DNA from: Candidatus Parcubacteria bacterium
GTDB lineage: Bacteria; Patescibacteriota; Minisyncoccia; Minisyncoccales; JAGLUP01
Reading direction: 5' to 3'
Assembly (NCBI GenBank): GCA_023134715.1
Contig: JAGLUP010000002.1
Location: 79,906 to 143,905, forward strand
Length of the DNA: 64,000 nucleotides
Below the pieces are notes generated by a model. The model saw only the letters and a list, made by a program, of their open reading frames with translations. It was not told where the DNA came from and did no database searches. How positions within the stretch are numbered: the first letter of the stretch is position 1; the number at the start of each line of letters is the position of its first letter. Made by a program: the position numbers and the translations under genes. This document shows, piece by piece, positions 1 through 64,000 of this stretch.

Positions 1-195
1 TTATGAAGTTAAGTAAAATAATATGCCTTATTTTTTTACTTCGATAACTCAATTTATAATACGTAGAATCTATGGAATCAAAGAACCCAAAACTAATTGG
101 AAATATCTTCTGATTGTAATAGTTTTAGCCGCGATAGTCGGCCTAATATCCTTATTTTACAAATAAAATTAAAAAAAAGAAAATCAAATAAATCT

Positions 196-501
196 ATGAA
201 AGAAAAAATTAAAGAAATTTTTACTAAAGAGGTAGGAAAACCCAAGGAAGGGTATAGTGAAAAACAGCTTGAGCATTTTTCAAGGGTAGCTTTTCAAGGA
301 TCAATAATCGGATTTTTTTTAGCATGGATAGGATTTATTATTCAAATACTTGTTTTTACTTACGCAAACCGTGCTTTAAAAAGTTCTAACACAGATACGA
401 TAAAAAGAGCAAAGAGTGCAAAAAAAATTGCTGGTGTATATTTGTTATTTTTTGTATTAGTTAATATCTATCTATCTTTTCTTGTTTTATTCTCTAATTA
501 A
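196..501 (+). CDS. small membrane protein, unknown function
   Basis: ORF track 97..501; first ATG at 196 (MKEKIKEIF...); two hydrophobic helices (IIGFFLAWIGFIIQILVF, VYLLFFVLVNIYLSFLVLF). Confidence 0.4.
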   Translation: MKEKIKEIFTKEVGKPKEGYSEKQLEHFSRVAFQGSIIGFFLAWIGFIIQILVFTYANRALKSSNTDTIKRAKSAKKIAGVYLLFFVLVNIYLSFLVLFSN

Positions 502-521
502 CGAATCTAAATAAAAATTAG

Positions 522-593
522 AATCCAACGCTTAAGATTCTTAAGAAAATAGCAAAAGCGCTTGAGGTAAGTATTGACGATTTAATAAAATAA
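522..593 (+). pseudogene. C-terminal remnant of an XRE-type helix-turn-helix protein
   Basis: My translation of 522..593 is NPTLKILKKIAKALEVSIDDLIK*, the typical tail of an XRE/Cro HTH domain. It is preceded by an in-frame TAG (519..521) and has no start codon. Confidence 0.4.
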
Positions 594-598
594 TTTTT

Positions 599-1537
599 AT
601 GACTAAGCAAGTTGATATTTCAAAACAAAAAAAAGAGTTGCTTCAAAAGTTAAAAAGTCCCTCAATATCTGATGGCTATAAAAGATATTTAGGCACTCCT
701 TTGCGCTATGCGGGTGGAAAAACTTTGGCGGTCGGACATATTGTCAATTTACTGCCAGACAAAATAGGCAGAGTCGTGTCTCCTTTTCTCGGTGGGGCAT
801 CTGTCGAAATTGCATTATCAAAAGAACTCGGCATAAAAGTTATTGGATATGACATTTTTGATATTCTTATAAATTATTGGCACTATCAGATAACTAAGCC
901 GAAAGAGTTGGCAAAAAAACTAGAGAAATTTAAGCCAACCAAAGAAGAATATGCGAGGGTTAGGGAGATAATGAAAAAACACTGGAAAGGAATAAAAAAA
1001 CTAGAAGGGCTTGATTTAGCTGCTGTTTATTATTTTAATCATAATTATTCTTATGGCCCTCATTTTCTCGGCTCTCAATCAAGTGTTTATCTCCAACCAG
1101 AAAGACACAAAACAACAGTAGAAAAAGTAAAAAACTTCGATACAAAAAACCTAAAGGTTTTTTGTAATAGTTTTGAAAAAATAATTCCGAAATATAAAAA
1201 CGATTTTCTATATTGTGACCCGCCTTATTATCTTGATGGAGATAGTAAAATGTTTATCGGAATGTATCCTCACAGAAACTTCCCAATACACCACAAGGGT
1301 TTTAAGCACGACGAACTTAGAGATCTTCTAATGGCACACAAGGGCGGGTTTATTCTCTCCTACAATGATTGTTCCACAATTAGAGAGTGGTATAAGGGCT
1401 TCAATATGATAGCCCCGTCTTGGCAATATACCTTTAGTCAGGGTGATACACGAATCGGCAAAAATAGAAATGAGAGGAATAATGGCTCTCACATTAAAAA
1501 ATCACACGAAATAATAATATGGAAACTCCCAAAATAA
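599..1537 (+). CDS. Dam-family (D12 class) N6-adenine DNA methyltransferase
   Basis: N-terminal LRYAGGK motif, SAM-binding SPFLGGAS, catalytic LYCDPPYY; 312 aa. Confidence 0.85.
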   Translation: MTKQVDISKQKKELLQKLKSPSISDGYKRYLGTPLRYAGGKTLAVGHIVNLLPDKIGRVVSPFLGGASVEIALSKELGIKVIGYDIFDILINYWHYQITKPKELAKKLEKFKPTKEEYARVREIMKKHWKGIKKLEGLDLAAVYYFNHNYSYGPHFLGSQSSVYLQPERHKTTVEKVKNFDTKNLKVFCNSFEKIIPKYKNDFLYCDPPYYLDGDSKMFIGMYPHRNFPIHHKGFKHDELRDLLMAHKGGFILSYNDCSTIREWYKGFNMIAPSWQYTFSQGDTRIGKNRNERNNGSHIKKSHEIIIWKLPK

Positions 1538-2304
1538 GAAAAACAAGAGCTTCTTCGTCAGACGAAGCAAGACGATATCGACAACAGGGGCATGACGATG
1601 CACTATTATTTGCGCTTGCCATAGGTCTAAATGAAGATTATAAAAATGACGCAAAGGCGAAAAAAGATGTGATTGATCCGTCTGGTGATTCCCATTCGGT
1701 AAAGAGTGGAGAGAAAAAATGGCAAATATTCTTATACGGTTTAACTCGTTTTGAAAACGATGCCTTTTTTCGTGTAATGAACGGAATAGGACAACTTTTG
1801 AGTAACTGCATCAAGTCTTTTCCAGAAACATATCAGGAATATGAACAAAATAAGGCAGAGGCAAAAGAGAAGTTACGCCCACATATGGTTGCACTTGCCG
1901 ATAAATTGCAAGATAAGCACAGGTTGAGAGCTTTCATTGGCAAATCAATGTTCAATGGTGGAGAAGTAAATTATTTAACTGTATATCAAGACAATAAATT
2001 TCATATTTTTTGGGGAAAGGAAGTAGAGCAAATAATGGCAGGCAATCTTGAAGTCGCTAATTCACAAGCAAGACAAGCTGGTCAATTTCCTGAACAAAAA
2101 GTTATATTTAGATTCGAAGGTACAAATCTTGCTGAACTTGAAATGCGGAACGATAGCCCTACGCACTATAGAGAAATAAGGTTTAATATGTATAAACCAA
2201 AAGCCATGAAATTACTTTTTTCAAAAATTACATTCAAACAAAATTATAATGAAAAAGTAATTTTGTATGGAGAAGCTACGAGGCATTTTGGTCGCTGGAC
2301 TTAG
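1519..2304 (+). CDS. putative cognate type II restriction endonuclease (family not recognised)
   Basis: Overlaps the methylase 3' end by 19 nt. Possible PD-(D/E)xK-like stretch IDPSGDSHSVKSGEKKW. The call rests on position only. Confidence 0.4.
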   Translation: METPKIRKTRASSSDEARRYRQQGHDDALLFALAIGLNEDYKNDAKAKKDVIDPSGDSHSVKSGEKKWQIFLYGLTRFENDAFFRVMNGIGQLLSNCIKSFPETYQEYEQNKAEAKEKLRPHMVALADKLQDKHRLRAFIGKSMFNGGEVNYLTVYQDNKFHIFWGKEVEQIMAGNLEVANSQARQAGQFPEQKVIFRFEGTNLAELEMRNDSPTHYREIRFNMYKPKAMKLLFSKITFKQNYNEKVILYGEATRHFGRWT

Positions 2305-2614
2305 ATACAGAAAAAATCCGAAAGGATATTTTGGAAAACCGAATTTGGTTTTGAAAAAGTATAAAACAGTTATTTTCATTGATTCTTGTTTTTGGCATAG
2401 CTGTAAAAAACATTGTCGTTTACCGGCGATAAGAAGAAAATATTGGACCGAAAAAATAGAAAGAAACAAAAAGCGAGACAAAGAGGTTAATCGTTATTAT
2501 AAAAAAATCGGCTGGAAAATTATCAGAGTTTGGGAACATGATTTGCAGAAAAATTACAGGAATACATTAAAGAGCAAAATAAAAAAGGTAAAAAACTTTT
2601 CGGTAGTATTGTAA
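2267..2614 (+). CDS. vsr: Vsr-like very-short-patch-repair endonuclease, N-terminally short and possibly degenerate
   Basis: LRGILVAGLRYR...GKPNLVLKKYKTVIFIDSCFWHSC...YWTEKIERNKKRD...GWKIIRVWEHDL matches the Vsr core. A stop lies 2 codons upstream of the ATG, and the ORF overlaps the preceding ORF by 38 nt. Confidence 0.7.
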   Translation: MEKLRGILVAGLRYRKNPKGYFGKPNLVLKKYKTVIFIDSCFWHSCKKHCRLPAIRRKYWTEKIERNKKRDKEVNRYYKKIGWKIIRVWEHDLQKNYRNTLKSKIKKVKNFSVVL

Positions 2615-2844
2615 TAGAAAAAACAACAGGTGGATGATAAATCAAAATGTGAAATACGACTGGACCAAATGTGCAAAAAACGATTGGAGCGACTAGGATA
2701 AATTACTTATTTAGAAAGTTTTTACTATAGAATTATGAACACCTACAAAATGCTTTATATAAAACAAGAGGATTGGGAAGCCCAACAACAAAAGCCGAGA
2801 AACTTTCGGAAAGTCATTAGAACGTTCAGTAAAGAATAAACCTT

Positions 2845-5800
2845 ATGAGTATTCCATCCCCAAAAGATTTTATGAAAAAAAGAAAACCTTACAGGTTTTC
2901 TGATTCAAAAATTGTAACGGAAAGTAAGTTAAATCGTACCATTCTTGAATATCAGTTAGATACCTTGGGAAGCAAAAAACAGGAGCAAGACTTTGAAGAG
3001 TTTGCAAGGAAACTTTGCCAATATGAAATTTGCCCTAACCTTCGACCTCAAACAGGCTCTACTGGTGGAGGCGATAGTAAGGTAGATTCAGCAACCATTC
3101 CCGTTGCTTCCCAAATACGGCTTTCTTTTTTTCAGGGACAAGATAACCAAAACAAAGAAGAATTTGCTTTTGCTTTTAGTACTCAAAAAGATTGGTCTGG
3201 TAAAGTTAGAAGCGATACTGAAGAAATACATAAAACTGGAAGAACCTACGCAAAAGTCTTTTGTGTTACAAGTAAATTTGCGCGAGATAAAACAAGGGCA
3301 ACTTTAGAAGATGGGCTATCTAAGAAACATAGTTTCCAAGTCGTTATTCTCGATAGAAATTGGATTCTCGATAAGGTATTCGCAAACAAAAGGCAAAAAC
3401 TTGCTATAGAAGAATTAAAACTTGGAGATGGACTTGAAGAGAAAAAAGAAGTTGGTCCTTTGGATCACCAACGGAAAAAACAATTTGATGAGTTGAATAC
3501 ATCCATTATAGAGGATGTTAGTAAAAATCACGTCACTATAAAAACTGTAGATAATAGTCTAGATGTGGCACTGCTAGCTGCAGAACTTGAGGAGCCAAGG
3601 CAAGATGTTGAGGGTTTATTTGAGCGTGCAATTAGGTTCGCTAAGGAGCACGGGACTGCTAACCAATACTTTACTGCTTTATATCAAAGAACGTGGACTA
3701 CTTTTTTTTGGTTTGAGGATTTTGCAATTTTTTTAAAACTTTATAATGAGGTTGAAAACCTAGCGCTTGCTTCCAAGAATATATTTTCTACTGAACGTTT
3801 AAATAATTTATGGGGTCTTCTCTCTACACTAGCTTTAACATCAGATTTGGTCTCGGACAAACTTCTTAAAGAAAAGACAAAGAGTCTTCAGGACAAACTC
3901 AATTCTCATAAAAATAACGAAGCAAATCTAAGTGCTTCAGTACATGCCGAGGCGATGCTGTGCTTCACAAATCTTTTGCAACATAGGGGTGACCCGACCG
4001 AAGTAGCAAAGACCTTTCGGCAACTCAAGGCTGTAATAGATAAGGCAAGTAATCTTATTGGTTTTCCATTTGAGATAACTTTCCAACTCTTAAACGAGAT
4101 GGATGATGTGTTTAGTGGCGAAAGTGCCTACGAGGAACTACAAGAGCATTTGGTTGAGGTGGTTACAGAAAGAGAGGGAGATCTGTCGGCTGGCGAGTTA
4201 CTTCTCAATCGTGGGATACAGCATCTTAAAGGGAAGCGAATATATAAAGCAATTGATTTTTTAGGGAGAGCCTTGAGACGTTTCTATAAAAAAGAAAGTA
4301 AGGATCAGCTCGTTCATGCCCTTTTCTTTCTCTCAATAGCCTACGAAGATGCTGGACTTCTCTGGGCGACTCGCGGTGTATTATTAAACGCCGCATCTCA
4401 TGCAACCAGTGATTTTTGGTTATACAGCAAAATAAATACGATGCAGCTCTCTTGCTATAAAAGGCTAAAAACTATTGAGCTTCTGTTGGGGCGAATAGGC
4501 TATGCATTGGAATGGCATCAATTACACCTTATTCTCGCCTCTCAACTCATAAAAACCGATGAAGAAAGGAATAAGCTCTTAGAAAAAAACCTCTACTTCG
4601 GTTCATTGATGGGATTGCTTTTAATTAAAACTCCTGACAGGGAACTGAAAATGTTAGAGAAACTGCCCGATACTCTAATGGAAATGGATTTAGACTTTAC
4701 TGCATTTGGTTTAATTTATCGTCTTGGCGGCAAGGACTTACTACCCCCGTCATTTTTAGACAAAATGAAATCTGAAGAAGTTGAGGACTTTTTCAATTCA
4801 TATCTTGCGCAACCTGCACAAGAATCTCTGCCAGACGTACCTGCATACTACGTTGAAGATACCGTTGAATTAAAGTCTAGAATTCTTGGATGCGAATATA
4901 TTGTAAAAGTGCCGAATAGTAGTCCCGAAATAGAAATTGGTGAGTATATACTCGCAGCTCTTGAAAGCTTTTTGTCTACGGCAATAGATATGAAAGCAGC
5001 TTCTAGAGACAGCAGTGTGATTGTTGCAATCTCACGAGATTCTGCACAAGGAGAAGAATTAAAATATGAGATAAAAAAGGACGGTAAATTTGGCATAGCA
5101 ATAACTTGCGGTTCTTTTAACCCACACTCTCTCTTAAAGGAAAGTCAGGAAAAGATTTCTAAGAGTATTTCAGAGATTGTTTTACAATTAGTTGGGAATA
5201 CGATTATCTTTAATGACTCTGAAACTGATTTGCTCAAGCTTTTTAAAGATGAAGAGGTTAGTTCGAGGGCTTTTAGTTTCTCTACACCAATGGTCACGCT
5301 AGGCAATGTCCTTGGGTACAATCCAAAAAGGTCAATTACTGAATGGATTAAACCTAAAGCGAAGTCCTATCCCTATATTCCGGAGAAGAGTGGGAGGCCA
5401 GTTAAAAATAAAGAATTCAAAAAGGAAGATACTGCTAAATCATCGGATATACCTATACGTCACGATGAAATAAAAAATGTTTCTATAATACGGCAACATC
5501 TTTGGGATAAGGCAGGTTGGAGCGGTGTACTTTATATAACTGTACCCGCTCATCTGCCTGTAATGGCTTTCCTGTTTAAAAATGAAGAAAAAGCAAGAGC
5601 TATATTCAAAGATTGGAAGGAAACATTTGGCGATGAAGATAAAGACGAAACAATAAGAATTTCTATGGTGAGAGGGGTTTCAGAAAAAGATCCTGCTTGG
5701 TATAGAGCTGTTGTTACAACAAACATCGACCTTGCCACGAAAAACCCAGAACATAATCGTCTTATAATTGTCTCAAGAATACACACTCTTACTCCAGATA

Positions 5801-6075
5801 CTACAGTAAACCTCGACAGATTTTCTGAAAGTTTCAAAAAGTTTGGTATTTACCTGTTAGCCCCAGCAATTATTGACGATACTAAGTCGTATCCGAGAGT
5901 TCTTACTGATATAGGAATTGTAAAAAGGAATTTTAATGATAGGCAGGCTTGGGAAATCGGTCCAAATGATTTAGACATATCGAGCATCAACGATGAGACT
6001 AAACCTATAATTCCTAAAGATATGAAAAACGCGCCGTTGCTTGAGCTCTTTAAGCAAAAAGATAAACTGAAATAA
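2845..6075 (+). CDS. 1076-aa orphan protein: possible N-terminal nuclease-like head, helical-repeat middle, unknown C-terminal domain
   Basis: Long uninterrupted ORF. N-terminal FEEFARKLCQYEICPNLRPQTGSTGGGDSKVD followed by AFAFSTQKDW resembles Mrr-type heads (weak). No Walker A motif seen. Confidence 0.6.
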   Translation: MSIPSPKDFMKKRKPYRFSDSKIVTESKLNRTILEYQLDTLGSKKQEQDFEEFARKLCQYEICPNLRPQTGSTGGGDSKVDSATIPVASQIRLSFFQGQDNQNKEEFAFAFSTQKDWSGKVRSDTEEIHKTGRTYAKVFCVTSKFARDKTRATLEDGLSKKHSFQVVILDRNWILDKVFANKRQKLAIEELKLGDGLEEKKEVGPLDHQRKKQFDELNTSIIEDVSKNHVTIKTVDNSLDVALLAAELEEPRQDVEGLFERAIRFAKEHGTANQYFTALYQRTWTTFFWFEDFAIFLKLYNEVENLALASKNIFSTERLNNLWGLLSTLALTSDLVSDKLLKEKTKSLQDKLNSHKNNEANLSASVHAEAMLCFTNLLQHRGDPTEVAKTFRQLKAVIDKASNLIGFPFEITFQLLNEMDDVFSGESAYEELQEHLVEVVTEREGDLSAGELLLNRGIQHLKGKRIYKAIDFLGRALRRFYKKESKDQLVHALFFLSIAYEDAGLLWATRGVLLNAASHATSDFWLYSKINTMQLSCYKRLKTIELLLGRIGYALEWHQLHLILASQLIKTDEERNKLLEKNLYFGSLMGLLLIKTPDRELKMLEKLPDTLMEMDLDFTAFGLIYRLGGKDLLPPSFLDKMKSEEVEDFFNSYLAQPAQESLPDVPAYYVEDTVELKSRILGCEYIVKVPNSSPEIEIGEYILAALESFLSTAIDMKAASRDSSVIVAISRDSAQGEELKYEIKKDGKFGIAITCGSFNPHSLLKESQEKISKSISEIVLQLVGNTIIFNDSETDLLKLFKDEEVSSRAFSFSTPMVTLGNVLGYNPKRSITEWIKPKAKSYPYIPEKSGRPVKNKEFKKEDTAKSSDIPIRHDEIKNVSIIRQHLWDKAGWSGVLYITVPAHLPVMAFLFKNEEKARAIFKDWKETFGDEDKDETIRISMVRGVSEKDPAWYRAVVTTNIDLATKNPEHNRLIIVSRIHTLTPDTTVNLDRFSESFKKFGIYLLAPAIIDDTKSYPRVLTDIGIVKRNFNDRQAWEIGPNDLDISSINDETKPIIPKDMKNAPLLELFKQKDKLK

Positions 6076-6099
6076 TTTTGGACGTAGGAAATTAGGGAG

Positions 6100-6131
6100 T
6101 TTGCCGATCTCTGAAATCGGCAAAAGTTTTT
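6100..6131 (+). terminator. intrinsic terminator of the 1076-aa gene
   Basis: TTTGCCGAT-ctctgaa-ATCGGCAAA followed by AGTTTTT. Confidence 0.65.
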
Positions 6132-6149
6132 AATTGCGAATATAAAACA

Positions 6150-6349
6150 GCCTGCCGCAAAAAATCGGGTAAAGCACGAAAGCTTAGCAGGCAAAAGGAA
6201 GGGGGTCCCGCCTACGCTAAAGCTTCGGACGGGCAGGATGGGGGATCCCGCCACGGCGGGATTGCCTACTAAGCTGTCCCGCGAAGCGGGACTAGCGTTT
6301 CCGCTTTCCTGCGATAGCCCCAGTAGCAGAGCGAAGCTTGCTACGGGGC
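6150..6349. repeat. cluster of GC-rich hairpins in AT-rich intergenic DNA
   Basis: GCCTGC(6150-55)/GCAGGC(6187-92); ATCCCGC-CACG-GCGGGAT (6245-62); GTCCCGC-GAA-GCGGGAC (6276-92); GCCCCAGTAGCA...TGCTACGGGGC (6317-49). Confidence 0.7.
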
Positions 6350-6352
6350 GAG

Positions 6353-6764
6353 CAGGAACACAAAACAGAAAAAATTTTCTTTTCATTAAATTAAAAATTA
6401 AAAAATTGCTGGCGAGAAAATAAAATGTGGAAAATTTTTCTGTTTTGTTTCCCGCCGTAGCGGAGCGGAGGCGGTTGCGGAAATGCTTGCCCGAGCGGAG
6501 TCCCCGATTTATCGGGGACGGAGCGAGGATAAAATACCAATCAAAATTCCGCGTCCGGATTTTCGCGAAAAAAAGTTCGGATTTCATTCAAAAGTCCCAG
6601 CATTAAAGGATAACTTAAAAAAATCGCCAAGAAGGCGGTTTTTAAATTTATTATTTTCTCGCCAGTAATTTTTTAATTTTTAATTGGATAACCAGTCGCT
6701 TCGCTCCTTGTAATTGCTTCGCAATTAAGAATAAAAAGAAAATTTTTTCTGTTTTGTGTTCCTG
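6353..6764. repeat. composite inverted-repeat (MITE-like) element carrying GC-rich hairpins and an internal terminator
   Basis: 6353-6379 is the reverse complement of 6738-6764. 6391-6423 is the reverse complement of 6651-6683 (1 mismatch). A further inverted copy of the 25-nt core lies at 6429-6453. Internal hairpins: CCGCC/GGCGG 6452-74 and GTCCCCGAT..ATCGGGGAC 6500-19. CGCC-aagaa-GGCG+T5 at 6624-43. Confidence 0.6.
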
Positions 6765-6860
6765 TCCCAAAATCTGCTTCGCAGGGCAGTCGGGCAAAAA
6801 TTCCTTCTCCTAGATATCTTTTCTTTTAATAGGAATAAATTTTTTCTGGATTTGACAAAA

Positions 6861-6896
6861 CCGAAGCACATAAAGATTATATGCTTCGGTTTTTTT
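6861..6896. terminator. bidirectional hairpin terminator (serves the - strand Kazal-repeat gene)
   Basis: CCGAAGCA-14 nt-TGCTTCGG with T7 on the + strand and T4 on the - strand. Confidence 0.55.
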
Positions 6897-7015
6897 AGAG
6901 CCGATCATAGCACTTTTACTCTATCTTATGGCAACTATTAGCAACCATTAGATCAATGCATCTATGCAACAATAGAAATTTTCGTGGCTTCCTAAAAACT
7001 TTCTGTCCTAAAATG

Positions 7016-8854
7016 CTACCAAGCCAAGAAATTCCACCAAGGTTTTTTAACAGCCAAAACCTTGCCAGTTTCAGCATCAATCTTAGATTCAACTTTCATA
7101 GAAACAGGTATCAAGAAAAACAATTTTGCTTTTTTTGTCCCTTGGATTAAATAAATCGGTTTTTTTGCTTCTTCTTTGATCTCAATTTCTTTAATTGCTT
7201 TTTGGTCGGGAGTGCCCGAAACTGCCACTGCATCTGCTGGGGAAATATTAATTGGCTTTTTGCCATCAGAGGTTTTCATTAACAATTTAGATTCCTCGAT
7301 GACTAATTCTTGAGAACATTTCACTTGAACTGAAATATTAGGTGTTTCTAATATCACTCTCCCTCCTCCAGTATGAAGAACAACATCTTGGGATTGAAAT
7401 TCACCAGCTCTGAAAAACTCAATCTTACCAGTTGAGGTATCGTAGGCAATCCCTCCTTTTTTGTCGTCTTCTTCCTCGGACTTAGCGCTACAGATGACTT
7501 GGCCAGGATATGAAGCAGTTACTTCACATTCAGCGCCTTCGGGACATTCATAATAACTGCAGGGATTTTTCTTAGCGCATCTAAGTCCCAAACCGGGAAA
7601 TCTGTAACAGTTCAAATCCATGTTTTTAGGGCAAGGATTTAACGCATCACAAGTAATATTAGTTATATCAACGCCCCACTTACATTCGCCATCATATTTT
7701 TTAACTGCATCAGCTTCCATTAAAAAACAATTATTCATGTAAGTAATTCCATCACAGCCACAAACAGGTTTATAATAATCTGGACAAGGGCTTTGCCTTA
7801 CTTCGCAAGTTCCACTGATACCCTCGCAACATCCTTTAGAAGCAATTGCGTCCTCACACTTTTCATGCAGAAAACAATCATATTCAACATAATCTGTTGA
7901 TCCACATTCATTATCAGATAAACACTCCTTTCTGCAAACTATCTGCATTGGAAATGTGAGCTGAACCAAACCTTCAAATCCCTCTGGGCAAGGATAGTAA
8001 CTAAATGGGTTATCTGCCGCACACTTTGTACCAATTCCTGGAAATTCATAACAGCCTCCAATAAATGCGCACGTTGATTTTCCATAATCACTGATATCAC
8101 AGCTTACATTTGATATTTCTTTAATACACGGTCCATCATAATTCTTGAAAACTCGGTTTCTCTTTCTAAGGCAGTCATTATCATAGGTCACACTATCGCA
8201 TCCACAAACAGGTGAAATAATAGAAGAACAGATTGTCGGAATCTCTGTACATGTTCCAGCTTCAAGATCGCAAGGAAAATAATCACAGAATTCGCTATCT
8301 GCGCAATCATTGTCTAAACGGCAGTTCCCCGCACATACTACTTCTTTTGGAATCGTGAAAAAACCTTCTTTGACAATACAGGCAGAATTTTCAGATATTA
8401 TCGAACAATTAAAGTAATTGCAGGGATCTGATTCAGCGCATCTCGTGCCAATATTCGGAAACTTAATACATTCCAAGTCGCCAGGACAACTTGCTTGAGG
8501 GTCACAATAATGGCTAGATATTTGTTCAATACATTCTCCTCTGTAGTTCCCTGAAATTCCTGAAGCTTGTCTGTGGCAATCACTTTGGTAAACTTGTCCA
8601 TCGCATCCACATACAGGCCCGACAATTTCACATTGACTAGAATCAGGCTTTCTTACGCATATACCCTCATCTTCATTACAATTTTGGAATTCACAGAATT
8701 CTGTTATATCACAATCAGAATCTAAATAACATTGGGTTGATGCTTTAGTAAAGAAAATGCCAATAAAAGAAAAAAGCACTAAAAGAAAAACTAATAGTCC
8801 TAAAAGAAAGATATTTTTTGTTTTTAGCACAATGGCTAAATTTTTTATATTCAT
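7016..8854 (-). CDS. secreted/anchored Cys-rich protein with three Kazal-like modules
   Basis: N-terminal hydrophobic anchor LLGLLVFLLVLFSFIGIFF. Three PVCGCDGxxYxxxC motifs (CGCDGQVYQSDC, CGCDSVTYDNDC, CGCDGITYMNNC), each inside a repeated ~130-aa Cys-rich unit. Confidence 0.7.
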   Translation of the reverse strand: MNIKNLAIVLKTKNIFLLGLLVFLLVLFSFIGIFFTKASTQCYLDSDCDITEFCEFQNCNEDEGICVRKPDSSQCEIVGPVCGCDGQVYQSDCHRQASGISGNYRGECIEQISSHYCDPQASCPGDLECIKFPNIGTRCAESDPCNYFNCSIISENSACIVKEGFFTIPKEVVCAGNCRLDNDCADSEFCDYFPCDLEAGTCTEIPTICSSIISPVCGCDSVTYDNDCLRKRNRVFKNYDGPCIKEISNVSCDISDYGKSTCAFIGGCYEFPGIGTKCAADNPFSYYPCPEGFEGLVQLTFPMQIVCRKECLSDNECGSTDYVEYDCFLHEKCEDAIASKGCCEGISGTCEVRQSPCPDYYKPVCGCDGITYMNNCFLMEADAVKKYDGECKWGVDITNITCDALNPCPKNMDLNCYRFPGLGLRCAKKNPCSYYECPEGAECEVTASYPGQVICSAKSEEEDDKKGGIAYDTSTGKIEFFRAGEFQSQDVVLHTGGGRVILETPNISVQVKCSQELVIEESKLLMKTSDGKKPINISPADAVAVSGTPDQKAIKEIEIKEEAKKPIYLIQGTKKAKLFFLIPVSMKVESKIDAETGKVLAVKKPWWNFLAW

Positions 8855-9068
8855 TTATTTAATCTTTGCGCTTAATTCTAATCTTTATTTCGACCTTTAT
8901 CTCATTATATAAAAATTCTACTTTAATTTCAACTCTATTACTTAATGTCTTCACTACCTTAAACAGATAGATATACTTTTCTGCCAGTCTGTCCGAAAGA
9001 TGGAAGCGAAATAGGAAGGAAATGGCTTGGAAAAGAAAAAAATTGCGTTTGCAATTTTTTGTCAAATC

Positions 9069-9099
9069 CAGAAAAAATTTTCTTTTCATTAAATTAAAA
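9069..9099 (+). repeat. 31-nt direct copy of the left arm of the 6353-6764 element
   Basis: cagaaaaaattttcttttcattaaattaaaa is identical at 6366-6396 and 9069-9099. Confidence 0.8.
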
Positions 9100-9125
9100 T
9101 AAAAATCGTCTTATTGGCGGTTTTT

Positions 9126-9146
9126 TGGTATAATGGAATAATTATG
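9126..9146 (+). promoter_or_regulatory. extended -10 promoter placed for a leaderless rarA mRNA
   Basis: TGgTATAAT (-10 at 9129-9134), 9 nt, ATG 9144; no SD. Confidence 0.55.
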
Positions 9147-10292
9147 GAACCTTTAGCGTCAAAAATCAGGCCGAAGAGATTAAGGGAATTTGTTGGTCAG
9201 GAACATTTAACAGGGGAAAGGAAACCCCTGAATATTGCTATTAAAAATAAGCACTTGTTTTCGTTTGTCTTTTGGGGACCTCCTGGAGTGGGGAAGACGA
9301 CTTTGGCGAAAATATACGCTAATGCTTTAGACGCCTCTATTTATGAGCTTTCCGCTGTTTCCGCAGGCAAGAATGATATTAGAAAAATAATTGCTGAAGA
9401 TACACAAGGAAAATCTAAGATATTAGTTCTTGATGAAATTCATCGCTTTAATAAAGCTCAACAGGATTTTCTTTTGCCTTTTGTGGAAACTGGCAAAATT
9501 ACTTTAATCGGCGCGACTACAGAGAATCCAAGTTTTGAGATTATTCCTGCTCTGCTTTCGCGATGCCGCATCTTTGTGATGGATGAGCTCACAGATAAAG
9601 AAATGGCTAAAATTATAAAAAGAACTAAGTTTAAATTAGATAAAAAAGCGAAAGATTGGTTGATTGCTATGGCGAACGGCGATGCGCGGCAAGCGATTAC
9701 AATGATAGAAAACACGAATAATTTATACGGAGAAATTACAATAGAAACATTAAAAGATACTCTCCAGTCAAAAGTTTTGCGATATGATAAAAAAGGAGAA
9801 GAACATTACACTGTTATCAGCGCTTTTATTAAAAGTATGAGAGCTGGCCAGCCAGACGCGGCTCTGTATTATTTAGCGAGGATGATAACTTCCGGCGAAG
9901 ACCCTAAATTCATTGCCAGAAGAATGGTTATTTTTGCCAGCGAAGATATCGGACTGGCGCAGCCAACTGCTTTAGTGGTAGCTAATGAAATTTTTCGGGC
10001 AGTGGAAACTATTGGACTTCCGGAATGCGGAATAAATTTAGCTGCCGGAACAGTTTATTTATGTCTTTGTAAAAAAGACAGAAGCGCTTATGAGGGTTAT
10101 TTGGCGGCGATGAAAGACGCAGAGCAATATGGGAATCTACCTGTGCCTTTGGAAATAAGAAACGCTTCAACAAAGCTAATGGAAAATTTGGGTTATGGCG
10201 AGGGATACGAAGCGTATTCAAAAAAAGATTTATTGCCTGAAAAAATAAGAGGAAAGAAATATTTTTCCCGCAAAAAGCCGGAAAATAATTAA
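9144..10292 (+). CDS. rarA: replication-associated recombination protein A (AAA+ ATPase)
   Basis: [22 protein letters not shown]; Walker [10 protein letters not shown]; [13 protein letters not shown]; [12 protein letters not shown]. The track start 9114 reads through the promoter, so ATG 9144 is preferred. Confidence 0.9.
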
Positions 10293-10299
10293 AACAAAA

Positions 10300-10596
10300 A
10301 TGAAAAATGAAAAGAAAAAATATTGGTCGGATAAGGTAACAAAATACAGCAATGCTCTTGATTTAGAGCAAAAAGTTTTTACTTTTAAAAACCCGAAAAA
10401 AATTGCTTTATCTCTTAAGAAATCAGCCGAAGAAAGCGAAAGGAGAAAAGCGAAGCCGTTTCAATCTGCAATGTCTATGTTAAATTTTTACATTAACCGC
10501 GCTGGCAAAAATTTGCCAGAAGAACAAAAAGAAATTTTAGAACAAGCCAAAATTGAATTAAGAAAAGTATTTGAAAAGAAAAATAAATTTAGTTAA
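10300..10596 (+). CDS. DUF3175-like small protein
   Basis: SAMSMLNFYINRAGKNL and AKIELRKVF match my recollection of the DUF3175 family. Confidence 0.55.
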   Translation: MKNEKKKYWSDKVTKYSNALDLEQKVFTFKNPKKIALSLKKSAEESERRKAKPFQSAMSMLNFYINRAGKNLPEEQKEILEQAKIELRKVFEKKNKFS

Positions 10597-10656
10597 AGTA
10601 GGTTGGAGAAAAGGTCGGATATTAAAAATTTAATTAAAAATAAAAAATGTAAACTT

Positions 10657-11730
10657 ATGAAAAAAATATTTGGTTTAATAATAATTTGTTCTGTTTTGGT
10701 TTTACCAGTTTTTGCTGCCACACCAGTTAATTTTGATAATTCAGGGAATCATCCTTTATCTGCTACCGATATACATTTAGTTAAAAAGGTGCCGCTTCCA
10801 CCAGTAATTGGAGAAGTAAAAGGTAATCCTCATGGTGGTCCTCCTGGGAAGAATGGAGAAAGCGGCTCCAAAGAACAAGCGGCAACTGGAACTTTAGGCA
10901 ATACAGAGGTAGGCAATAAATACGCTATTATAATTGGAATTTGTGATTATCCTGATGGAAAGAGAAATTATGATCTTTGCATATCAGATGGGGATTCCTT
11001 GCGTATGCACCAAACCCTAACTCAACTTTACGGATATGCTACTAGTAATATTGCTTTATTTAAAGACGGAGGGAATAGCAGTACAGCTTGGTTTGCTCAA
11101 ATTCCTACTAAAGATAATATTTTAAGAGCCATTAATGATTTAAGAGCGAAGGTAACCAGTTCAGATGAAGTAGTGTTCTTTTTTAGCGGTCATGGGGCAG
11201 ATGGATTAGTTAATGATGGGGACAAAGAGAGAAGAGATGAAGGAATCGTTGTGCATGATAGCGATGATGGTGAGGTTGATGGTAATTCGCAGATAGATAT
11301 TATATGGGACGGAGAGTTGAAAACAGCATTCAGCGGTTTTGCTACTGATAGGATTGTTTTCGTATTTGATAGCTGTTTAGCTGGTGGAATGAATGATGTA
11401 GCCAGTGAGGGAAGAGTTATCTCAATGGGAACCAGTGAAACCAGTGTATCTTATGTATATTCAAGTGATCTACTAAATGTAAGAGAAGATGAAATGGAAG
11501 ATGTGGATGAAAACGGACAACTAGACGGCGAAGGAGTATTCACTCGTTATTTTGTTAATAAAGGAATGTTGCAAGGTAATGCAAATGTCCACAATTATGT
11601 TAAAGTAGAAGGAGATGAGCCAGCAACGATAGAAGAGGCCTTTGATTATGCTAAGGAAATAATCCCTTCTATTTGGAAGAGGCAGAAGCCGACAATAAGT
11701 GATGATTTTATTGACGATTTGCTTTTATAA
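10657..11730 (+). CDS. secreted caspase-family (peptidase C14) protein
   Basis: Signal-like MKKIFGLIIICSVLVLPVFA. His/Cys dyad contexts FFFSGHGADG and FVFDSCLAGG. ATG 10657 preferred over the TTG at 10603. Confidence 0.7.
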   Translation: MKKIFGLIIICSVLVLPVFAATPVNFDNSGNHPLSATDIHLVKKVPLPPVIGEVKGNPHGGPPGKNGESGSKEQAATGTLGNTEVGNKYAIIIGICDYPDGKRNYDLCISDGDSLRMHQTLTQLYGYATSNIALFKDGGNSSTAWFAQIPTKDNILRAINDLRAKVTSSDEVVFFFSGHGADGLVNDGDKERRDEGIVVHDSDDGEVDGNSQIDIIWDGELKTAFSGFATDRIVFVFDSCLAGGMNDVASEGRVISMGTSETSVSYVYSSDLLNVREDEMEDVDENGQLDGEGVFTRYFVNKGMLQGNANVHNYVKVEGDEPATIEEAFDYAKEIIPSIWKRQKPTISDDFIDDLLL

Positions 11731-11759
11731 TCCTTTCTGAAAAAGGAATTAAAAAAAAC

Positions 11760-11793
11760 AAAGCCCTGATTTTATAATGGGCTTTGTTTTTTT
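11760..11793 (+). terminator. intrinsic terminator
   Basis: AAAGCCC-12 nt-GGGCTTT followed by a T-rich run. Confidence 0.7.
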
Positions 11794-11853
11794 GTTTACA
11801 AACAAACATTGAAAAAACCCGAAAAAGAGGGTAGAGTAGAAGAAGATAAAGTA

Positions 11854-12264
11854 ATGAAAAATGTTGTAAAAGTAATAATGTACACATACAGAGAAAATAA
11901 TGGAAAGAAAGAGTTTTTTGTTTTGCATAGAAAAAGGGGGGACTGTGTTGTTTTAACCGGCCATGTCAGGGACAGAGAAGAAATAAAAAATGAATCTTTA
12001 GAAGACGCGGCAAGAAGAGAAACAATTGAAGAATTAGGAGTTGAGCCGATGAATATTATTGACCTTAAAACGAAAATTTATGTTGAAATAGAAAAAAATA
12101 ACGCGGCAGGATATGAACACGCTTTCTTAATCCAAATTCCAAATAAAGATGTTCATTTTTTGGAAGGAGATGAAAAGCACAATTGGCATTCATTAGAAGA
12201 ATTAGACGCCATTTTAACATATCCAAATCAAAGGGAGTCATTAAATAAAATAAAATTAAGTTAA
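11854..12264 (+). CDS. NUDIX hydrolase
   Basis: Nudix box GHVRDREEIKNESLEDAARRETIEELGV; start uncertain (11809 TTG or 11854 ATG). Confidence 0.75.
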   Translation: MKNVVKVIMYTYRENNGKKEFFVLHRKRGDCVVLTGHVRDREEIKNESLEDAARRETIEELGVEPMNIIDLKTKIYVEIEKNNAAGYEHAFLIQIPNKDVHFLEGDEKHNWHSLEELDAILTYPNQRESLNKIKLS

Positions 12265-12265
12265 T

Positions 12266-12547
12266 ATGAAACAAAAGGGATTTGCTTTAATTTCATTATT
12301 GATAGCGCTCGCCATTATTTTAATAATTGTTTTTGGACGCGGTTATTTTGATAATACTCCCTTAAAAGATTACAAAACCGACAAAGAGAGAGGGGAAGAA
12401 GCAATCAAAAAAGCTGAAATGTTAAAACAAAAAATTGAGTGCAAAGAGAAATGCTTGTATATAAATGAAAAACAATGGCAATATATAGGTGGAAGCCATT
12501 TTGAAACTAAAGAACAATGTATTGATTATTGCTTAAGCGATAAATAA
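12266..12547 (+). CDS. small protein with a type IV pilin-like N-terminus
   Basis: MKQKGFALISLLIALAIILII resembles a prepilin leader plus hydrophobic helix, but has Ser where Glu+5 is expected. Confidence 0.4.
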   Translation: MKQKGFALISLLIALAIILIIVFGRGYFDNTPLKDYKTDKERGEEAIKKAEMLKQKIECKEKCLYINEKQWQYIGGSHFETKEQCIDYCLSDK

Positions 12548-12566
12548 GTTTTTGTACAAATAGACA

Positions 12567-12594
12567 TTGACAAATTTTTACTTTATGATATAAT
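12567..12594 (+). promoter_or_regulatory. sigma70-type promoter
   Basis: TTGACA (12567-72), 16 nt, TGaTATAAT (-10 at 12589-94); downstream SD AGGAGGTG before ATG 12622. Confidence 0.6.
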
Positions 12595-12621
12595 TAAAAT
12601 TGTTAATAGGAGGTGCTATAA

Positions 12622-12888
12622 ATGGAAAAAGAAGAAGAGGAGGAGGAGAAGGAACAATATTATCTGACGGCAAGAATTATGATAGGTGGAGGGGAGAGTT
12701 GCATGTCTCTACAAGGAGGATTTGATACTCCCGATGAAGTTATAAGTAAGGCAAATCAACTACTTGAAGGTGATCATCTTGGTTGCCCTGAACTTTCTAA
12801 ACCAGTGCAAATTTCTATGATAAAAGGCGTGATAGCTCCACTTGAAATAACAAAAACTGCTTCTATTAAAAAAGAAAATGCCCCTTAA
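12622..12888 (+). CDS. hypothetical protein with acidic N-terminus
   Basis: Strong SD AGGAGGTG 7 nt upstream; 88 aa; no recognisable family. Confidence 0.5.
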   Translation: MEKEEEEEEKEQYYLTARIMIGGGESCMSLQGGFDTPDEVISKANQLLEGDHLGCPELSKPVQISMIKGVIAPLEITKTASIKKENAP

Positions 12889-12939
12889 AATGGAAGTTCC
12901 AAAAGGTCCTTCCTTTTTTATTTTCGTTGCTTAATCGTG

Positions 12940-12987
12940 AATCCGCCTTTTCGTAGAGGCGGATTTTTGGTATAATGAAATAATATG
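12940..12987 (+). promoter_or_regulatory. hairpin-terminator plus extended -10 module, leaderless start
   Basis: AATCCGCC-ttttcgtaga-GGCGGATT, TTTGGTATAAT (-10 at 12971-76), 8 nt, ATG 12985. Confidence 0.6.
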
Positions 12988-13272
12988 AAAAGAAAATTAA
13001 ATTTGATTATAAACATTATTTCTTTTTTCGTTTTTTTGTTTTCAGCATTTTCGGGACTTATTTTGTGGAAGATTTTTCCGTCTGGCAGCGGATTTCGCGG
13101 AGGCAGGGGAATCACAGAAGATAATATTTTCTTAGGTTTATTTCGCCGCGAATGGAGCGATATTCATATATATACCAGTTTAATTTTTGCTGCATTGGTC
13201 ATTATTCATTTGATTCTTCACTGGTCCTGGATTAAAAATATTCCTAAAATAATAAGGCAAAAAAATGGCTGA
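12985..13272 (+). CDS. DUF4405-like membrane protein
   Basis: Two TM helices; WSDIHIYTSLIFAALVIIHLILHWSW resembles DUF4405. Confidence 0.5.
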   Translation: MKRKLNLIINIISFFVFLFSAFSGLILWKIFPSGSGFRGGRGITEDNIFLGLFRREWSDIHIYTSLIFAALVIIHLILHWSWIKNIPKIIRQKNG

Positions 13273-13879
13273 AATAAATAAAAAAAATTTGGAAGAATTA
13301 AAAAAAATTAAACAAGAAATTTTGGAAGGCAAGAATTGCCCCCTTTATGAATATAGAATTGAAAATGGATTTTATCCTGTCATCGGACAAGGAAATCATC
13401 AAGCGAAGATAATGTTCATCGGAGAAGCGCCAGGACTTAATGAAGCAAAAACTGGCTATCCGTTTTGCGGAAGAGCGGGAAAAATTTTAGATGAACTTTT
13501 AGATTTTGTAGATATTAAAAGAAAAGAGATCTATATTACCAATATCTTAAAAGACCGACCTCCGGGAAATCGTAATCCGAGCAGAGAAGAAATTGAGGAT
13601 TATACGCCATATTTAGAAAGACAAATAAAAGTTATAAAGCCAAAAGTAATTTGCACCTTAGGAAATTATTCTACCGCTTATATTATGGAAAAATATGGAT
13701 TAAAAGATGAAATTCAGGGAATAAGCAAAATTCGTGGAAAAATTTTTGAAACAGGCGACACATTCCAAAATATAAGAATTATTCCTCTTTATCATCCCGC
13801 GGTAGTGGCCTATAATCCTAATATGATGGGAGCCCTTAAAAAGGATTTTGAGATATTGACAGGATTAAAATTTTCATGA
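13265..13879 (+). CDS. uracil-DNA glycosylase, family 4
   Basis: GEAPGLNEAKTGYPFCGRAGKILDELL and LYHPAVVAY motifs. Confidence 0.85.
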   Translation: MAEINKKNLEELKKIKQEILEGKNCPLYEYRIENGFYPVIGQGNHQAKIMFIGEAPGLNEAKTGYPFCGRAGKILDELLDFVDIKRKEIYITNILKDRPPGNRNPSREEIEDYTPYLERQIKVIKPKVICTLGNYSTAYIMEKYGLKDEIQGISKIRGKIFETGDTFQNIRIIPLYHPAVVAYNPNMMGALKKDFEILTGLKFS

Positions 13880-14103
13880 AAACAATAAAGATATATTGTC
13901 AAAATTGCAGAACGGTTCTATATAAATACCACAAAGATAAACCAGGTCATTTGATTAAATGTTATAAAGATAGAATTTTCAAGGATTATACAGCTGGAGA
14001 TTTAAAATGTCCTCAGTGTAAGCAACAATTTGCCAGAGAAACGATGATTTATAAAAAACCAGCCAATAAAATTATTCAAGGAAAAGTTTTTGTAAAAAAA
14101 TAA
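13876..14103 (+). CDS. zinc-ribbon protein, unknown function
   Basis: CQNC...(37 aa)...CPQC; ATGA overlap with the UDG gene. Confidence 0.5.
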   Translation: MKTIKIYCQNCRTVLYKYHKDKPGHLIKCYKDRIFKDYTAGDLKCPQCKQQFARETMIYKKPANKIIQGKVFVKK

Positions 14104-14137
14104 TTTGCCTGAGAGCTTTTTTTTGGTTTTTGAATGT

Positions 14138-14154
14138 TGTATAATATAATAATG
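14138..14154 (+). promoter_or_regulatory. -10 element placed for a leaderless start
   Basis: TGTATAAT (-10 at 14140-45), 6 nt, ATG 14152. Confidence 0.45.
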
Positions 14155-14397
14155 GAAAAACCAAAAGAAAAATTTAATCAAGAAGATTATTTTGTTAGAC
14201 CTCTTTATTGTGACAAGGTTTTAGAAATTTTGAAGAAAGAATTAGAAAAGATTGAAAAATCGGGAAAAAAGAGTTTGTGGGCTTTCAGCGCCGAGAAGAC
14301 CTTGAAACATTTAGAAAAAGAAAAGGGTCTTAATTTAAGCCCTCACGATGTAGAAAATATTATCTGCGCCTTATTAAAATATATTGATAATCAATAA
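14152..14397 (+). CDS. hypothetical protein
   Basis: ORF track 14134..14397; ATG 14152 preferred because TATAAT lies inside the 5' extension. Confidence 0.45.
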   Translation: MEKPKEKFNQEDYFVRPLYCDKVLEILKKELEKIEKSGKKSLWAFSAEKTLKHLEKEKGLNLSPHDVENIICALLKYIDNQ

Positions 14398-14402
14398 AAA
14401 AA

Positions 14403-14423
14403 TCGCCAAATGGGCGGTTTTTT
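14403..14423 (+). terminator. intrinsic terminator of the AAAATCGCC..GGCGGTTTT family
   Basis: CGCC-aaatg-GGCG followed by T6. Confidence 0.6.
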
Positions 14424-14466
14424 AGCATATCCCTGCAGCTAAGCTACAGGGATTGCTTAGCAAAAT

Positions 14467-14495
14467 TTGACGCGGTTTTGGTTTTATGATATGAT
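14467..14495 (+). promoter_or_regulatory. promoter of the dapB-like gene
   Basis: TTGACG, 17 nt, TATGAT; ~100-nt leader with CTCTTTAC/GTAAAGAG hairpin; SD AGAGGTG. Confidence 0.45.
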
Positions 14496-14595
14496 TTTAG
14501 TATAAATTAGTATAGAAATTGCTCTTTACAATAAATATTGGATTGAATTGGTAAAGAGAAAGAATGAAAATATAAATAAAAAAGAGGTGATTTAA

Positions 14596-15426
14596 ATGGG
14601 AAAAAATAAAATAATGTTGGCGGGACCAGGTAATATGGGAACTATGATAGGGCGTAGGATATTGACTGAAAATGGTTTGGAGCTATCTAAGACAGCGTTG
14701 GCTGAAGATAATGGAGGAAAAATGAGATTGGGCCCAGAAGCGAATTTTTTGACTATAAAATTAGCTGGCATGGACTTTCAAAGAAGAGCGATTATAGATG
14801 AAAACCCAGATGTTATTATTGATTTTACGCATCCTGATAGTGTGAACAGAAACGCAGAGCTTTATTGCGAGCTGGGAATACCATTTATTATGGGAACAAC
14901 TGGAGGAGAACGCGGACATCTGAAAGAAACTGTTGAAGAGTCAGACATCTGCGCTGTGATTGCTCCAAATATGGCGCCGCAAATTGTGGCTTTTCAGGCA
15001 ATGATGGAATATGCGGCGAATACTTTCCCAAACGCTTTTAAAGGTTATGGTCTCGTGACAAGAGAAAGTCATCAGGAGCCCAAAAAAGATACCAGTGGAA
15101 CAGCGAAAGCTATGGCGGGTTACTATAATAAGCTTGGGATATCCTTTGAAATAGAGGATATTATAAAGGTGAGGGATCCGGTTGTTCAGAGAATAGAGCT
15201 TGGAGTTCCTGAAGAACATTTAGACGGACATGGGTGGCATAGCTATTATCTTCTTTCTGCCGATGGAAATGTGCGTTTTGAATTTAAGCACAATGTAAAT
15301 GGAAGAGAGATTTATGTAGACGGAGTAATGCTGGCTATTTCTTTTCTGCTATCTAAAATAGAGAAAAATTGCAAGGGAAAGGTTTTCTCTATGATAGATG
15401 TATTGAAAGTAGGACAAAGCCAGTAA
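14596..15426 (+). CDS. dapB: 4-hydroxy-tetrahydrodipicolinate reductase (plant-type DapB-like)
   Basis: GPGNMG nucleotide-binding N-terminus, FIMGTTGG, ESHQEPKKDTSGTAKAM, HNVNGREIY. Confidence 0.7.
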   Translation: MGKNKIMLAGPGNMGTMIGRRILTENGLELSKTALAEDNGGKMRLGPEANFLTIKLAGMDFQRRAIIDENPDVIIDFTHPDSVNRNAELYCELGIPFIMGTTGGERGHLKETVEESDICAVIAPNMAPQIVAFQAMMEYAANTFPNAFKGYGLVTRESHQEPKKDTSGTAKAMAGYYNKLGISFEIEDIIKVRDPVVQRIELGVPEEHLDGHGWHSYYLLSADGNVRFEFKHNVNGREIYVDGVMLAISFLLSKIEKNCKGKVFSMIDVLKVGQSQ

Positions 15427-15440
15427 TGGCAACAAATTTA

Positions 15441-15470
15441 TCTATTGACAGAAGTCAATAGATTTTTTTT
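15441..15470. terminator. terminator between the convergent dapB and purL genes
   Basis: TCTATTGAC-agaa-GTCAATAGA followed by T8. Confidence 0.7.
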
Positions 15471-15486
15471 ACTTAAATTTTTTATT

Positions 15487-18400
15487 TTAATTTTGGTCGC
15501 ACCATTTTCTGGCGTTTTGGAACATTTTTAGCCAAGGGGACGCCTGTAATTCTTTTTTTACCCCGTGAAATTGCTCCGCACCTCCCGGTTTACGGGAGGA
15601 TTTCACAGGGTGAATTCTCTCCGGCATCCATGGCCACTGCCATTTGAGAAAAGTTCGTTCCGGGTGCGGCATCATAGCTAAATGCCTTCCGTCTTCAGAG
15701 CAAAGCGCTGTAATTCCTTGCGCTGACCCGTTTGGATTAAACGGATATTTTTCAGTAGAATCTCCATTATCGTCTACATACGAAATCGGGGTTAATTTTT
15801 GAGCAATAGCATTTTCTAATAATTGATTGTCTGGAAACAATAATCTGCCTTCGCCGTGAGCAATCCAAACGCCTAATACAGAGTCCTGCATATCTTTTAA
15901 CATAATAGCAGGGCTTTGAGAAATTTTTACGGTTGTCCATCGCGATTCAAAGCGTTCAGAATGATTTTTTACAAATTTAGCGGGCACCCATCCCAAAAGG
16001 CCCATTAGCTGACAGCCGTTGCATACGCCTAATGAAAAAGTATTTTTGCGATTATGAAAAGCCGCAAAAATATCTCTAAGTTTGTCATTAAAGCGAATCG
16101 CGCTTGCCCAACCCTTTGCCGAACCAAGCACATCAGCGTAGGAAAATCCGCCGACAAACGCAATGCCGCGGAAATCATCAAGATTAATCTTGTCATTTAA
16201 TAAATCCAACATTGCTACATCCCAGGGCTCAAAACCAGCCATATAAAAAGCGCTGGTCATTTCTCTGTCGCCGTTGCTGCCTTCTTCTCTGATAATAGCA
16301 ATTTTAATTTTTTCGGTTTTCTCTAAAATTTCCTGCGGCGTCTGCTCGGGAGTAAAAGCAATCTTGTATTCAGGATTTTTTCTTTCATATATATTCTTTT
16401 TTTCTTCCATTGCCTGATTTTCTTTTGTTTGCAGTTTATTTAACTGATGACTGGTTTCCTCCCAGACCTGGCGAAGTTCCAGCATACTTTCGTCTAAAAT
16501 TACATTATCTTCAGAAACAATTTTAATCTTTTGGTTTATAGTTGTCTGTCCGATTAAACAAGTTATGTTTTCCAAATTATATTTTTTAATAATTTCTGTA
16601 AATTTTTCCTGAAGAGCCAAATCAACTTCCACAACAAGACCTAACTCCTCATTGAAATAATAGGGGAGTATATTGTCTGAAGACAATTTAACAGAAAGAG
16701 CTGCTCCGCAGTTTCCGGAAAATGCCATCTCAAGAATGGTTGTGATTAAGCCGCCGTCAGACCTGTCATGGCCTGAAAGAATAATTTTTTCATCAATCAT
16801 TTGCTGAATAGCGTAAAATGATTTTTTAAGAACATCTGAATCGTCAACATCAGGAGATTCATTTCCTATTTGTCCTAAACTATGGGCAAGAGCTGAACCT
16901 CCAAGCCGATTTTTATTGTTTCCAATATCAATCAGCCATAGCGCGCTTTTGCCGGGTCTTTTAATATCAGGGGTTATAACTTTATTAATATCAGGCACAT
17001 CAGCATAGGCCGATATAGTTAATTCTATGGGCGATTTTACTATTTCATCGCTTACTTTAGCGGCCATAGATAAGCTGTCTTTGCCGCCATCAACGGCAAT
17101 GCCTAAATCAATCATTATTTTTCTCATAGCGTCAGCGGCATAATATAAATTTGCTCCTTCGCCAGGTAGTTTTGCCGCCAACATCCAATTAGCCGAACAT
17201 TTTATATTGTCCAATTTCTCTATTTTTGCCCAGACAATATTAGTTAAGGCCTCTCCAACAGACATACGAGCGCCTGCTTTAGGATTTACAAGTATTTTTA
17301 TTGGCTGTTCTCCAATGGCTATTGCCGCGCCAGTATTGTGAAAATGGCTTTGCGCTATAACCGCCACATCAGAAACAGTTAGCTGTAAAGGACCGCAGCA
17401 TTGCTGTCTTGCGATAAGTCCTGTTACGCTTCTGTCAACCTTACTTGTAAGAAACCGCTTTGAACCCACAGAAACAAGGCGCAAAACATTTTCCAGCGCT
17501 TGTTTGAAGTTTAATTTTTCCAGCAATTTTAAGCTCTCTAAATTTAAAGTTTGCGTTTGGTCTTTAAATGTTTTTTGCGGCATTTTGCCTAAAATTTTAG
17601 ATAATTCAAGGTTTACTGGAAAAGAATTATCTTTTCTGTCGCGCACAATTATGCGGCCGTCTTCCGTAATCTCTCCTAATTGCTCATACTTTACTCTTTC
17701 TCTTTTACACATTTGAGCAAATTCTTGTATTCTGGAGGGCTTAATAAGCAACCCGTTTCGTTCCTGATATTCAGCGCCCCAAATTTCTAAAACAGACAAT
17801 GTTTCATCTCCAATGTTAATATTTCTTATCTCTATTCTTCCGCCGACCGGCTCAACTAATTCTGTAAGCACATTGCACGGACCGCCAGCCCCTTGGTCGT
17901 GAATGCTTATAATCGGATTATTTGCGCCAAGTTCAACACATGCCCTTACTACTCTGTTCATTTTTTGCTCCATTTCAGCGTCGCCTCGCTGTACCGCGTT
18001 AAAATCAAGCTCTGCTAAATTTTCTCCCTGAATCATACTGGACGCGGCGCTTCCTCCCATGCCTATTCTATAAGCCGGACCGCCAATCTGAATAATGAGC
18101 ATACCTTTTTCAGCCGGTTGTTTTTCTCTATGACATTCATTAATTTGACCAACTCCTCCGGTAAACATTATTGGTTTTAGCCATTCTCTTCTTTCTTTGT
18201 TTGGCAGTTTCATCCCAAAAGAACGGGTAAATCCCTGAATAAGCGGTTCGCCAAATTTGTTTCCATAATCTGAAGCGCCATTGCTCGCTTGTATTTCTAT
18301 GTTTAAAGGGCTTGCCAGATTATCTGGATAAATAAAGTTTTTATCTTCCCACGGCAAATCATATCCCGGAATATTTAAATTGCCCACGCAATATCCCGCG

Positions 18401-19308
18401 GTTCCGGCTACGATTAAAGAGCCCCTGCCTGTCGCTTGTCCATCTCTTATTCTTCCGCCGGTGCCTGTTTCAGCTCCGGGAAAAGGCGCCACGCCTGAAG
18501 GGAAATTATGGGTTTCTGCCGTAAAAGTGATGTCATAATTTAGCTTTTCTTTTTTGAAACCAGACGACTTCCCCGGAATTTTAGGAATAATAGTTATAAT
18601 TTCATTTCCCTTAATAGCGCTTGAATTATCTTTAAAAGCGATAATACTATTTTCCTTATTCGCTTTAATGGGAGCGCGCACTATGTCAAATAACGTTTCA
18701 GGCATTTCCTTTTTATCTATAATCAGCTTGCCGTTAAAAAACCAATGCCGGGAATGTTCGCTGTTTGCTTGTCCAAGCTGAAAACATTCAACATTGGTCG
18801 GGTTTCTTTTTAAATCTTTTGTAAATAAATCATAATAAAATTTTTCATCCCATTCGTCCATCCCTAAACCCATTTCTTTGTTAATCTTTTTAATCGCGGA
18901 AATGCCGTCTTTTAGCAAAGGTATTGTGTGAACTTGCTCTGGCTTAAGAGCTGTTTTAAAACTTTCAAGAGGTTTCGGATAATGGCACTCGGTCATTCTG
19001 TCATGTTCGCAAGAGGTTGCGTATCTTCTGGATTTTTCAATCCTCAAAACATTTTTTAATCCTGCGGCGCGGCAAATAGAAACAGCATTGGTTGAGAATG
19101 CTGTCGCAAAATTTAGACGCGGACCTATTTCAATTATCTTTTTATTTTCAATGTCAAAAAACGATTTGGTTTTTATGCTGTCTGCCAAAAATCCATCCGC
19201 TAAAATTTGTTTTAAAATAAGCTCCTGGCTCTGCGTAAGCTTTTCTGAAACTTCAACATTAAAACAATATTCTAATTCGTCTGAAATTTTATGATAAAAA
19301 TGATACAT
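15487..19308 (-). CDS. purL: phosphoribosylformylglycinamidine synthase, single-chain large form
   Basis: 1273 aa. FGAM synthase motifs (ETHNFPSGVAPFPGAETGTGGRIRD) and a C-terminal glutamine amidotransferase domain (GVCNGCQ, MMPHPER). Confidence 0.95.
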   Translation of the reverse strand: MYHFYHKISDELEYCFNVEVSEKLTQSQELILKQILADGFLADSIKTKSFFDIENKKIIEIGPRLNFATAFSTNAVSICRAAGLKNVLRIEKSRRYATSCEHDRMTECHYPKPLESFKTALKPEQVHTIPLLKDGISAIKKINKEMGLGMDEWDEKFYYDLFTKDLKRNPTNVECFQLGQANSEHSRHWFFNGKLIIDKKEMPETLFDIVRAPIKANKENSIIAFKDNSSAIKGNEIITIIPKIPGKSSGFKKEKLNYDITFTAETHNFPSGVAPFPGAETGTGGRIRDGQATGRGSLIVAGTAGYCVGNLNIPGYDLPWEDKNFIYPDNLASPLNIEIQASNGASDYGNKFGEPLIQGFTRSFGMKLPNKERREWLKPIMFTGGVGQINECHREKQPAEKGMLIIQIGGPAYRIGMGGSAASSMIQGENLAELDFNAVQRGDAEMEQKMNRVVRACVELGANNPIISIHDQGAGGPCNVLTELVEPVGGRIEIRNINIGDETLSVLEIWGAEYQERNGLLIKPSRIQEFAQMCKRERVKYEQLGEITEDGRIIVRDRKDNSFPVNLELSKILGKMPQKTFKDQTQTLNLESLKLLEKLNFKQALENVLRLVSVGSKRFLTSKVDRSVTGLIARQQCCGPLQLTVSDVAVIAQSHFHNTGAAIAIGEQPIKILVNPKAGARMSVGEALTNIVWAKIEKLDNIKCSANWMLAAKLPGEGANLYYAADAMRKIMIDLGIAVDGGKDSLSMAAKVSDEIVKSPIELTISAYADVPDINKVITPDIKRPGKSALWLIDIGNNKNRLGGSALAHSLGQIGNESPDVDDSDVLKKSFYAIQQMIDEKIILSGHDRSDGGLITTILEMAFSGNCGAALSVKLSSDNILPYYFNEELGLVVEVDLALQEKFTEIIKKYNLENITCLIGQTTINQKIKIVSEDNVILDESMLELRQVWEETSHQLNKLQTKENQAMEEKKNIYERKNPEYKIAFTPEQTPQEILEKTEKIKIAIIREEGSNGDREMTSAFYMAGFEPWDVAMLDLLNDKINLDDFRGIAFVGGFSYADVLGSAKGWASAIRFNDKLRDIFAAFHNRKNTFSLGVCNGCQLMGLLGWVPAKFVKNHSERFESRWTTVKISQSPAIMLKDMQDSVLGVWIAHGEGRLLFPDNQLLENAIAQKLTPISYVDDNGDSTEKYPFNPNGSAQGITALCSEDGRHLAMMPHPERTFLKWQWPWMPERIHPVKSSRKPGGAEQFHGVKKELQASPWLKMFQNARKWCDQN
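15561..15612. repeat. GC-rich nested palindrome inside the purL coding sequence
   Basis: CCCCGTGAAA...TTTCACAGGG (9/10 bp) enclosing CCTCCCG-gttta-CGGGAGG; encodes HPVKSSRKPGGAEQFHG. Confidence 0.7.
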
Positions 19309-20317
19309 ACTTATTACCTTTAATTACTTCTCCTATGAGAATCGCTTCCTTTATGTCATCGCTTGAAATAACCATTAAGCCGATACCGCAATTAAATGTT
19401 TTTAACATTTCCTGAATGGAAATATTTCCTTTTTCTTGAATATATTTAAATATCGGATTAACAGGCCACGAACCGAGCTTGATATTTATAGCGCAGCCTT
19501 CCGGCAATACGCGGGGAGGGTTTTCAATAATGCCGCCGCCAGTTATATGTACCATTCCGGCAATTTCATACTTTGAAAGCAAAGATTTAATTTGCTTAAC
19601 ATATATAGTAGTCGGCTCAAGCAGTTCTTGTCCCAAGGTTTTTCCCAAGAAAGAATGTTCTTCATCAAGTATTTTCCTTGCTTTCTCAGGGTCGTTAATA
19701 TCTATGCCAAATACTTTTCTAACCAAGCTATAGCCGTTGGAATGAACTCCGGAAGAGGGGAGTCCAAACACTTTCATTCCCGGCTTGATGTTTTTTCCTA
19801 AAATAAGAGCTTGTTTTGAATCCGCAAATCCAACCGCGAATCCAGCAAGGTCGTAATCATTGTCTTTGTACATTCCCGGCATTTCAGCCATTTCGCCGCC
19901 GAGAAGGGCTGTTTCAGCTCTTTCGCAGCCCTCTATGATGCCATTTACTATTAATGACGTTCTTTCAGGGATTTGTCTGCCCATAGCGATATAATCTAAA
20001 AAAATAGCAGGCGTTATCCCTGCTACAATAAGGTCGTTGACGCACATCGCGACCAAATCAATGCCTACTGTATCGTGTTTCTCCATAATAATAGAGAGCA
20101 TAAGCTTTGTGCCGACTCCGTCTGTGCTTGTTCCCATAACTCTTTTGTCAGGAAGCTCAACCACACCGCTAAATCCGCCTATTCCGGAAAGGATTTTTCC
20201 ATTATAATGTCTGAAGGTTTTTTGAGCTCTGTCTTTTATAAGCTCAACCGCTTTATTTCCCGCTTCTATGTCCACTCCACTATCGGAATAAGTTGTTTGT
20301 TTTTTGTTGTTAGCCAT
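19289..20317 (-). CDS. purM: phosphoribosylformylglycinamidine cyclo-ligase (AIR synthetase)
   Basis: YSDSGVDIEAGN, GIGGFSG, DGVGTK motifs; overlaps the purL start by 20 nt. Confidence 0.9.
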   Translation of the reverse strand: MANNKKQTTYSDSGVDIEAGNKAVELIKDRAQKTFRHYNGKILSGIGGFSGVVELPDKRVMGTSTDGVGTKLMLSIIMEKHDTVGIDLVAMCVNDLIVAGITPAIFLDYIAMGRQIPERTSLIVNGIIEGCERAETALLGGEMAEMPGMYKDNDYDLAGFAVGFADSKQALILGKNIKPGMKVFGLPSSGVHSNGYSLVRKVFGIDINDPEKARKILDEEHSFLGKTLGQELLEPTTIYVKQIKSLLSKYEIAGMVHITGGGIIENPPRVLPEGCAINIKLGSWPVNPIFKYIQEKGNISIQEMLKTFNCGIGLMVISSDDIKEAILIGEVIKGNKYVSFLS

Positions 20318-20419
20318 ATATTTATTTTTTCTATGTATTTATTTTAACAAAATAAAGCAGTTTATCAAAATCTGCTTCTCAAACTGGCAAAAAACCTTGT
20401 TTTTTGATATAATAAAATA

Positions 20420-21024
20420 ATGATTAATGAAAATTTCGTTATATTGGGAGTAGTTATCGGTTTTATCGGGAGTTTGAGTTACCTTCTTTCCACGATTAAG
20501 GGCAAGACAAAGCCAAATAGAGTTACCTGGTTTTTGTGGGCAATTGCGCCTCTTATTGCGTTTGCTGCTGAAATTAAAGAAGGAGTTGGCATTCAATCAT
20601 TGATGACTTTTAGTGTCGGTTTTGGCCCCCTTCTTATTTTTTGGCATCTTTCGTAAATAAAAAATCAGTATGGAAATTAAGAAGATTCGATTTTATCTGC
20701 GGCGCTTTAGCCTTGTTTGGCCTTTTATCTTGGTATATAACAAAAAACGGAAATTTTGCCATCTTCTTTTGTATTCTCGCCGATGTAGCGGCAGCGGCTC
20801 CAACGCTTCTGAAATCATATCATTTTCCAGAGACTGAAAATTACCATGTATATCTGGCAGCCGCAATAAATGCGGCAATTACACTTCTAACTATTAATAC
20901 CTGGAATTTTGCCCACTTCGGTTTTCCTTTATATATTTTAACTCTTTGCACCGCTCTCGTTCTTCTTATCAAGTTCCGAATGGGTAAAAATATTGCTAGC
21001 CCTTTTAATCGCGCTAAACCTTAA
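20420..21024 (+). pseudogene. multi-pass membrane protein split by a frameshift in a T6 run
   Basis: ORFs 20420..20656 and 20641..21024 overlap at tttttt (20637-42). One extra T would give a continuous ~205-aa ORF (..LLIFLASFVNKK..). Confidence 0.55.
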
Positions 21025-21040
21025 AATGAGACACTAAAAG

Positions 21041-21065
21041 ATGTTTAATCCCGCGGATTAAACAT
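21041..21065. terminator. perfect 11-bp hairpin after the membrane gene
   Basis: ATGTTTAATCC-cgc-GGATTAAACAT; no T-run. Confidence 0.35.
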
Positions 21066-21175
21066 TATATGATATTGGAAATTCTGTTGTAGTTTGTTAT
21101 TATAATAATAGAAGTATTAACTAAAATTGCAAAAATATTAGCCACTGATGCTTATAAGTTGATAAAAAAACAGCT

Positions 21176-21958
21176 ATGCCAATTTTTAATGATTTAAATT
21201 TAAATAATTGGAAAGAATCAGAAGTTTGGACCGACAGTCTTTGGATTATTCCCGAAAGAGATAAAACCGGAAAACATAGTGGTTTTTATCACGGCAATTT
21301 TATCCCGCAAATACCGCGCCAATTTATTTTGAGATATACAAAGAAAAACGAAATTGTTTTTGATCCATTTTTGGGAAGCGGCACAACTGTTTATGAAGCA
21401 GAAAATTTGAACAGAAATTTTATCGGCATAGATATTCAAAAAAAACTTATTGATCATGTGGGTAAAAATATTGAACCAAAAAATAATTTTTCTGATTTAA
21501 TTATTGGCGACAGTACAAAAACTGAAACCCTTGAAAAGGTAAAAGAATATTTAAAAAATCATAAAAAGAAAAATGTTCAATTGGCAATTTTGCATCCGCC
21601 TTATGCTAATATAATTAAATTTAGCGATTTAAAAGATGATTTATCAAACGCTAAATCGCTGAAAGATTTTTTAGAAAAATTTTCGCTTGTAGTTAAAAAT
21701 ACGGCAGACATTCTTGAAAAAGGACGTTATTTAGTAATTGTTATTGGTGATAAATATACGGCTGGACAATGGATACCTTTAGGGTTTTATTGTCTGAATG
21801 AAGCTCAAAAATTAGGGTTAATCTTGAAAAGTATTATAATTAAGAATATGGCGGGTAATCGCGCTAAACAAAACAAGGAAAGTATTTGGCGCTATCGGGC
21901 GTTATCAAGCGATTATTATATTTTTAAGCATGAGTATATCTTAGTTTTTAAAAATTAA
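21176..21958 (+). CDS. DNA methyltransferase (N4/N6 family) with permuted motif order
   Basis: HGNFIPQIPRQFI..VFDPFLGSGTT (normally C-terminal in beta-class enzymes) precedes ILHPPYANI and HEYILVFKN. Confidence 0.75.
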   Translation: MPIFNDLNLNNWKESEVWTDSLWIIPERDKTGKHSGFYHGNFIPQIPRQFILRYTKKNEIVFDPFLGSGTTVYEAENLNRNFIGIDIQKKLIDHVGKNIEPKNNFSDLIIGDSTKTETLEKVKEYLKNHKKKNVQLAILHPPYANIIKFSDLKDDLSNAKSLKDFLEKFSLVVKNTADILEKGRYLVIVIGDKYTAGQWIPLGFYCLNEAQKLGLILKSIIIKNMAGNRAKQNKESIWRYRALSSDYYIFKHEYILVFKN

Positions 21959-21962
21959 AATT

Positions 21963-22637
21963 ATGACAAAGAGAAATCCATTCAAAGAAAAAACAACGAG
22001 TTATGAAGATTTTAAAACGATGAGTGATTTAAAATGGCATTGCGTTAAATGTCAATTAAAATCTGGTCAAGCAAAAACTTGGCAAGTTTGGCGGCAAAGC
22101 GGTATTCAGTTAGACACAGATGAAAAAGGTAATTTTTATAAAACTATTTTTTGCGCAAAATGTAAAAATAAAACAGTTCACAGAAAGTTAAAATCATTAA
22201 AAATTTTAGAAGACACGAAAATAAGATCTGGATTACCTCAAAAATTAGCTAAAAAAATCAAAGAAGTTTTAAAATTTCAAGAAGCATTATTTTTAAGAAA
22301 AATGATACCGAGAGAATTGGAAATAGATCATAAATTTCCGCAAGTAAGGTGGAATAAAAATGAAGACGAAAATAAATCAGATATGCCAGAAAAAGAAATT
22401 AAGGATAAATTTATTCTTTTAACAAGAAGCAATAATCTTTTAAAATCTAGATATTGTGAAAAATGTTATAGAACTGCTAAAAGGGGAAATTTTCCGGGAA
22501 TTTATTTTTGGTTTAAAGGAGATGAAAAATGGGACAAAAAAATTGACAAGCATGACAAAAAAGGATGCGAAGGTTGTTTTTGGTTTAATCCTTACAAGTG
22601 GAGAGAGGAGTTAAATAAAATTGTAAAGAATAAGTAG
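21963..22637 (+). CDS. HNH (beta-beta-alpha-Me) nuclease, candidate restriction endonuclease
   Basis: ELEIDHKFP...RSNNLLKS plus Cys pairs CVKC/CAKC and CEKC/CEGC; 5 nt after the methylase. Confidence 0.55.
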   Translation: MTKRNPFKEKTTSYEDFKTMSDLKWHCVKCQLKSGQAKTWQVWRQSGIQLDTDEKGNFYKTIFCAKCKNKTVHRKLKSLKILEDTKIRSGLPQKLAKKIKEVLKFQEALFLRKMIPRELEIDHKFPQVRWNKNEDENKSDMPEKEIKDKFILLTRSNNLLKSRYCEKCYRTAKRGNFPGIYFWFKGDEKWDKKIDKHDKKGCEGCFWFNPYKWREELNKIVKNK

Positions 22638-22682
22638 TTAATAAAAAGCTTGTATAAAGTTAATTTCTATGATAAAATAAGC

Positions 22683-22898
22683 ATGAAGATAAATAGATTT
22701 AAAATTAAAGAACTTATGGCCAAAAAGAAAATTGACAATTTTTCTGAACTTGCTCGCATGCTTGGTATTTCCAAAAACCAGCTTTCAAATATTTTATCAG
22801 AAAAATATAATCCAATAAAAAGCAATGTCATTGAATTGGCTGAGTTTTTTGATGTTAACCCTGTTGATTTATTAGAGGAGGATAAAAAAGATAAATAA
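22683..22898 (+). CDS. XRE-family HTH regulator (controller-like)
   Basis: FSELARMLGISKNQLSNILS..NVIELAEFFDVNPVDLL; ATG 22683 preferred over TTG 22650. Confidence 0.75.
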   Translation: MKINRFKIKELMAKKKIDNFSELARMLGISKNQLSNILSEKYNPIKSNVIELAEFFDVNPVDLLEEDKKDK

Positions 22899-22921
22899 TA
22901 TTCAATTTTTAATTATAATTT

Positions 22922-24610
22922 ATGAAAAACAGCACACCGCAAAAGTCTGCTATAAATTCAAAAATAGAAGACTTAATCCAAGATAAATATACTTATTTGA
23001 ATGAAAGGTTAAGAAGGGGAATGGCTTTTGTTGACTTAGCAACATCCATTATTTGTGATTATGCCACCCAAAGTGAAGACATCACAGATGGCAATGACGA
23101 TAAGGGTATTGATTCAATTTTTATAGTATCTAATGAACAGGGGAAATTCATTAATATATTTAATTGCAAATCATCAGAATCAGATGATTTTTCCGAAAAA
23201 GATTTAAGTGATTTTAAGGAAGGTCTACAATATTTATTCGAAAAAAACAAAGAAGAGTATATTGAATTAGAAAATAAAAATTTACTAACCAAAATAGAAA
23301 ATATTAGGGAAGATAAAGAAAGCATACAAGAAGTTAATTGTTTTTATTGTGTTTTTCAGGGAGATGATAAAACAGATAAAAAAATAGTCAGAAAAATAAA
23401 AGAAGTAGAAAATTACTTTGTTGCTTATTTTAAATCAATTTACCCTTATTCTCAATTTTCATTAAAATTAATTTCTTCGGAAGATTTGTATTCAATTGAT
23501 ATAAAAAGAAAGCAGAATTTAAAAGATGAAACTATTGAATTAGCTTATTTTGGTGATAAAACTATATCCAGTGAAATAGAAATTGAAAAAATAAAAGGGC
23601 GCTTAGCAACTGCGAGAGGTCAAGATATCGCAAATTTAGTGAAAAAATATGGCGACGCATTATTTGAAAAAAATGTAAGAGGTTGGATGAGTTTTAGAAA
23701 ATATAATAAAGATATTTTAGAATCATGCTCTTCTGAAGACGATTCAGAATTATTTTGGTTTTTAAATAATGGTTTAACTATCGTTTGTGAGTCATGCATC
23801 CCAGATCCCGATAAAAAAATGCTAAAAATCAAAAATCTGCAAATAATAAATGGGCAACAAACATCAATAGTATTAGAAAAAGCTTCTAATAACAATAAAT
23901 TAAAAAGAGCAACTAAGATATTGCTAAAAATTTATGAAACAACTGACTCAGAAATAATAATAAAAGTTGCCAAAGCAACCAACAGTCAATTAGTAGTTAA
24001 ATCAAGAGATTTGGTTTCAAATAATTCTGAACAAATTGCCTTGCAAAATGAATTTTTAAGAAAATCATATTTTTATGAAAGACAGAGAGGCGAAAAAAAA
24101 CCTTCAAAAAAGAAAAACGTCAAAATATTTTTTAATAATTTTTTCGTAGCTCAATCTGTTTTGGCTACTGTAATTGCAAAACCTAGTTTAGCAAAAAAGA
24201 AACAAGAAGATAAAATATTCGGGGAGCCGATCTATTCAAAAATATTTAAAAAAAGAAGCTCTATCGAAATATTAGCCGCTACATTATTATGCGATTTTTG
24301 TTTTAAAAAAGGAACAAAAATAGAAAGAAAAAATGAAATAGATGAAATTAAATATTTTGCATATTTTCACATTGCTAGAATTATTTGGTTTTATGTTAAG
24401 AGTGAAAAAAATGCATTAGATAATAAAGAGATTATAAAAAGTATTGAAAATAATGAAACAAAAATAATAGAGGTAATGTATAAAAAATCAGTAATAGTAT
24501 TAAAAAAAATATTTGACGAATATAATAAAAAGGAGAAAATTTTTAGTATCGGGCATCTTTTCTCTAGATTAGATATTGAGAATGATATTAATAAAAAAAT
24601 AAATCCATGA
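22922..24610 (+). CDS. AIPR (abortive-infection phage resistance) family protein
   Basis: N-terminal ITDGNDDKGIDSIFIV...NCK and C-terminal WFLNNGLTIVCES...LQIINGQQTS, both typical of AIPR proteins. Confidence 0.8.
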   Translation: MKNSTPQKSAINSKIEDLIQDKYTYLNERLRRGMAFVDLATSIICDYATQSEDITDGNDDKGIDSIFIVSNEQGKFINIFNCKSSESDDFSEKDLSDFKEGLQYLFEKNKEEYIELENKNLLTKIENIREDKESIQEVNCFYCVFQGDDKTDKKIVRKIKEVENYFVAYFKSIYPYSQFSLKLISSEDLYSIDIKRKQNLKDETIELAYFGDKTISSEIEIEKIKGRLATARGQDIANLVKKYGDALFEKNVRGWMSFRKYNKDILESCSSEDDSELFWFLNNGLTIVCESCIPDPDKKMLKIKNLQIINGQQTSIVLEKASNNNKLKRATKILLKIYETTDSEIIIKVAKATNSQLVVKSRDLVSNNSEQIALQNEFLRKSYFYERQRGEKKPSKKKNVKIFFNNFFVAQSVLATVIAKPSLAKKKQEDKIFGEPIYSKIFKKRSSIEILAATLLCDFCFKKGTKIERKNEIDEIKYFAYFHIARIIWFYVKSEKNALDNKEIIKSIENNETKIIEVMYKKSVIVLKKIFDEYNKKEKIFSIGHLFSRLDIENDINKKINP

Positions 24611-25680
24611 ATTACATCGGCTCAAAATTATCGTTATTGGAATTTTTAGAAAATTCAATTGATAAAGTAGTTGATAAAGACTGCCGTGTTTTTTGTGATT
24701 TGTTTGCGGGAACTGGAATTGTTGGAAGTTATTTTAAGAAAAAGGGCTATAAAATAATAGCAAATGATATTCAATATTATAGTTATGTTTTAAATAGACA
24801 TTATATTGGCAACCATAAAGAATTAACTTTTTCTAAATTATCAAAAGAAATTTCAAAATTGAAAAAAATTAAAACAAAAGATCGGAAAGATTTTGTTTGC
24901 GGCTATTTGTCAAATTTGAAAGGTAAAAAAGGATTTGTCTATAAAAATTATTGTCTTGGTGGAACTAAAAATAAGAAAATACAAAGGCAATATTTCTTAG
25001 ACGCAAACGGAATGAGATGCGATGCGATAAGGCAAAAAATTGAAGAATGGAAAAAAGAAAAATTGATAAATAATAATGAATATTATTTTTTACTGGCAAG
25101 TTTAATTAAATCAATTGATAAATACGCGAATACCGCTTCTGTCTATGGCGCTTTTTTAAAAAAATTAAAAAAGTCCGCGCAGAAAAATTTAATCTTACAG
25201 CCAGCTGAATTAACTATTAATGATCAAGAACATAAAGTTTATAATAAAGATATAAATATTTTAACCAAAAAAATAAAAGGCGATATTCTATATTTAGATC
25301 CGCCTTATAATCATCGCCAATATGCAACGAATTATCATGTATTAGAAACAATTGCCAAATATGACAATCCAAAAATTTATGGAAAAACAGGTTTGCGAGA
25401 TTATCAAAATCAGAAATCGCTTTATTGCTCAAGATCGCAAGTGAAAAAAGCTTTTAAGGATTTAGTTTTGAAAGCAAAAACAAAATATATTTTTTTGAGC
25501 TACAATAATGAGGGGTTAATGACTTTGAAAGATATTAAAGCAATAATGAGCTTGCGGGGTAAATATGGTTATTTTACAAAAAAATATAACCGTTTTAAGG
25601 CGGACAAATCGGAGAATAGGAGTTTTAAAGCAAATAAAACTGTTGAATATTTACATTATGTAATTTGTAAAAATATATGA
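24607..25680 (+). CDS. N6-adenine DNA methyltransferase (FokI/NlaIII-like Dam family)
   Basis: MNYIGSKLSLL, DLFAGTGIVG, ILYLDPPYNHRQYATNYHVLE; ATGA overlaps at both ends. Confidence 0.85.
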   Translation: MNYIGSKLSLLEFLENSIDKVVDKDCRVFCDLFAGTGIVGSYFKKKGYKIIANDIQYYSYVLNRHYIGNHKELTFSKLSKEISKLKKIKTKDRKDFVCGYLSNLKGKKGFVYKNYCLGGTKNKKIQRQYFLDANGMRCDAIRQKIEEWKKEKLINNNEYYFLLASLIKSIDKYANTASVYGAFLKKLKKSAQKNLILQPAELTINDQEHKVYNKDINILTKKIKGDILYLDPPYNHRQYATNYHVLETIAKYDNPKIYGKTGLRDYQNQKSLYCSRSQVKKAFKDLVLKAKTKYIFLSYNNEGLMTLKDIKAIMSLRGKYGYFTKKYNRFKADKSENRSFKANKTVEYLHYVICKNI

Positions 25681-27977
25681 ATAAATTCAAAACATCCGCT
25701 ATTGAAATATTAAAAAATGTAAAAAAGCCCTTGCACTATAAAGAGATTACTCGACTGGCATTAAAGAGTGGGATCTTAGAGACCGAAGGTGCGACACCTG
25801 AAGCGTCAATGAATTCACAGATTGTTATGGATATCAAAAAAAGAGGATTATTTTCTGATTTCGTTAAGATTGCATCCGGTATTTTTGCGCTTAACCCTCA
25901 GAGAAAGGTTTTAAAACAAAGTCAGAAAATTAAACGGAATGGCGAGGAATCGAATAAGAAAGTGGCCACAAACTTTGAAGAAAAGATAAAACAATTTCTT
26001 GAGAATTTGGAATTTTGTGATGTTGATGGCGCAAGAGACAATTTCTTGATTAATAATATTCAAGTTGATGTTTGTGGCGGTTGGGATAATGCGTTGTTAG
26101 TTATAGAATGCAAAACAAAACAGAAGTTAGGCAAAAAAAATTTAAGAGCTGCTATAAGTGAATTTCGAGGCAAGATATTGTTATTGCAAAAAGGGCTTAA
26201 AAATCATCCGGTGTATTCTAAATATACATATTTTAAATACATTATTGTTACAAAAAATATAAGAGTTAGGAAATGCGACTATGATTTTGCCAATCAGTAT
26301 CCGAGTATATACATCTGGAATGATGATTTTTTAGAATATTACTCAAGTCTATATAATTTTATCAAACCCTATGCGAAATATGATCTTTTGGGCGAAATGA
26401 GAATCAAACCTATCCAGAAGCAACCCATTACTGTTCCTGCGTTTCAAGTTAAACTTGGGAATGTTAATGTTTATAATTTTGTCATGAATCCCAAAGATCT
26501 TCTTGAAGTTGCGTTTGTCGCTCGAAGAGAAGTCGGTATAGAGAGATATTACCAAAGAATCATAGAGAAAGAAAGATTATCTAAAATAGCAAAATATATT
26601 GAAGGCGGAGGAACTTTTCCGAACAACATCATCATATCTTTTAAAAAAGATTTAGATGTAAAATTTCACCTAAATAAGGGCCCCGATTATAGCAGTACAA
26701 ACTGGCCATATAAAGGGATATCTTATGGGATATTAGAGTTTCCAAAAGATTATAGAAATTGTTGGATTATTGACGGACAGCATAGGCTATATGCTTTTGT
26801 AAACGTAAAAAAAGATTTTTATTTTAACATGCCTATCACTGCGTTTGAACATTTAGACATAAAAGAGCAGTGCAAATTTTTTTTAGACATTAATAAAAAC
26901 CAAAAACCTGTTAGCTCTGATTTGCTTTGGGATTTAAACGGTGAAACGATTGCATCAGAGGAAGATGGTATTATATCAAATACAGTCAAGTTTCTTAACC
27001 TTGAAGACAGGGGTCCATTATTCTTTAAAATTTATTATCCTTCTACTGGCGTGAAAAAGAAATTGGATATGATAAAAATTTCTGCTTTGTGTATTGCTAT
27101 AAAAAAAAGAAAGCTGGTTGGCACAGTAACATTACAGAATATAAAAAATCCTCTTTATCACAATGACCCAGCCGAGCATATTAAAAAGTTAGGAAAATGC
27201 TTTTCAAAATATTTTAGCGTTTTAAAAAATACTTTTCCAGACAATTGGGAGCTTGCATCAAAGGGATTTATTCTTACAAATGGGGGAATTAGTGTTATGA
27301 TCGGTCTTTTTGAAAAAATATTATCTAGAATTATGCAACAAAGATCTCAAGAACCAACAAAAGAAGATTTCGATCTTTATGTGCAACCGCTTAAAAAACA
27401 ATTAGAATCAGAAAATCTTGATGATCTAAAAAAATTGAGATTAAGATGTACGAGCGAAGCCGGAAAGACAGATTTGCTGACCGAGTTCATTCTTAAGATA
27501 AGATCTGAAACGGATGATGATCAGTTTGGGGGAGAGATTCAGGTTTATAAATTAAAAGGATCATTTTTATTATTGGAAAAAAGATTGAAAAAATTAATTA
27601 AGAAAAAATTATATGATCCTAAAAATAAAGATTGGTTCAGAAATGCTACTGATGAAGATATGTATGGTCGTGCACTTAAAATAATGAAGAAAAATGGAAT
27701 TGCTGATATGAATAAAATCCATCTTCAGATAGGTTTAGGGGATTGTTTTAGCCTAATGAGAAAAAATAGCAAATTGTTCTATCCTATTTTTATAGGAGAG
27801 AATAAGCCTTTTGCAAACAAGACAATCTTTGAAGGAGCAATTAGTGTCATTAGCACAATGAGGGCTAAATTAGGAGCACATCACACAGGCACAGAGATAA
27901 GGGATAGAGAAGAGGATATATTGATAATTCATTTAGAACAAATCAATGCTTGTTTAGACAAAACATTAAATTTTTAA
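25677..27977 (+). CDS. HARE-HTH / PD-(D/E)xK-like / DGQHR (DndB-like ParB fold) / HEPN-like fusion protein
   Basis: AIEILKNVKKPLHYKEITRLAL..GIFALN; VDVCGGWDNALLVIECKTK; QRIIEKERLSKIAKYI..WIIDGQHRLYAF; C-terminal MRAKLGAHH (Rx4-6H). Confidence 0.75.
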   Translation: MNKFKTSAIEILKNVKKPLHYKEITRLALKSGILETEGATPEASMNSQIVMDIKKRGLFSDFVKIASGIFALNPQRKVLKQSQKIKRNGEESNKKVATNFEEKIKQFLENLEFCDVDGARDNFLINNIQVDVCGGWDNALLVIECKTKQKLGKKNLRAAISEFRGKILLLQKGLKNHPVYSKYTYFKYIIVTKNIRVRKCDYDFANQYPSIYIWNDDFLEYYSSLYNFIKPYAKYDLLGEMRIKPIQKQPITVPAFQVKLGNVNVYNFVMNPKDLLEVAFVARREVGIERYYQRIIEKERLSKIAKYIEGGGTFPNNIIISFKKDLDVKFHLNKGPDYSSTNWPYKGISYGILEFPKDYRNCWIIDGQHRLYAFVNVKKDFYFNMPITAFEHLDIKEQCKFFLDINKNQKPVSSDLLWDLNGETIASEEDGIISNTVKFLNLEDRGPLFFKIYYPSTGVKKKLDMIKISALCIAIKKRKLVGTVTLQNIKNPLYHNDPAEHIKKLGKCFSKYFSVLKNTFPDNWELASKGFILTNGGISVMIGLFEKILSRIMQQRSQEPTKEDFDLYVQPLKKQLESENLDDLKKLRLRCTSEAGKTDLLTEFILKIRSETDDDQFGGEIQVYKLKGSFLLLEKRLKKLIKKKLYDPKNKDWFRNATDEDMYGRALKIMKKNGIADMNKIHLQIGLGDCFSLMRKNSKLFYPIFIGENKPFANKTIFEGAISVISTMRAKLGAHHTGTEIRDREEDILIIHLEQINACLDKTLNF

Positions 27978-28273
27978 TATTTCTAACTTAGCGTTCTAGA
28001 ACGCCAACCCAACGCCAACTTTTCCAACCAATTTTCTTTCATTTTTTCTCTTTCTTTCTTTTTCCTGTTTCCCCTTTTAACCCCTATTTTACACTATAAA
28101 TACACTTACCACTCCCGAGGGGCGAGGATGCGAACGGAGAGATAACGGAGTGAGCGTCCGAGCCCGAGGATACAATAAGTCAGGGGAAATTTAGTGGATA
28201 GCTATAAATACTAAATTAAATAAAATTAAACCAAGTAAAAAATTGAAGAAAAATTGATTGAGGAATAAAATTT

Positions 28274-28915
28274 ATGCAGAAAGAAAATTTTTTACCATGT
28301 TTTTATGACCCAGAATTAAGAGAAAGATTGTGGTATTTATTTAATTACGCAGAAAAGGAAGCGCAAAAATTCGCAGAAGTTAATAATAATTGGGTTGGTA
28401 TTAAATGTGTTATGGCCGGGTGTGCGGAAAAATGGAATCTTGTAAAAGATAATACTATTTACGCAGAAATTCAAATAGTAGTGAACGAGAATAATATGGC
28501 TGTTTTATTTCACGAAATTTTTCATTCAGCATTTCATAAATCTTTTCTTTGGCATAAAGATGGTATGTGGGGCGATGCATTTTGTGATAGTTTCAGGTAT
28601 TTTATGGAAGAAAAATTATTGAAAGAAGGTGAAAGAAGTAAATTTTTTAGAGAAATGTGCGAATGTTTAAATTTAAACTCACAAGGAATCCAAGATAAAT
28701 TTTCTGATGATAAATGTCATAATTTAAAATACAAAATTCCTACATCAATCATAATTAAAAAAGTGAATAGAGATTATGACAAATTTAAAAATCTATGGAA
28801 CGAATTAAAAAAAGAATACGACAGAAAACAGAGTGCTTTTCTCGAAGATTATTTTGAATTTGAGATGAAAAAGAATTTAGCGAATTTTGGGCAAGCGAGC
28901 GATCTAATCATTTAA
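28274..28915 (+). CDS. hypothetical protein with HExxH metallopeptidase-like motif
   Basis: LFHEIFHSAFH; no other family features recognised. Confidence 0.45.
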   Translation: MQKENFLPCFYDPELRERLWYLFNYAEKEAQKFAEVNNNWVGIKCVMAGCAEKWNLVKDNTIYAEIQIVVNENNMAVLFHEIFHSAFHKSFLWHKDGMWGDAFCDSFRYFMEEKLLKEGERSKFFREMCECLNLNSQGIQDKFSDDKCHNLKYKIPTSIIIKKVNRDYDKFKNLWNELKKEYDRKQSAFLEDYFEFEMKKNLANFGQASDLII

Positions 28916-29115
28916 AAAAGATTGCTCAAGCCGAGAATATCTCATTAGATAAATTTGAGCAATTAATTGGCGAGTATTTATATACCCAAAAATTACCTCG
29001 CGGACAAGCTATCGCAGACTTATTGCCAGAACAACCAAGAATTTTAGAACGAAAAGGCATCATCAATCGCATCAAGGGCGCAATTGAGAACATTGTTGAT
29101 ATGTTTGAATGGTAA
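28915..29115 (+). pseudogene. possible C-terminal remnant of a type I restriction enzyme R subunit (HsdR)
   Basis: Start-less reading frame gives ..KIAQAENISLDKFEQLIGEYLYTQKLPRGQAIADLLPEQPRILERKGIINRIKGAIENIVDMFEW*, resembling HsdR C-terminal tails. From memory, unverified. Confidence 0.4.
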
Positions 29116-29151
29116 TGATAGTCTTTTTCAGAAAAATAAATAAAAATTATT

Positions 29152-29856
29152 ATGATTGATTTTAATAAATATGAAATTTTAACCTTTGATTGTTATGGAA
29201 CACTCATTGATTGGGAGGGCGGTATTTTAACAGCGCTAAAACCAGTTTTTGTGAATCATAATATAAATCTTAACGATAATCAGATTCTCGAGCTTTATGC
29301 CGAATTTGAATCAGAAATAGAAAAAGGCGAATTTATAAAATATAAAGAAGTCCTCAGAGAAATAATGCAAAAATTCGGCAACAGGCTTGGATTTACACCC
29401 TCATCTTTTGAAAAGGATTGCTTGGTTAATTCGTTAGGGGATTGGAAGCCATTTCCCGATACAGTTGAAGCATTACAAGCCCTGAAGAAAAAATTTAAGT
29501 TAGCTATTATTTCCAATATAGATGATGACTTGTTCGCTCTTTCTGCAAAACATCTTATTGTTAAATTCGATTATGTTATAACCGCAGAGCAGGTAAAAAG
29601 CTATAAACCATCATTAGAAAATTTCAAATTTGCTATTGATAAAATGGGCATTGCTCCTGAAAAAATTTTACATATCGCGCAAAGTATTTATCATGATATT
29701 ATCCCGGCAAAAGCATTAGGTTTATCAAGTGTTTGGGTCAACAGAAAAAAAGACAAAGAAGGTTCTGGAGCAACGCCTTCAGCTACCAGTCAGCCCGATT
29801 TTGAAGTGCCGAACTTAAAAACATTGGTTCATATTATGAACTTAGATTTAAAATAA
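29152..29856 (+). CDS. HAD-superfamily hydrolase, 2-haloacid dehalogenase-like
   Basis: FDCYGTLIDWE motif I, ISNIDDD, YKP, and AQSIYHDI. Confidence 0.7.
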   Translation: MIDFNKYEILTFDCYGTLIDWEGGILTALKPVFVNHNINLNDNQILELYAEFESEIEKGEFIKYKEVLREIMQKFGNRLGFTPSSFEKDCLVNSLGDWKPFPDTVEALQALKKKFKLAIISNIDDDLFALSAKHLIVKFDYVITAEQVKSYKPSLENFKFAIDKMGIAPEKILHIAQSIYHDIIPAKALGLSSVWVNRKKDKEGSGATPSATSQPDFEVPNLKTLVHIMNLDLK

Positions 29857-29860
29857 GATT

Positions 29861-30589
29861 ATGCTCAAAAATGGGAGAAATTTATTAAAGATTGTTTTGG
29901 GAGGATTGGTGGTTTTGTTTTCTTTGTTGTTTGGGTTTGATATTTATCAAAATCAATCTGAGCTTTCTGATATTGTGGAGGTTGAAGAAGTTGAGGCGGA
30001 AGTGGAGGAGGTGATTGACGGGGACACTATCAGGGTGAAAGATATTAAAACCGGAGAGGTTTTTAATGTTCGCTATCTGGGAATTGATACTCCGGAGCTT
30101 AATGGTCCAGGTTATGAAACTTGCTTTTCTTCTCAGGCAAAAGAAAGAAATGAGGAACTGGTTTTAGACAGAAAAGTGATTTTAGAATTTGATATTGATA
30201 AATATGATAGATTTGGCAGAACCTTGGCCTATGTCTATGTTTTGGACGAAGATGGAGAAAAAGAAACATTTATTAACCTGGAACTTTTACAAGAGGGCTA
30301 TGCCCGATTTTACCTTGATAAGCAGAATGTTTTTTATCAGGATGAATTTGTTCAAGCGGCTCTTTCTGCTCAGGAAGGTTTTTTAGGGATTTGGGGTTCT
30401 TGCGGAGAATCTCAATTTGATGGAGAATGCGTAATTAAAGGTAATATAAACGACGCGGGTAAAAAATATTATCATCTTCCCGGAGATAAATATTATTCTA
30501 AAACTAAAGTCAATTTACTTAAAGAGGATAAATGGCTTTGCTCTATTGAAGAAGCAGAAGCTAAAAACTTTCACAGAGCCAACCAGTGA
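29861..30589 (+). CDS. membrane-anchored thermonuclease (SNase) homologue
   Basis: VIDGDTIRV..VRYLGIDTPE..DRFGRTLAYVY..LLQEGYA plus C-terminal GNIN..KYYHLPG..WLCSIEEAEAKNF module. Confidence 0.8.
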   Translation: MLKNGRNLLKIVLGGLVVLFSLLFGFDIYQNQSELSDIVEVEEVEAEVEEVIDGDTIRVKDIKTGEVFNVRYLGIDTPELNGPGYETCFSSQAKERNEELVLDRKVILEFDIDKYDRFGRTLAYVYVLDEDGEKETFINLELLQEGYARFYLDKQNVFYQDEFVQAALSAQEGFLGIWGSCGESQFDGECVIKGNINDAGKKYYHLPGDKYYSKTKVNLLKEDKWLCSIEEAEAKNFHRANQ

Positions 30590-30592
30590 AGA

Positions 30593-30632
30593 TTGAAAAT
30601 GTCATGATTACGATTTTGAAATGTCATGATTA
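30593..30632 (+). repeat. two direct repeats TTGAAA(A)TGTCATGATTA
   Basis: 30593-30610 and 30615-30632, spaced ~22 nt start to start, each containing TCATGA. Confidence 0.6.
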
Positions 30633-30844
30633 TTTGTTAAACCATTAATATGAAAACAATTTGAGTTTGCCGTGGAAAATTATTTTAAATAATAAAATAA
30701 AAAATTATGATGAGTTAAATGGCGCTACTGCGGCGGTTGGCAGTCAGTTGTCCGCGGAGATTAGCTCCGTGAAAAAAATTAATGTTCGAAAAATCGCCGA
30801 GGGGGCGGTTTTATTTGTAATGTCAAGTATTCTTACTTATCCAC

Positions 30845-30885
30845 TTGACAAGGTTTCTTTACATAGTATATAATGAGTATATATG
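30845..30885 (+). promoter_or_regulatory. promoter giving a leaderless XRE-Panacea mRNA
   Basis: TTGACA (30845-50), 18 nt, TATAAT (30869-74), 8 nt, ATG 30883. Confidence 0.6.
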
Positions 30886-31668
30886 GCTAAAGACCTATTT
30901 AAAAAAATTAAAGCATTGCGCGAAAGAAATAATTTTTCGCAAGGGTATTTGGCGGGGGAGCTTGGCATGTCCCGCCCAACCTACACGCAAATTGAAAAAG
31001 GCGAACGTGAACTCACCATAACCGAAGCAAAAAAGCTTGCGGGGATTTTTAGCATGTCTCTTAATGATTTTTTGCAGGACAAATTAACAGAACGCGAAGT
31101 TGTTTTGGAAAAAGAAAAAAAAGGCGGCGAAGCGCCAAAACCGGAAATGAGAATTATCATGCCGCGGGCGAATGTAAAAAAATTTAAAGAAGTCCTGCTT
31201 TATGTTTTGGAGAAAATTGGCGCTCGGCCAAACATTGGCGAAACAGCGATTTATAAACTGCTCTATTTTATTGATTTTGATTATTACGAAAAATTTGAGG
31301 AGCAGTTGATTGGCGCCAAATACATTAAAAATCACTTTGGTCCGACGCCGATTGAGTTTAAAAAAATAACTGAGCAGATGATAGAAAAAGGCGAGATAGA
31401 AAAAATCAAAAGCAAATATTTCCAACACGAACAAAAGAAATATTTGCCGAGAAGAGCTGCCGACTTAAAAATTTTGTCAGCCCAAGAAATTCAGCATATA
31501 GACGAGGTCTTGTCGCGTTTAGCTTGGAAAAACGCCTCAGAATTAAGCAATTATTCACATTCCGACACTCCATGGAGAGTTCATCAGATTGGCGAAGAAA
31601 TCAGTTATGAAACTGTTTTTTACCGCGATGACGACCATTCAGTAAGAAACTATGAAGATGAACTTTAG
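30883..31668 (+). CDS. XRE-HTH fused to a Panacea (DUF4065, SocA-like) antitoxin domain
   Basis: QGYLAGELGMSRPTYTQIEKGE; IYKLLYFIDFDYYEKFEEQLIGAKYIKNHFGPTP. Confidence 0.75.
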   Translation: MAKDLFKKIKALRERNNFSQGYLAGELGMSRPTYTQIEKGERELTITEAKKLAGIFSMSLNDFLQDKLTEREVVLEKEKKGGEAPKPEMRIIMPRANVKKFKEVLLYVLEKIGARPNIGETAIYKLLYFIDFDYYEKFEEQLIGAKYIKNHFGPTPIEFKKITEQMIEKGEIEKIKSKYFQHEQKKYLPRRAADLKILSAQEIQHIDEVLSRLAWKNASELSNYSHSDTPWRVHQIGEEISYETVFYRDDDHSVRNYEDEL

Positions 31669-32011
31669 AAATACCCAAGAATTTCAAAAAGATTTTAAAA
31701 AATTATCCAAAAAATTCAAAACTTTGGACAGCGATTTGGCGGAGTTTAAGAAAGTTTTAAACGAGGCGCCATTGGGCATCGGTAAGCATTTTAATATTGT
31801 TACGAAGACCGACTCCATATCTATTGTTAAGGCCAGACTTTTTTGCAGAAGTTTGAGAAAAAAAGATTTAAGAATTATTTATACCTACATTGAAAACCAT
31901 CAAACAGTGGAACTGATCGGCATTGAATTTATTGAAATGTATTTTAAGGGAAATAAAGAGAACGAGGATAGAAAGAGAATAAAAGATTATTTGAAATTTT
32001 TTGATTTTTAA
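31652..32011 (+). CDS. RelE/ParE-superfamily-like toxin
   Basis: 119 aa, overlaps the antitoxin gene by 17 nt; FQKDFKKLSKKFKTL..; basic beta-rich C-terminal half. Confidence 0.5.
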   Translation: MKMNFRNTQEFQKDFKKLSKKFKTLDSDLAEFKKVLNEAPLGIGKHFNIVTKTDSISIVKARLFCRSLRKKDLRIIYTYIENHQTVELIGIEFIEMYFKGNKENEDRKRIKDYLKFFDF

Positions 32012-32205
32012 ACCCCAGCAAATTAAATTTAAAAATCGTGGATGCGGCTTTTGGTAGAGGCGGTTTTTTTGTTTTCAGGGGAGTAAAAAATTTGACAGAG
32101 GTTAGAAAGTTTGCTTGAATAAAAATACTCAAAACAATGATCTTTTAAAATTACATATGGAGAGTTTTGAAGAATTGAAAAGTTATTGAAAATAAAACTT
32201 GAAAA

Positions 32206-33129
32206 ATGAAAATGAATGAATTTGGATGGAAAAGGATTAAAAGAAATAAAAGGATACTAAGTTGGAAAATACGAAACGCTGTTTGGCAGAAATATAACAA
32301 AGCTACTTTTGAGCCGGAAGGAAAACTGAAAGCTCGTTTCTGGAAATGGATATATGATTGCTTAAGAGGACATTTTAGCATAAGAACTAAGCATGGAGTT
32401 TTCGGAATTTTCTGGCATGGATTTGCAAATTTTGATATAGAATTAGGGCACTTTTTTAGGACAACAGTAGATTACAGGCATAAAAAGATTTTGATTAGTT
32501 TTGTCAGGGATTATTATAAAAATAATTTTCTTGTGGGAGGTAAAGGTCAGGCATATCATCGGTGGCTGTTTGGTCACACCTTAGGAATGGAATATGGAAA
32601 TGACAAAGCTAATCGCTACAGTGAATGGCACTGTGGAAGATATACTCCTTATGCCTCAGGAATAAATACAAAAAAGACAGGAAAACTTTTTGGCTTGATC
32701 GGCTATGGAAATGAGAAAAAGAAAGAACCAATTTTCAGTTTTGAACAACCTATTTTTCCATGGATAACCTCTGAATATGCGGAAAAAAATGGATGGTATG
32801 TTTGTTCTTGCAGTAAAGAAAATAAATGCCCAGGAGGAGAATGTGAATTTGCTATCAGTGATGATAGAGTAATACCTTGTTTACCAAGACATCTTTTAAG
32901 GCCAGGAGATGTAGTGATATTTTTTGACTACATTGAAGAAGGGGACAGATATTATCTTTTGAATAAGGAAGACATAAGAGAATGGAAAGAGGGGTCGTTC
33001 AGCTTGCTGCCATATGGAATAGTGGTGCGAGCGCCAGAAAAACCTCCAGCCAGTTTGTCAGAAAATTTTATTAATATTCTGAAAACGAAATTAGTAGAAT
33101 TAAAAATGATTAAATCATTTTTAATTTGA
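32206..33129 (+). CDS. hypothetical protein
   Basis: 307-aa ORF; Trp/His-rich; no family recognised. Confidence 0.45.
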   Translation: MKMNEFGWKRIKRNKRILSWKIRNAVWQKYNKATFEPEGKLKARFWKWIYDCLRGHFSIRTKHGVFGIFWHGFANFDIELGHFFRTTVDYRHKKILISFVRDYYKNNFLVGGKGQAYHRWLFGHTLGMEYGNDKANRYSEWHCGRYTPYASGINTKKTGKLFGLIGYGNEKKKEPIFSFEQPIFPWITSEYAEKNGWYVCSCSKENKCPGGECEFAISDDRVIPCLPRHLLRPGDVVIFFDYIEEGDRYYLLNKEDIREWKEGSFSLLPYGIVVRAPEKPPASLSENFINILKTKLVELKMIKSFLI

Positions 33130-33186
33130 GGACAACTGTCCTCAAACAATAATTAAGTTGTAAAATTAAAAAGTAAATAACGGAAA

Positions 33187-33381
33187 ATGAAAAAAATATC
33201 TAATTGGATACATGGATTTGACGACAAAGGAAAAGATTTATCGAAATGTGTTAAAGATTTTCTACATTGCCATACTTTATGGTACGGAAATGGAGGACCA
33301 TGCTCAAATTGCACTGGTCGTGAAATATGCTTAAAATTGAAAGAGGAAGGTTCTCTTGACCAACCATTTAATATGGATTAA
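33187..33381 (+). CDS. small Cys-rich hypothetical protein
   Basis: 64 aa with C..(4)..C and CSNC motifs; followed by a terminator. Confidence 0.4.
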   Translation: MKKISNWIHGFDDKGKDLSKCVKDFLHCHTLWYGNGGPCSNCTGREICLKLKEEGSLDQPFNMD

Positions 33382-33392
33382 AAAATGCAAAC

Positions 33393-33420
33393 AGAGCTTT
33401 TGATTAAGCTCTTTTTTTTT
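33393..33420 (+). terminator. intrinsic terminator
   Basis: AGAGCTT-ttgatt-AAGCTCT followed by T9. Confidence 0.75.
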
Positions 33421-33447
33421 GTTTTGGCTAGAAAATTGGATAAAAAA

Positions 33448-33475
33448 GCGGTTTTTTGGTATAATGAAAATAATG
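33448..33475 (+). promoter_or_regulatory. GCGGTTTTTTGGTATAAT module with a leaderless 17-codon sORF
   Basis: -10 at 33460-65, 7 nt, ATG 33473; sORF MKKFSPTKKTKPFKTRH* (33473..33526). Confidence 0.45.
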
Positions 33476-33564
33476 AAAAAATTTTCACCAACAAAGAAGA
33501 CAAAGCCGTTTAAGACCCGACATTAAACAATAAACAATTAATATTTTCTTAGCATATAATTAAA

Positions 33565-34410
33565 ATGGAACTCTGGATATTATTAGGAATATTAAGTTAT
33601 TTATCATACGCGATTTCTACATCTATAGACAAATGCCTAATGAATCATGGATGGAATCCTTTAGTGACTAATACAGTTAAGATGTTTTTTGACGGACTGA
33701 TATTGCTGATTATAGGTTTAATATTTTTTAATTTAAGCTTTACTTCTGAGCTATTAATTTACTCCCTTTTACTCGGATTTTTGTACGCGTTTTCTGGGAT
33801 TTTATATTTTAAATGTTTAAAATACAAAGATGTGGGAGAAGTCGTTCCATATCTTCAATCTTTTACAATCCTATTGGTTTTTATAGGTTCAATTTTTCTA
33901 TTTTCTGAATCGGTGAACTCTTATAATTATATTGGAATTTTATTAATCATAATCGGGGTATATTTAGTTCTGTTAAAAGATGGGTTGAAGATTCCAAAAA
34001 TAGATAAAATCTTATTTTTTATCTTCTTAATTGTTATTCTAAACACTGGCTACATATTAGTAGTAAAAAGCTCGCTTCATAATATTGAACCGATAAATAT
34101 TGCTATAATGATGTATTTTTCAACTACGCTTGTTTTATTAGGTTTCTCTATCTTTCACAGTAAACAAAAAGAAATATTTAAGGTTAAAAATCTGAAAATA
34201 ATTCCTGCCGCATTCTTCGGCGCATTGGGCACATTATTTTTATATTCAGCGCTATCTATTGGAAATGCATCAAAGGTATATCCTTTGGCGGGATTAGAAT
34301 CAGTTTTTGTCTTCATAATTGCAACTATTTTTTTAAAAGAAAAATTCTTTTTGTACAGATTTATCGGCACAATTATTGTTTTTGCCGGAATATATTTAAT
34401 TTGTATATGA
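33565..34410 (+). CDS. EamA/DMT-family transporter
   Basis: ~10 TM helices in two halves, 281 aa. Confidence 0.65.
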   Translation: MELWILLGILSYLSYAISTSIDKCLMNHGWNPLVTNTVKMFFDGLILLIIGLIFFNLSFTSELLIYSLLLGFLYAFSGILYFKCLKYKDVGEVVPYLQSFTILLVFIGSIFLFSESVNSYNYIGILLIIIGVYLVLLKDGLKIPKIDKILFFIFLIVILNTGYILVVKSSLHNIEPINIAIMMYFSTTLVLLGFSIFHSKQKEIFKVKNLKIIPAAFFGALGTLFLYSALSIGNASKVYPLAGLESVFVFIIATIFLKEKFFLYRFIGTIIVFAGIYLICI

Positions 34411-34443
34411 AAAAATCCTTATTAACAAAAAAATAAAAAAAAT

Positions 34444-35442
34444 ATGTCGGATTTATTGGAAAATTTCAAATTGCCATTAGTTAACGCGCACTGCCATGCC
34501 GCAATGATTGCTTTTAAAGGATTAGCAGAAGACAAGCCGCTCAAAGAATGGTTGGAAAAATACATTTGGCCATTGGAAAGAAAAATGGTAAATAAAGAAA
34601 TGGTAAAAACAGAAACGAAAAAAGCGATTAAAGAAATGAAGAGAAATAAAATCGCTTTTTTCGCTGATATGTATTTTTTTGAAGACCAGGTTGCTGAAGC
34701 CGCAATAGAGGAGAATATGCCGGTTCTTATCGGAGAGGTCTTGCTGGACTTTCCAACGCCGAGTTATAAAAATTTTAATGAAGGACTGCTTATTACTGAA
34801 AAATTATTAGATAAATATAAAAATCATTGTTTAATAAAAACCTCGGTGGCTCCTCATTCAATTTATACTGTAAGCTCTGAACATCTTGTTGAAGCCAAAA
34901 AATTAGCTAAAAAATATAATGTAATTTATCATATTCATTGTTCTGAAACCAAACAAGAATTTGATGATTGTTTAAAAAAATACAACAAAACGCCGGTTCA
35001 ATATTTAGAAAAATTAGGAGTATTAGACGAAAAAACTCTTTTAGCCCATTGCGTCTGGTTAGATGATAAAGATATAAAAATATTATCAAAAAGAAAAGTT
35101 AAAGTGGCTCACTGCCCTTTAAGTAATTCTAAACTTGGTTCTGGTATTGCTCCAATTGTTAAATTACTAAAAAACAATGTTTTAGTATGCCTTGGAACTG
35201 ACGGAGCTGGCAGTTCTAATAGATTAGACATCTGGGAGGCCGGCAAATACGCCGCTTTATCGCAAAAAGCAATTAATTTAGACCCGACTGTTTTACCAAT
35301 TAAAGAAGTTATTAAAATGCTCACGATTAATGGAATGAAAGCTTTGGGATTAGAAATTCTAAACGGAAAGAATATAAAACAATGGGAAAAAGAACTACAA
35401 AAAAATAATTACTCTTTTTTATATAGTTCAAACTTTTCATAA
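34444..35442 (+). CDS. amidohydrolase (MTA/SAH deaminase / chlorohydrolase-like)
   Basis: VNAHCHAAMIAFKGLAEDKPLKEWL, HIHCSET, LAHCVWL, LGTDGAGSSN. Confidence 0.7.
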   Translation: MSDLLENFKLPLVNAHCHAAMIAFKGLAEDKPLKEWLEKYIWPLERKMVNKEMVKTETKKAIKEMKRNKIAFFADMYFFEDQVAEAAIEENMPVLIGEVLLDFPTPSYKNFNEGLLITEKLLDKYKNHCLIKTSVAPHSIYTVSSEHLVEAKKLAKKYNVIYHIHCSETKQEFDDCLKKYNKTPVQYLEKLGVLDEKTLLAHCVWLDDKDIKILSKRKVKVAHCPLSNSKLGSGIAPIVKLLKNNVLVCLGTDGAGSSNRLDIWEAGKYAALSQKAINLDPTVLPIKEVIKMLTINGMKALGLEILNGKNIKQWEKELQKNNYSFLYSSNFS

Positions 35443-35460
35443 TAAAATTAGCTTAAAATT

Positions 35461-36306
35461 ATGGATTCATCATATGTTATTAATTTAAGCGGGGAGAAGG
35501 AGCAATTTTCTTTTCAGAAAGTATATAGGTCGGCTAAGCGAGCCGGAGCTTCTGCGCAATTGGCTCAAAAAATCGCTGAAATAATTGAAAAACAGGCATA
35601 TCCTGGAATTAAAACTTCTGAAATTTTCAAAAAAGTAAAACAATTACTTGGTCAAGAAAGCCCAAAGGCGGCTTTGAAATTTAATTTAAAAAAAGCTATG
35701 CAAAAATTAGGGCCCACTGGTTTTATTTTTGAAAAATTTGTCGGTGAAATTTTTGAAAAATTGGGCTATAAAGTAAAAATTAATCAATTTCTGCCTGGTG
35801 GCTGTATCCGGGATTATGAAATAGATTTTATAGCCCAAAAAAATAAATTATTATATGTAGGGGAGTGTAAATACCGAAATTTGCCCGGCGAAAGAGTGGG
35901 GTCCAAAGACGCTTTGGCTAATTTTGCACGATTTTCAGATATTTTAAATGGGCCATATTTTAAATCAAATCAGTATAAAAATTTCAAAATAAAAACAATA
36001 ATGGTCGCTAATACAAAATTCACTAAAAGAGCCATAGATTATTCTGCCTGCGTGGGCGCTGAACTTTTGGGATGGAGATATCCAAAAAACAAAGGATTAG
36101 AATATTTAATTGAAAGCCAAAAACTTTATCCAATTACAATCCTGCCTTCTTTAAATAATTATTTGGCTGACTATTTAGTTTCAAAAAAAATAATGCTGGC
36201 TCAAGATGTTTTAAAAATTAACGCGGAAAATCTGGCAAGTAAATTAAAAATACCAAAAAACAAAATTCAACGCCTCATACAAGAAGCAAAAACTTTATTA
36301 AAATGA
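35461..36306 (+). CDS. ATP-cone domain fused to an Mrr-type restriction endonuclease domain
   Basis: N-terminal VINLSGEKEQFSFQKVYRS..; FEKFVGEIFEKLGYKV..YEIDFIA..YVGECKYR. Confidence 0.65.
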   Translation: MDSSYVINLSGEKEQFSFQKVYRSAKRAGASAQLAQKIAEIIEKQAYPGIKTSEIFKKVKQLLGQESPKAALKFNLKKAMQKLGPTGFIFEKFVGEIFEKLGYKVKINQFLPGGCIRDYEIDFIAQKNKLLYVGECKYRNLPGERVGSKDALANFARFSDILNGPYFKSNQYKNFKIKTIMVANTKFTKRAIDYSACVGAELLGWRYPKNKGLEYLIESQKLYPITILPSLNNYLADYLVSKKIMLAQDVLKINAENLASKLKIPKNKIQRLIQEAKTLLK

Positions 36307-37598
36307 AAAAAGCAAATTTAATTTTAATGGTAATAGTGTTGAGCAGTTTGGCTGTTTTTATTTTATGGCTTGAAGCCAATGATAATAAAAAAATAATTGA
36401 AAAAAATGATGATGAGATAGAGATAGTAAATGAAATAAAGGCAGAAAATGAAATAGGTGATGAAGAAAAAAATAAAGATAAAGATGAGGCAAGCGAGATT
36501 ATTGCTCTTGAACCTCTGACTTCAGAAGAAATAAATGAAATTATTGAAGCAGGCGTGAATTGGCTCAAACAGTCGCAAGAGCCAAACGGGCATTTTTATT
36601 ATGAATACTCGCCAATAGCAGATAGTTATTCAAAGCAAGACCTTATGGTAAGGCAAACAGGCGCTCTTTATATCTTGGGAGAAATTTTAAAAAAAGACAA
36701 AGAAAATAAATACAATCTTAAAGATGCTGTTGTCAAAGCAATTGATTATTTTGAGAAAAACTCAAAATCAGGAGAAATAAACGGCTATGAATTCCGCTGT
36801 GTTTTGAGAAATACTCATATGTGTTCGCTGGGAGGAACAAGTTTAACTCTTATAGGAATAATAGATTTAATAGAAACATATCCTGAACTGAAAAATGAAT
36901 ACAAGGAGCTTATGACTGATTATTTAAACCATATTTTGGCAATGAAAAAGCCGGAGCAAGGTTTTAGAGGATTTTATTACTTAAACGGACATCCGTCAGA
37001 AACAGAATCGCATTTTTCTAACGGAGAAGCATTTTTAGCTTTAGCTAAATATTATAAATATAATCCTACTGCTGAAGTTAAAAAAGTAATAGATGATTCC
37101 TTTGATTATTTTGAGGCAAAATATAACGAGGTTTATGATTGTAATTTTTACCTCTGGGGAATGGGAGCGATAAAAGATTTATCTATTGCTGAACCAACAG
37201 ATAAGTATTATGATTTTGTAAAAGCATATACTGATTGGCGTGTCTCGGCGTATAAAAACAGAAGAGCGTCTCTGGGAAATAAATGCGCTTATATTGAAGG
37301 CGTTATCAGCGCTTATTCAGTCATAGAGCCAAATCTTACTGAAGAAGAAGAAAAATATTATCTGGAAGAAATAAATTTCTGGCTGGCAAAAAGCAGGGAA
37401 CTGCAGGCCGACGATTCTGGATTTCTTAATTTAAAATATGGCAATCAAACTTATGACTTAAAAGTTTTAAAGCCGGAAAAAGCTCATGGCGGTTTTCTTA
37501 CTGGATTAAATAATCCATACCAAAGAATTGATTTCACTCAGCACTGCCTAAGCAGTTATCTTCAAAAACTAACAGACATTGATAACAAAGGTTTATAA
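36303..37598 (+). CDS. membrane-anchored hypothetical protein
   Basis: N-terminal TM helix, acidic low-complexity linker, WLKQSQEPNGHF repeat-like motif; family uncertain. Confidence 0.45.
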   Translation: MKKANLILMVIVLSSLAVFILWLEANDNKKIIEKNDDEIEIVNEIKAENEIGDEEKNKDKDEASEIIALEPLTSEEINEIIEAGVNWLKQSQEPNGHFYYEYSPIADSYSKQDLMVRQTGALYILGEILKKDKENKYNLKDAVVKAIDYFEKNSKSGEINGYEFRCVLRNTHMCSLGGTSLTLIGIIDLIETYPELKNEYKELMTDYLNHILAMKKPEQGFRGFYYLNGHPSETESHFSNGEAFLALAKYYKYNPTAEVKKVIDDSFDYFEAKYNEVYDCNFYLWGMGAIKDLSIAEPTDKYYDFVKAYTDWRVSAYKNRRASLGNKCAYIEGVISAYSVIEPNLTEEEEKYYLEEINFWLAKSRELQADDSGFLNLKYGNQTYDLKVLKPEKAHGGFLTGLNNPYQRIDFTQHCLSSYLQKLTDIDNKGL

Positions 37599-37627
37599 AT
37601 ATAAATAAATATGAATAGAAAATACCA

Positions 37628-39088
37628 ATGGATAAAATGATAAACTTAAGAATACATCACTTTTATGATATCCTTCGTAGTTTTGGACAGAATAAAAAAA
37701 TAAAACCTCATCCTCATTTACATTCATTTCATAAGGTGGCGGAATTAGTTCGTCATAATCCTAATTTAAAAATAAAAATCACTATAAGTTGCGATAGCAT
37801 TTGCGAAAACTGTATACATTATAAAAATGGAACTTGTGATGATTTGATAACTCATAGAAAAGATTTTAGCTCAAAAGAAGCATTAAATAATTATATTGAC
37901 AAACGAATAATGAAAAAATGTTTATTAAAAAAAGGCGATATATTAACAGTCCGTCAATTATGTGAGAAAGCAGAATTATATTTAGATAACATAGAATTTA
38001 TTTATTCAGGCAATGACTTAGGGCATACAAAAAAACGAAAAAATAATGTCATTGATGGATTGAAATATTACAATAAAATTATGGTTAAAAATAAAAAGAA
38101 AGAAAAATTGAATAAAGGGGAAATAATTATTTATAAAACTTCTCAAAAAGAGATTGAACTAAGGGTGCGGTTGGAAAAAGAGACAATATGGCTTGATGCG
38201 CATCAAATGGCACAGGTTTTTAATATTGACAGAACTGTTATAGTCAAGCATATAGGAAATATTTACAAATCAAAAGAATTAAGAAAAAAATCAACCTGTG
38301 TAAAAATTGCACAGGTTGCTGCGGACGGTAAAATCCGGCAAATGAATTTGTATAATCTAGATATGGTAATTTCTGTTGGCTACCGTATAAATTCGCAAAG
38401 AGCAACGCAATTTAGAATTTGGGCAACCAGAATTTTAAAACAGCATATTTTACAGGGCTATACTATAAATGAAAAAAGATTATTGGAAGCGCGAAATAAA
38501 TTTAATCAATTACGGGAAATAATTAATTTTTTACAGCAAAAATCAAAAGCAAAATTATTGCATGGACAGGAAAAAGAGATTTTAAATTTACTCGCTAATT
38601 ATTCAAAAACACTTACTCTTTTAGAACAATACGATAAAAGCAAACTTGAAACCGTTCGCGGTAAAAAATCAAAATTTATTTTAGAATATGATAAATGCTT
38701 AGAAATTATTGTCAAAATTAAAAAAGAATTGGTTGATAAAAAAGAAGCTGGAGAACTCTTTGGCAGCGAGGTCTCCCATAAACTTGAAAGTGTGGCTAAA
38801 AACCTCTATCAAACCTTTGATAGTAAAGAACTTTATAAAACAATTGAAGAAAAAGCAGCGAATTTACTTTACCTAATTATCAAAGACCATCCTTTTGTTG
38901 ACGGCAATAAACGGATTGGTTCATTTTTGTTTGTTTATTTCTTAGATAAAAATAATTATTTATATCGCGAGACAGGAGAAAAGAAAATAAATGACAACGC
39001 TCTGACAGCTTTGGCTCTTTTGATAGCTCAAAGCGAACCAAGAGAAAAAGATCAAATGATCGCGCTGATTACCCAATTATTAAAATAA
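37628..39088 (+). CDS. DUF1284-like / RhuM / Fic-DOC fusion protein
   Basis: LRIHHFYDILRSFG..CDSICENCIHYKNGTC; RhuM core NLYNLDMVISVGYRINSQRATQFRIWAT; Fic/DOC motif HPFVDGNKRIGS. Confidence 0.65.
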   Translation: MDKMINLRIHHFYDILRSFGQNKKIKPHPHLHSFHKVAELVRHNPNLKIKITISCDSICENCIHYKNGTCDDLITHRKDFSSKEALNNYIDKRIMKKCLLKKGDILTVRQLCEKAELYLDNIEFIYSGNDLGHTKKRKNNVIDGLKYYNKIMVKNKKKEKLNKGEIIIYKTSQKEIELRVRLEKETIWLDAHQMAQVFNIDRTVIVKHIGNIYKSKELRKKSTCVKIAQVAADGKIRQMNLYNLDMVISVGYRINSQRATQFRIWATRILKQHILQGYTINEKRLLEARNKFNQLREIINFLQQKSKAKLLHGQEKEILNLLANYSKTLTLLEQYDKSKLETVRGKKSKFILEYDKCLEIIVKIKKELVDKKEAGELFGSEVSHKLESVAKNLYQTFDSKELYKTIEEKAANLLYLIIKDHPFVDGNKRIGSFLFVYFLDKNNYLYRETGEKKINDNALTALALLIAQSEPREKDQMIALITQLLK

Positions 39089-39172
39089 CCTTTGTAATTA
39101 TATGACAAAATTTCAAAAAAGGGTATAATAAATTAAACTTAAAGGTCGTTAATGTAATAAATAATCAATTAA

Positions 39173-39232
39173 CCCCCCTCTTTTAGGATTTATGTTCTAT
39201 GTCTATGTATTGAAAAGTAAGAAAGAGGGGGG
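39173..39232 (+). promoter_or_regulatory. 5'-UTR hairpin that sequesters the SD region
   Basis: CCCCCCTCTTT (39173-83) pairs with AAAGAGGGGGG (39222-32); 38-nt loop with CTATGT repeats; ATG at 39248. Confidence 0.5.
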
Positions 39233-39247
39233 GGTAAAATAAAAAAT

Positions 39248-40240
39248 ATGAAATATTTAAAATTTTTGCTAATTATATCATTGCTTTGTGTGGCTGTAAG
39301 CTCTGACGCAGTAGTTTCCTTAGATGGAAAACAGCTAAGCCCGCAGAATATTGATTCATCTATGGATTTAAAAGTAAGCGCGCCGAAAGTAAACGTCTAT
39401 ATTGAAACTGAAAAAATAGCCCCGAAAGAAATAAAAGTTTATCTTCCTACTGTAAAAGATGTGGCAGTTGAAGTCAAAAAAGAAATAGACAACTTGAGTA
39501 TTCATCCAGATATAATATTTAATCCTGATTTTTCTGAGATTACTAATTTAAAAATTAATCCTGTGGTTGAGAAAGAAAAAGTAATTTACAAACTTGAATT
39601 GCCGACTGATACTGCTATCTATAAAGAAAAAAATATTATTCAACCGATATTTGACTTAAGGATAGACAAACCTGTTGAATTTAGAATAAAAAGCCAGCAA
39701 ATTGAAATAGGCAATGAACAAATAATAGATTATAAAAAAGTCATATCTAAAATTGAAGGCGAAAAAGCTTTTTCCGGGATTAACATAGAAGTTCAATCAA
39801 TGGCAAGAAAAGAAATGCACAACATAGAGGTTGTTCCAAAAGTAAATTCTGCTGTTTTTAAATTTACACACCGAGAACAAACGGTCTCAATGCCTGTATA
39901 TTCTGATTTTAAAGTAGAAAATAAAAAACTGTATTTGATTGAAAACAAAAAAATACATAATTTGAAAGTTTTGCCAACAGAAATTTATTCATCAGTTCAT
40001 AGTATCGCGGAGAAAAATCCAAAAGTAATAATAAACTTAATTGATTTGAAAGTTGAAAACGATAAACCAGTTTATGACTTAAGAGTGGAAGAACCATTCA
40101 AACTTCTCTGGCTTATACCAATGAAAATACAAACTAAATATCTTATTAACCCTGCAGATGGAAGCGTGAACGAAAAAGAAAAACCATGGTATTCATTTTT
40201 AGGCAGCAGCATTAAGCTGTTTGAAAATCTGTCTTTCTAA
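39248..40240 (+). CDS. secreted hypothetical protein
   Basis: Signal-like N-terminus. C-terminal LLWLIPMKIQ..NPADGSV..KPWYSFLG shared with the Kazal-repeat protein. Confidence 0.5.
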   Translation: MKYLKFLLIISLLCVAVSSDAVVSLDGKQLSPQNIDSSMDLKVSAPKVNVYIETEKIAPKEIKVYLPTVKDVAVEVKKEIDNLSIHPDIIFNPDFSEITNLKINPVVEKEKVIYKLELPTDTAIYKEKNIIQPIFDLRIDKPVEFRIKSQQIEIGNEQIIDYKKVISKIEGEKAFSGINIEVQSMARKEMHNIEVVPKVNSAVFKFTHREQTVSMPVYSDFKVENKKLYLIENKKIHNLKVLPTEIYSSVHSIAEKNPKVIINLIDLKVENDKPVYDLRVEEPFKLLWLIPMKIQTKYLINPADGSVNEKEKPWYSFLGSSIKLFENLSF

Positions 40241-41595
40241 TGGACGCAAAATTAAAATATCAAATAATTCCAATAACGCTTATTTTTATTGGGGTTTTAT
40301 TATTTGGCGGATATAAATTTTACCAAATAAATCAAAATTTGGAAGTTCTTAAATTAGAAAAAATTAGGCAGGAAAAAATTGCTGAAGAAAAAATAACCGC
40401 TCTTAAAGAAAAATTGGCTGAACAAGAAATTCAAAACGCATTTTTGGAAAAAGAAAAGCCCGACCCCATTGAAATAGCTAAAAGATTTAATAAAGAATAT
40501 GCTGCCAGAAAAAAAGTTTTAGAACTCTCAAATAATACCAAGGGAGTTTATATGACCAAGCTTATTGCTAACTCCAGACCTCAAGATTTAACAGCCAGAA
40601 AAATTTTACAAGATATTAAAAAACTTTTAGACGAAACCGAGCTTAACGCTGTAGTAATAGATGTAAAAGAAGTAGATGGATTTGAATTATCAGATTCTCT
40701 GAAAAAATTGATTAAAGAGCTGCATAAAAAAGATATTTGGGTTATTGCGCGCTTTGTGGCTTTTCGCGATTCTGCTTTAATTAAAGAAAGACCAGAGCTT
40801 TATCTTAAAAAACAAGACGGCGCTCTTTGGCAGGATGAAAAAGGATATTTTTGGCTTGACCCTGCCAGCTCCCAGGTTCAAAAATATCTTCTTGATTTAT
40901 GCTATGAAGTAATTGATTTTGAATTTGATGAAATTCAATTTGATTATATTCGTTTTCCAGCCAAAGATAGGGGAGCGGTTTATCCGATTTATAATAAAAA
41001 TGATGAAAAACGCGAAGCTATCAGAAATTTCTTTTTAAAAATACGAAACAACCTGCGAGCTTATAAACCAGACATCATTCTTTCTGTTGACCTTTTTGGA
41101 GAAACAGCCACTCGTTTTGTTTCTTCGGAAATAGGCCAGGACTTGGCTGACGCTGTTGATATCTTTGATTATGTGTCTTTTATGCTTTATCCCAGTCATT
41201 TCTTCCAAGGATTTCAAGTAGGGGGTGTTTATTTTCCTTATGAAAATGAAGATATTACCAAGGTGGTTTCCAGCAATCCATATCAGGTAATTTTAAGATC
41301 AATTTTTTCCGGCTCTGATTATCTTTCTTTGTCTTATTCTGAAAACAAGCTGCAGCCGCAATGCCCCGGCAAAGGTTTTTCTTTTTTGTTCTGTCCTCAG
41401 GCAAAAATTCGTCCCTGGCTTCAGGATTTTGATTTAAAATCTGACACATCAAGAGGGATTTTTTATGACGCTGAAAAAATAAAAGCCCAAATTAAAGCGG
41501 CAGAGGACTCGGACGCTTCTGGCTGGCTCATCTGGGACCCTTCAAATATTTATACAAGCACCAAAAAAGCGCTAAAAGATGAAATAATAAAGTAA
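40240..41595 (+). CDS. putative TIM-barrel glycoside hydrolase-like protein (DUF4015-like)
   Basis: N-terminal TM helix; NAVVIDVKE, WVIARFVAFRD, FDEIQFDYIRFP. Confidence 0.45.
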   Translation: MDAKLKYQIIPITLIFIGVLLFGGYKFYQINQNLEVLKLEKIRQEKIAEEKITALKEKLAEQEIQNAFLEKEKPDPIEIAKRFNKEYAARKKVLELSNNTKGVYMTKLIANSRPQDLTARKILQDIKKLLDETELNAVVIDVKEVDGFELSDSLKKLIKELHKKDIWVIARFVAFRDSALIKERPELYLKKQDGALWQDEKGYFWLDPASSQVQKYLLDLCYEVIDFEFDEIQFDYIRFPAKDRGAVYPIYNKNDEKREAIRNFFLKIRNNLRAYKPDIILSVDLFGETATRFVSSEIGQDLADAVDIFDYVSFMLYPSHFFQGFQVGGVYFPYENEDITKVVSSNPYQVILRSIFSGSDYLSLSYSENKLQPQCPGKGFSFLFCPQAKIRPWLQDFDLKSDTSRGIFYDAEKIKAQIKAAEDSDASGWLIWDPSNIYTSTKKALKDEIIK

Positions 41596-41599
41596 AAAT

Positions 41600-41887
41600 A
41601 TGAAAATTTATATAGAAAAAAATAAATTTAATGAAAGTTTATACAGCTTTATGAGAGATTGCGGATATATGCCTTTTCATGACAGCTATATAAGGCCTTT
41701 AATTCCAAGCGGCTATCCTCGCTTCCATATTTACACAAGCGAAACAGATGAACAATATATTCTCAATCTGCATATTGACCAAAAAAAACCAAGCTATGGA
41801 AAGCAAGCCGCGCACAGCGCGGAATATGACGGGCAAATTGTAGAACAAGAAGCAAGAAGAATACAAAACAACATTGACCAGCTTTAA
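41600..41887 (+). CDS. hypothetical protein
   Basis: 95-aa ORF followed by a terminator. Confidence 0.45.
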   Translation: MKIYIEKNKFNESLYSFMRDCGYMPFHDSYIRPLIPSGYPRFHIYTSETDEQYILNLHIDQKKPSYGKQAAHSAEYDGQIVEQEARRIQNNIDQL

Positions 41888-41901
41888 AAACCAAGTAAAA
41901 G

Positions 41902-41925
41902 ACAGAGATGGCTTCTCTGTTTTTT
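41902..41925 (+). terminator. intrinsic terminator
   Basis: ACAGAGA-tggct-TCTCTGT followed by T5. Confidence 0.7.
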
Positions 41926-41961
41926 ATTGCTTAGAATTAGACAATAAAAAAATAGAAAAAC

Positions 41962-43485
41962 ATGAATAAAACAACAAAAATTAAAAATCCAGTATTTGTT
42001 TTGCGAAATGCTTCAAAATCCTATGGCAACCAGGACTTGTTTTCAGATGCCAATTTAACAGTAAATTTTAATCATCGGATTGCGATTGTCGGGCCGAATG
42101 GCATAGGCAAAAGCGCTCTCTTAAAAACAATTATTGGATTAGAAGAATTAGACGATGGGAATATAATAAAAAATAAAGATTTGAAAATTGGTTATCTGTC
42201 TCAGGAAACTCACTGGAAATCGCTTGAGAATACTCTTTCGCAAGAAATTAATTCTGAAAATTTAAAAGAGAATAAATTAAATAACAATTATCGTTATAAG
42301 GGACTGGTTGAGAAGTTCTTGGATGGTTTTGGTTTTTCCAAAGAAAGTTTTCAAAGAAAAATTAAAACATTGAGCGGCGGAGAAAGAACAAAGTTAGCAT
42401 TAGCTAAAATTTTAGCTTTTGAGCCAAATTTATTGGTTTTAGACGAACCCACGAATCACCTTGATTTAGAAACAATAGAGTGGCTGGAAGAACTTTTATT
42501 AAAATGGAAACAAGCGATAATTTGCGTATCCCATGATAGATATTTCTTAGATAAAATATGCGACAAGACATTTGAGCTGACTAAGAAAGGATTAGATAAG
42601 TATTATTGCGCTTATTCTGAACATCTTAAAGAAAAAGATAAACGTTTTGAGAGAAAAGAAAGAGAGTATAAAAATCAGCAGAAATATTTTAAGAAGCAGC
42701 AGATTTTTATTGATCGTTTTAGGGCAAAAGCATGCGCGGCAAAGGCTGTCCGGAGCAGGATTAAACAATTAGGAAAATTAGAGCAGGCTGAAAAACCTGA
42801 AACGTTCAGAGATATAAAAATTGGTTTTGATATTGGAATAAAAACCTGTACAAAAGTTTTGGAAATAAACAATTTAATAGTTGGCAGAAAACAAGCGCCT
42901 TTGTTTAAAACATCTGGCAGAATAGAAGTAAATTGGGGAGATAAGATTGGAATTATAGGTAAAAATGGCGCTGGAAAGTCTACTTTATTAAAAAGTATTT
43001 TGAATATGAACGAGCTTGTAAAAGGAAAAATTAATACTGGGCAAGGGATAGAAATAGGTTATTACGCTCAGGCGCATGAGGAGCTGGACCCTAAAAAAAC
43101 CATAATGGAAGAGATTGCGTCTAAAACTACAGCTCAAGAAGAAAAAATCAGGAGTGTTCTGGGATGCCTTTTGTTTACTCAAAATCAAGTTTCAAAAAAG
43201 ATTGACAGTTTAAGCGGAGGCGAGCGCGCAAGAGTTGCTTTGGCTGAACTGATATTAGAGAAATCAAACTTTCTCTTGTTAGACGAGCCAACTAATCATT
43301 TAGATTTGCCAAGCAAAGAAGTTGTAACCAATATGTTAAAAGAATTTAAGGGCGCAATTCTTTTGGTTTCTCATGATAGATATATTTTGAATAATGTATG
43401 TAATATGATTTGGGAGATAAGTGATGGAAAATTAAAGAGATATATAGGAAATTACGAAGATTATCGCTACAATCTCAATCTTTAG
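41962..43485 (+). CDS. ABC-F family ATPase
   Basis: Two ABC cassettes (GPNGIGKS / GKNGAGKS, LSGGERTKLALA / LSGGERARVALA) joined by a basic linker; no TM domain. Confidence 0.85.
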   Translation: MNKTTKIKNPVFVLRNASKSYGNQDLFSDANLTVNFNHRIAIVGPNGIGKSALLKTIIGLEELDDGNIIKNKDLKIGYLSQETHWKSLENTLSQEINSENLKENKLNNNYRYKGLVEKFLDGFGFSKESFQRKIKTLSGGERTKLALAKILAFEPNLLVLDEPTNHLDLETIEWLEELLLKWKQAIICVSHDRYFLDKICDKTFELTKKGLDKYYCAYSEHLKEKDKRFERKEREYKNQQKYFKKQQIFIDRFRAKACAAKAVRSRIKQLGKLEQAEKPETFRDIKIGFDIGIKTCTKVLEINNLIVGRKQAPLFKTSGRIEVNWGDKIGIIGKNGAGKSTLLKSILNMNELVKGKINTGQGIEIGYYAQAHEELDPKKTIMEEIASKTTAQEEKIRSVLGCLLFTQNQVSKKIDSLSGGERARVALAELILEKSNFLLLDEPTNHLDLPSKEVVTNMLKEFKGAILLVSHDRYILNNVCNMIWEISDGKLKRYIGNYEDYRYNLNL

Positions 43486-43572
43486 TTTTTTAAAAAATCT
43501 TAATCTTAATTCCGCGCAGTGGTATTTGGGTCTGTTTTGTAGGTCTAAGGTCGGGTCTTAAACTATCTAAAT

Positions 43573-43694
43573 TTGACAAAATTGCGCTGATACGGTATAT
43601 TTAAAATAACAATGGAGGATAAAAAGTTGAATTTTCAACTTTTAAAAATAAGTTCATTGTAAATAAAATAATGAAATGAAAAAGAGGTGTAAAA
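43573..43694 (+). promoter_or_regulatory. promoter plus conserved structured leader, copy 1
   Basis: TTGACA-17-TATATT; AATAACAATGGAGGAT; hairpin AAAAGTTGA-attt-TCAACTTTT (43622-43); TTCATT/AATGAA (43653-75); SD AGAGGTG. Confidence 0.6.
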
Positions 43695-44192
43695 ATGGAT
43701 GAAAATGAAATAAAAAACGAAATAGAAACGGATGTTTCTGATATTCCTTCAGGAGCAGCATTGAAAGCAATTAAATATTTTACGGATGATTATTTAACGC
43801 AGGGCGAATTACAAGAAAAAACAAGAGACGACCAAAAACCTGTTGCTATAGCAATAGTGAATAAAAGCGGTAATTTAATAGCTTTTATTGGTATGGATAA
43901 GGTGAATCCGATTGATGTAGAATTGAGTATTGCTAAGGCCTGCGCAGCTCAGAAGTTTGAAGCAGATACTATTGACCTAAGAGATCTGAGGCGTTTAACA
44001 TCTAATCGACCTTACCTCTATGGGGGAGGAATTACCATAAGAAACATGGAAGGAAAAGTCATCGGAGCAATAGGCGTAAGCGGTAGAGATACTGGAGAAG
44101 AAAACCATAAAATAGTAGTTGATGAGGCTCTGTATCATTTAAAAACAGTTTTGATCTCGCAAAAAAAAATGAGGGACCATATTAAGAGATGA
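43695..44192 (+). CDS. GlcG/HbpS-like (DUF336) protein
   Basis: PVAIAIVNKSGNLIAF..., GGGITIRNMEGKVIGAIGVSGRD. Confidence 0.7.
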   Translation: MDENEIKNEIETDVSDIPSGAALKAIKYFTDDYLTQGELQEKTRDDQKPVAIAIVNKSGNLIAFIGMDKVNPIDVELSIAKACAAQKFEADTIDLRDLRRLTSNRPYLYGGGITIRNMEGKVIGAIGVSGRDTGEENHKIVVDEALYHLKTVLISQKKMRDHIKR

Positions 44193-44194
44193 TA

Positions 44195-44231
44195 AGAGGA
44201 GAAATCAAAAATAAATTTTCCTCTTTTTTTT
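44195..44231 (+). terminator. intrinsic terminator
   Basis: AGAGGAGAAA...TTTCCTCT followed by T8. Confidence 0.6.
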
Positions 44232-44250
44232 ATTGTATGTTTAAACTCAA

Positions 44251-44280
44251 ATACTTTACCTGCGGCCGCAGGTAAAGTAT
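44251..44280. repeat. 30-nt perfect palindrome with a central GCGGCCGC
   Basis: ATACTTTACCTGCGGCCGCAGGTAAAGTAT. Confidence 0.8.
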
Positions 44281-44331
44281 AATAATTTTAAAAACTTCGA
44301 ATATCAGCAATATTTTTATATTCTGTTAGGT

Positions 44332-44374
44332 CGGCTTTTAGTAAAGCCGGTTTTTTGGTAGAATAAAGTATATG
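44332..44374 (+). promoter_or_regulatory. hairpin plus TTTTTTGGTAGAAT module with a leaderless 18-codon sORF
   Basis: CGGCTT-ttagta-AAGCCG, T6, GGTAGAAT (-10 at 44359-64), 7 nt, ATG 44372 (MDYMNNLKNKLEYKKEGH*, to 44428). Confidence 0.5.
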
Positions 44375-44511
44375 GATTATATGAATAATTTAAAAAATAA
44401 ACTTGAATACAAAAAAGAAGGGCATTAACCTTCGGACGAACCTTAGGTGTGTCCCTTCATCGTGATGTTTTTATTATATTAAATTACAAGACATATTGTC
44501 AATAGCTATCA

Positions 44512-45261
44512 ATGAAATCTGTTATTCAATTAAAAAAAGAGTTAAAAAAAATATCCAGTCCTGAGCAGGCGAAAATTTCTGAACGGTTTTGTAAAACTGG
44601 AAAAGGCGAATATGCTGAAGGAGAAATTTTCCTGGGAATTAAGGTTCCAGACCAAAGAAAAATTTCCAGCAATTATCAAAATCTTTCTTTAAAAGAAATA
44701 GGCCGGCTGCTTGATAGTAAAATCCATGAATATCGCCTTACTGCTTTATTTATTCTGATTAAAAAATATGAAAAAGCAGATGCTCAAGAAAAAAAGAAAA
44801 TCTTTGATTTTTATTTAAAACAAACTAAAAATATAAATAACTGGGGTTTAGTGGATATTTCCGCTCCAAAAATTGTCGGAGATTATCTTTTAGATAATCC
44901 TCGCGATGTTTTATATAAACTCGCAAAATCCCCGCCCAAGGCGGGTCCCCGACGAGTCGGGGAAAAAAATCTGTGGGAGAAAAGAATCGCGATAATAGCG
45001 TGTTTTACTTTTATAAAAAATAATGATTTTAAGGACGCATTAAAAATCTCTAAAATACTTATTAAAGATGAACACGATTTAATTCATAAAGCAGTTGGCT
45101 GGATGCTGAGGGAAGTTGGAAAAAGAAACCAACAAATAGAAGAAGAATTTTTAAAAAAACACTGCAAGCAAATGCCGAGAGTTATGTTGAGATACTCTAT
45201 TGAAAAATTTGATGAAGACAAAAGAAAATTTTATATGAAGTTTTCCACTGGTAAATTATAA
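44512..45261 (+). CDS. DNA alkylation repair protein (AlkD/AlkC-type HEAT-like repeat glycosylase family)
   Basis: HEYRLTALFILI, NNWGLVDISAPKIVGDYL, LWEKRIAIIA, IHKAVGWMLREVGK. Confidence 0.75.
   Translation: MKSVIQLKKELKKISSPEQAKISERFCKTGKGEYAEGEIFLGIKVPDQRKISSNYQNLSLKEIGRLLDSKIHEYRLTALFILIKKYEKADAQEKKKIFDFYLKQTKNINNWGLVDISAPKIVGDYLLDNPRDVLYKLAKSPPKAGPRRVGEKNLWEKRIAIIACFTFIKNNDFKDALKISKILIKDEHDLIHKAVGWMLREVGKRNQQIEEEFLKKHCKQMPRVMLRYSIEKFDEDKRKFYMKFSTGKL
44931..44963. repeat. 33-nt GC-rich tandem double hairpin, in frame inside the alkD-like gene
   Basis: CCCGCC-caa-GGCGGG then TCCCCGAC-ga-GTCGGGGA; 11 codons; falls within SPPKAGPRRVGEKN. Confidence 0.75.
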
Positions 45262-45282
45262 AAAAAGTGTTAATCTAAATAA

Positions 45283-48200
45283 ATGTACGAGCAATTCTCT
45301 AATCTTGATCAACCCGAAAAAATATCGCGCTCTAAAAAATCAAAGATTTTTGCTTTGATTGCAATAGCCGCTTTGATAATTGGCGGTTTTTATTTTTGGA
45401 GTAAAAAACAAGAAACAGCTAAACCATATATCCAGGGCTATCGTCTGGTTAATGAAAAAATTTCGCAATCAGCCGCAATCGCAATTTACCTGCCAGACGG
45501 TCTTGAAAAATCAAACACTGAAAAAAATATTGAATTCTTTCCAGAGATTGAAGGCAATTGGCTAAAATCTGACCAAGGAAGAGAGATTATTTTCAAACCA
45601 AAAGAAAAACTGGAGCTAAACAGGTATTATTCGGTAGAACTAACATTAAGTCAATTAGATGAAATCTCTGCCCAATCCATCCAATTTGTCTCAGCTCAAT
45701 CAGAAGCAGGGGAAAGCATTATTAAAGCTGATTTTCTGGTAGTTGAAAATCCAGAGATAATTGCTATTTTTCCCAAAGAAAATTCAGAAGCGCCGGAAAA
45801 TTCAGAAATTACCATTGTTTTTAACCGACCAATGGTGCCTTTAACTACTCTTGGCTATTTGGAAGAAAAAGATATCCCTGTGGAGATTACTCCGGCAACC
45901 GAAGGAAGATTTAAATGGATTACTACAAGAAATTTACAATTTATTCCCAAAGAACGACTAAAAAGAGCTTCTAATTATAAAGTTAAAATAAAATCAGGAA
46001 TGGTCTCAATGGACAATTTAGAAGTAAGAGGGCAAGAAATTGAATTTTTTACGAGAAAACTAAGATATCTTAATTTGACACAAGGCAGAATCATTTACAA
46101 CCAGCCCATTTCTATTTATTTTAATCAGCCAGTGGATTTAGAAAAAATTAAAAATGAAATATCATTAGAAAATATTACTACCGGAGAAAAAACGCCATTT
46201 ATTATTGAATATGCTGAAGGACAAAACCAAAATGAACTTAAAGAAAAAAAGGACGAAGTATTTGGAAATATAAATATTTCTGATGTAACCGCCGCTGTAT
46301 TTAATAAACTTGGATTTGAGTGGCCTTTTAATAAAGATGAAAAAGAAAAACAAGCCAATGAATCAATAATCCGAATTTATAACAAAAAAGATAAATTTGG
46401 CAGAGAAAAATTTTGGGATTTTGCGAATAGCTACTCTTTAAAAATAAATAAATCCTATCCTATTGAGGGAGATATTATATTGAATGAAATGCGAATTGTT
46501 AATGTTAATGTATCAGATGTTATTGAGAGAATTAGCGCTGAATCAGAAAGAACTAAATATGCCGCTCCTGATTTTTTTGACCCTCAAGGAAAGCTCTGGA
46601 TAAATTTTTATGAAGAAATTGATTTAAATAAAAGTGAAATTAATGTCCAAAAACTAAAGCATATTGGTTACGGAGAAAAATGTAAAGACGAAACGCAAAC
46701 AATTTCCAGTAATATAGAATGTGAAAAAATAGCAGACAAGAAAAAAATCCTTATAACCTTTGAACAGGAAAAAATAGGATTAGGGGAAACATTAGAAATC
46801 AATTTTAAGAAAATAGTTAATCTTTCCAACCTTACTATAAACAGAGAACCAATTATAAAACACATTATTTCTTATCCAAAGTTTAAGCTCTTAAAAACTT
46901 CTCCTGAAAATAATTCAAGCCAGACAAATCTTACTGAATTTATTATTTGCAGCAACTCTCCTATTTCAGCTCCTGCCAGAGAGGATTATAAAAATTATCT
47001 TAAAGCTAATTTAGATTATGAGATAAATTATTGGGGAAATTCCTGGAGGGTCGGTTATATATCTTCGCGTGAAGTATGCGATATAGATGAATTCCACACC
47101 AGCATTAAATATGGATTAATGCCTCTGGCTGATTATTCTTTAGAATTAAAATTAGAAGATGTTTTTGAACAAAAACTTTCACGCTCTTTAAAATTTTCTA
47201 CCGGCGCAATGCCAAGCTTTCATTTGAATTTTTATCATTTACAGAAAAATTATAATGTAACTTCGCCTGAAAAAACCAAGCTTACCTACGCTGCAGAAAA
47301 TATGGATTATGTGAATATAGAAATTTGTAAATTAAGTCCTTTAAATTTTCTCTATTATTTAGATAAAAAACCTAAGTATTATGAATCTGGCAGAAGTATT
47401 TTAAATTGCCAAGAGATTGTCAGAGATAAAATTTATCTGCCGGAAAAATACTGGATTAAAAATTATTTTAAAATAGATATCAATGATTATTTTAAGGAAC
47501 CTCTTGGCCATTATATTCTAACTCTTTCTCATCCTAATTATAGAAGACAATGGGGTGAAAAGCGTCAAGTTTATGAAAGAAGCTATTTAACTATAACTAA
47601 TTTAGCAGTGGCTGAGAAAAAAATTAATTCTCAATACGCAAATTATGGAACAAATGAGACCTTAAACGCAAAACAATTAAACGAACTTCGCAATTTTTAT
47701 TGGGTAACTAATCTTGATAATTTAGAGCCGGTTCCCAACGCTTCAATAAAGCTTTATCAAAAAAACTTAACTCCGGCAGGAACTTATACCACCAATGACA
47801 AGGGAATTGCTCTTACTCAAGTAATTACAGATTTACAAGGGGTGATTATAAGCAAAGGGAAAGACAGTACTGTTATTCCTCGTTATGAAAGCAGATTAGA
47901 TTATGCAAGCAGCGCGTTTTCCGCTAAAAAGATTTATTTATACACTGATAAGCCGATTTATCGCCCGGGTCAGGAAGTTTTTCTTAAGGGCATTTATAGA
48001 ATCGGCTATGATGGGAGCTATGAAATTTATTCAGGAAAGAAAGTTAATTTAAAAGTTTATAACAGCAAAGGCGATGAAATTTTAAATAAGGATTTAGAAA
48101 TTAATGATTTTGGCACATTGAACACCAACCTTATTCTGGACAAAGGAGCTCCTCTGGGAATGTACCGAGCATGTATAGATAAATTTAGCTGTATTTATTT

Positions 48201-51200
48201 TGATATTCAAGAATATGTTCCGGCTCCTTTTGAAATAAAAATTGAAACTGATGAACAAGAATATATTTCTAAAGATACGGTAGATTTAGAAATAGAGGCA
48301 AATTATTATTTTGGAGTGCCGTTGGAAGGAGGAACAGTAAGCTATACTATTAGCAGCCAGGATTATTATTTTGACCGTTTTTCTAACGGCTGGTTTAATT
48401 TTGGTTCCGGATGGTATTATCGCTATCCTCATTATTACGGCGAAAAATTTATTTTAAGAAACGAAACATCTCTTGACGCTAATGGCAAAGCGAAAATTTC
48501 CCAGTTATTTGATTTGCAAAAACTTTTTAAGAATAAAGAAGACAGGAAAAGTAAAATTATTGTAGTTGATATAACAATAAGAAATCCTCAAGGCCAAAGT
48601 GTTTCCGCTCAAAAATCTTTTATTGTGCATAACGGCGAATTTTATTTAGGTCTAAAAGCTGACAAATCATTTGGGCCGAAGAATGAAAAATTTAATCTGA
48701 AAATAAAAACAGTTGATACTCAAGGCAAGGAGACCAAAATAAAAAATATTACCTTGAATCTTTATAAAGTAAAGTGGATTTACAATAAAAGATTGGGCTC
48801 AGACGGCGGCTATCATTATGAATGGGAAAAACAAAAGGACTTAGTTAAGACCTATAATTTTAATACAAATAATCAAGGAAACTTTACTCAGGAATTGAAG
48901 ATAAGCCAAGAGGGAAGTTATGAGGCAGAGGCAGAAGCAGAAGATAAAAGAGGCAATTTAATTTCGAGCTCGTATAATCTTTATATCTATGGCGCAAAAC
49001 AGGTGAGCATTAAACCGACTAAAGATACTAAATTAGAAATTGAAGCTGAAAAAACTGATTTAAAAGTAGGAGAAACAGCAAAAATTATAATTAAATCCCC
49101 TTATGAAAAAGCTAAGGCCCTTATTTCGATTGAAAGAGGTAAAATCTTTGATTATGAAATAAAAAATATAAAAGGCAACCTTTATAGCTATGAATTTAAA
49201 ATTAAAGAAGAGCATCTGCCAAATGTTTATGTTTCGGTTTTACTTCTTTCTTCTGAACCGGAAATTAAATTTGGGAAAATTGAATTTAAAATCAATACCG
49301 AGAGAAAAGAACTTAACATAGAGGTTAAGTCCAATAAAACACAATATTTGCCCGGAGAAAAGGTAGCTTTGGATATATTAGTAAAAGATTATAAAGGCAG
49401 ACCTGTTTCCGCGGAGCTTTCTCTGGCAGTGGTAGATCTTAGCGTTTTAGCTCTTAAAGGTAATCCTAAAAAAAATCCTTTAATATTTTTCTATGGCGGT
49501 TTTCCATTAACCGTTTCTACCGCTTCAAATATTAAAAACATTTTAATAGAATTTCCAATTGCGACTAAAGGCGGAGGAGGAGGGGCAGATGAAGCGCTGG
49601 CTAAGAAAAAACGTGGAATATTTAAAGAAACAGCGTTCTGGCAAGCAGTAGTCAGGACCGATGAAAATGGGAAGGCCTTAGTTGAATTTATTCTGCCTGA
49701 CAATCTTACCACCTGGCAGGCCGAAACAATAGGATTAACCAAAGATACCAAGTTTGGCGTTAATTACCAGGAATTTCTTACTAAAAAAGAATTAATGCTG
49801 GTTCCTTTAAAACCTCGGTTTGTGGTTCCGGGAGACACTTTTTACATAGGAGCAAAAATATTTAATCAAAGCAAAGATAAGCAAAAATTAAACGTTAAAT
49901 TTGACAGCCAAACCTTAATTTTAGAAAACGATAAAATAGAAAAGAAAATTACAATCAATTCAAATAAGACCGATACTGTTTATTTCCAAATAAAAGCGCC
50001 TCCTCAATTTGAAATCGGAGAACACAAATTTATTCTTTCTGTTAAAAACCAAAAGTTAGAAGATACGGTGGAGCAATCAATTAATATCACGAGAAATAAT
50101 ACGTATGAAGTTACGGCTACGGCTAATTATACTCAAAACAATGTCAGCAAAGAATATGTTTTTCTTCCTGACGATATAGTTAAAGATAGAGGCAACCTTT
50201 CTTTAAAAGCCAGCGCTACTTTGGCTGTGTTCCTTTCTGATTCTCTTAACTACTTGTTAAAATATCCTTATGGCTGTTCAGAGCAAATAGCCAGTAAATT
50301 AAACGCGATTGCCATTGTCCAAAAAGGCCTTAACCTGCCGAATATCAGTGATAAATTTAACTTGGAAAAAATCAAATATAGGGATAAAGAATATTCTATA
50401 CCAGAAGTAGTAGAAATTGGGCTGGCTGAACTTTATAACAACCAGCGAAGCGACGGGGGATTCTCTTATTGGAAACACGGAAAATCTGATTTTTATTTAA
50501 CCCTGCATTTAACAGATACGCTTCATAATCTTTCTTTGGCTGGATTTGAAATTAATCAAAACAGCTTAGAAAGAGCGGCTGATTATCTTGACAAAGAAAT
50601 CAGAAAAGGAAAATGGAAATATGAAAATGAATCGCAATATAAAAATAGGATAATTTTAACTTCTTATACTTTATTTAGGTTGCCTAATTTTAAGGATAAC
50701 TACTTTCTAAAACAAAAAATAATTCAAATAGCGCAAAATGATTTATTTATCCAAGAGCAAATAAGCAATAATAGTTTGGCTTATCTTGCAATATTATCAA
50801 CAAAAGATTTTGACGCGAATTTAAAAAATAAAATTTTTACTGTCTTAGATAATAGAATTAATATAGATTCCAGAGGCGCTTTCCTTGAAACCAATAAAAA
50901 TATAATTTGGCGATATTATGAAACTTCAATTAAAAATACAGCGCTGTATTTAAAAGCGCTTGCCGTTGACAAAAGAGATAACCAAATTTTAGATAAAGTT
51001 TTAAGATGGCTTTTAAACAGCAGGGCAAAAGATGGAGCATGGGGCTCAACTAATAACACAATTACTGTTGTTGATTCATTTACTGATTTCTTAGTATGGA
51101 AAAAAGAAACTGAATCAAACTTTGGTTTAGATTTATTTATTAATGAACAAAAACAGGGCGATTTTAATTTCAATCCAGAAACAATCTTAGACCAATTTAG

Positions 51201-51789
51201 AAAAAAGATTTCTTTGTCAGATTTAAAATTTGGTAAAAATAATACTATTGAATTTTTAAAAACTAATCACAATAATCTACCTAATAATCTTTATTATGAC
51301 TTGGCTTTGAAATATTATCTTCCTGCTGACCAAATTCCTCCTCGAGATGAAGGATTTAGCATCAGTAAAGAGTTTTATAAATTAGATGATAAAGAAAACA
51401 AAAACCCGCTGAGAGAAGCCAAAGTAGGAGATGTTCTTAGGGGACATATTCAAATAACAATACCGACATCCAGAAATTTTACGGCTATTGAAGATTATAT
51501 TCCGGCTGGAATGGAAATTGTTAATCTAAGTTTAGCAACTGAAGAAAAATCTTTAAGATTACAAGAAAAAGAATTACAAGGAAGAGAGCTGCGTCCTGAT
51601 TTTAAGGAAATCCGCGATGACAGAGTTTTCCTTTTCAAAGAAACTCTTAAGCCAGGGGTATATGAATTTGATTATTATGTAAGGGCCTTAATAAAGGGCA
51701 AATTTATTCATTTGCCTGCAATAGCTTCAGAAATGTATTTTCCGGAAAACTTTGGCCGAACCGCCGGAACATATTTTGAAATAAAATAG
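45283..51789 (+). CDS. bacterial alpha-2-macroglobulin family protein with thioester motif
   Basis: 2168 aa, N-terminal anchor, repeated Ig-like MG-type regions, YPYGCSEQIASKL (CxEQ thioester). Confidence 0.85.
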   Translation: MYEQFSNLDQPEKISRSKKSKIFALIAIAALIIGGFYFWSKKQETAKPYIQGYRLVNEKISQSAAIAIYLPDGLEKSNTEKNIEFFPEIEGNWLKSDQGREIIFKPKEKLELNRYYSVELTLSQLDEISAQSIQFVSAQSEAGESIIKADFLVVENPEIIAIFPKENSEAPENSEITIVFNRPMVPLTTLGYLEEKDIPVEITPATEGRFKWITTRNLQFIPKERLKRASNYKVKIKSGMVSMDNLEVRGQEIEFFTRKLRYLNLTQGRIIYNQPISIYFNQPVDLEKIKNEISLENITTGEKTPFIIEYAEGQNQNELKEKKDEVFGNINISDVTAAVFNKLGFEWPFNKDEKEKQANESIIRIYNKKDKFGREKFWDFANSYSLKINKSYPIEGDIILNEMRIVNVNVSDVIERISAESERTKYAAPDFFDPQGKLWINFYEEIDLNKSEINVQKLKHIGYGEKCKDETQTISSNIECEKIADKKKILITFEQEKIGLGETLEINFKKIVNLSNLTINREPIIKHIISYPKFKLLKTSPENNSSQTNLTEFIICSNSPISAPAREDYKNYLKANLDYEINYWGNSWRVGYISSREVCDIDEFHTSIKYGLMPLADYSLELKLEDVFEQKLSRSLKFSTGAMPSFHLNFYHLQKNYNVTSPEKTKLTYAAENMDYVNIEICKLSPLNFLYYLDKKPKYYESGRSILNCQEIVRDKIYLPEKYWIKNYFKIDINDYFKEPLGHYILTLSHPNYRRQWGEKRQVYERSYLTITNLAVAEKKINSQYANYGTNETLNAKQLNELRNFYWVTNLDNLEPVPNASIKLYQKNLTPAGTYTTNDKGIALTQVITDLQGVIISKGKDSTVIPRYESRLDYASSAFSAKKIYLYTDKPIYRPGQEVFLKGIYRIGYDGSYEIYSGKKVNLKVYNSKGDEILNKDLEINDFGTLNTNLILDKGAPLGMYRACIDKFSCIYFDIQEYVPAPFEIKIETDEQEYISKDTVDLEIEANYYFGVPLEGGTVSYTISSQDYYFDRFSNGWFNFGSGWYYRYPHYYGEKFILRNETSLDANGKAKISQLFDLQKLFKNKEDRKSKIIVVDITIRNPQGQSVSAQKSFIVHNGEFYLGLKADKSFGPKNEKFNLKIKTVDTQGKETKIKNITLNLYKVKWIYNKRLGSDGGYHYEWEKQKDLVKTYNFNTNNQGNFTQELKISQEGSYEAEAEAEDKRGNLISSSYNLYIYGAKQVSIKPTKDTKLEIEAEKTDLKVGETAKIIIKSPYEKAKALISIERGKIFDYEIKNIKGNLYSYEFKIKEEHLPNVYVSVLLLSSEPEIKFGKIEFKINTERKELNIEVKSNKTQYLPGEKVALDILVKDYKGRPVSAELSLAVVDLSVLALKGNPKKNPLIFFYGGFPLTVSTASNIKNILIEFPIATKGGGGGADEALAKKKRGIFKETAFWQAVVRTDENGKALVEFILPDNLTTWQAETIGLTKDTKFGVNYQEFLTKKELMLVPLKPRFVVPGDTFYIGAKIFNQSKDKQKLNVKFDSQTLILENDKIEKKITINSNKTDTVYFQIKAPPQFEIGEHKFILSVKNQKLEDTVEQSINITRNNTYEVTATANYTQNNVSKEYVFLPDDIVKDRGNLSLKASATLAVFLSDSLNYLLKYPYGCSEQIASKLNAIAIVQKGLNLPNISDKFNLEKIKYRDKEYSIPEVVEIGLAELYNNQRSDGGFSYWKHGKSDFYLTLHLTDTLHNLSLAGFEINQNSLERAADYLDKEIRKGKWKYENESQYKNRIILTSYTLFRLPNFKDNYFLKQKIIQIAQNDLFIQEQISNNSLAYLAILSTKDFDANLKNKIFTVLDNRINIDSRGAFLETNKNIIWRYYETSIKNTALYLKALAVDKRDNQILDKVLRWLLNSRAKDGAWGSTNNTITVVDSFTDFLVWKKETESNFGLDLFINEQKQGDFNFNPETILDQFRKKISLSDLKFGKNNTIEFLKTNHNNLPNNLYYDLALKYYLPADQIPPRDEGFSISKEFYKLDDKENKNPLREAKVGDVLRGHIQITIPTSRNFTAIEDYIPAGMEIVNLSLATEEKSLRLQEKELQGRELRPDFKEIRDDRVFLFKETLKPGVYEFDYYVRALIKGKFIHLPAIASEMYFPENFGRTAGTYFEIK

Positions 51790-51792
51790 CTT

Positions 51793-51813
51793 CCACGGAG
51801 CTTAGCTCCGTGG
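51793..51813 (+). terminator. hairpin after the macroglobulin gene
   Basis: CCACGGAGC-tta-GCTCCGTGG; no T-run. Confidence 0.4.
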
Positions 51814-51823
51814 GTCCAAGCTA

Positions 51824-51926
51824 TTGACAAATTTCGCTTTTATGGTATAATTATAAATATTAGGAGAGAGAAACTGATTTTAATTATTCACGAAAAACAG
51901 ACCTCTCCTTTGGATGTCTGTTTTTC
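51824..51926 (+). ncRNA. promoter plus short terminated transcript (sRNA or attenuator)
   Basis: TTGACA (51824-29), 16 nt, TGgTATAAT (51846-51). AGGAGAG (51862-68) is complementary to CTCTCCT (51903-09), which lies in the loop of the terminator AAAAACAGAC/GTCTGTTTTT (51893-925). Confidence 0.45.
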
Positions 51927-51938
51927 TTTATCTCTCAT

Positions 51939-52124
51939 CAGCTCTTTGAAACAAAAAAATAACCCGTCAAAAGTCCTTCGGGCAATTAGGCGGGCAAAAA
52001 AGAAAGAGAAACCCGCCTTTGTTTAAACTTCGGCGAGGCAAGGCATTCTCCTGCTGATTGAGGTTCTAATTTTTGGACCCCAGCCAGCAGGAGAATGATA
52101 TTTTATCCCTGCGAGGTGAAAAAG
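51939..52124 (+). promoter_or_regulatory. conserved structured leader, cassette A
   Basis: 74 nt identical to 52655-52728. CTCCTGCTG (52048-56) pairs with CAGCAGGAG (52085-93) and GGTTC/GGACC lies inside. SD GAGGTG. Confidence 0.6.
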
Positions 52125-52496
52125 ATGGAATTACGTAATTTAATAGAAAGGGCAACCATTGCAGGATTGATTAAATGGGAACCTACAGAAGAGCAAGAAG
52201 TAAGAGAGAATGGTCGTATAATGCGAGGATATAAGGCAAATGTCGGAAACTTTGAGATTCGAACTATTGTTCGAAAAACTAAAAAGAAATCTTTTTGGGG
52301 TCCCACTTTTGTTTATGGAGTTGCTATAAAAGATAACTCAGGAAGAGAGAAAATTTTGACTAGTGACCCGAAAGAGCTTCCCGGAAAAAAAGAAGAATAT
52401 ATTTGCGTTATTGTATGGGGAGTCCAGCATGAGGTAGAAAATAAAGACTTGCTTACTGCCATTAAACAACAACTAGCCCAAATGACCATGTCTTAA
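52125..52496 (+). CDS. small hypothetical protein (cassette A)
   Basis: ATG 52125 sits 6 nt after the conserved GAGGTG. The track start 52095 lies inside the conserved leader. Confidence 0.5.
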   Translation: MELRNLIERATIAGLIKWEPTEEQEVRENGRIMRGYKANVGNFEIRTIVRKTKKKSFWGPTFVYGVAIKDNSGREKILTSDPKELPGKKEEYICVIVWGVQHEVENKDLLTAIKQQLAQMTMS

Positions 52497-52505
52497 CTTG
52501 ACACA

Positions 52506-52613
52506 CTTTCTCTTTCTTTATTTTTTCGAGCTCAGAATAACAAACTTGATAAGAATTTACCGAGACCCGACCTCGGTAAATTCATAAAAAGTGGGGTTGT
52601 GGGTTGGAAAAAG
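52506..52613 (+). repeat. conserved 3' trailer, cassette A
   Basis: CTTTCTCTTTCTTTATTTTTTCGAG (52506-30); hairpin TTTACCGAG..CTCGGTAAA; GTGGGGTTGTGGGTTGGAAAAAG (52591-613). Confidence 0.65.
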
Positions 52614-52654
52614 CCCTGAACTACATAGAATTCAGGGTAAAGCGAAAATAAAAA

Positions 52655-52866
52655 CAGCTCTTTGAAACAAAAAAATAACCCGTCAAAAGTCCTTCGGGCA
52701 ATTAGGCGGGCAAAAAAGAAAGAGAAACAACCGAGAAGCCATCCCGGTAGACATTTCTGTAGATTGTTCTCCTGCTGATTGAGGTTCTAAATGTAACGAG
52801 AACTGTTCTCGTTACATTGGACCCCAGCCAGCAGGAGGATAATATTATTCCTGCGAGGTGAAAAAG
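52655..52866 (+). promoter_or_regulatory. conserved structured leader, cassette B
   Basis: Same blocks as A. The GGTTC/GGACC helix carries an extra 12-bp perfect hairpin (52791-52817). Confidence 0.6.
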
Positions 52867-53100
52867 ATGGGAGATAAAACGAAAATTACGGGAAAAATGA
52901 CTGAAGAGAGAAAATGGGAAATTGGCTATAAAGCTCTGAAAGAAAAATTTAAGAGTTCTGCGGGCGCTGGACTTATTGGGAAAAATGTTAAAAGAGAAGT
53001 AGGCAATATAAGCCAAGCTATTGAGGTCGACATAGACGAGCTAATGGAGTTTGCGGAAATTATGACCAGAGAGCTTGTCGATGAGACCTATAGCAAATAA
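52867..53100 (+). CDS. small hypothetical protein (cassette B)
   Basis: ATG 52867 sits 6 nt after the conserved GAGGTG; 77 aa; unrelated to the cassette A protein. Confidence 0.5.
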   Translation: MGDKTKITGKMTEERKWEIGYKALKEKFKSSAGAGLIGKNVKREVGNISQAIEVDIDELMEFAEIMTRELVDETYSK

Positions 53101-53230
53101 AAAAACAAAAGAGAAGGCAAGGTTGAAGCGTTGCTTCCTAAAAGGGTAATTGTGCTTCCTTTGTGAAGTATTATCACAAAGCAAAGACAGAACAAGAACC
53201 TCTCCTCCCTTCCTATTATTTTTTTTAAAA

Positions 53231-53289
53231 CTTTTCTCTTTCTTTATTTTTTCGAGTCCATAAACTGTGGGGTTGTGGGTTGGAAAAAG
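53231..53289 (+). repeat. conserved 3' trailer, cassette B
   Basis: CTTTTCTCTTTCTTTATTTTTTCGAG (53231-56) and GTGGGGTTGTGGGTTGGAAAAAG (53267-89). Confidence 0.65.
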
Positions 53290-53307
53290 GTAAAATAAAA
53301 AATAAAT

Positions 53308-55374
53308 TTATTCGTTGACTATGATGGTTATTGTTTGCCGGGAGCTATTAGCGCTCTCGGCTTTTATTTTGTATAATCCGATTTCTTGAGGAATAAAAAT
53401 AGCGGTCTGGCCTTGGTCTAAAAATTTTCCATCAAGAATCCACTTAACTCTTTCTTTAGCTTTTAAAATTATTTTTGTGTTATTTTCCAGCAAGAAAGTA
53501 TCTCCATGATGAGGACTTAAGATTAAATCAAAATCTTGTTCTTTTAAAATGTTTTGTGATTTTTCATAATCATCATTTGGTAGACCATATTCAATATCAA
53601 TGCCATTGTAAAATTCTTCTAAAAGATTAAATTCAAAAGGAGTTTTTTTATTATATTCTGAATTAAGAAGCAACTCCATTGTCTCTGCCCATATCCTGCC
53701 CGCGCCAACTTGGCCAGTAATGCTTTCCATTGGCGTATTATCAGCGTTTCCCACCCATACGCCGACTAAAAAATCAGGGGTGTAACCAATTACCCAACTG
53801 TCGTGAAAATCCCGGGAAGTCCCGGTTTTTAGAGCGTAATTTTTCTGAAATAAATTAAAATCGCTTTTTAATCCGAATTGCTCAATGCCTGTTTTTCTAT
53901 CGTTTAAAATTATATTAATTAACTGAATATATTCCGGCTCGGTTATTTTTTTTGGTAAAGATAAACTATTATTATTTTGAAAAATTTTCAATTCTTTTAA
54001 AATTCCATTGTTAGGGAAGATAGTGAAATATTTGGCTAAATCTAATAAGCTCATTTCTAATGACCCAAGAGCTATTCCCAGTTGATAATTATTTAAATCT
54101 TGAACCGGTTTAATCTCTAATTCTTTTTCTAAAAAATTATAAAAATTTTCTAATTCAATGTATTCCAAAACCTTTACTGCTGGAACGTTTAAACTATTAC
54201 TTAAAGCGTAATGCAGGTTCACTTCGCCGCGATATTTATAATCAAAATTTTTAGGATAAAGAGGAAAGCCGATAGCAGTAATATATTTATATTCTCTGTC
54301 ATCCACTAAAGTATAAGGCCTTAAACCTTTTTCAAACGCTTTGAGATAAATAAAGGGTTTAATGGTTGAACCAATGGGTCTTGGCTTTGTCAACATATTA
54401 ATTTGATTTCCTGATTCAAAAGATTTTGGAGCAGGCGAACCAATTAAAGCCAATAATTCACTCTCCGGAAGTTTAATTATGACAACAGCTCCGCTGTTAG
54501 CGTTTTTTGGTTTTAAATCTTGTATATTTCTTTTGACAATTTCTCTTATTTTCTCAGTTAGCTGTTTATCTATGGTTGCTTGCTGGATTTGAGAATGATT
54601 ATTAATTAAATCTTGAAGCTCAAAATAAGAATCGCTGGAATGAGAATATTTTTGCATATTTTCTTTTATAACAAAAACGTCTTGAAAAATAATACTTTGG
54701 CTGTCTGTATTTAATCTTTGAGTTAAGAATAAAGCAATTTCTTTATTTTTAATTTTGGCTGGATTATTTTGAGTAGGACTGCTGATACTCGCAAGGAGCT
54801 GTAGAATCTGTCCTTGAGTTAGCATGTCCGGCGATAAATTAAAATAAAGCTGGCTTGCCTCTGACAATCCCTGAACCTGATTTCCAAAATAAATAGAATT
54901 AGCATACATTTTTAAAATAGTTTCTTTGCTTTGGAAAATTTCTAAACTTAAGCTATAAAATGCCTCAATAATTTTATTTTTTAAATTTCTGTCTGATTCT
55001 TTTTCTAAAAGAATTTTTACTATTTGCTGGGTAATAGTGCTGGAAGCTCTTTTCCTGCCAAAATTAAAATACCCCAAGCCAGCTTGAAACGCGGCCCAGG
55101 GATTAACGCCAAAATGATAATAGAAATACCTGTCTTCTTTTTCAATTAAAAGTTTTTTAAATTCAGAAGGAACTTCATCTAAATATTCAGCCCAATATCC
55201 TTTTTTGTTTGGTTTAATAAAAATTATTTCTCCTGCTCTGTCTTTGATTATTATAGAATTTTGCTGATTATAAACATCTATTAATTGTTTTTGCGCGACA
55301 TAAGCAAATATCAAAAAACAGGCAAAACCAATGCCTAAAATTATTAAAAATGTTTTGAAATTATATTTCAGCAT
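53308..55374 (-). CDS. pbpC: bifunctional penicillin-binding protein, PBP1C-like
   Basis: GT51 motifs EDRYFYYHFGVN and ASTITQQ; transpeptidase STIKPF, SLN, KTGTS; C-terminal Ig-like tail typical of PbpC. Confidence 0.75.
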   Translation of the reverse strand: MLKYNFKTFLIILGIGFACFLIFAYVAQKQLIDVYNQQNSIIIKDRAGEIIFIKPNKKGYWAEYLDEVPSEFKKLLIEKEDRYFYYHFGVNPWAAFQAGLGYFNFGRKRASSTITQQIVKILLEKESDRNLKNKIIEAFYSLSLEIFQSKETILKMYANSIYFGNQVQGLSEASQLYFNLSPDMLTQGQILQLLASISSPTQNNPAKIKNKEIALFLTQRLNTDSQSIIFQDVFVIKENMQKYSHSSDSYFELQDLINNHSQIQQATIDKQLTEKIREIVKRNIQDLKPKNANSGAVVIIKLPESELLALIGSPAPKSFESGNQINMLTKPRPIGSTIKPFIYLKAFEKGLRPYTLVDDREYKYITAIGFPLYPKNFDYKYRGEVNLHYALSNSLNVPAVKVLEYIELENFYNFLEKELEIKPVQDLNNYQLGIALGSLEMSLLDLAKYFTIFPNNGILKELKIFQNNNSLSLPKKITEPEYIQLINIILNDRKTGIEQFGLKSDFNLFQKNYALKTGTSRDFHDSWVIGYTPDFLVGVWVGNADNTPMESITGQVGAGRIWAETMELLLNSEYNKKTPFEFNLLEEFYNGIDIEYGLPNDDYEKSQNILKEQDFDLILSPHHGDTFLLENNTKIILKAKERVKWILDGKFLDQGQTAIFIPQEIGLYKIKAESANSSRQTITIIVNE

Positions 55375-55405
55375 ATTCAGGCACTTTCATTATATTTCAA
55401 ATTTC

Positions 55406-55425
55406 TGCTATAATCAAATAATATG
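55406..55425 (+). promoter_or_regulatory. extended -10 promoter, leaderless start
   Basis: TGcTATAAT (-10 at 55409-14), 8 nt, ATG 55423. Confidence 0.5.
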
Positions 55426-56817
55426 AACTGGAAATATATTTTAATTATAATGATTTTAGCTTCTGCGGCTGGGTGGGGGATTTTAGCTTCTAAAAAACAA
55501 GCGGCAAGAGAGATAGATGCTCCTGCTTATGTTTTAGATATAAAAAAGCCGGCCGGCACTGAAAGGGGCGAGCATTCTGGACGGGAAGAAAAATTAGTTG
55601 AGCTTAAATTATTTGATGAAATAAGGCAGGAATTAATTTTTAAAAAAACAGATTTTCTGGAAATTAATCTTGCAGAGATGAAGATAACTCTTTACAAAGA
55701 AGGCCTTGCGGAAAAAAAAGTTTCTATTTTAACCAAAGGAGACCCTCAGAGCTGGGGAGGATCAGCTGCTGGATTATACAAAATTATGTCCGGCAATAAA
55801 TCCAGTTTTTCAATTGTCTCAGACGTTTATATGCCATACGCTCTTCGTTATTACGGAAAATATTATCTTCACGGAGAGCCATATTATTCTTGGGGAGAAA
55901 AACTAATCTCTTCGGTTTCTGGAGGATGTCTCCGTTTGGAAAACAAAGACGCGAAAACTATTTATGAATTAACCGAAATAAATATGCCTGTTTTAGTGAT
56001 AGACAAAAAAAGAGATTTTTATGAATATCCAAACGAAAAAATATCTAAGCTTCCAAAGCTTTCCGCTCAAAGTTATTTAGCCGCAGACATGGATTCAGGA
56101 TATATCCTGGCTGAAAAAAAATCTGAAGAACAACTGCCAATAGCTTCTTTGACCAAGCTGATGACAGCTGTGGTTTTAGCTGAAAATATTGATTTAAGAA
56201 AATCTATTTTAATAAAGGAAGAAATGCTTAAAGCATATGGATCTTCTGACGGATTAACAGCTGGTAAAAGATTTAGAGTAGTAGAATTATTTTATCCGCT
56301 TTTAACAGAATCATCTAATAATGCGGCTGAAGTTCTTAGTTATTTTTTAGGCGAAGAAAAAACTATTAGGTTGATGAACGAAAAAACCAAATCTATTTTA
56401 ATGGAGCAGACAAGATTTGTTGATACCTCTGGCTTTGGTTCTGAAAATATTAGCACTGCCAAAGACCTATTTTATTTAGGCAGATATATTTTAAATAATC
56501 GTCCTCCTGTTTTAAAAATAACCAGAGGAGGAGAAGTTCAAAGTTTTGGAAAAATAAATTTTGAAATTAAAAATTTATGGAATAAAAACATTTTTGGCAA
56601 TGATGCAACCTTTATTGGAGGAAAAACCGGTTTTATTGAAGAGTCTAAAAATACAGGTCTTTTTATTTTCCGTTTTACAGACAAAAACAATAATGAACGC
56701 AATATAGCAATTATTCTTTTGGGTTCTGAAAATATTAAAAGCGATACCCAAAAAATTTACATCTGGCTCCAAAATAATTACTTTGTAAAACAAGACCTTG
56801 CTTTTAATGAAAAATAA
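55423..56817 (+). CDS. L,D-transpeptidase (YkuD) fused to a D-alanyl-D-alanine carboxypeptidase (S11)
   Basis: YYLHGEPYY...SGGCLRLEN; then ASLTKLMTA (SxxK), ESSNNAAE (SxN), GGKTGF (KTG). Confidence 0.75.
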   Translation: MNWKYILIIMILASAAGWGILASKKQAAREIDAPAYVLDIKKPAGTERGEHSGREEKLVELKLFDEIRQELIFKKTDFLEINLAEMKITLYKEGLAEKKVSILTKGDPQSWGGSAAGLYKIMSGNKSSFSIVSDVYMPYALRYYGKYYLHGEPYYSWGEKLISSVSGGCLRLENKDAKTIYELTEINMPVLVIDKKRDFYEYPNEKISKLPKLSAQSYLAADMDSGYILAEKKSEEQLPIASLTKLMTAVVLAENIDLRKSILIKEEMLKAYGSSDGLTAGKRFRVVELFYPLLTESSNNAAEVLSYFLGEEKTIRLMNEKTKSILMEQTRFVDTSGFGSENISTAKDLFYLGRYILNNRPPVLKITRGGEVQSFGKINFEIKNLWNKNIFGNDATFIGGKTGFIEESKNTGLFIFRFTDKNNNERNIAIILLGSENIKSDTQKIYIWLQNNYFVKQDLAFNEK

Positions 56818-56833
56818 AGTAAAATAGAGGTAT

Positions 56834-57310
56834 ATGAAAAAAGTTATCCCGTCAATCATTTTTTTAATCGCTGTTATTTTTATTTTTTATTTTCTATCTC
56901 AAAATTTAGATAATAAAATTACAGAGAATAATCAGCCGCAAGAAATGGAATTAAATAATGAATTAGATAATAATAAATCTGAAGATTTAAAAATAGAAAT
57001 CTTAAAACAGGGGACCGGGCAGGAAGCTAAAAATGGAGACAGGGTTACCGTGCATTATACCGGGACTTTAGAAGATGGAACAAAATTTGACTCAAGTTTA
57101 GACAGGGAACAGCCATTTGTTTTCACATTAGGAGCCGGAGAAGTTATAAAGGGCTGGGATTTGGGTGTTTTGGGAATGAAAAAAGAAGAAAAACGAAAAT
57201 TAATAATTCCGTCAGAGCTTGGGTACGGCGAGAGAGGCGCGGCTGGCGGAGCAATACCTCCAAACGCAACTCTTATTTTCGAAGTTGAACTTTTGAGCAT
57301 TCACAAATGA
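56834..57310 (+). CDS. FKBP-type peptidyl-prolyl cis-trans isomerase
   Basis: [45 protein letters not shown]. Confidence 0.9.
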
Positions 57311-58515
57311 TTGAATATATAATATTATTTTTTTTAATTTTGCTTTCGGCTTTTTTTTCTTGTTCAGAAACAGCCCTGTTTTCGCTTAGCCCTGTCAAAG
57401 TAAGAATGATGATGGAGCAAAAGAAAAAAGGAGCAGGCATTTTATATAAATTAAAGCGAAATCCGAGAAAATTAATTGTTACTATACTATTGGGAAATAA
57501 TGTAGTAAACATTGCCGCTTCCGCTTTAGCAACTATAATATCTACGGAATTATTTGGTTCTCAAGGAGTCGGAATCGCCATAGGCATAATGACTCTTCTA
57601 ATCTTGGTTTTTGGCGAAATTATTCCTAAATCAATGGCAGTGGCAAAAGCGGAAAAAATATCTTTGATCATCGCCAAACCGATTTCATTTATTATGTATC
57701 TATTGTGGCCATTTGTTTGGATTCTTGAACAAACAGCAAAAATGATTAGCTCAACACAAGTCCTGGTTTCAGAAGAAGAAATAAAAACTATGGCAATGAT
57801 GGGTTTAGAATCCGGGATAATAAAAAAACAAGAAGAAAAAATTATTGAAAGAGCTGTTGAATTCGCTGATATTAACACAGAGGATGTTATGACTCCAAGA
57901 ATTGATATGTTTTGCTTAAACGGCAAATTAAATTTAGATGAAGCCCTGTCAGACATCATCGCGAGTCCATTCAGCAGAATTCCCATCTACATAGAAGATA
58001 AAGATAATATAATAGGAATTTTATATGTTAAAGATGTTTTAAAACATATAGCTGAAAAAGACAGAAATATTAAATTGGCTCAACTGACAAAAAAACCATT
58101 TATTGTTCCGGAAAAAATGAGCATCAATAAGCTGTTCAAAGAATTCCAATATAAACATATTCATATTGCCATTGTGGTCAATGAACATGGGGAGGTGGTT
58201 GGAGTAACAACAATGGAAGATTTGTTGGAAGAATTAGTGGGAGAAATTATAGATGAATCAGACCTTAACAAAGAATTAATTATGCGCATAGACAAAAAAA
58301 CTATTTTAGTTGATGGAGACACTGAAATAGACGACATTAATGATTTTTTTAATATTAAACTCCCCGGAAAAATTACAGACACAATCAGCGCTGTAATTTT
58401 AGAAAAAATACAAAAAATTCCTCAAAAAGGCGAAAAAATTAAAATTAATAATTTTACTCTCACTGTTGAAGCTGTTACGCCAAGAGAAATAAAAAAAGTT
58501 AAAATTGAAAAATAA
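57307..58515 (+). CDS. CNNM/CorC-family membrane protein (DUF21 plus CBS pair plus CorC_HlyC)
   Basis: N-terminal TM domain, [38 protein letters not shown]. Confidence 0.8.
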
Positions 58516-58537
58516 TTATTACTAACTTATTTTAATC

Positions 58538-58573
58538 CGTAACAAATCTCGCCGATCGGCGAGATTTGTTATG
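58538..58573 (+). terminator. long palindromic hairpin, copy 1
   Basis: AACAAATCTCGCCGATCGGCGAGATTTGTT is perfect (58541-70), followed by TTTTG. Confidence 0.65.
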
Positions 58574-58611
58574 TTTTGTGCGTTTAATAGTCGAGTTTTG
58601 AATTATTTAAT

Positions 58612-58742
58612 TTGACAAACAGCATATTATTTGTTATTGTTAGAATAACAATAAACGATGAGTGATAGAAAAAGTTAAATTTAACTTTTCTTAAACGAGT
58701 TCATTGTAAATAAAATAATGAAATGAAAAAGGAGGTAATAAA
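58612..58742 (+). promoter_or_regulatory. promoter plus conserved structured leader, copy 2
   Basis: TTGACA, TGtTAGAAT (58638-46); hairpin AAAAGTTAA/TTAACTTTT (58670-89); TTCATT/AATGAA (58700-22); SD GGAGGT. Confidence 0.6.
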
Positions 58743-59234
58743 ATGGGTAAAAGAGTGGATAAAGAAATTGCAAATATGGATAAAAAAATAGAAACGGATG
58801 TTTCTGATATTTCTACAGAAGCGGCAGAGGAAATAATTAGAAAATTTATAAGAGAAGAGTGGATGCGCGCAACGAAAGAAGCTGGAGAAAATGAGTTCGA
58901 CATGGTGAAACATAAAGAAAAAAAACCCGTTGCCATGGCAATAGTAGATAGAAACGGCAAGCTAAAAGCTTTCATTAGTCTGGATGGAACAATTCCAACG
59001 GCTTCGGAACAGAGTATTCTTAAGGCCTACGAAACTTTTACATTTAGGGCAAATGCCATGTATTTCTCTAATGGAGGAATTCTGGTAAAAAATACCAAAG
59101 GTCAAGTTATCGGAGCGATAGGAGTGAACGGTAGAGACTCAATGCGAGAAAACCATGAATTAGCTATCCTTGCCCTGGAGATATTTGAAAGCTTTCAACG
59201 CACTATAAAAATGAAAATTAGAAACCAAAAATAA
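58743..59234 (+). CDS. GlcG/HbpS-like (DUF336) protein, paralogue of 43695..44192
   Basis: KKPVAMAIVDRNGKLKAF, GGILVKNTKGQVIGAIGVNGRD; shares the IETDVSDI N-terminal stretch at nucleotide level. Confidence 0.7.
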   Translation: MGKRVDKEIANMDKKIETDVSDISTEAAEEIIRKFIREEWMRATKEAGENEFDMVKHKEKKPVAMAIVDRNGKLKAFISLDGTIPTASEQSILKAYETFTFRANAMYFSNGGILVKNTKGQVIGAIGVNGRDSMRENHELAILALEIFESFQRTIKMKIRNQK

Positions 59235-59274
59235 GGTTTCTCTTTTTTTATTTTGTAAAAATAAAATCAGCAAA

Positions 59275-59318
59275 CCGGCTTTTAGTAAAGGCGGTTTTTT
59301 GGTAGAATAAAGATAATG
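59275..59318 (+). promoter_or_regulatory. hairpin plus TTTTTTGGTAGAAT module, leaderless start
   Basis: CCGGCTT-ttagta-AAGGCGG (6/7 bp), T6, GGTAGAAT (-10 at 59303-08), 7 nt, ATG 59316. Confidence 0.6.
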
Positions 59319-59657
59319 AAAAAATATACATTACTTATTAGAAAAGAAGATAAAGAAATATTTAATTCAATAAAAAGCGGGGATAAAATAATAGAAACTC
59401 GCGCTGCGACTAAAAAATATCAGAACATTAAAAATGGAGATATTTTAGTTTTTGTATGCGAAAAAGAAAAAATTGAGAAAGAAGTAGATACAGTAAATTT
59501 TTTCAAAAACATAGAAGATATGCTAAAGATTATTAATTTTAAAAAAATAATTCCATTTGCTTTTTCAAAAAAAGAAATAAAAAATATTCTTTATAGTTTT
59601 CCAAATAATCGTGAAAAAATAGAAAAATTTGGATTGATTGCGTTAGAATTAAAATAA
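59316..59657 (+). CDS. ASCH-like (PUA-fold) domain protein
   Basis: FNSIKSGDKIIETRAATKKYQNIKNGDILVF resembles the ASCH N-terminal motif. Confidence 0.45.
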   Translation: MKKYTLLIRKEDKEIFNSIKSGDKIIETRAATKKYQNIKNGDILVFVCEKEKIEKEVDTVNFFKNIEDMLKIINFKKIIPFAFSKKEIKNILYSFPNNREKIEKFGLIALELK

Positions 59658-59672
59658 TATGCTAATTTAAAT

Positions 59673-59710
59673 CCGTAACAAATCAGGTCGATCGACCTGA
59701 TTTGTTACGG
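59673..59710 (+). terminator. long palindromic hairpin, copy 2
   Basis: CCGTAACAAATCAGGTCGATCGACCTGATTTGTTACGG, 38 nt, perfect. Confidence 0.65.
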
Positions 59711-59730
59711 TTTGATTAAAGAGTTTTTAT

Positions 59731-59837
59731 TTGACAAAATTGTGTTAATGTAATATATTTAAAATAACAATGGAGGATGAAAAAGCTGAAATTCAGTTTT
59801 TTTAAGTGAGTTCATTGAAAAAAGGGTGATTAAAAAA
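59731..59837 (+). promoter_or_regulatory. promoter plus conserved structured leader, copy 3
   Basis: TTGACA-17-TATATT; AATAACAATGGAGGAT; hairpin AAAAGCTGA/TCAGTTTT (59781-801); TTCATT (59811-16). Confidence 0.6.
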
Positions 59838-60224
59838 ATGACTGGAATAATGGCGGGAGAAATAGTAAAAAACATAAAAACAGGAAACATTGGAGTTGTT
59901 GTAGTTGATTCATACAAAGTTTGTGGAGACAACGAAATTCCAGTAGTTTATGAAGGACTTACGGCTTTTTGCGGAACCAATGCTGAAAATTTAAAAGTTA
60001 TTAAACCAGAGACTCCAATAGCTGATCCTGAAAAATGTGGAGCAGGTTTAGGTGAAAAATGTTGTATTTTTCTTTCTGTCGACCCAGATGGTTTCAAATG
60101 TGAAAGATTCACTGAGATTAGAAACGATATTCTTTCAAGAAAAGATGAAATGAAAGCAAAAAGACATCCAAAAAAAATGTTTCCCGATTGTTATTTAGAT
60201 TCTAAAAATATTGGCAAGGGTTAA
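59838..60224 (+). CDS. Cys-rich hypothetical protein
   Basis: ATG 59838 sits 7 nt after GGGTGAT; the track start 59826 is a GTG inside the SD. Confidence 0.5.
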   Translation: MTGIMAGEIVKNIKTGNIGVVVVDSYKVCGDNEIPVVYEGLTAFCGTNAENLKVIKPETPIADPEKCGAGLGEKCCIFLSVDPDGFKCERFTEIRNDILSRKDEMKAKRHPKKMFPDCYLDSKNIGKG

Positions 60225-60305
60225 CTCAAATATATAGAAAGGAATATCTAAAAAAGATATTCCGTTTATTTTTTTAGATTTTTTCTAAAACAAAAAATTA
60301 GCGAT

Positions 60306-60349
60306 CCGCCTTTCAGTAAGGGCGGTTTTTTGGTAGAATAAAGATAATG
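60306..60349 (+). promoter_or_regulatory. hairpin plus TTTTTTGGTAGAAT module, leaderless start
   Basis: CCGCC-tttcagtaag-GGCGG, T6, GGTAGAAT (-10 at 60334-39), 7 nt, ATG 60347. Confidence 0.6.
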
Positions 60350-60946
60350 GCTAAATTAAAAAAGCTAATAGAAAAATTTTCAGGAAGCTACATATTAATA
60401 AGCGTTGTTGGACCGCATGCTGGCGAATTAGAAAAAGAAATATTCCAACGCAAAATTAAAGATATTGATAATGTCGGATTTACGTTTTGGATAATTAGAT
60501 CTTTCCAAGCAAAATTAGAAATGGTACAAACTATTTGCAAAAAAGCAAAAATTGAAAATAAAAATGTATTTTGTATTTTTATTAAACCCTCAATAAAAGG
60601 AGGGGCAACGCCTACAAAAAACAGCTTATCAGCAAAATATTATTCCCAAGATAAAAAGCAATGGAAAAAAATACCAAACAGATTGAGTCCTGTTACTGGA
60701 AAAATTGACAAGACCAGCTATGCTTTATTATTTAATAAATTAGAATTAATTAGTGATGAAATTGATTTATGGAATTATGCTGATTTTTTTAATCAAGAAA
60801 AACCTATAAGAATATTTCGGGGCGGTTCAACTTTATGCGCAATTAAAAAAGATGTAAAAAACCAAAACAATAAGATTAAATCTCGTTATAGAAAAATAAT
60901 CGCCATTGGAAAACTTTCTAAACCATTTTGCGTCTGGTTAAAATAA
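60347..60946 (+). CDS. hypothetical protein
   Basis: 199-aa ORF; no family recognised. Confidence 0.45.
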   Translation: MAKLKKLIEKFSGSYILISVVGPHAGELEKEIFQRKIKDIDNVGFTFWIIRSFQAKLEMVQTICKKAKIENKNVFCIFIKPSIKGGATPTKNSLSAKYYSQDKKQWKKIPNRLSPVTGKIDKTSYALLFNKLELISDEIDLWNYADFFNQEKPIRIFRGGSTLCAIKKDVKNQNNKIKSRYRKIIAIGKLSKPFCVWLK

Positions 60947-60977
60947 TAAATTGTCAAAAATTGACTTTTTAAAAAAA

Positions 60978-63971
60978 ATGCCTCAACTGAAAAAACTTAA
61001 TCCAGAGCAGGAGAAGGCCGTTAAATGGAAAGACGGGCCGGTTTTGATTATTGCCGGCGCTGGAACCGGAAAAACCACAGCACTGACCCGCAGAATAGCT
61101 TGGCTTATAGAGCAAAAAATAGCTAAACCAGAAGAAATACTTGGCTTAACCTTTACAGAGAAAGCCGCGGAAGAAATGGATAATAGAGTTAATCAGCTTT
61201 TACCTATCGGATACAGCGAGTTATGGATATCTACTTTTCATTCTTTTTGCGACAGAATCCTCAAGCAACACGGCCTGGACATAGGGCTTTCAACTGACTT
61301 TAAAGTATTAGATGATGTGCAGTCCTGGCTTTTATTCAGGCAGAACTTATCTCAATTTAATTTAGATTATTACCGCCCTCTGGGCAATCCAACAAAATTT
61401 ATCCGTGTTTTGCTTAACCATTTCTCCAGATGCAAAGATGAAGAAATATGTCCCGAGGATTATCTGAAATACAGCGATGATTTACGGCTTAATATGGACG
61501 AGATAGCAGTGGGAAGCAAGGCCATAAAAAGTAAAGACAAAAAAGAAATAGCTCAAATCCAGCAGGAAGCAGACAGAATAAAAGAGGTGGCTGAGGCATA
61601 TTTTCTTTATCAAAAACTTTTATTAGACAATAATTCTTTGGATTTCGGAGACCTTATTAATTATTGTTTAAAATTATTTAAAACAAGGCCAAAAATTTTA
61701 GAAAAATACCGAAAACAGTTTAAATATATTTTAGTAGATGAATTTCAGGACACTAATTGGGCGCAATATGAATTAGTAAAATTATTGGCCTTTCCCAAAA
61801 ATAATTTAGCTGTCTCGGCAGATGATGACCAATCTCTCTATCTCTGGAGGGGAAGTTCTTTTAATAATGTCCTGCGGTTTAGGAAAGATTTTCCAGATAC
61901 CAAAGAAATAATTTTAATTAGAAATTATCGCTCTCCTCAAAATATACTGGATTTATCATATAAATTTATTCAACTGAATAATCCTAATCGTCTGGAATAT
62001 CAGCTTAATGAGGCAGGAAAAATCAATAAAAAACTGATTGCTTGTGAAAAAGACAAAGGTGTTATTGAAGTTCTTTGCTTTAAGACATTGGAACAAGAAG
62101 CAAGGGGAGTGGTAGAAAAAATAGCTCAGATTTTAAAACAAGATAAAGAAGCAAATTTTAATGATTTTGCTATTTTAGTAAGAGCTAATAATAATGCTCA
62201 ACCATTCTGCAAGGAATTAGAAAGAAATGGTTTTCCTTACCAATTTTTGGCCTCAAAAGGCCTGTATTCTAAACCAGTAATTCTGGATATTATTTCATAT
62301 TTAAAACTTTTAAATAACTGCTATGAAAATTCAGCTTTTTATCGGGTACTGAACTGTCCTTGTTTTAAAATTTCTTCAGAAGAGATAGCTAAAATTACCC
62401 AACACAGCCATCGCAAAGGACAATCTATTTATGAGACACTTCAGCAAATTCCCTTAAGTTCTGAACTTAATTTTCTTTTAGGGCTGATTAAAAAACATAG
62501 AGCTGAAGTTAAGAAAAAAAATATTAGTGAAATTTTTGTGCTTTTTTTGAAAGAATCAGGATATTTAAAAAAACTTGTAAAAAAAGAAAAAGAAACAGAG
62601 CTTAATTTAATAAACCAATTTTACAATAAAATTAAAAAATTTGAACAATCCCAAGCTGACCCGATTTTAAATAGTTTTATAGAACAGCTTAATTTAGAGC
62701 TGGAATCGGGAGAACAGGGCTCCTTAGAAATTGACGCTCAGGAAGGGCCTGATATGATAAAAATCCTTACTATTCATAAAGCCAAGGGACTGGAATTTAA
62801 ATATGTTTTTTTGGTTAATTTAGTAGATAAACGTTTTCCTTCTTTAGAAAGGAAAGAACCAATTGAAATTCCAGAAAAACTAATAAAAGAGATAATCCCG
62901 GAAGGAGATATTCACTTGCAAGAAGAAAGAAGATTGTTTTATGTTGGAATGACCAGAGCTAAAAAGGGATTGTTTTTTGCTTGGGCTGATGATTATGGAG
63001 GAAATAGGAAGAAGAAGCCGTCACGGTTTTTAATAGAGTGCGGTTTAGAGAAAGATGGAAAAGAAATAAAAGAAACTTTAATGCATGAAATCCACTCAGC
63101 CCAAACCCGCCACAACTTCGCAGATGTTGGCGGGAGCGTTGCGGGCAAGAATTCAAAAAAATCTTTGATTCCTTCTTATTTTTCTTACAGCCAAATAGCT
63201 GCTTTTCAAAAATGTCCCCTTCAATATAAATTTGCTCATATTTTAAAAATCCCGAGGCAGGGCTCTGCCGCTTTCAGTTTTGGAAGAACAATGCATCAAA
63301 CTTTGTATGAATTTTTAAAAACAATTCAACAAGGAGCTGACGCCAGACAGGCAAGCATTTTCCCAGACACAAATGAGCCAAAATCTTCAGAAGAAAAAAC
63401 TTGTTTAAATTTTCAAAACTTATTAGAGATTTATAAAAAGAATTGGATTGATGAATGGTATGAGAACAAACCGCAAAAAGAAAAATACTTTAAACAAGGG
63501 AAAAAATCTCTTAAAATTTTTTATAATGATTTTTTAAAAAATCAGCCGAACATTCAGATTATAAACAAAAAACCAGCTCTGGAGCAAAGTTTTAATCTTA
63601 AAATAGGGGATTGGTCTTTAATAGGAAAAATAGACAGAATAGACGCTCTTTCAAATAAAAATAAAGTGGAAATTATAGATTATAAAACAGGGAAAGCTAA
63701 AGATAAATTAAAACCAGAGGAAAAACAACAGCTCTTAATCTATCAAATAGCAACTGAAGAATCTTTGGGATTAAATCCTGTTAAACTCACTTATTATTAC
63801 TTGGAAAACTGCAAGACCATTTCTTTTTTAAGCAGTGAAAAAGAAAAACAAAATTTTAAAGAAAAATTATTAGAATTACTCAACAAAATTAAAAATAGCG
63901 ATTTTAAACCAACTCCCGGTTGGAATTGTAGATTTTGCGATTTTAAGGACATCTGCGAATATAAGCAGTAA
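60978..63971 (+). CDS. UvrD/PcrA-type helicase with a C-terminal Cas4/AddB-like PD-(D/E)xK nuclease
   Basis: LNPEQEKAV, AGAGTGKTT, VDEFQDTN, VGMTRAK; C-terminal CPLQYKF.., IDRID..IIDYKTGK, CRFCDFKDIC. ATG 60978 preferred over TTG 60951. Confidence 0.85.
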   Translation: MPQLKKLNPEQEKAVKWKDGPVLIIAGAGTGKTTALTRRIAWLIEQKIAKPEEILGLTFTEKAAEEMDNRVNQLLPIGYSELWISTFHSFCDRILKQHGLDIGLSTDFKVLDDVQSWLLFRQNLSQFNLDYYRPLGNPTKFIRVLLNHFSRCKDEEICPEDYLKYSDDLRLNMDEIAVGSKAIKSKDKKEIAQIQQEADRIKEVAEAYFLYQKLLLDNNSLDFGDLINYCLKLFKTRPKILEKYRKQFKYILVDEFQDTNWAQYELVKLLAFPKNNLAVSADDDQSLYLWRGSSFNNVLRFRKDFPDTKEIILIRNYRSPQNILDLSYKFIQLNNPNRLEYQLNEAGKINKKLIACEKDKGVIEVLCFKTLEQEARGVVEKIAQILKQDKEANFNDFAILVRANNNAQPFCKELERNGFPYQFLASKGLYSKPVILDIISYLKLLNNCYENSAFYRVLNCPCFKISSEEIAKITQHSHRKGQSIYETLQQIPLSSELNFLLGLIKKHRAEVKKKNISEIFVLFLKESGYLKKLVKKEKETELNLINQFYNKIKKFEQSQADPILNSFIEQLNLELESGEQGSLEIDAQEGPDMIKILTIHKAKGLEFKYVFLVNLVDKRFPSLERKEPIEIPEKLIKEIIPEGDIHLQEERRLFYVGMTRAKKGLFFAWADDYGGNRKKKPSRFLIECGLEKDGKEIKETLMHEIHSAQTRHNFADVGGSVAGKNSKKSLIPSYFSYSQIAAFQKCPLQYKFAHILKIPRQGSAAFSFGRTMHQTLYEFLKTIQQGADARQASIFPDTNEPKSSEEKTCLNFQNLLEIYKKNWIDEWYENKPQKEKYFKQGKKSLKIFYNDFLKNQPNIQIINKKPALEQSFNLKIGDWSLIGKIDRIDALSNKNKVEIIDYKTGKAKDKLKPEEKQQLLIYQIATEESLGLNPVKLTYYYLENCKTISFLSSEKEKQNFKEKLLELLNKIKNSDFKPTPGWNCRFCDFKDICEYKQ
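63099..63146. repeat. GC-rich nested palindrome inside the helicase-nuclease linker
   Basis: GCCC(63099-102)/GGGC(63143-46) enclosing CCCGCC(63106-11)/GGCGGG(63129-34); lies within the stretch SAQTRHNFADVGGSVAGKN. Confidence 0.55.
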
Positions 63972-64000
63972 AAAAAAGAAACGAATGTTATTCATCCGCT

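What the first reader, a model, noticed from the sequence alone, without database searches (positions are those of the whole stretch)
6150..6764. 600-bp GC-rich hairpin field and a 410-bp inverted-repeat (MITE-like) element downstream of the defence genes
At least six independent GC-rich hairpins with related stems (ATCCCGCC, GTCCCGC, GTCCCCGAT, GCCCC..) lie in otherwise AT-rich DNA. Nested long inverted repeats are superimposed on them: 6353-6423 versus 6651-6683 plus 6738-6764, and a third inverted copy of the 25-nt core at 6429-6453. The element contains its own terminator (6624-6643), so the ~215 nt from 6429 to 6643 could be an sRNA. The six-frame ORFs here (6238.., 6483.., 5850..6587) look like artefacts of GC richness.
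Basis: seen in the sequence. Interest (0 to 1): 0.55.

Follow-up and report, generated by a model that had tools for sequence, protein, structure and literature searches.

The report
Serine-recombinase island end module
The GC-rich hairpin field is one full and one decayed copy of a conserved non-coding element of Patescibacteria (CPR bacteria) that starts with the last codons of a large serine recombinase gene and marks the ends of mobile, tRNA-integrating islands carrying defence genes.

Summary
In detail: the hairpins, the nested inverted repeats and the 68% GC islands in a 33% GC genome are all there and exceed chance. The MITE/sRNA reading is only partly right. Window 6150-6603, read on the minus strand, is a full member of a conserved element family. 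I found 195 copies in 159 public Patescibacteria contigs. There is no match in Rfam, phages, plasmids or IMG/VR.

Each copy has three parts. First comes a short core that equals the reverse complement of a tRNA 3' CCA end. Then come 17-20 codons under coding-type constraint, which are the C-terminal tail of a large serine recombinase (LSR). Last comes a roughly 300-nt palindromic module with an invariant 19-bp inverted repeat, covarying hairpins and a terminator.

Elsewhere, LSR genes sit beside the element and run antisense into tRNA genes. Inward-pointing pairs of the element bracket 3.6-10 kb of cargo. That cargo holds restriction-modification genes in the two loci I annotated, and an XRE-type regulator gene comes first in 47 of 122 copies.

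In the window the copy faces a restriction-modification cassette and a 1076-aa orphan gene. No LSR or tRNA lies within the 64 kb. The 410-bp "MITE" is the full copy back-to-back with a degenerate second copy (6646-6827, plus strand). What the palindromic module does is unresolved.

The parts
6150..6603 (-). Full copy of the conserved Patescibacteria element: recombinase-tail relic, palindromic module, block-7 stem and a degenerate terminator.
   Evidence: An nhmmer profile built from 12 family members hits minus strand 6489-6159 at 107.8 bits, E = 8e-33. The plus-strand reading scores only 50 bits. The copy is colinear with the family alignment.
6541..6603 (-). Relic of the C-terminal tail of a large serine recombinase: MLGLLNEIRTFFRENPDAEF*. 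The att-type core (ATGCTGGGA) is at its 5' end.
   Evidence: The same block is present in 23 genome loci. Column variability by codon position is 0.51 / 0.09 / 0.73 bits. It is the true C-terminus of an intact 520-aa LSR in L173.
6477..6486 (-). Helix H1, 5' arm on the element strand (GCATTTCCGC). It pairs with 6295-6304.
   Evidence: H1 is 97% paired in 135 unique copies.
6295..6304 (-). Helix H1, 3' arm (GCGGAAACGC on the minus strand).
6430..6448 (-). IR19: the invariant 19-nt repeat ACAAAACAGAAAAATTTTC on the minus strand.
   Evidence: The sequence is essentially invariant across 135 unique copies.
6360..6379 (-). IR19': the inverted partner of IR19, with one extra T. It lies across a 50-nt AT-rich spacer (6380-6429) that has a GC core.
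6305..6359 (-). Side hairpin hpB, enlarged here by an inserted GC-rich hairpin that carries a GCGAAGC mini-hairpin.
   Evidence: The hairpin covaries across the family: TTCTCT/AGAGAA, TCCGC/GCGGA, CCTGC/GCAGG. The window version appears.
6182..6274 (-). Block-7 stem (6182-6192 pairs with 6264-6274). The window has extra GC hairpins inserted in its loop. The hairpin GTCCCGCGAAGCGGGAC follows at 6276-6292.
   Evidence: The block-7 stem is 96.5% paired, with AT<->GC swaps at three positions. The inserted hairpin has a homologue in L062. The GTCCCGC hairpin is shared with AP024682.
6150..6181 (-). Degenerate version of the family's terminal terminator (family CGGGCTTCGCCCGATTTTTTTT; window CGTGCTTTACCCGATTTTTTG).
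   Evidence: Alignments.
6604..6645 (.). Flank just outside the core. It includes the 6619-6643 hairpin. About 35 nt of it recur beside the copy left of the window, and a related sequence lies upstream of mgsA (about 9096-9131).
   Evidence: (L115 positions 1-57), and direct reading of the sequence.
6646..6827 (+). Degenerate second copy in the opposite orientation (blocks 4-7 only), with a 44-nt GCGAAGC-type hairpin insertion at 6686-6729.
   Evidence: nhmmer hits plus strand 6726-6827 at 39 bits, E = 7e-12, profile positions 103-219. Searches give the repeats and coordinates.
6857..6896 (.). Bidirectional terminator hairpin for the convergent Kazal/PepSY gene (7016-8854, minus strand). It is not part of the element.
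   Evidence: Inverted repeat I3, plus sequence reading.
9057..9099 (+). 43-nt fragment of the element (part of IR19' plus the spacer) about 30-75 nt upstream of the mgsA -10 box. Its first 24 nt recur in inverted orientation at 6837-6860.
   Evidence: 31/31 and 24/24 identities. Sequence.
546..6125 (+). Cargo faced by the element: a truncated HTH controller remnant, a D12 methyltransferase (599-1537), a 261-aa ORF, Vsr (2267-2614), and the 1076-aa orphan gene cassette (2578-6125).
   Evidence: Pfam and PADLOC hits. Window 2578-6125 is 97% identical to L236, where no element follows. Window 546-2299 is 76% identical to the cassettes in L237-L242.

Best explanation
Window 6150-6603 (minus strand) is the conserved end module of a family of mobile islands of Patescibacteria that are moved by a large serine recombinase (LSR). 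In the intact arrangement the LSR gene ends in the tail ...W(L/R)x.L(N/D)E(I/V)RTFF(K/E)(E/Q)NPE*. A roughly 300-nt palindromic non-coding module, closed by a terminator, follows it directly. The recombination core lies inside the LSR reading frame, just before that tail. It is TGG plus 3-5 nt, the reverse complement of a tRNA 3' CCA end. Recombination with a tRNA gene splits the unit. The LSR body is left reading antisense into the tRNA. The tail plus the palindromic module ends up at the far end of the island, pointing inward at the cargo. The window copy is such a far-end junction: host flank, then core, tail and module, then cargo (the restriction-modification cassette and the 1076-aa gene). 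A decayed second copy lies back-to-back with it, and another copy lies just left of the window. The long inverted repeats are these copies plus the palindromy within the module. Shown: family membership, the link to the LSR, the exact breakpoints, the match between core type and tRNA, and the pairs that bracket cargo. Inferred: that the LSR makes these junctions; that the window copy is an inactive or trans-mobilisable relic; and that the palindromic module acts in cis, as the terminator and insulator of the recombinase transcript and/or an accessory architectural site for recombination, rather than as a free sRNA.
For: Family: an exact-pattern scan of GTDB species genomes gave about 40 true relatives. 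Homology is confined to about -130/+190 nt around the core pattern, and the flanks are unrelated. A profile search finds 195 copies in 159 loci. The window copy scores 107.8 bits on the minus strand.

Coding relic: codon-position variability is 0.51 / 0.09 / 0.73 bits. There is no conserved start codon, and the ORFs span only 13-78 codons from the previous stop.

LSR link: LSR genes with Resolvase, Recombinase and Zn_ribbon_recom domains lie beside the element in 38 of 120 metagenome loci. The region just upstream of the element's tail duplicates the LSR C-terminal coding end up to a sharp breakpoint. L173 and L210 have LSR ORFs that end in the tail and are followed by the module; the L173 ORF (520 aa) was read in full.

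tRNA integration: 14 of 24 resolved LSR 3' ends overlap a tRNA gene in antisense. Homology breaks exactly at the TGG. The core type matches the tRNA in the same locus: TGGCTCCG with tRNA-Asn, TGGCGG with tRNA-Ser, TGGTGG with tRNA-Ala.

Cargo: all 13 loci with two good copies are inward-pointing pairs 3.6-10.1 kb apart. The two annotated cargos hold methylase, restriction and abortive-infection-type genes.

Structure: helices are 96-97% paired against 40-68% for slid controls, and the block-7 stem has AT<->GC swaps.

Not tied to the 1076-aa gene: the same gene, 97% identical, lacks the element in L236.
Against: The 64-kb window has no LSR (tblastn) and no tRNA, so the local copy is linked to the mechanism only by homology. 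The window's core (GCTGGGA) matches no tRNA end in the fetched loci. The two window-genome copies are in direct orientation and share about 35 nt of outer flank, which differs from the usual inward pairs with unrelated flanks. A word-indexed search of 5.8 billion proteins with a 45-aa query holding the tail (27 upstream codons plus the 18-aa tail) found only five tiny ORFs and no LSR carrying it. The fused state is therefore rare in assemblies: 2 loci here. The purpose of the extra internal copy next to the LSR start is unexplained. So is the near-invariance of the 19-bp repeat while the LSRs diverge to 40-60% amino-acid identity. No recombination, excision or transcription has been observed.
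Confidence: 0.62

Rival explanations
1. The element is an independent structured non-coding RNA gene (sRNA or longer). It would be transcribed on the minus strand from about 6600 to 6150, or exist as a processed 3'-UTR RNA of the recombinase mRNA, with a trans-acting function such as regulating the island or the recombinase.
For: It is GC-rich within an AT-rich genome. Fold z-scores are strong. Helices covary and are kept in 135 unique copies. A Rho-independent terminator is conserved at one end, on one strand only. Non-coding identity stays near 75% while the neighbouring recombinase falls to 40-60% amino-acid identity.
Against: G.T mismatches are no more common than A.C mismatches in the helices, about 46 vs 55, so no strand is favoured as RNA. 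The 19-bp stem is invariant in sequence on both arms rather than covarying, which points to recognition of the sequence itself. There is no conserved promoter; the upstream sequence is either recombinase coding DNA or unrelated flank. Copies are multiple, often partial, and sit at recombination breakpoints. No element column specifies the tRNA target: mutual information is at most 0.65 of 1.58 bits, which argues against a guide-RNA role. There is no Rfam match.
Confidence: 0.17
2. A MITE or foldback transposable element. Either the 410-bp unit at 6353-6764, or at family level the roughly 170-nt palindromic core bounded by GCGTTTCCGC...GCGGAAACGC, would be a non-autonomous transposon that has inserted downstream of recombinase genes and elsewhere.
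For: The inverted repeats exceed chance. There are many copies, often at contig ends. A short element variant has the recombinase tail and block 7 but lacks the palindromic core (L087, L173 upstream copy, L034 LSR end). Conversely, L081 and L088 carry the palindromic core, and the tail-motif search found no tail beside them. In some copies the core is flanked by similar CCCGCCCC / CCCACCCC strings (sequence reading).
Against: The 6353-6764 arms are the interior of two element copies, and the profile aligns straight through them. The sequences abutting the arms (GGGGCGAG|CAGGAAC and GTTCCTG|TCCCAAAA) show no target-site duplication. No DDE or HUH transposase is linked to the family. The possible duplication around the core is absent in most copies, including the window's. 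The core keeps a fixed position and orientation relative to the tail and block 7 in the great majority of copies.
Confidence: 0.1
3. An invertible DNA switch (inverton). The 342-bp segment between the 35-nt repeats 6353-6387 and 6730-6764 would flip, as would the kilobase-scale cargo between inward-pointing element pairs elsewhere, changing transcription across the locus.
For: The arms share 31 identical nucleotides. The Logan assembly graph breaks exactly at both arms. The linked enzyme family, the serine recombinases, includes invertases. All 13 element pairs are inverted. Some contigs are mirror-symmetric beyond the repeats (L144, L205, L123, L166), as expected if both orientations coexist in the sample.
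Against: No recombinase lies within 64 kb. Both neighbouring genes end, rather than start, at this intergenic region, so a flipped promoter would have nothing obvious to drive. Contig breaks at 31-nt repeats are expected from a k-mer assembler whether or not inversion occurs. The large serine recombinases characterised so far favour attP x attB recombination (my own knowledge, not tested here).
Confidence: 0.07
4. A chance or assembly artefact: low-complexity AT-rich repeats and GC hairpins with no biological unit, or a chimeric assembly.
For: The internal 6383-6734 stretch was not recovered in the Logan contigs I could fetch.
Against: The window sequence is colinear with a family of 195 copies across both Logan break points. 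Shuffles give no such repeats.
Confidence: 0.01

Closest known systems
Integrative elements moved by large serine recombinases (phiC31/Bxb1-type integrases, SPbeta SprA, SCCmec ccr, TnpX/TndX transposons) and tRNA-targeting genomic islands
   Same: A Resolvase/Recombinase/Zn-ribbon enzyme sits at one end of the island. There is a short core of identity with the target, breakpoints are precise, insertion is at the 3' end of tRNA genes, and the cargo is accessory or defence genes.
   Different: The core lies inside the recombinase reading frame, so integration swaps the enzyme's last 17-20 residues and its 3' flank. A roughly 300-nt palindromic non-coding module, better conserved than the enzyme, follows the tail. 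A second, inverted copy of tail plus module sits next to the recombinase start, so the cargo is bracketed by inverted arms of roughly 400-500 bp. I found no description of this arrangement in four literature searches.
MITEs and REP/REPIN/BIME-type palindromic repeats
   Same: Non-coding and GC-rich, with hairpin-forming inverted repeats. Multi-copy, intergenic, and they break assemblies.
   Different: There are no terminal repeats at the true ends, no target-site duplication, and no DDE or RAYT transposase partner. Orientation is fixed relative to a recombinase tail. The sequence is conserved across many species rather than being genome-specific.
Integron attC sites and cassette arrays
   Same: Structured, imperfectly palindromic recombination-associated sites that bound promoter-less or variable cargo. 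In the window's genome two copies are in direct orientation around a 6.7-kb cargo.
   Different: The recombinase is a serine, not a tyrosine (IntI), enzyme. The element is 3-6 times longer than attC. Most pairs are inverted rather than direct. No attI/Pc platform is present.
Serine-invertase switches (Hin/hix, Gin/gix) and engineered phiC31 cassette exchange between inverted att sites
   Same: A serine recombinase lies next to a segment flanked by inverted sites. Inverted att-bearing arms around swappable cargo resemble the layout used for recombinase-mediated cassette exchange.
   Different: The enzymes here are large integrase-type recombinases, not small invertases. Neither alternative orientations nor cargo exchange has been shown.

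Membership tests
Patescibacteria recombinase-tail / palindromic element family (defined here) | Significant, near full-length match to the family profile on one strand | tested here: met
   Minus strand 6489-6159, 107.8 bits, E = 8e-33, profile positions 8-254 of 262. The plus-strand reading scores 50 bits.
Patescibacteria recombinase-tail / palindromic element family (defined here) | Block order: core, tail codons, H1, hairpin A, IR19, AT-rich spacer with GC core, IR19', hairpin B, H1', block-7 stem, terminator | tested here: met
   All blocks are located in order. The terminator is degenerate, and extra GC hairpins are inserted in hairpin B and in the block-7 loop.
Patescibacteria recombinase-tail / palindromic element family (defined here) | Recombinase-tail coding block (..L N E I R T F F x E N P..) followed by a stop, directly upstream of H1 | tested here: met
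   6603-6541 on the minus strand reads MLGLLNEIRTFFRENPDAEF*.
att-bearing end of an LSR integrative island | A large serine recombinase gene next to the site or at the other island end | tested here: inconclusive
   At family level this holds in 38 of 120 metagenome loci, plus L017, L034, L066 and L078. No LSR was found in the 64-kb window. The island's other end lies outside the window.
att-bearing end of an LSR integrative island | Sharp homology breakpoint at a short core shared with the target site | tested here: met
   Breaks fall exactly at TGG in many independent loci. The core matches the 3' end of the tRNA in the same locus for the Asn, Ser and Ala types. In the window the break is at (T/A)TG|CTGGGA, but about 35 nt of outer flank is shared with the second copy.
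att-bearing end of an LSR integrative island | An identified target (attB), here a tRNA 3' end matching the window's core | tested here: not met
   There is no tRNA in the window. No tRNA ending ..CCCAGCCA occurs in any fetched locus. The rest of the source genome could not be read.
att-bearing end of an LSR integrative island | Observed excision or integration (circular junction, empty site) | not testable with these tools
   This needs read-level data or experiments. L173 and L210, where the LSR is fused to the tail and module, are compatible with an unrecombined site.
MITE | Terminal inverted repeats at the ends of the unit | tested here: not met
   The arms 6353-6434 and 6640-6764 are internal blocks of two element copies. 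The true unit ends, the core at 6603 and the terminator at 6150, are not inverted repeats of each other.
MITE | Target-site duplication flanking the unit | tested here: not met
   The sequences abutting the arms do not repeat, and none is seen at 6150/6603.
MITE | A related autonomous element with a transposase and the same ends | tested here: not met
   Among the few neighbouring genes I annotated, the only recombination enzyme is a large serine recombinase, and no DDE or HUH transposase was among them. Most loci were screened only for LSR and XRE genes by tblastn.
Any Rfam 15 RNA family | Covariance-model score at or above the family's gathering threshold | tested here: not met
   No hit at gathering threshold in the window. 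Permissive scans of the window copy and of a canonical copy gave only sub-threshold chance hits such as miRNA precursors.
Inverton (invertible promoter switch) | Inverted repeats, a nearby invertase, and both orientations present in reads | tested here: inconclusive
   The repeats are present. No recombinase lies within the window. Orientation in reads cannot be tested here.

The most novel reading that the evidence does not exclude
The paired, inward-pointing arms (recombination core, recombinase tail and palindromic module) could be a natural cassette-exchange platform. The large serine recombinase would recombine at both arms and swap whole defence-gene cargos between islands or genomes of Patescibacteria. 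The invariant 19-bp repeats and hairpins would be the architectural or synapsis signal, or a single-strand-active signal after DNA uptake, that makes the arms recognisable across widely diverged recombinases. This would be a serine-recombinase counterpart of the integron.
Probability: 0.15. Interest if true: 0.85.

Novelty: new variant of a known kind. Interest (0 to 1): 0.58.

Why it matters
Patescibacteria have tiny genomes and are thought to carry few defence systems and few mobile elements. This finding shows a widespread, sequence-conserved boundary signal for islands that insert at the CCA end of tRNA genes and, where I annotated the cargo, carry restriction-modification and other defence-type genes. 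The signal can be searched for directly to locate variable cargo in CPR metagenomes, including orphans such as the 1076-aa gene here. Two features are unusual for large serine recombinases. The crossover lies inside the enzyme's own reading frame, so integration changes its C-terminus and 3' flank. And the non-coding module beside it is better conserved than the enzyme. If the module proves to be needed for recombination, it would bear on how these recombinases, which are widely used as genome-engineering tools, are controlled.

Tried and rejected
- **Known RNA families:** Rfam at gathering threshold and at permissive thresholds on the window and on a canonical copy gave nothing credible. There are no tRNA or tmRNA genes in the window.
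- **Partner RNA of the 1076-aa orphan protein** (retron-, omega- or bridge-RNA-like): rejected. The same gene, 97% identical, occurs in L236 without the element, and homology stops at 6125.
- **Guide-RNA idea:** no element column tracks the tRNA target type.
- **Independent small ORF or tmRNA-like tag for the peptide block:** rejected. There is no conserved start, and the block is the C-terminus of an intact recombinase in L173.
- **Phage or plasmid origin:** no hit in IMG/VR, INPHARED phages or PLSDB plasmids.
- **oriC or DnaA-box idea** (TTTTCCACA on the minus strand at about 6425-6433): dropped. The motif is not conserved in the family, whose consensus there is TCTACA.
- **sigma-70 promoter reading of the spacer:** no convincing -35/-10 pair in the consensus.
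- **Protein database search with the peptide block:** only five ORFs of 49-72 aa.
- **Literature:** four searches found no description of this element.
- **RNAalifold on the 12-sequence alignment** recovered only part of the structure because the hairpin regions were misaligned. I counted pairs on a profile alignment instead.
- **Fetching the source contig left of the window** failed. Only short Logan contigs were returned.
Full report
**1. What is in the window**

The finding lies in the convergent intergenic region 6076-7015. On one side is a 1076-aa ORF (2845-6075, plus strand) with no Pfam, PADLOC, NCBIfam or PDB-sequence match. On the other is a Kazal/PepSY protein gene (7016-8854, minus strand). 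Upstream on the plus strand lie a D12 adenine methyltransferase, a 261-aa ORF and a Vsr-type endonuclease. The source is a Candidatus Parcubacteria MAG.

The 25-nt core occurs twice against none in shuffles. The only two stretches of the 33% GC window that reach 68% GC are 6154-6369 and 6425-6545. Both strands fold far better than shuffles, with z near -6.

The 6619-6643 hairpin with a T-run exists, but such sites are no more frequent here than in shuffles. Pieces of the repeat also occur at 9057-9099, upstream of mgsA, and at 6837-6860. An independent Logan assembly breaks exactly at the 31-nt repeat edges.

**2. It belongs to a large conserved family**

A scan of one genome per GTDB species with ACAAAACAGAAAAA(N)TTTTC returned 112 loci. 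About 40 of them share extended homology with window 6150-6600. Nearly all are Patescibacteria, Saccharibacteria or Parcubacteria bins. Homology is confined to about -130/+190 nt around the pattern, and the flanks are unrelated.

A profile built from 12 members finds 195 copies in 159 loci. In the window it hits minus strand 6489-6159 at 107.8 bits (E = 8e-33), against 50 bits for the plus-strand reading. It also finds a degenerate copy on the plus strand at 6726-6827 (39 bits). Neither Rfam nor the phage and plasmid collections contain it.

**3. Anatomy, on the element strand (the window's minus strand)**

- **(i)** A core that starts with TGG.
- **(ii)** 17-20 codons: ..L(N/D)E(I/V)RTFF(K/E)(E/Q)NP(E).. 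followed by a stop.
- **(iii)** Helix H1, GCGTTTCCGC ... GCGGAAACGC, which encloses a variable hairpin, the invariant 19-nt ACAAAACAGAAAAATTTTC, an AT-rich spacer of about 50 nt with a GC core, the inverted 19-mer, and a second covarying hairpin.
- **(iv)** A 15-bp stem called block 7.
- **(v)** A terminator, CGGGCTTCGCCCGATTTTTTTT.

The window copy has every block. It also has extra GC hairpins inserted in hairpin B and in the block-7 loop, one of which has a homologue in L062. Its terminator is degenerate.

In 135 unique copies, H1, the 19-mer stem and block 7 are 96-97% paired, against 40-68% for slid controls. Block 7 has AT<->GC swaps at three positions. The 19-mer does not covary; it is invariant. 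G.T and A.C mismatches are about equally frequent, roughly 46 vs 55. The data therefore do not single out an RNA strand.

**4. The codon block is a recombinase tail**

Variability by codon position is 0.51 / 0.09 / 0.73 bits, and the changes include CGA/AGA, CTG/TTG and all four CCN codons. That pattern is a coding signature. Yet there is no conserved start, and the ORFs are only 13-78 codons long. A 5.8-billion-protein search with a 45-aa query containing the tail found only five tiny ORFs.

The explanation came from the neighbouring genes. A large serine recombinase (LSR) with Resolvase, Recombinase and Zn_ribbon_recom domains lies next to the element in L017, L034, L066 and L078 and in 38 of 120 metagenome loci. 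The sequence just upstream of the element's tail duplicates the last 27-60 codons of that recombinase up to a sharp breakpoint. In L173 an intact 520-aa recombinase ends ...KSINWRCFLDDVRTFFEQNPE* and the full module follows it directly. L210 has the same arrangement.

**5. Integration at tRNA ends**

Of 24 resolved recombinase 3' ends, 14 run antisense into a tRNA gene (Asn, Ser, Trp, Ala, Gly or Leu). Several others translate the antisense T-arm as '..DSNP/L..'. In locus after locus, homology between copies stops exactly at the TGG.

The core type matches the tRNA in the same locus. TGGCTCCG goes with tRNA-Asn (...CGGAGCCA), TGGCGG with tRNA-Ser (...CCGCCA), and TGGTGG with tRNA-Ala (...CCACCA). 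The three types are about equally common. This is the pattern expected of site-specific recombination whose crossover lies at the CCA end of the tRNA and inside the recombinase reading frame. After integration the recombinase body stays at the tRNA. The tail plus module lies at the far end of the island, pointing inward.

**6. Cargo**

All 13 loci with two good copies have inward-pointing inverted pairs 3.6-10.1 kb apart. Two examples are the complete Parcubacteria genome AP024682 (two 100%-identical copies 5 kb apart) and contig JAQUQQ010000024. The cargo in these two includes an N6-methylase fused to an S24 peptidase, a Ymh-type protein, a T5orf172/GIY-YIG protein and a type I/III restriction helicase. 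An XRE-type regulator gene follows the terminator end in 47 of 122 copies.

Element identity stays near 75% between loci whose recombinases are only 40-60% identical, and it is poorly correlated with recombinase divergence. The module is therefore strongly constrained and recombines independently of the enzyme.

**7. Back to the window**

The full copy points leftward at the restriction-modification cassette and the 1076-aa gene. That gene, with 270 nt upstream (2578-6125), is 97% identical in a different island in L236. There no element follows it, and a tRNA is nearby. The element is therefore not a partner RNA of that protein. The restriction-modification cassette (546-2299) is 76% identical to cassettes in L237-L242, which have an intact HTH controller gene. 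That gene is truncated in the window.

The Logan contig that covers the window's left edge starts, about 70 nt before the window, with the tail block and about 35 nt of the same outer flank, in direct orientation. The roughly 6.7-kb cargo therefore lies between two copies. Right of the full copy, back-to-back, is the degenerate plus-strand copy (6646-6827) with a 44-nt GCGAAGC-type hairpin insertion. L018 has a similar insertion in its spacer.

The 64-kb window has no recombinase and no tRNA. The window's core (GCTGGGA) predicts a tRNA ending ...TCCCAGCCA, which I could not find in any fetched locus.

**8. What remains open**

The role of the palindromic module is inferred, not shown. My best guess is a cis-acting role: the terminator and insulator of the recombinase transcript and/or an accessory architectural site. 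The reasons are that the 19-mer is invariant in sequence on both arms, no RNA strand is favoured, and no column encodes the target.

Three rivals remain.
- A 3'-UTR-derived RNA is possible.
- So is a nested foldback element. Short variants have the tail and block 7 without the core, and L081 and L088 have the core with no tail detected by the motif search.
- So is an inversion or cassette-exchange function of the inverted pairs.

Also unexplained are the extra inverted copy that sits next to the recombinase start in most loci and the mirror-symmetric contigs L144, L205, L123 and L166.

**9. Verdict**

The feature is real. It is not a known RNA and not a simple MITE. It is a local, recombinase-less copy, plus a decayed partner, of a previously undescribed conserved end module of tRNA-integrating serine-recombinase islands in Patescibacteria. 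I found no description of it in four literature searches.

Noticed in passing
window 2578-6125 (1076-aa ORF at 2845-6075) and L236 9733-13281: The 1076-aa orphan gene has no Pfam, PADLOC, NCBIfam or PDB-sequence match. It travels as a discrete 3.5-kb cassette that is 97% identical in a different Parcubacteria-like contig. There it follows other methyltransferase genes and lies next to a tRNA. It is a candidate new defence gene.
   Followed up: partly
window 546-2614; L237-L242: A restriction-modification-like cassette (D12 methyltransferase, then a 261-aa putative endonuclease, then Vsr in the window) is 76% identical to cassettes elsewhere that begin with an intact 63-88-aa HTH controller gene. 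In the window only the last 50 nt or so of that controller survive (546-598). In L238 the cassette sits beside a different large serine recombinase and terminase-like genes.
   Followed up: partly
window 9057-9131 and 6604-6645: A 43-nt piece of the element lies about 30-75 nt upstream of the TGGTATAAT -10 box of mgsA. The hairpin and T-run just before that box (AAAAATCGTCTTATTGGCGGTTTTTT) is about 69% identical to the minus-strand sequence just outside the element's core. The A/T-tract part (CAGAAAAAATTTTC) looks to me like a promoter UP element. This is from memory and untested.
   Followed up: no
window 6282, 6333 (plus strand), 6699, 6717, 6776 (reverse complement); L018 spacer: Small hairpins built on GCGAAGC/GCTTCGC recur. 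They account for several of the window-specific insertions in the element, and one occurs as an insertion in another family member. They may be a separate class of tiny insertion modules.
   Followed up: no
L034 5582-7246 and 7300-7497; L017 85-1593 and 1780-1914; L173: In most loci with a recombinase, an inverted duplicate of its last 27-60 codons, plus tail and module, sits 150-330 nt upstream of its start codon. The recombinase body is therefore itself flanked by inverted att-like sites. The purpose is unknown.
   Followed up: partly
L144, L205, L123, L166, L143 (metagenome contigs): Some contigs are mirror-symmetric well beyond the element, in two cases including a recombinase gene on both outer sides. 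Either the inverted repeats are very long or the assembler has folded two orientations together.
   Followed up: no
window 7016-8854: A 612-aa Parcubacteria protein combines Kazal-type protease-inhibitor domains with a PepSY domain.
   Followed up: no
Genome-contig loci L013, L014, L062, L064, L066, L087, L111: Near-identical element copies occur on short contigs binned as Gammaproteobacteria, Omnitrophota, Nanoarchaeota, Verrucomicrobia and Bdellovibrionales. These are probably mis-binned Patescibacteria fragments. The repeat breaks assemblies and may mislead binning.
   Followed up: no

Follow-up and report, generated by a model that had tools for sequence, protein, structure and literature searches.

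A small dispersed palindromic repeat as an in-frame insertion close to the 3' end of purL in a Parcubacteria bacterium

The palindrome near the 3' end of purL in a Candidatus Parcubacteria bacterium is probably a copy of a small, non-autonomous mobile palindromic repeat, which was inserted in frame in an ancestor and has been tolerated as a surface loop of the protein. The host is a tiny groundwater-type bacterium of the Parcubacteria (CPR), and the window analysed is a stretch of 64 kb (64,000 nucleotides) of its DNA. The gene purL (15487..19308, minus strand; from the ORF list and translation) encodes a large single-chain FGAM synthase of 1273 amino acids, and purM (19289-20317, minus strand) lies just upstream. 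The translated PurL is 100% identical to P0001 (phosphoribosylformylglycinamidine synthase, Candidatus Parcubacteria bacterium), matches PDB PurL structures and contains the GVCNGCQ and HPE catalytic motifs. The gene looks functional and under purifying selection.

The insertion comprises 54 nt (15561..15614, minus strand) that are missing from the closest insert-free relative, as placed by MAFFT in an alignment with L002-L004; its boundary can slide by 1-2 nt because a T is shared at both ends. With slashes marking the junctions, the filled site reads GAGAGAA/TTCACC...CACGGGG/TAAAAAAAG and the empty site in this alignment (P0003, 85% amino acid identity) reads GAAAAAA/TGAAAAAAG. In translation, 18 codons are inserted (HPVKSSRKPGGAEQFHGV; 15559..15612, minus strand), corresponding to PurL residues 1233-1250. 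Among the 120 best PurL homologues, the spacing between HPER and SPW is 19-21 residues in 116 and 26 in two, and a spacing of 38 residues is found only in P0001, the PurL of the window, and in P0002. Besides the PurL of the window, one relative in this set, 89% identical, bears the insert. A different insertion of 6 amino acids is present at the same loop in P0111 and P0118. In an AlphaFold model of the C-terminal 279 amino acids of PurL, the sole segment with a pLDDT <50 consists of fragment residues 237-259 (protein residues 1231-1253). The insert falls inside this segment, between a helix and the C-terminal helix, and is predicted by the model to be the only disordered stretch of the C-terminal domain.

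The original prediction had described a nested GC-rich palindrome in frame near the PurL C-terminus, adding about 20 residues. The sequence and coordinates of this palindrome were recovered as described, with the enclosed CCTCCCG-gttta-CGGGAGG at 15581-15599 on the plus strand, and the insertion is indeed lineage-specific and frame-preserving, being present in frame in two of the 120 best homologues. The extra residues hold up with close relatives, rather than E. coli PurL, as the reference and are not conserved across diverse PurL sequences, 118 of the 120 homologues being without the insert, but their number is 18 rather than about 20. The expected lack of some 50-60 nt in relatives appears as one clean 54-nt gap in the 85% identical relative. 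Encoding of the residues without palindromic symmetry was also looked for, and the sole relative that shares them keeps the palindrome intact. The structural model proposed for the tail places the insert at a pLDDT below 50. A large dispersed repeat family, a third hairpin and in-frame copies in other proteins go beyond the original prediction.

The complete element, as delimited by the family model R1, is 58 nt long (15557..15614, minus strand) and consists of a 50-nt core between two 4-nt flanks, reading TTCA-core-TAAA on the mRNA strand. The 5' arm (CCCTGTGAAAT on the mRNA strand, ATTTCACAGGG on the plus strand; 15600..15610, minus strand) was located by an inverted-repeat search, and the 3' arm (ATTTCACGGGG on the mRNA strand, CCCCGTGAAAT on the plus strand; 15561..15571, minus strand) by the same search and by folding. 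The arms pair over 11 bp, with 10 Watson-Crick pairs and one G.T(U) pair, and are terminal inverted repeats. Between them lie inner hairpin 1, which reads CCTCCCG-TAAAC-CGGGAGG on the mRNA strand (15581..15599, minus strand; inverted-repeat search and fold), and inner hairpin 2, which reads TGC-GGA-GCA on the mRNA strand and has a 3-bp stem and a GNA-type triloop (15572..15580, minus strand; DNA fold). Once hairpin 2 is counted in, the whole purL element makes up a perfect three-way junction. Folding of its 58 nt as single-stranded DNA gives this structure with an MFE of -19.2 kcal/mol (z = -6.4, with 0 of 200 shuffles as good), and both DNA strands of the 58-mer, as well as the copy at L001, fold into a three-way junction without unpaired junction nucleotides. 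As RNA in a 101-nt context, the element has a z-score of -3.0. L005, L063 and 30 metagenome loci have a TGC-NNN-GCA hairpin at the equivalent position. A search of the 64-kb window for the 19-nt inner palindrome at <=3 mismatches gave no second match (0 of 100 shuffles matched).

The element is a member of a dispersed, multi-copy repeat family. The covariance model R1 was built only from copies in other genomes, with the window copy excluded, and it matches the purL copy with 39.4 bits (E = 1.2e-8), the sole significant match in the 64-kb window (next best E = 0.04), and the L001 copy with 37.6 bits; nothing further was significant in the window or in L002-L004. A pattern consisting of the arms alone (CCCTGTGAAAT...ATTTCACRGGG) was scanned over species-representative genomes and matched at more than 119 loci, compared with about 4 expected by chance (estimated for uniform base composition). 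The matches listed are mainly from Patescibacteria, Bacteroidota and Cloacimonadota, possibly with more phyla. Arm invariance in the pattern scan is by construction; the 5' arm was recovered independently by a scan for the purL-type subfamily, with variation at position 4 only. The interiors have a mean MFE z-score of -1.7 and contain one or two hairpins in 108 of 120 among the matches listed. Covariation is also present in the hairpin stems, with 72 cells changed on both sides versus 24.6 in shuffles, and stem partners are paired in 94% versus about 40% after sliding of the partners. Up to 4 copies lie within 13.6 kb (L149), and about 1 kb of L147 contains 3. Near-identical copies occur in the same genome, and the purL-type subfamily is present at about 17 distinct metagenome sites. 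About 90% of the copies among the matches listed are intergenic and about 5-10% are intragenic. No Rfam 15 family was found at the gathering threshold in the window and 19 copy-bearing loci, with only chance-level hits in E-value mode, and no description of the repeat family was found in the literature by sequence word or topic.

Insertion in frame has recurred in unrelated enzymes, namely TatD, a Mur ligase, a DegT aminotransferase, radical-SAM enzymes, GH127, a family-2 glycosyltransferase and Wzt ABC ATPases. The TatD copy is an insertion relative to 1yix, and the DegT copy corresponds to 21 extra amino acids relative to 7b0m; a second insertion in the L091 aminotransferase is not palindromic. 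The peptide PVK...QFHGV is common to PurL, the Wzt ATPases, a membrane protein and a radical-SAM enzyme, and the peptide P[RCS]EI...ISQG is found in TatD, the Mur ligase, DegT, a methylthiotransferase-type radical-SAM enzyme, GH127 and GT2. The Wzt ABC ATPase L138 carries TPVKSAKGGAKQFHGV, which is almost the PurL peptide, and PVK...FHGV is present at the same loop in at least 20 of the 120 homologues of this ATPase. An ATPase that is 97% identical retains just 8 nt of the element. This loss indicates that the element is dispensable, and so does the PurL model, in which no segment other than that of the insert has low confidence. An unbiased test of frames of >=80 codons that enter and leave an element found the same frame kept in 6 of 6 loci, and none of the 47 copies whose length is not a multiple of three (3n) splits a gene. 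Since 62% of all copies are 3n, this test of frame preservation has little power, and the observation that all intragenic copies are 3n is likewise weakened as proof of translation.

In all three cases measured against homologues (PurL, DegT and TatD), the inserted unit equals the core plus 4 nt. At purL, the flanking 4-mers are TTCA and TAAA, and the empty site has TGAA. Among the matches listed, 25 of 121 copies have the same 4-mer on both flanks, and no unambiguous target-site duplication was seen at purL or across these 121 copies. All-against-all clustering of 1338 ORFs from 119 loci revealed no recurrent transposase near the copies; the recurrent clusters were histidine kinases, MacB/FtsX transporters, sigma-54 activators and ribosomal operon genes. 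No family copies were found in viral contigs, phage records or plasmids. The window contains only one copy, as do 24 kb of the relative, so that activity in this genome is at most putative.

In the proposed explanation, the mobile unit would be an element of about 40-70 nt in which invariant 11-nt inverted arms enclose one or two short hairpins, whose stems may vary between copies yet stay paired. A copy would have entered purL in the ancestor that this Parcubacteria lineage shares with the 89% identical relative. The insertion would have survived because the inserted unit (50-nt core plus 4 nt, 54 nt in total) is a multiple of three, because the element is free of stop codons in the frame used here and because the landing site is a linker that joins the final two helices of the glutaminase domain. 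After such a survivable landing, the element would simply be translated into a disordered surface loop of 18 residues, and it would be selfish or neutral for the host. The hairpin tips show strand polarity (GAA 16 vs TTC 1) and often read GCGAAGC, which is known as a very stable DNA mini-hairpin. This polarity suggests a single-stranded DNA form, and the element may move in such a folded form, with an enzyme encoded at another locus recognising it in trans.

The three-way junction could instead be a cis-acting structure kept by the host, such as a site that stabilises the mRNA or directs its processing, a pause in translation close to the end of purL or a DNA site for a conserved binding protein, with the coding insert as a by-product, but this is considered unlikely. 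The two insert-bearing purL lineages differ at 33% of their four-fold degenerate sites, and their inserts are identical at 50 of 54 positions. One of the four substitutions lies in the stems, which cover 42 nt (p about 0.04, binomial estimate), and this sparing of the stems hints at structural constraint and would fit a retained structure. In hairpin 1 of L001, a single C->T substitution leaves a G.U pair on the sense strand, and the non-Watson-Crick pairs in the outer stem and in L001 hairpin 1 are both G.U on the mRNA strand, which points in the same direction. Excess conservation of the insert is not significant, since its 92.6% identity is matched or exceeded by 15% of the 54-nt windows of the gene; the identity of four-fold sites, 8 of 9 in the insert versus 67% gene-wide (p about 0.15, estimate), is not significant either. 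The polarity of the hairpin tips also agrees with a cis-acting structure, as do arms that are invariant across several phyla; such invariance would not usually be expected of a purely selfish repeat and may point to a host factor or function. Family copies are also found at the same position upstream of rpsL, in its 5' leader, in three Patescibacteria (CPR) genomes; this shared position and the shared Wzt loop could result from hotspot insertion or from retained function. However, the element upstream of rpsL is in the opposite sense, and therefore the mismatch is C.A in the rpsL mRNA. In addition, copies lie 5' of, 3' of and inside genes without strong bias (81 flanking 3' ends vs 60 5' ends), both orientations occur in coding regions, there is no Rfam match and no T-run for termination, and the 97% identical ATPase and the great majority of PurL homologues exist without the element.

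It is very unlikely that PurL gained the 18 residues as an adaptation, such as a new loop for interactions, with the palindrome being incidental. The retention of the insert in two lineages as divergent as these would be in line with an adaptive role, as would the tolerance of a different 6-aa insertion at the same loop in P0111 and P0118. On the other hand, the insert is predicted to be disordered, and three of the four nucleotide changes between the lineages are non-synonymous. The same peptide is also found in an unrelated ABC ATPase, a membrane protein and a radical-SAM enzyme, which indicates a passenger sequence rather than a PurL-specific function.

Even less probable is an untranslated element, removed from the mRNA in an intron-like manner, perhaps through an endonuclease of the bulge-helix-bulge type, or bypassed by the ribosome, as is known for phage T4 gene 60. 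A compact, stable hairpin structure lies exactly at the insertion boundaries, and a TFIIB-like ORF on the contig of the relative briefly suggested an archaeal host. The context is nevertheless bacterial (DnaB, DnaX and sigma-70), and the fold is a three-way junction, not a bulge-helix-bulge, and on these two grounds an archaeal-type intron was rejected. The insert is moreover in frame and free of stops, no Rfam intron matches, and the frame test points, weakly, in the same direction. Hardly any credence is given to a local accident (template switching or hairpin-primed repair making the palindrome in situ) or an assembly artefact without any repeat family, for which the single copy in the window could speak, as it is refuted by the presence of the insert, with 4 substitutions, in the independent assembly L001 and also on metagenome contig L127, and by the family match (E = 1e-8) of a model that excludes the window copy, unless these loci share one read set.

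Two further candidates were rejected. A CRISPR repeat or spacer remnant does not agree with one or two matches per locus and the lack of regularly spaced arrays. An intrinsic terminator of the convergent gene was rejected because the element has no T-run and a separate palindrome with A/T runs (15440-15463) is present between purL and the convergent gene.

Beyond the mobile repeat in purL, the copies may together form an undescribed cross-phylum family of ultra-small three-way-junction mobile elements, which would occupy intergenic regions and enzyme surface loops in Patescibacteria, Bacteroidota and Cloacimonadota, move as single-stranded DNA with the help of a trans-acting enzyme and repeatedly create short disordered loops, as at a single loop of the Wzt ABC ATPases of many lineages; this is proposed tentatively, at slightly less than an even chance. 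The members would be about 40-70 nt long, with invariant 11-nt arms and freely varying inner hairpins tipped by GCGAAGC-type loops, a description that is held with the same reserve.

To our knowledge, Rickettsia is the only textbook case of 'selfish' palindromes that lie in frame within protein genes. Rickettsia palindromic elements (RPEs) are about 100-150 bp long, known only from Rickettsia and, in some RPE families, nearly half intragenic. They are dispersed, occur in frame in unrelated housekeeping genes, are translated and have no linked transposase (PMC10969869). Both groups are dispersed palindromic repeats that lie in frame in unrelated genes and encode a conserved peptide tolerated by the fold, both have intergenic copies as well, and neither has a linked transposase. 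Unlike RPEs, the purL family measures 54-69 nt as inserted, forms a three-way junction with invariant 11-nt arms, is found in several phyla and has only about 5-10% of its copies inside genes; it is set apart from RPEs by description, not by consensus sequences. Similar to MITEs, the family has terminal inverted repeats, is non-coding and multi-copy, and has subfamilies that are homogeneous within a genome. However, typical MITEs are considerably longer. No parent insertion sequence sharing the ends of the purL family turned up near the 119 loci, the target-site duplication of the family is ambiguous and its interior is conserved as structure, not as sequence.

The family also resembles REP/REPIN sequences (RAYT, Y1/HUH) and IS200/IS605-derived hairpins, as it consists of short, mostly extragenic, GC-rich hairpins whose tip polarity suggests single-stranded DNA, the form on which HUH enzymes act. 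In contrast to these, its consensus has no GTAG-type head, and no copy-flanked RAYT or TnpA gene was found in the 119 loci (8-kb flanks). REPs are species-specific, whereas the arms of the purL family are common to several phyla, without marked bias to gene 3' ends. Fungal mitochondrial double-hairpin elements and GC clusters are tiny mobile sequences with two adjacent hairpins, GC-rich in an AT-rich genome, which are intergenic but also occur in frame in coding or rRNA variable regions. These elements are organellar and unrelated in sequence to the purL family, so that the resemblance is an analogy only.

For the biology of mobile elements, the family poses the question of which factor recognises 11-bp arms that have the same sequence in different phyla, without a visible link to a transposase, phage or plasmid. 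RPE-like behaviour would now be present in the CPR (Patescibacteria) and other uncultivated lineages, arising from a much smaller and distinctive element. In annotation, the extra PVK...FHGV and PxEI...ISQG loops of predicted proteins would be passenger sequences rather than family features. In terms of protein evolution, the element would be a recurrent source of new surface loops.

The 54-nt palindromic insertion in purL (window 15559-15612, minus strand, 18 codons) is genuine and in frame, as the original prediction held. The gene (15487-19308, minus strand) is a 1273-codon ORF for a large single-chain PurL that is 100% identical to the NCBI phosphoribosylformylglycinamidine synthase of a Candidatus Parcubacteria bacterium, and purM is located immediately upstream. 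In 116 of the best 120 PurL homologues, the catalytic HPER and the conserved SPW are 19-21 residues apart, and in two the spacing is 26; a spacing of 38 is only found in the PurL of the window and in P0002, which is 89% identical. The suggestion that relatives might lack about 50-60 nt is borne out by the nearest relative without the insert, P0003 (85% identical, three independent contigs), whose gene lacks exactly 54 nt, seen as one clean gap in the DNA alignment. The filled site reads GAGAGAA/TTCACC...CACGGGG/TAAAAAAAG in the window, versus GAAAAAA/TGAAAAAAG at the empty site of P0003. The copy in the P0002 gene (contig L001) differs at four of the 54 positions and has the same fold. An assembly artefact is ruled out by this second filled copy and by the recurrence of the L001 version on metagenome contig L127.

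Near the 3' end of purL, in a window with only 33% G+C, the mRNA strand of the element reads TTCA CCCTGTGAAAT CCTCCCG-TAAAC-CGGGAGG TGC-GGA-GCA ATTTCACGGGG TAAA. The outer arms, 11 nt each, are paired, including one G.T(U) pair. The inner palindrome described originally equals the first hairpin, whereas the adjacent 9 nt, left unexplained at that point, form a second hairpin of 3 bp. With DNA parameters, the 58-mer folds into a perfect three-way junction on both strands (MFE -19.2 and -17.4 kcal/mol by strand, z of about -6, none of 200 shuffles as good). Folded as RNA within 101 nt of sequence, it has a z of -3.0. A terminator role is unnecessary, since another palindrome, ATCTATTGAC-agaa-GTCAATAGAT at 15440-15463, flanked by A/T runs between the convergent purL and ORF 14596-15426, looks like a bidirectional terminator.

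The glutaminase motifs GVCNGCQ and HPE are intact. Between the two insert-bearing purL lineages, 89% of the amino acids are identical versus only 67% of the four-fold degenerate sites, which indicates that purL is under purifying selection, as judged from these substitutions. The C-terminal 279 residues were modelled with AlphaFold from a 39-sequence alignment (mean pLDDT 84.6). The sole segment with a pLDDT below 50 contains the insert (fragment residues 237-259, protein 1231-1253) and is positioned between a helix and the C-terminal helix. Alignments with solved PurL structures end at the insert. The linker loop is evidently permissive. A different 6-residue insertion of the RVGSNGSS type is present in the same linker of the homologues P0111 and P0118, from which it follows that this loop tolerates length changes.

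The window has no second copy of the element, nor do the loci of the relatives. A scan of GTDB representatives (one genome per species) using the arms alone, CCCTGTGAAAT-N15-45-ATTTCACRGGG, resulted in at least 119 loci, versus about 4 by chance according to our own estimate with uniform base composition. By record title, many of the matches listed are from Bacteroidota (Rikenellaceae, Saprospiraceae, Bacteroidales), Cloacimonadota and Patescibacteria (Parcu-, Kaiser-, Zambryski-, Moranii- and Saccharibacteria), and one contig each is labelled Gammaproteobacteria, Ignavibacteria, Anaerolineales, Bdellovibrionales, Spirochaetales and Thermodesulfobacteriota. Bacteroidota, Cloacimonadota and Patescibacteria, with several genomes each, are the only secure phyla, because the assignment of short metagenome-bin contigs can be wrong. 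The interiors are non-random: of the distinct ones among the matches listed, 108 of 120 contain one or two hairpins (mean z of -1.7 versus shuffles). From the most frequent 50-nt class, 23 of the 28 sequences were selected for having nine or more of the 11 inner pairs; in this set, both hairpin stems stay paired while the sequence varies, with 72 cells changed on both sides versus 24.6 in shuffles, and 94% of the stem cells paired versus about 40% with partners slid. A covariance model built from these 23 foreign copies provides an independent test of family membership for the purL element, which is the only significant match in the 64-kb window (39.4 bits, E about 1e-8). The L001 copy scores 37.6 bits, and no match to this model was obtained in the insert-free relatives. 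A simple hairpin at 38290-38320, ACCTGTGTAA-aaa-TTGCACAGGT, has a stem like the family arms, and its weak model match (E = 0.04) is probably due to chance.

The purL-type subfamily, in which the second hairpin is TGC-NNN-GCA, was found at 30 metagenome loci (about 17 distinct sites). Copy-rich loci contain, by the model, up to four copies in 13.6 kb (L149) and three in about 1 kb (L147), and copies inside one genome are almost identical, as expected after bursts of spread. One L149 copy (10251-10308, in a B12-binding radical-SAM gene) has the arms CCCAGTTAAAT/ATTTAACAGGG, with a compensatory G-C to T-A change in the otherwise invariant arm. Tandem arrays with 4-nt linkers also occur; that at L107 2534-2718 has at least three 63-nt units (59-nt core plus CTGG linker) and reads through as QPREIIQHKALQQPGKPISRG repeats in an ORF without a Pfam match.

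Among the matches listed, about 90% of the copies are outside long open frames, and the flanking gene ends (81 3' versus 60 5') have no strong bias. In-frame copies are present in a TatD hydrolase, as an insertion when compared with E. coli YcfH (PDB 1yix), and in a DegT aminotransferase (L091), which has 21 residues more than 7b0m. Further examples are a Mur ligase, a methylthiotransferase-type radical-SAM enzyme, a GH127 glycosidase and a membrane protein. The subfamily scan added a Wzt-type ABC ATPase, a family-2 glycosyltransferase, a B12-binding radical-SAM enzyme and a second membrane protein. Compared with PDB 7b0m, the DegT protein also contains another insertion, of about 40 residues (L091 1219-1338), encoded by non-palindromic DNA (z = -0.8). 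Comparison with homologues gave the length of the insert in three cases, each time the core (50, 59 or 56 nt) plus 4 nt. The element is open in two reading frames, resulting in the peptides P[RCS]EI...ISQG or PVK...(Q/E)FHGV, and the peptide of the ABC ATPase at L138, TPVKSAKGGAKQFHGV, nearly equals that of PurL, HPVKSSRKPGGAEQFHGV. Inserts of the PVK...FHGV type occupy the same loop in at least 20 of 120 homologues of this ATPase; in five of these, the DNA contains intact family members whose inner hairpins differ and whose first codons are slightly shifted in position. In L154 (P0121, 97% identical to the L138 protein), the element is partially deleted in frame: of its 3' arm only the final 8 nt, TCACGGGG, are left, and these encode NHGV. 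The homologue P0139 has two element-type peptides in tandem in this loop, VYPVKSSRADAKHLTGGRIYPVKSGESGAKLFHHGV, and in L155 the element is shifted downstream by 21 nt with respect to the conserved KGKV.

Most likely, a small non-autonomous mobile palindrome inserted into purL; selection would have retained only a copy with the frame kept, no stop codons and a tolerant linker, and the insert would now be translated as a disordered loop. The hairpin tips have a strand polarity (GAA 16 times versus TTC once), and 12 of 46 are GCGAAGC, an exceptionally stable DNA mini-hairpin. Together with an interior conserved in structure rather than sequence, these features suggest that the element may move as single-stranded DNA recognised in trans, comparable to REP/RAYT or IS200/IS605 systems. 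Against a simple assignment to these systems, no such enzyme is recurrent near the 119 loci among the matches listed, where the 4-mers on either side form identical direct repeats at no more than 25 of 121 copies.

There are signs, none of them decisive, that something beyond selfish spread may play a part. These are that the arms are invariant across phyla among the matches listed, that 62% of all copies listed have a 3n length although most are intergenic, and that only one of the four changes between the two purL copies is within the 42 stem positions, that one being G.U-compatible. Of the 54-nt windows of purL, 15% match or exceed the overall 50/54 identity of the insert. In addition, three different Patescibacteria (CPR) genomes have a copy just upstream of the rpsL-rpsG-fusA operon, in the gap separating rpsL from an M50 peptidase gene (L037 2469-2526, L063 6445-6488 and L068 5822-5871). 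The element is oppositely oriented in the rpsL leader, and a role as sense-strand RNA is therefore not a general one. The L063 copy is preceded by a promoter-like TTGACC-17-TAAATT and followed by a hairpin with a T-run that resembles a terminator.

Several other features were observed. Two copies of a different imperfect palindrome (52044-52097 and 52763-52843), TTCTCCTGCTGATTGAGGT ... ACCCCAGCCAGCAGGAG, both have CCTGCGAGGTG after them, with a short ORF in addition behind the first; they may represent a structured leader that is repeated or a further repeat family. Two perfect palindromes (58540-58571 and 59670-59713; arms of 16 and 22 nt) share TAACAAATC...GATTTGTTA. Short G+C-rich patches are present, for example at 6226-6498, 44923-44962 and 63106-63145, and the 64-kb window contains no tRNA genes and no Rfam family at gathering score. 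Contig L001 encodes a 462-aa ORF with Pfam Zn_Ribbon_TF and TFIIB (18613-20001) in an otherwise bacterial context (DnaB, DnaX).

Rickettsia palindromic elements behave as mobile palindromes that are tolerated in frame and translated in proteins (PMC10969869). The purL element works similarly, being frame-preserving, tolerated and most likely translated as a loop, and differs from them in size (54 nt versus 100-150 bp) and host. It has inverted ends like a MITE but is far shorter, with no clear target duplication and no parent element found, and unlike REP sequences it has no REP head and no RAYT linkage. The element matched no family in Rfam 15 and was absent from viral, phage and plasmid collections. 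No description of the family turned up in the literature, whether searched by sequence or by topic, although one may still exist. The in-frame palindromic insertion in purL is thus real and explained, and the family behind it is the interesting part of the finding.

Follow-up and report, generated by a model that had tools for sequence, protein, structure and literature searches.

The DNA analysed here, called the window in the following, is a 64-kb stretch of a metagenome-assembled genome of Candidatus Parcubacteria (CPR/Patescibacteria) with a GC content of 33%. It harbours three copies of a unit consisting of a promoter and a leader: copy 1 at 43573-43694, copy 2 from 58612 onwards and copy 3 at 59731-59837. 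Copies 1 and 2 precede genes for two paralogous HbpS-like/DUF336 proteins, and copy 3 precedes an unrelated Cys-rich gene. The closest solved relative of the DUF336 genes is HbpS (3fpv, E 7e-4 for the gene behind copy 1). The Cys-rich protein of 128 aa has no match in a Pfam search, its AlphaFold model (pLDDT 53) is too poor for a fold search, and its family, which comprises 324 cluster representatives, is unannotated. No transcription factor adjoins the modules; the only HTH_3 proteins sit in R-M and antitoxin contexts. The promoters and gene starts are the following.

43573-43601, forward strand: promoter of copy 1, TTGACA-17 nt-TATATT, agreeing with the consensus at 11 of 12 positions
About 43607-43609, forward strand: predicted transcription start site of copy 1, inferred from the position of the -10 element
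43683-43697, forward strand: Shine-Dalgarno site AGAGGUG of copy 1 and start codon of the DUF336/HbpS-like gene 43695-44192 (PF03928, E 3.7e-21)
58612-58646, forward strand: promoter of copy 2, TTGACA-17-TATTGT (58612-58640), with an overlapping extended -10 element TGtTAGAAT (58638-58646)
58730-58745, forward strand: Shine-Dalgarno site AGGAGGU of copy 2 and start codon of the DUF336 paralogue 58743-59234 (PF03928, E 9.5e-13)
59731-59759, forward strand: promoter of copy 3, TTGACA-17 nt-TATATT
59824-59840, forward strand: Shine-Dalgarno site GGGUGA of copy 3 and start codon of the Cys-rich gene of 128 aa, 59838-60224

The promoters match the consensus at 10-11 of 12 positions, and the spacing from TTGACA to AATAACAAT is exactly 26 nt in each copy. 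Behind the promoter, copies 1 and 3 share the leader block AATAACAATGGAGGAT exactly; the equivalent in copy 2 is AATAACAATAAACGAT, which is followed by an insertion of 8-9 nt. A further block, (A/G)AGTTCATTG, lies in all three copies between an AU-rich hairpin and the Shine-Dalgarno site. Over promoter and leader the pairwise identity among the three copies is 70-81%. A search of the 64-kb window with a profile built from the three copies returned just these three (E 1e-21 to 2e-17, the next best match having E 0.66), and the same profile found nothing new in an extra 6 kb of the contig and in every fetched locus. The initial annotation had described a promoter-leader module of about 120 nt, present three times, and all of its elements were found where it had placed them. 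The repeat as such was confirmed, but the homology is longer than 120 nt and takes in an upstream palindromic terminator as well as a downstream terminator-plus-promoter module. The assignment of the unit as a promoter plus 5′ leader is supported; the repeat is genuine, and it is probably functional.

Two helices can be drawn in the leader. The inner one, P2, is the AU-rich hairpin with a stem of 9 bp. The outer one, P1, had been overlooked in the initial annotation: ACAAUGGA, which represents the first ~8 nt of the predicted transcript, pairs with the invariant UUCAUUGU, a 3′ arm that lies 37-45 nt downstream of the 5′ arm. P1 encloses P2. P1 starts 8 nt past the -10 hexamer and 0-2 nt from the predicted transcription start site. 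A third helix, P3, is an alternative to P1. Positions of these helices are given below.

43609-43660, forward strand: P1/P2 domain of copy 1, minimum free energy -13.3 kcal/mol, z -3.18
43609-43616 and 43653-43660, forward strand: P1 of copy 1, 5′ arm ACAAUGGA (with an AUG at 43612-43614) and 3′ arm UUCAUUGU
43622-43630 paired with 43635-43643, forward strand: P2 of copy 1
43653-43675, forward strand: alternative helix P3 of copy 1, UUCAUUGU (43653-43660) with AUAAUGAA (43668-43675), -5.5 kcal/mol
58647-58707, forward strand: P1/P2 domain of copy 2, with P2 at 58670-58689
58648-58656, forward strand: decayed ancestral 5′ arm of P1 in copy 2, ACAAUAAAC, duplex -2.9 kcal/mol
58655-58663 and 58699-58707, forward strand: P1 of copy 2, replacement 5′ arm ACGAUGAGU (with an AUG at 58658-58660) and 3′ arm GUUCAUUGU
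59767-59818, forward strand: P1/P2 domain of copy 3, -16.9 kcal/mol, z -3.97
59768-59774 and 59811-59817, forward strand: P1 of copy 3, 5′ arm CAAUGGA (with an AUG at 59770-59772) and 3′ arm UUCAUUG
59781-59789 paired with 59793-59801, forward strand: P2 of copy 3

In a hand-made structural alignment of the three copies all nine pairs of P2 are kept (100% of the cells are paired). Pair 34-45 is U-A in copies 1 and 2 and C-G in copy 3, pair 36-43 is G-C in copies 1 and 3 and A-U in copy 2, and pair 33-46 is G-C in copies 1 and 2 and G-U in copy 3. The two double-sided changes are thus present just as the initial annotation had reported them, together with one change from G-C to G-U. In total five stem columns are variable and pairing is preserved in every one of them, with the adjacent unpaired columns diverged. 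In a simple neutral simulation all P2 pairs survived at least five stem substitutions in 2-6 of 10,000 trials (p ~2-6e-4); because such retention is improbable under this simple model, it points to a constraint on the P2 hairpin. The earlier argument for selection on RNA structure stands as far as this retention is concerned, but a covariation test of three sequences from one genome is not significant, as 62 of 500 column shuffles equalled the observed value. Formally, the structural evidence is therefore weak, informally it is suggestive. The spacing between the two arms of P2 is 2 nt in copy 1, 0 nt in copy 2 and 1 nt in copy 3, which fits a hairpin and not a dimeric protein-binding site. 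P2 as a palindromic operator for a transcription factor was rejected for this reason and because the arms differ by symmetric changes.

In copies 1 and 3 the fold of lowest free energy combines P1 with P2 (z -3.2 and -4.0), and the domain of copy 1 includes a perfect inverted repeat of 10 nt. The P1 duplex has an energy of -6.9 kcal/mol in copy 1, -6.6 kcal/mol in copy 2 and -6.3 kcal/mol in copy 3. Copy 2 is on a par with the others because an 8-nt insertion, unique to this copy, replaces the decayed arm (-2.9 kcal/mol): it provides ACGAUGAGU, which pairs with GUUCAUUGU at -6.6 kcal/mol. No double-sided change is found in P1, both arms of which are invariant in the structural alignment; variability is highest in the junction (columns 16-28 and 51-59) and in the loop.

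P3 and P1 compete for one and the same 3′ arm, and in copy 1 the fold with P2 and P3 (-12.4 kcal/mol) comes close to the one with P1 and P2 (-13.3 kcal/mol). The initial annotation had proposed that TTCATT pairs with AATGAA upstream of the Shine-Dalgarno site in copies 1 and 2 and with AATGA over the start codon in copy 3. The pairing is real in copies 1 and 2 (8 bp, -5.5 kcal/mol), where the helix touches neither the Shine-Dalgarno site nor the start codon; in copy 3 it amounts to just 5 bp across the start codon (-3.2 kcal/mol). Copy 3 can be aligned with copy 1 up to the Shine-Dalgarno site, minus 19 nt which bear the 3′ arm of P3, and its alternative pairings are all of 5 bp with -2.9 to -3.2 kcal/mol. 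Two other candidates in this region were discarded. GGAGGA can form 9 bp with a distant part of the coding sequence in copy 1, but copy 2 manages just 6 bp, rich in A-U, and this pairing was judged to be due to chance. CsrA-type GGA sites are absent in copy 2.

The homology of loci 1 and 2 sets in ~100 nt upstream of the -35 element, takes in the gene and reaches to the downstream terminators. The two DUF336 paralogues share 38% amino-acid identity (dN 0.475, dS 0.77, NG86), and 40 of their 60 identical residues (67%) use identical codons, compared with 27 expected at saturation. To judge from this dS and from a codon identity above the saturation expectation, the two loci are a segmental duplication that is old but not saturated. 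Over promoter and leader, copies 1 and 2 are 75% identical and share an exact run of 33 nt; in the 3′ half of the leader (43648-43690) the identity rises to 93-97%, more than in any other part of the locus. Conservation of the leader thus clearly exceeds the background of the duplication. A stretch of 26 identical nt within the DUF336 genes (43720-43745) was considered as a second RNA element and rejected, given the peptide IETDVSDI and the codon identity of 67%; this run of eight identical codons has p ~0.04 uncorrected and is not counted as evidence.

The homology of units 2 and 3 extends upstream into two terminators.

58537-58574, forward strand: palindromic hairpin of 16 bp (-24.7 kcal/mol), terminator of the upstream CNNM gene, at the 5′ edge of unit 2
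59673-59710, forward strand: palindromic hairpin of 17 bp, terminator of an ASCH-like gene, at the 5′ edge of unit 3

The outer arms of these two hairpins are the same, and three compensated differences are found in the inner stem. On the 3′ side a module is common to all three loci, comprising a GC hairpin and an extended -10 element, TTTTTTGGTAGAAT, which is followed at a distance of 7 nt by the ATG of another gene. The genes following these 3′ modules are unrelated to each other. The common module in front of unrelated genes indicates, at the level of sequence, that one complete non-coding frame has been reused in this genome for several different coding sequences. The units themselves are mosaics: between the -10 element and GGAGGAT, copy 1 is most like copy 3, and between AGTTCATTG and the Shine-Dalgarno site it matches copy 2 without a difference, a pattern which suggests that some recombination between the copies has taken place. 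A miniature mobile repeat of the MITE or Correia type was rejected as an explanation, as there are three copies in 70 kb, no terminal inverted repeats common to both ends are present, and the copies lie in otherwise homologous duplicated loci.

In order to find relatives of the leader, several collections were searched. Rfam 15 gave no hits at the gathering threshold for the whole window, and in E-value mode the best matches to the leaders reached 14-28 bits compared with thresholds of 40-160 bits, all of them hairpin noise. A gapped pattern of 23 bases which includes the promoter found three chance hits without a hairpin in 185,579 species-representative genomes (GTDB), and a promoter-free pattern of 23 bases found 19 chance hits in JGI metagenomes, one of which has a terminator-like hairpin between both blocks and no promoter. 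A loose pattern found at least 120 chance hits in the IMG/VR viral contigs, none of which scored with the three-copy profile. The additional copies that the initial annotation had hoped for were thus found neither in species genomes nor in metagenomes or viral contigs by these scans, which needed exact conserved blocks and which diverged copies could have escaped. Among 5.8 billion proteins, no relative of the DUF336 paralogues exceeds ~41% identity. The genes of the four closest orthologues of the Cys-rich protein (47-53% identity) are preceded by unrelated sequences which lack this leader; one of them has a leader hairpin of another kind that is very stable. The region is present in three other assemblies as well, but these agree with the window at 100% identity, so that no population variation is seen. 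The structured leader is uncatalogued and lineage-restricted, and in the searched collections this set of paralogous expression modules appears limited to a single Candidatus Parcubacteria genome. The initial annotation had named recent duplication combined with a lack of conservation in other genomes as one outcome that would speak against its proposal. Conservation elsewhere is indeed not seen in the searched collections, but the duplication is old and the leader stands above its background.

An AUG lies inside P1 in all three copies and opens small ORFs of 16, 6 and 11 codons in copies 1, 2 and 3, respectively. The two longer ones are located as follows.

43612-43662, forward strand: small ORF of copy 1, MEDKKLNFQLLKISSL and stop, with its AUG 10 nt past the -10 hexamer
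59770-59805, forward strand: small ORF of copy 3, MEDEKAEIQFF and stop

The small ORF of copy 2 encodes MSDRKS. The translations agree with the initial annotation, which had given peptides for copies 1 and 3 and a length of six codons for copy 2, had called the ORFs of copies 1 and 3 near-leaderless and had considered a leader peptide. The AUG lies 10-11 nt past a plausible -10 hexamer in all three copies, with the restriction that in copy 2 the spacing to the extended -10 element TGtTAGAAT holds only with the insertion. The small ORFs lack a Shine-Dalgarno site, and all three begin with M-[E/S]-D-x-K. The peptide itself is not conserved: of the nine codons that differ between copies 1 and 3, seven are non-synonymous, the frame of copy 2 is shifted, and the stops are found after P1 (copy 1), inside P2 (copy 2) and between P2 and the 3′ arm of P1 (copy 3). 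Because the peptide is not conserved and the ORFs end at three different places, a functional leader peptide seems unlikely. Translation from the AUG is a different matter. A survey of gene starts in this window revealed many leaderless genes, in which the -10 hexamer lies 7-9 nt before the ATG and no Shine-Dalgarno site is present; only few genes have a long UTR together with a Shine-Dalgarno site, and the three of the modules belong to them. Because leaderless starts are common in this genome, it is plausible that the 5′-proximal AUG is translated; left unpaired, an AUG at 3-5 nt from the predicted 5′ end would probably be used in an organism of this kind.

Taken together, we tentatively favour an explanation in which the leader is a portable 5′-terminal structure that shields the 5′ end of the mRNA and masks the upstream AUG, so that translation would start from the Shine-Dalgarno site of each gene itself. 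It is a possible rather than a probable reading. According to it, a near-consensus sigma-70 promoter and a 5′ UTR of 85-100 nt would have been copied within the genome along with the flanking terminators, and the resulting module would drive three monocistronic small genes, two for HbpS-like/DUF336 paralogues and one for a Cys-rich protein, which the shared promoter and leader would co-regulate. The self-contained domain of two helices, with P1 enclosing P2, would act in cis at the RNA level. The function of this domain probably does not depend on downstream sequence, because copy 3 has an unrelated cargo and no P3 arm. By burying the 5′ end, the domain may protect the mRNA from 5′-end-dependent decay by RNase J, a 5′-3′ exonuclease which CPR bacteria retain (PMC12641178). 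By burying the 5′-proximal AUG, it may at the same time prevent leaderless initiation there and leave translation to the Shine-Dalgarno site. What the sequences show directly is the repeat, the promoter consensus, the two helices with their preservation in the copies, and the lack of the motif in the other collections searched; the transcription start, the action at the RNA level and the role as stabiliser and AUG mask are what we infer. Several observations count against this reading. Both arms of P1 are invariant in sequence, which a pure stabiliser would not need and which hints at sequence-specific recognition or at alternative pairings. A double-sided change in P1 is missing, the covariation is matched by 62 of 500 shuffles, the copies are mosaics, and the Cys-rich orthologues do without the leader. 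Finally, template-switch mutation or gene conversion could make or keep inverted repeats without selection.

The main rival shares the AUG with the preferred reading and makes it conditional. When P1 opens, for instance with temperature, a factor or the availability of ribosomes, 70S ribosomes would translate the small ORF through P2, and this would alter downstream expression or mRNA stability. We regard such a switch as unlikely. The distance of 10-11 nt between the AUG and a plausible -10 hexamer, which copy 2 has only with its insertion, is close to the 7-9 nt of the genuine leaderless genes of the window, and the AUG falls within P1 in every copy, with a common beginning of the encoded peptides. 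However, the remaining peptide is not conserved, and that of copy 2 is frame-shifted and has only six codons. Short ORFs are expected by chance at 33% GC, the transcription start site is only a predicted one, and AUG and P1 pairing are confounded, as identical nucleotides serve both. The more specific proposal that the 5′-terminal helix P1 conditionally masks a near-leaderless AUG, that 70S loading there sets the stability or translation of the mRNA, and that this is specific to the CPR, we consider quite unlikely. If such conditional masking were true, it would represent a new kind of cis-regulator for three mRNAs of stress-type small proteins, one with no counterpart in Rfam.

It is also unlikely, in our opinion, that the leader has no function at the RNA level and merely reflects duplication, DNA signals (the promoter, a possible operator around +1 and the Shine-Dalgarno site), patchy gene conversion and template switching. 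Template-switch mutation can yield paired changes in inverted repeats without selection. Much of the sequence would be accounted for in this way: the homology of loci 1 and 2 beyond both ends of the leader, the terminator-plus-promoter module common to the three loci, the mosaic pattern of identity and the conservation in no other genome searched. The identical patch of eight codons in the paralogues, not significant by itself, would fit in as well. An additional hint at a DNA signal is found in the -10/+1 region of copy 2.

58634-58654, forward strand: perfect 9-3-9 palindrome of copy 2, TTATTGTTA-GAA-TAACAATAA, resembling an operator

This palindrome is kept at only 5 of 9 positions in copies 1 and 3, and the spacing of P2 excludes a fixed dimer site there. 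Moreover, the pairing of P2 has survived changes in five stem columns next to unpaired columns that diverged, and the insertion in copy 2 restores the pairing energy of P1. The compensated differences between the hairpins at 58537-58574 and 59673-59710 demonstrate that P2 is not the only case of this kind, as other perfect palindromes in this genome carry them too.

Improbable, and more so than the explanations treated so far, is a switch that responds to a ligand, a protein or an sRNA, in which GUUCAUUG toggles between P1 and either AUAAUGAA (copies 1 and 2) or the region of the Shine-Dalgarno site and start codon (copy 3). The two folds of copy 1 are nearly isoenergetic, and invariant P1 arms are what one expects of nucleotides with two partners. 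In copy 3, UCAUU can pair either with AAUGA over the start codon or with GGUGA of the Shine-Dalgarno site. A candidate sRNA near locus 1 (44465-44410, minus strand) begins with ACGAUGAAGGGA and could pair with GUUCAUUG. On the other hand, no Rfam family comes near its threshold and the motif is absent from all other genomes searched; conservation is lowest in the junction and the loop, contrary to what an aptamer would show; the alternatives in copy 3 are weak (-2.9 to -3.2 kcal/mol); and a common expression platform is missing, as P3 of copies 1 and 2 stays clear of the Shine-Dalgarno site and start codon, and copy 3 has lost the 3′ arm of P3. The RNA switch which the initial annotation had offered as an alternative to a leader peptide is therefore not borne out in the sense of a riboswitch. 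In particular a metabolite riboswitch is unlikely because of the variable unpaired nucleotides, the position of P3, the lack of P3 in copy 3 and the missing phylogenetic spread in the exact-block scans.

Very improbable is a transcription attenuator, in which P2 and the adjoining U run (UUUU in copy 1, UUUUCUU in copy 2, UUUUUUU in copy 3) would form a weak intrinsic terminator modulated, for example, by a ribosome on the small ORF as in pyrBI: the small ORF does enter or cross P2, but P2 alone reaches just -7.8, -4.3 and -8.9 kcal/mol, mostly with A-U pairs that use the U run itself (the stem otherwise has 4-5 bp), the real terminators of the window are GC-rich with -9.2 to -24.7 kcal/mol, a terminator scan left P2 unflagged, and the U run of copy 1 is only 4 nt long and followed by A5.

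Candidate Phyla Radiation bacteria have tiny genomes and few regulators, and to our knowledge almost nothing has been reported about their gene regulation. If the leader is functional, such genomes would reuse non-coding "frames" of terminator, promoter, structured leader and terminator in order to co-express unrelated small genes, and the leader would be a compact RNA element which links initiation of the leaderless type to the structure of the 5′ end. If it is a constitutive stabiliser or a remnant of duplication, its value is local and consists of three annotated promoters and a small regulon with three members, a pair of HbpS-like proteins and the Cys-rich one.

Stem-loops that stabilise an mRNA from its 5′ terminus are known from the ompA 5′ UTR of E. 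coli and the aprE leader of B. subtilis. The leader described here is similar to them in that the structure is predicted to begin within a few nt of the 5′ end, stands in front of unrelated coding sequences as a portable element would, keeps the structure of P2 despite drift of the sequence and occurs in a lineage that retains RNase J (PMC12641178). It differs in being a domain of two helices, the outer of which is invariant in sequence and hides an AUG. The STAB-SD element of the cryIIIA mRNA of B. thuringiensis is another known stabiliser, and like it copies 1 and 3 possess an SD-like GGAGGA near the 5′ end, far upstream of the real Shine-Dalgarno site. However, copy 2 has GAGUGA instead, half of the GGAGGA in copies 1 and 3 is part of P1, and it directly follows the AUG.

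Attenuation by leader peptides and translational attenuation are known from pyrBI, ermC and cat. In common with these systems, a short leader ORF overlaps hairpins which a translating ribosome would melt. Here, however, the small ORF has neither a Shine-Dalgarno site nor conserved regulatory codons or a stalling peptide, and it is coupled to no convincing terminator and to no hairpin that sequesters the Shine-Dalgarno site of the gene. Small riboswitch aptamers of the size class of preQ1-I and guanidine-III resemble the domain in their length of ~50 nt, their position in the 5′ UTR and a closing helix with an alternative partner for its 3′ arm; they differ from it by their representation in Rfam, whereas the domain has no hit there, varies in its unpaired nucleotides, has no spread and has no shared expression platform.

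The CIRCE operators bound by HrcA are inverted repeats between promoter and start codon which act on both DNA and RNA; being read by a protein, their arms are fixed in sequence as well as in spacing. The units of the window likewise have an inverted repeat in the transcribed leader of several genes for which we propose co-regulation. Unlike in CIRCE, changes in one arm are compensated in the other, and the arms are 2, 0 and 1 nt apart in copies 1, 2 and 3.

The Cys-rich cargo gene of locus 3 (59838-60224) encodes a member of an unannotated family of proteins of about 120-130 aa, for which 324 cluster representatives were found (E<=1e-3). The residues C29, C67 (KCGAG), C75-C76, C88 and C118 are invariant in this family; the AlphaFold model of the cargo protein is poor (pLDDT 53). 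In the ENA the gene starts four codons earlier than in the NCBI call, and the alignment with homologues favours the start at 59838. Four orthologues were compared with regard to their leaders. The one at L002, a locus of another metagenome, is preceded by a leader which differs from that of the window and contains a 23-bp hairpin (L002:994-1048; -28.3 kcal/mol, z -5.1), the 5' arm of which includes GAUGGAGUGAU, reminiscent of AAUGGAGGAU in the window. A comparable leader structure is absent in the other three orthologues.

Further elements of the window, with promoters and terminators predicted from sequence throughout, are:

58537-58574 and 59673-59710: perfect palindromic hairpins of 16-17 bp (CCGTAACAAATC...GATTTGTTACGG), shortly before copies 2 and 3
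58634-58654: perfect 9-3-9 palindrome TTATTGTTA-GAA-TAACAATAA, -10/+1 region of copy 2
44329-44375 (locus 1), 59273-59318 (locus 2), 60304-60349 (locus 3): downstream module
9119, 12961, 33450: variants of the downstream module
44410-44502, minus strand: candidate small RNA, 12/12 promoter and hairpin with U6
51824-52095: 12/12 promoter and leader of ~270 nt, before ORF 52095-52496
51939-52012 and 52655-52728: 74-nt exact direct repeat, either side of this ORF
39173-39235: leader of gene 39248-40240, with CCCCCCUCUUU ~40 nt before the SD, AAAGAGGGGGGGG
9144, 12985, 30883, 55423, 59316, 60347: examples of leaderless-type starts

The two palindromic hairpins share the same outer arms and show three compensated differences in the inner stem; they are probably terminators for the genes upstream of them, and a decayed form is present at locus 1. 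The palindrome in copy 2 looks like an operator; just five of the nine positions of its left arm are matched in copies 1 and 3.

Beside locus 1, the candidate small RNA has a perfect promoter (TTGACA-18-TATAAT); the ~55 nt after it close with a GAAGGG/CCCUUC hairpin and the U6, and contain no ORF. Its 5' end, ACGAUGAAGGGA, is similar to ACAAUGGAGGAU of the leader and could base-pair with GUUCAUUG.

Two other leaders were found in the window. The one before ORF 52095-52496, which has no Pfam match, carries a 5' stem AGGAGAG/CUCUCCU; CTCCTGCTGATTGAGGTTCTAA is likewise repeated, and the region 51824-52095 with its repeats gave no Rfam match. In the leader of 39248-40240, CCCCCCUCUUU and AAAGAGGGGGGGG look like an SD-sequestering hairpin, which is a classical arrangement for translational control.

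Downstream of each cargo gene the window carries another repeated non-coding module, in which a GC hairpin, C(C/G)G(G/C)CTTT(T/C)AGTAA(A/G)G(G/C)CGG, is followed by TTTTTTGGTAGAAT, an extended -10 element, and then, after 7 nt, by the ATG of the next gene, which is leaderless. These next genes are not related to one another: at locus 1 there is only a remnant of 18 codons, and the other two are an ASCH-like gene and one of 199 aa. For many genes that open a transcription unit in the window, the ATG follows a -10 hexamer at a distance of 7-9 nt and a Shine-Dalgarno site is absent, which suggests that leaderless mRNAs are widespread in this Parcubacteria genome.
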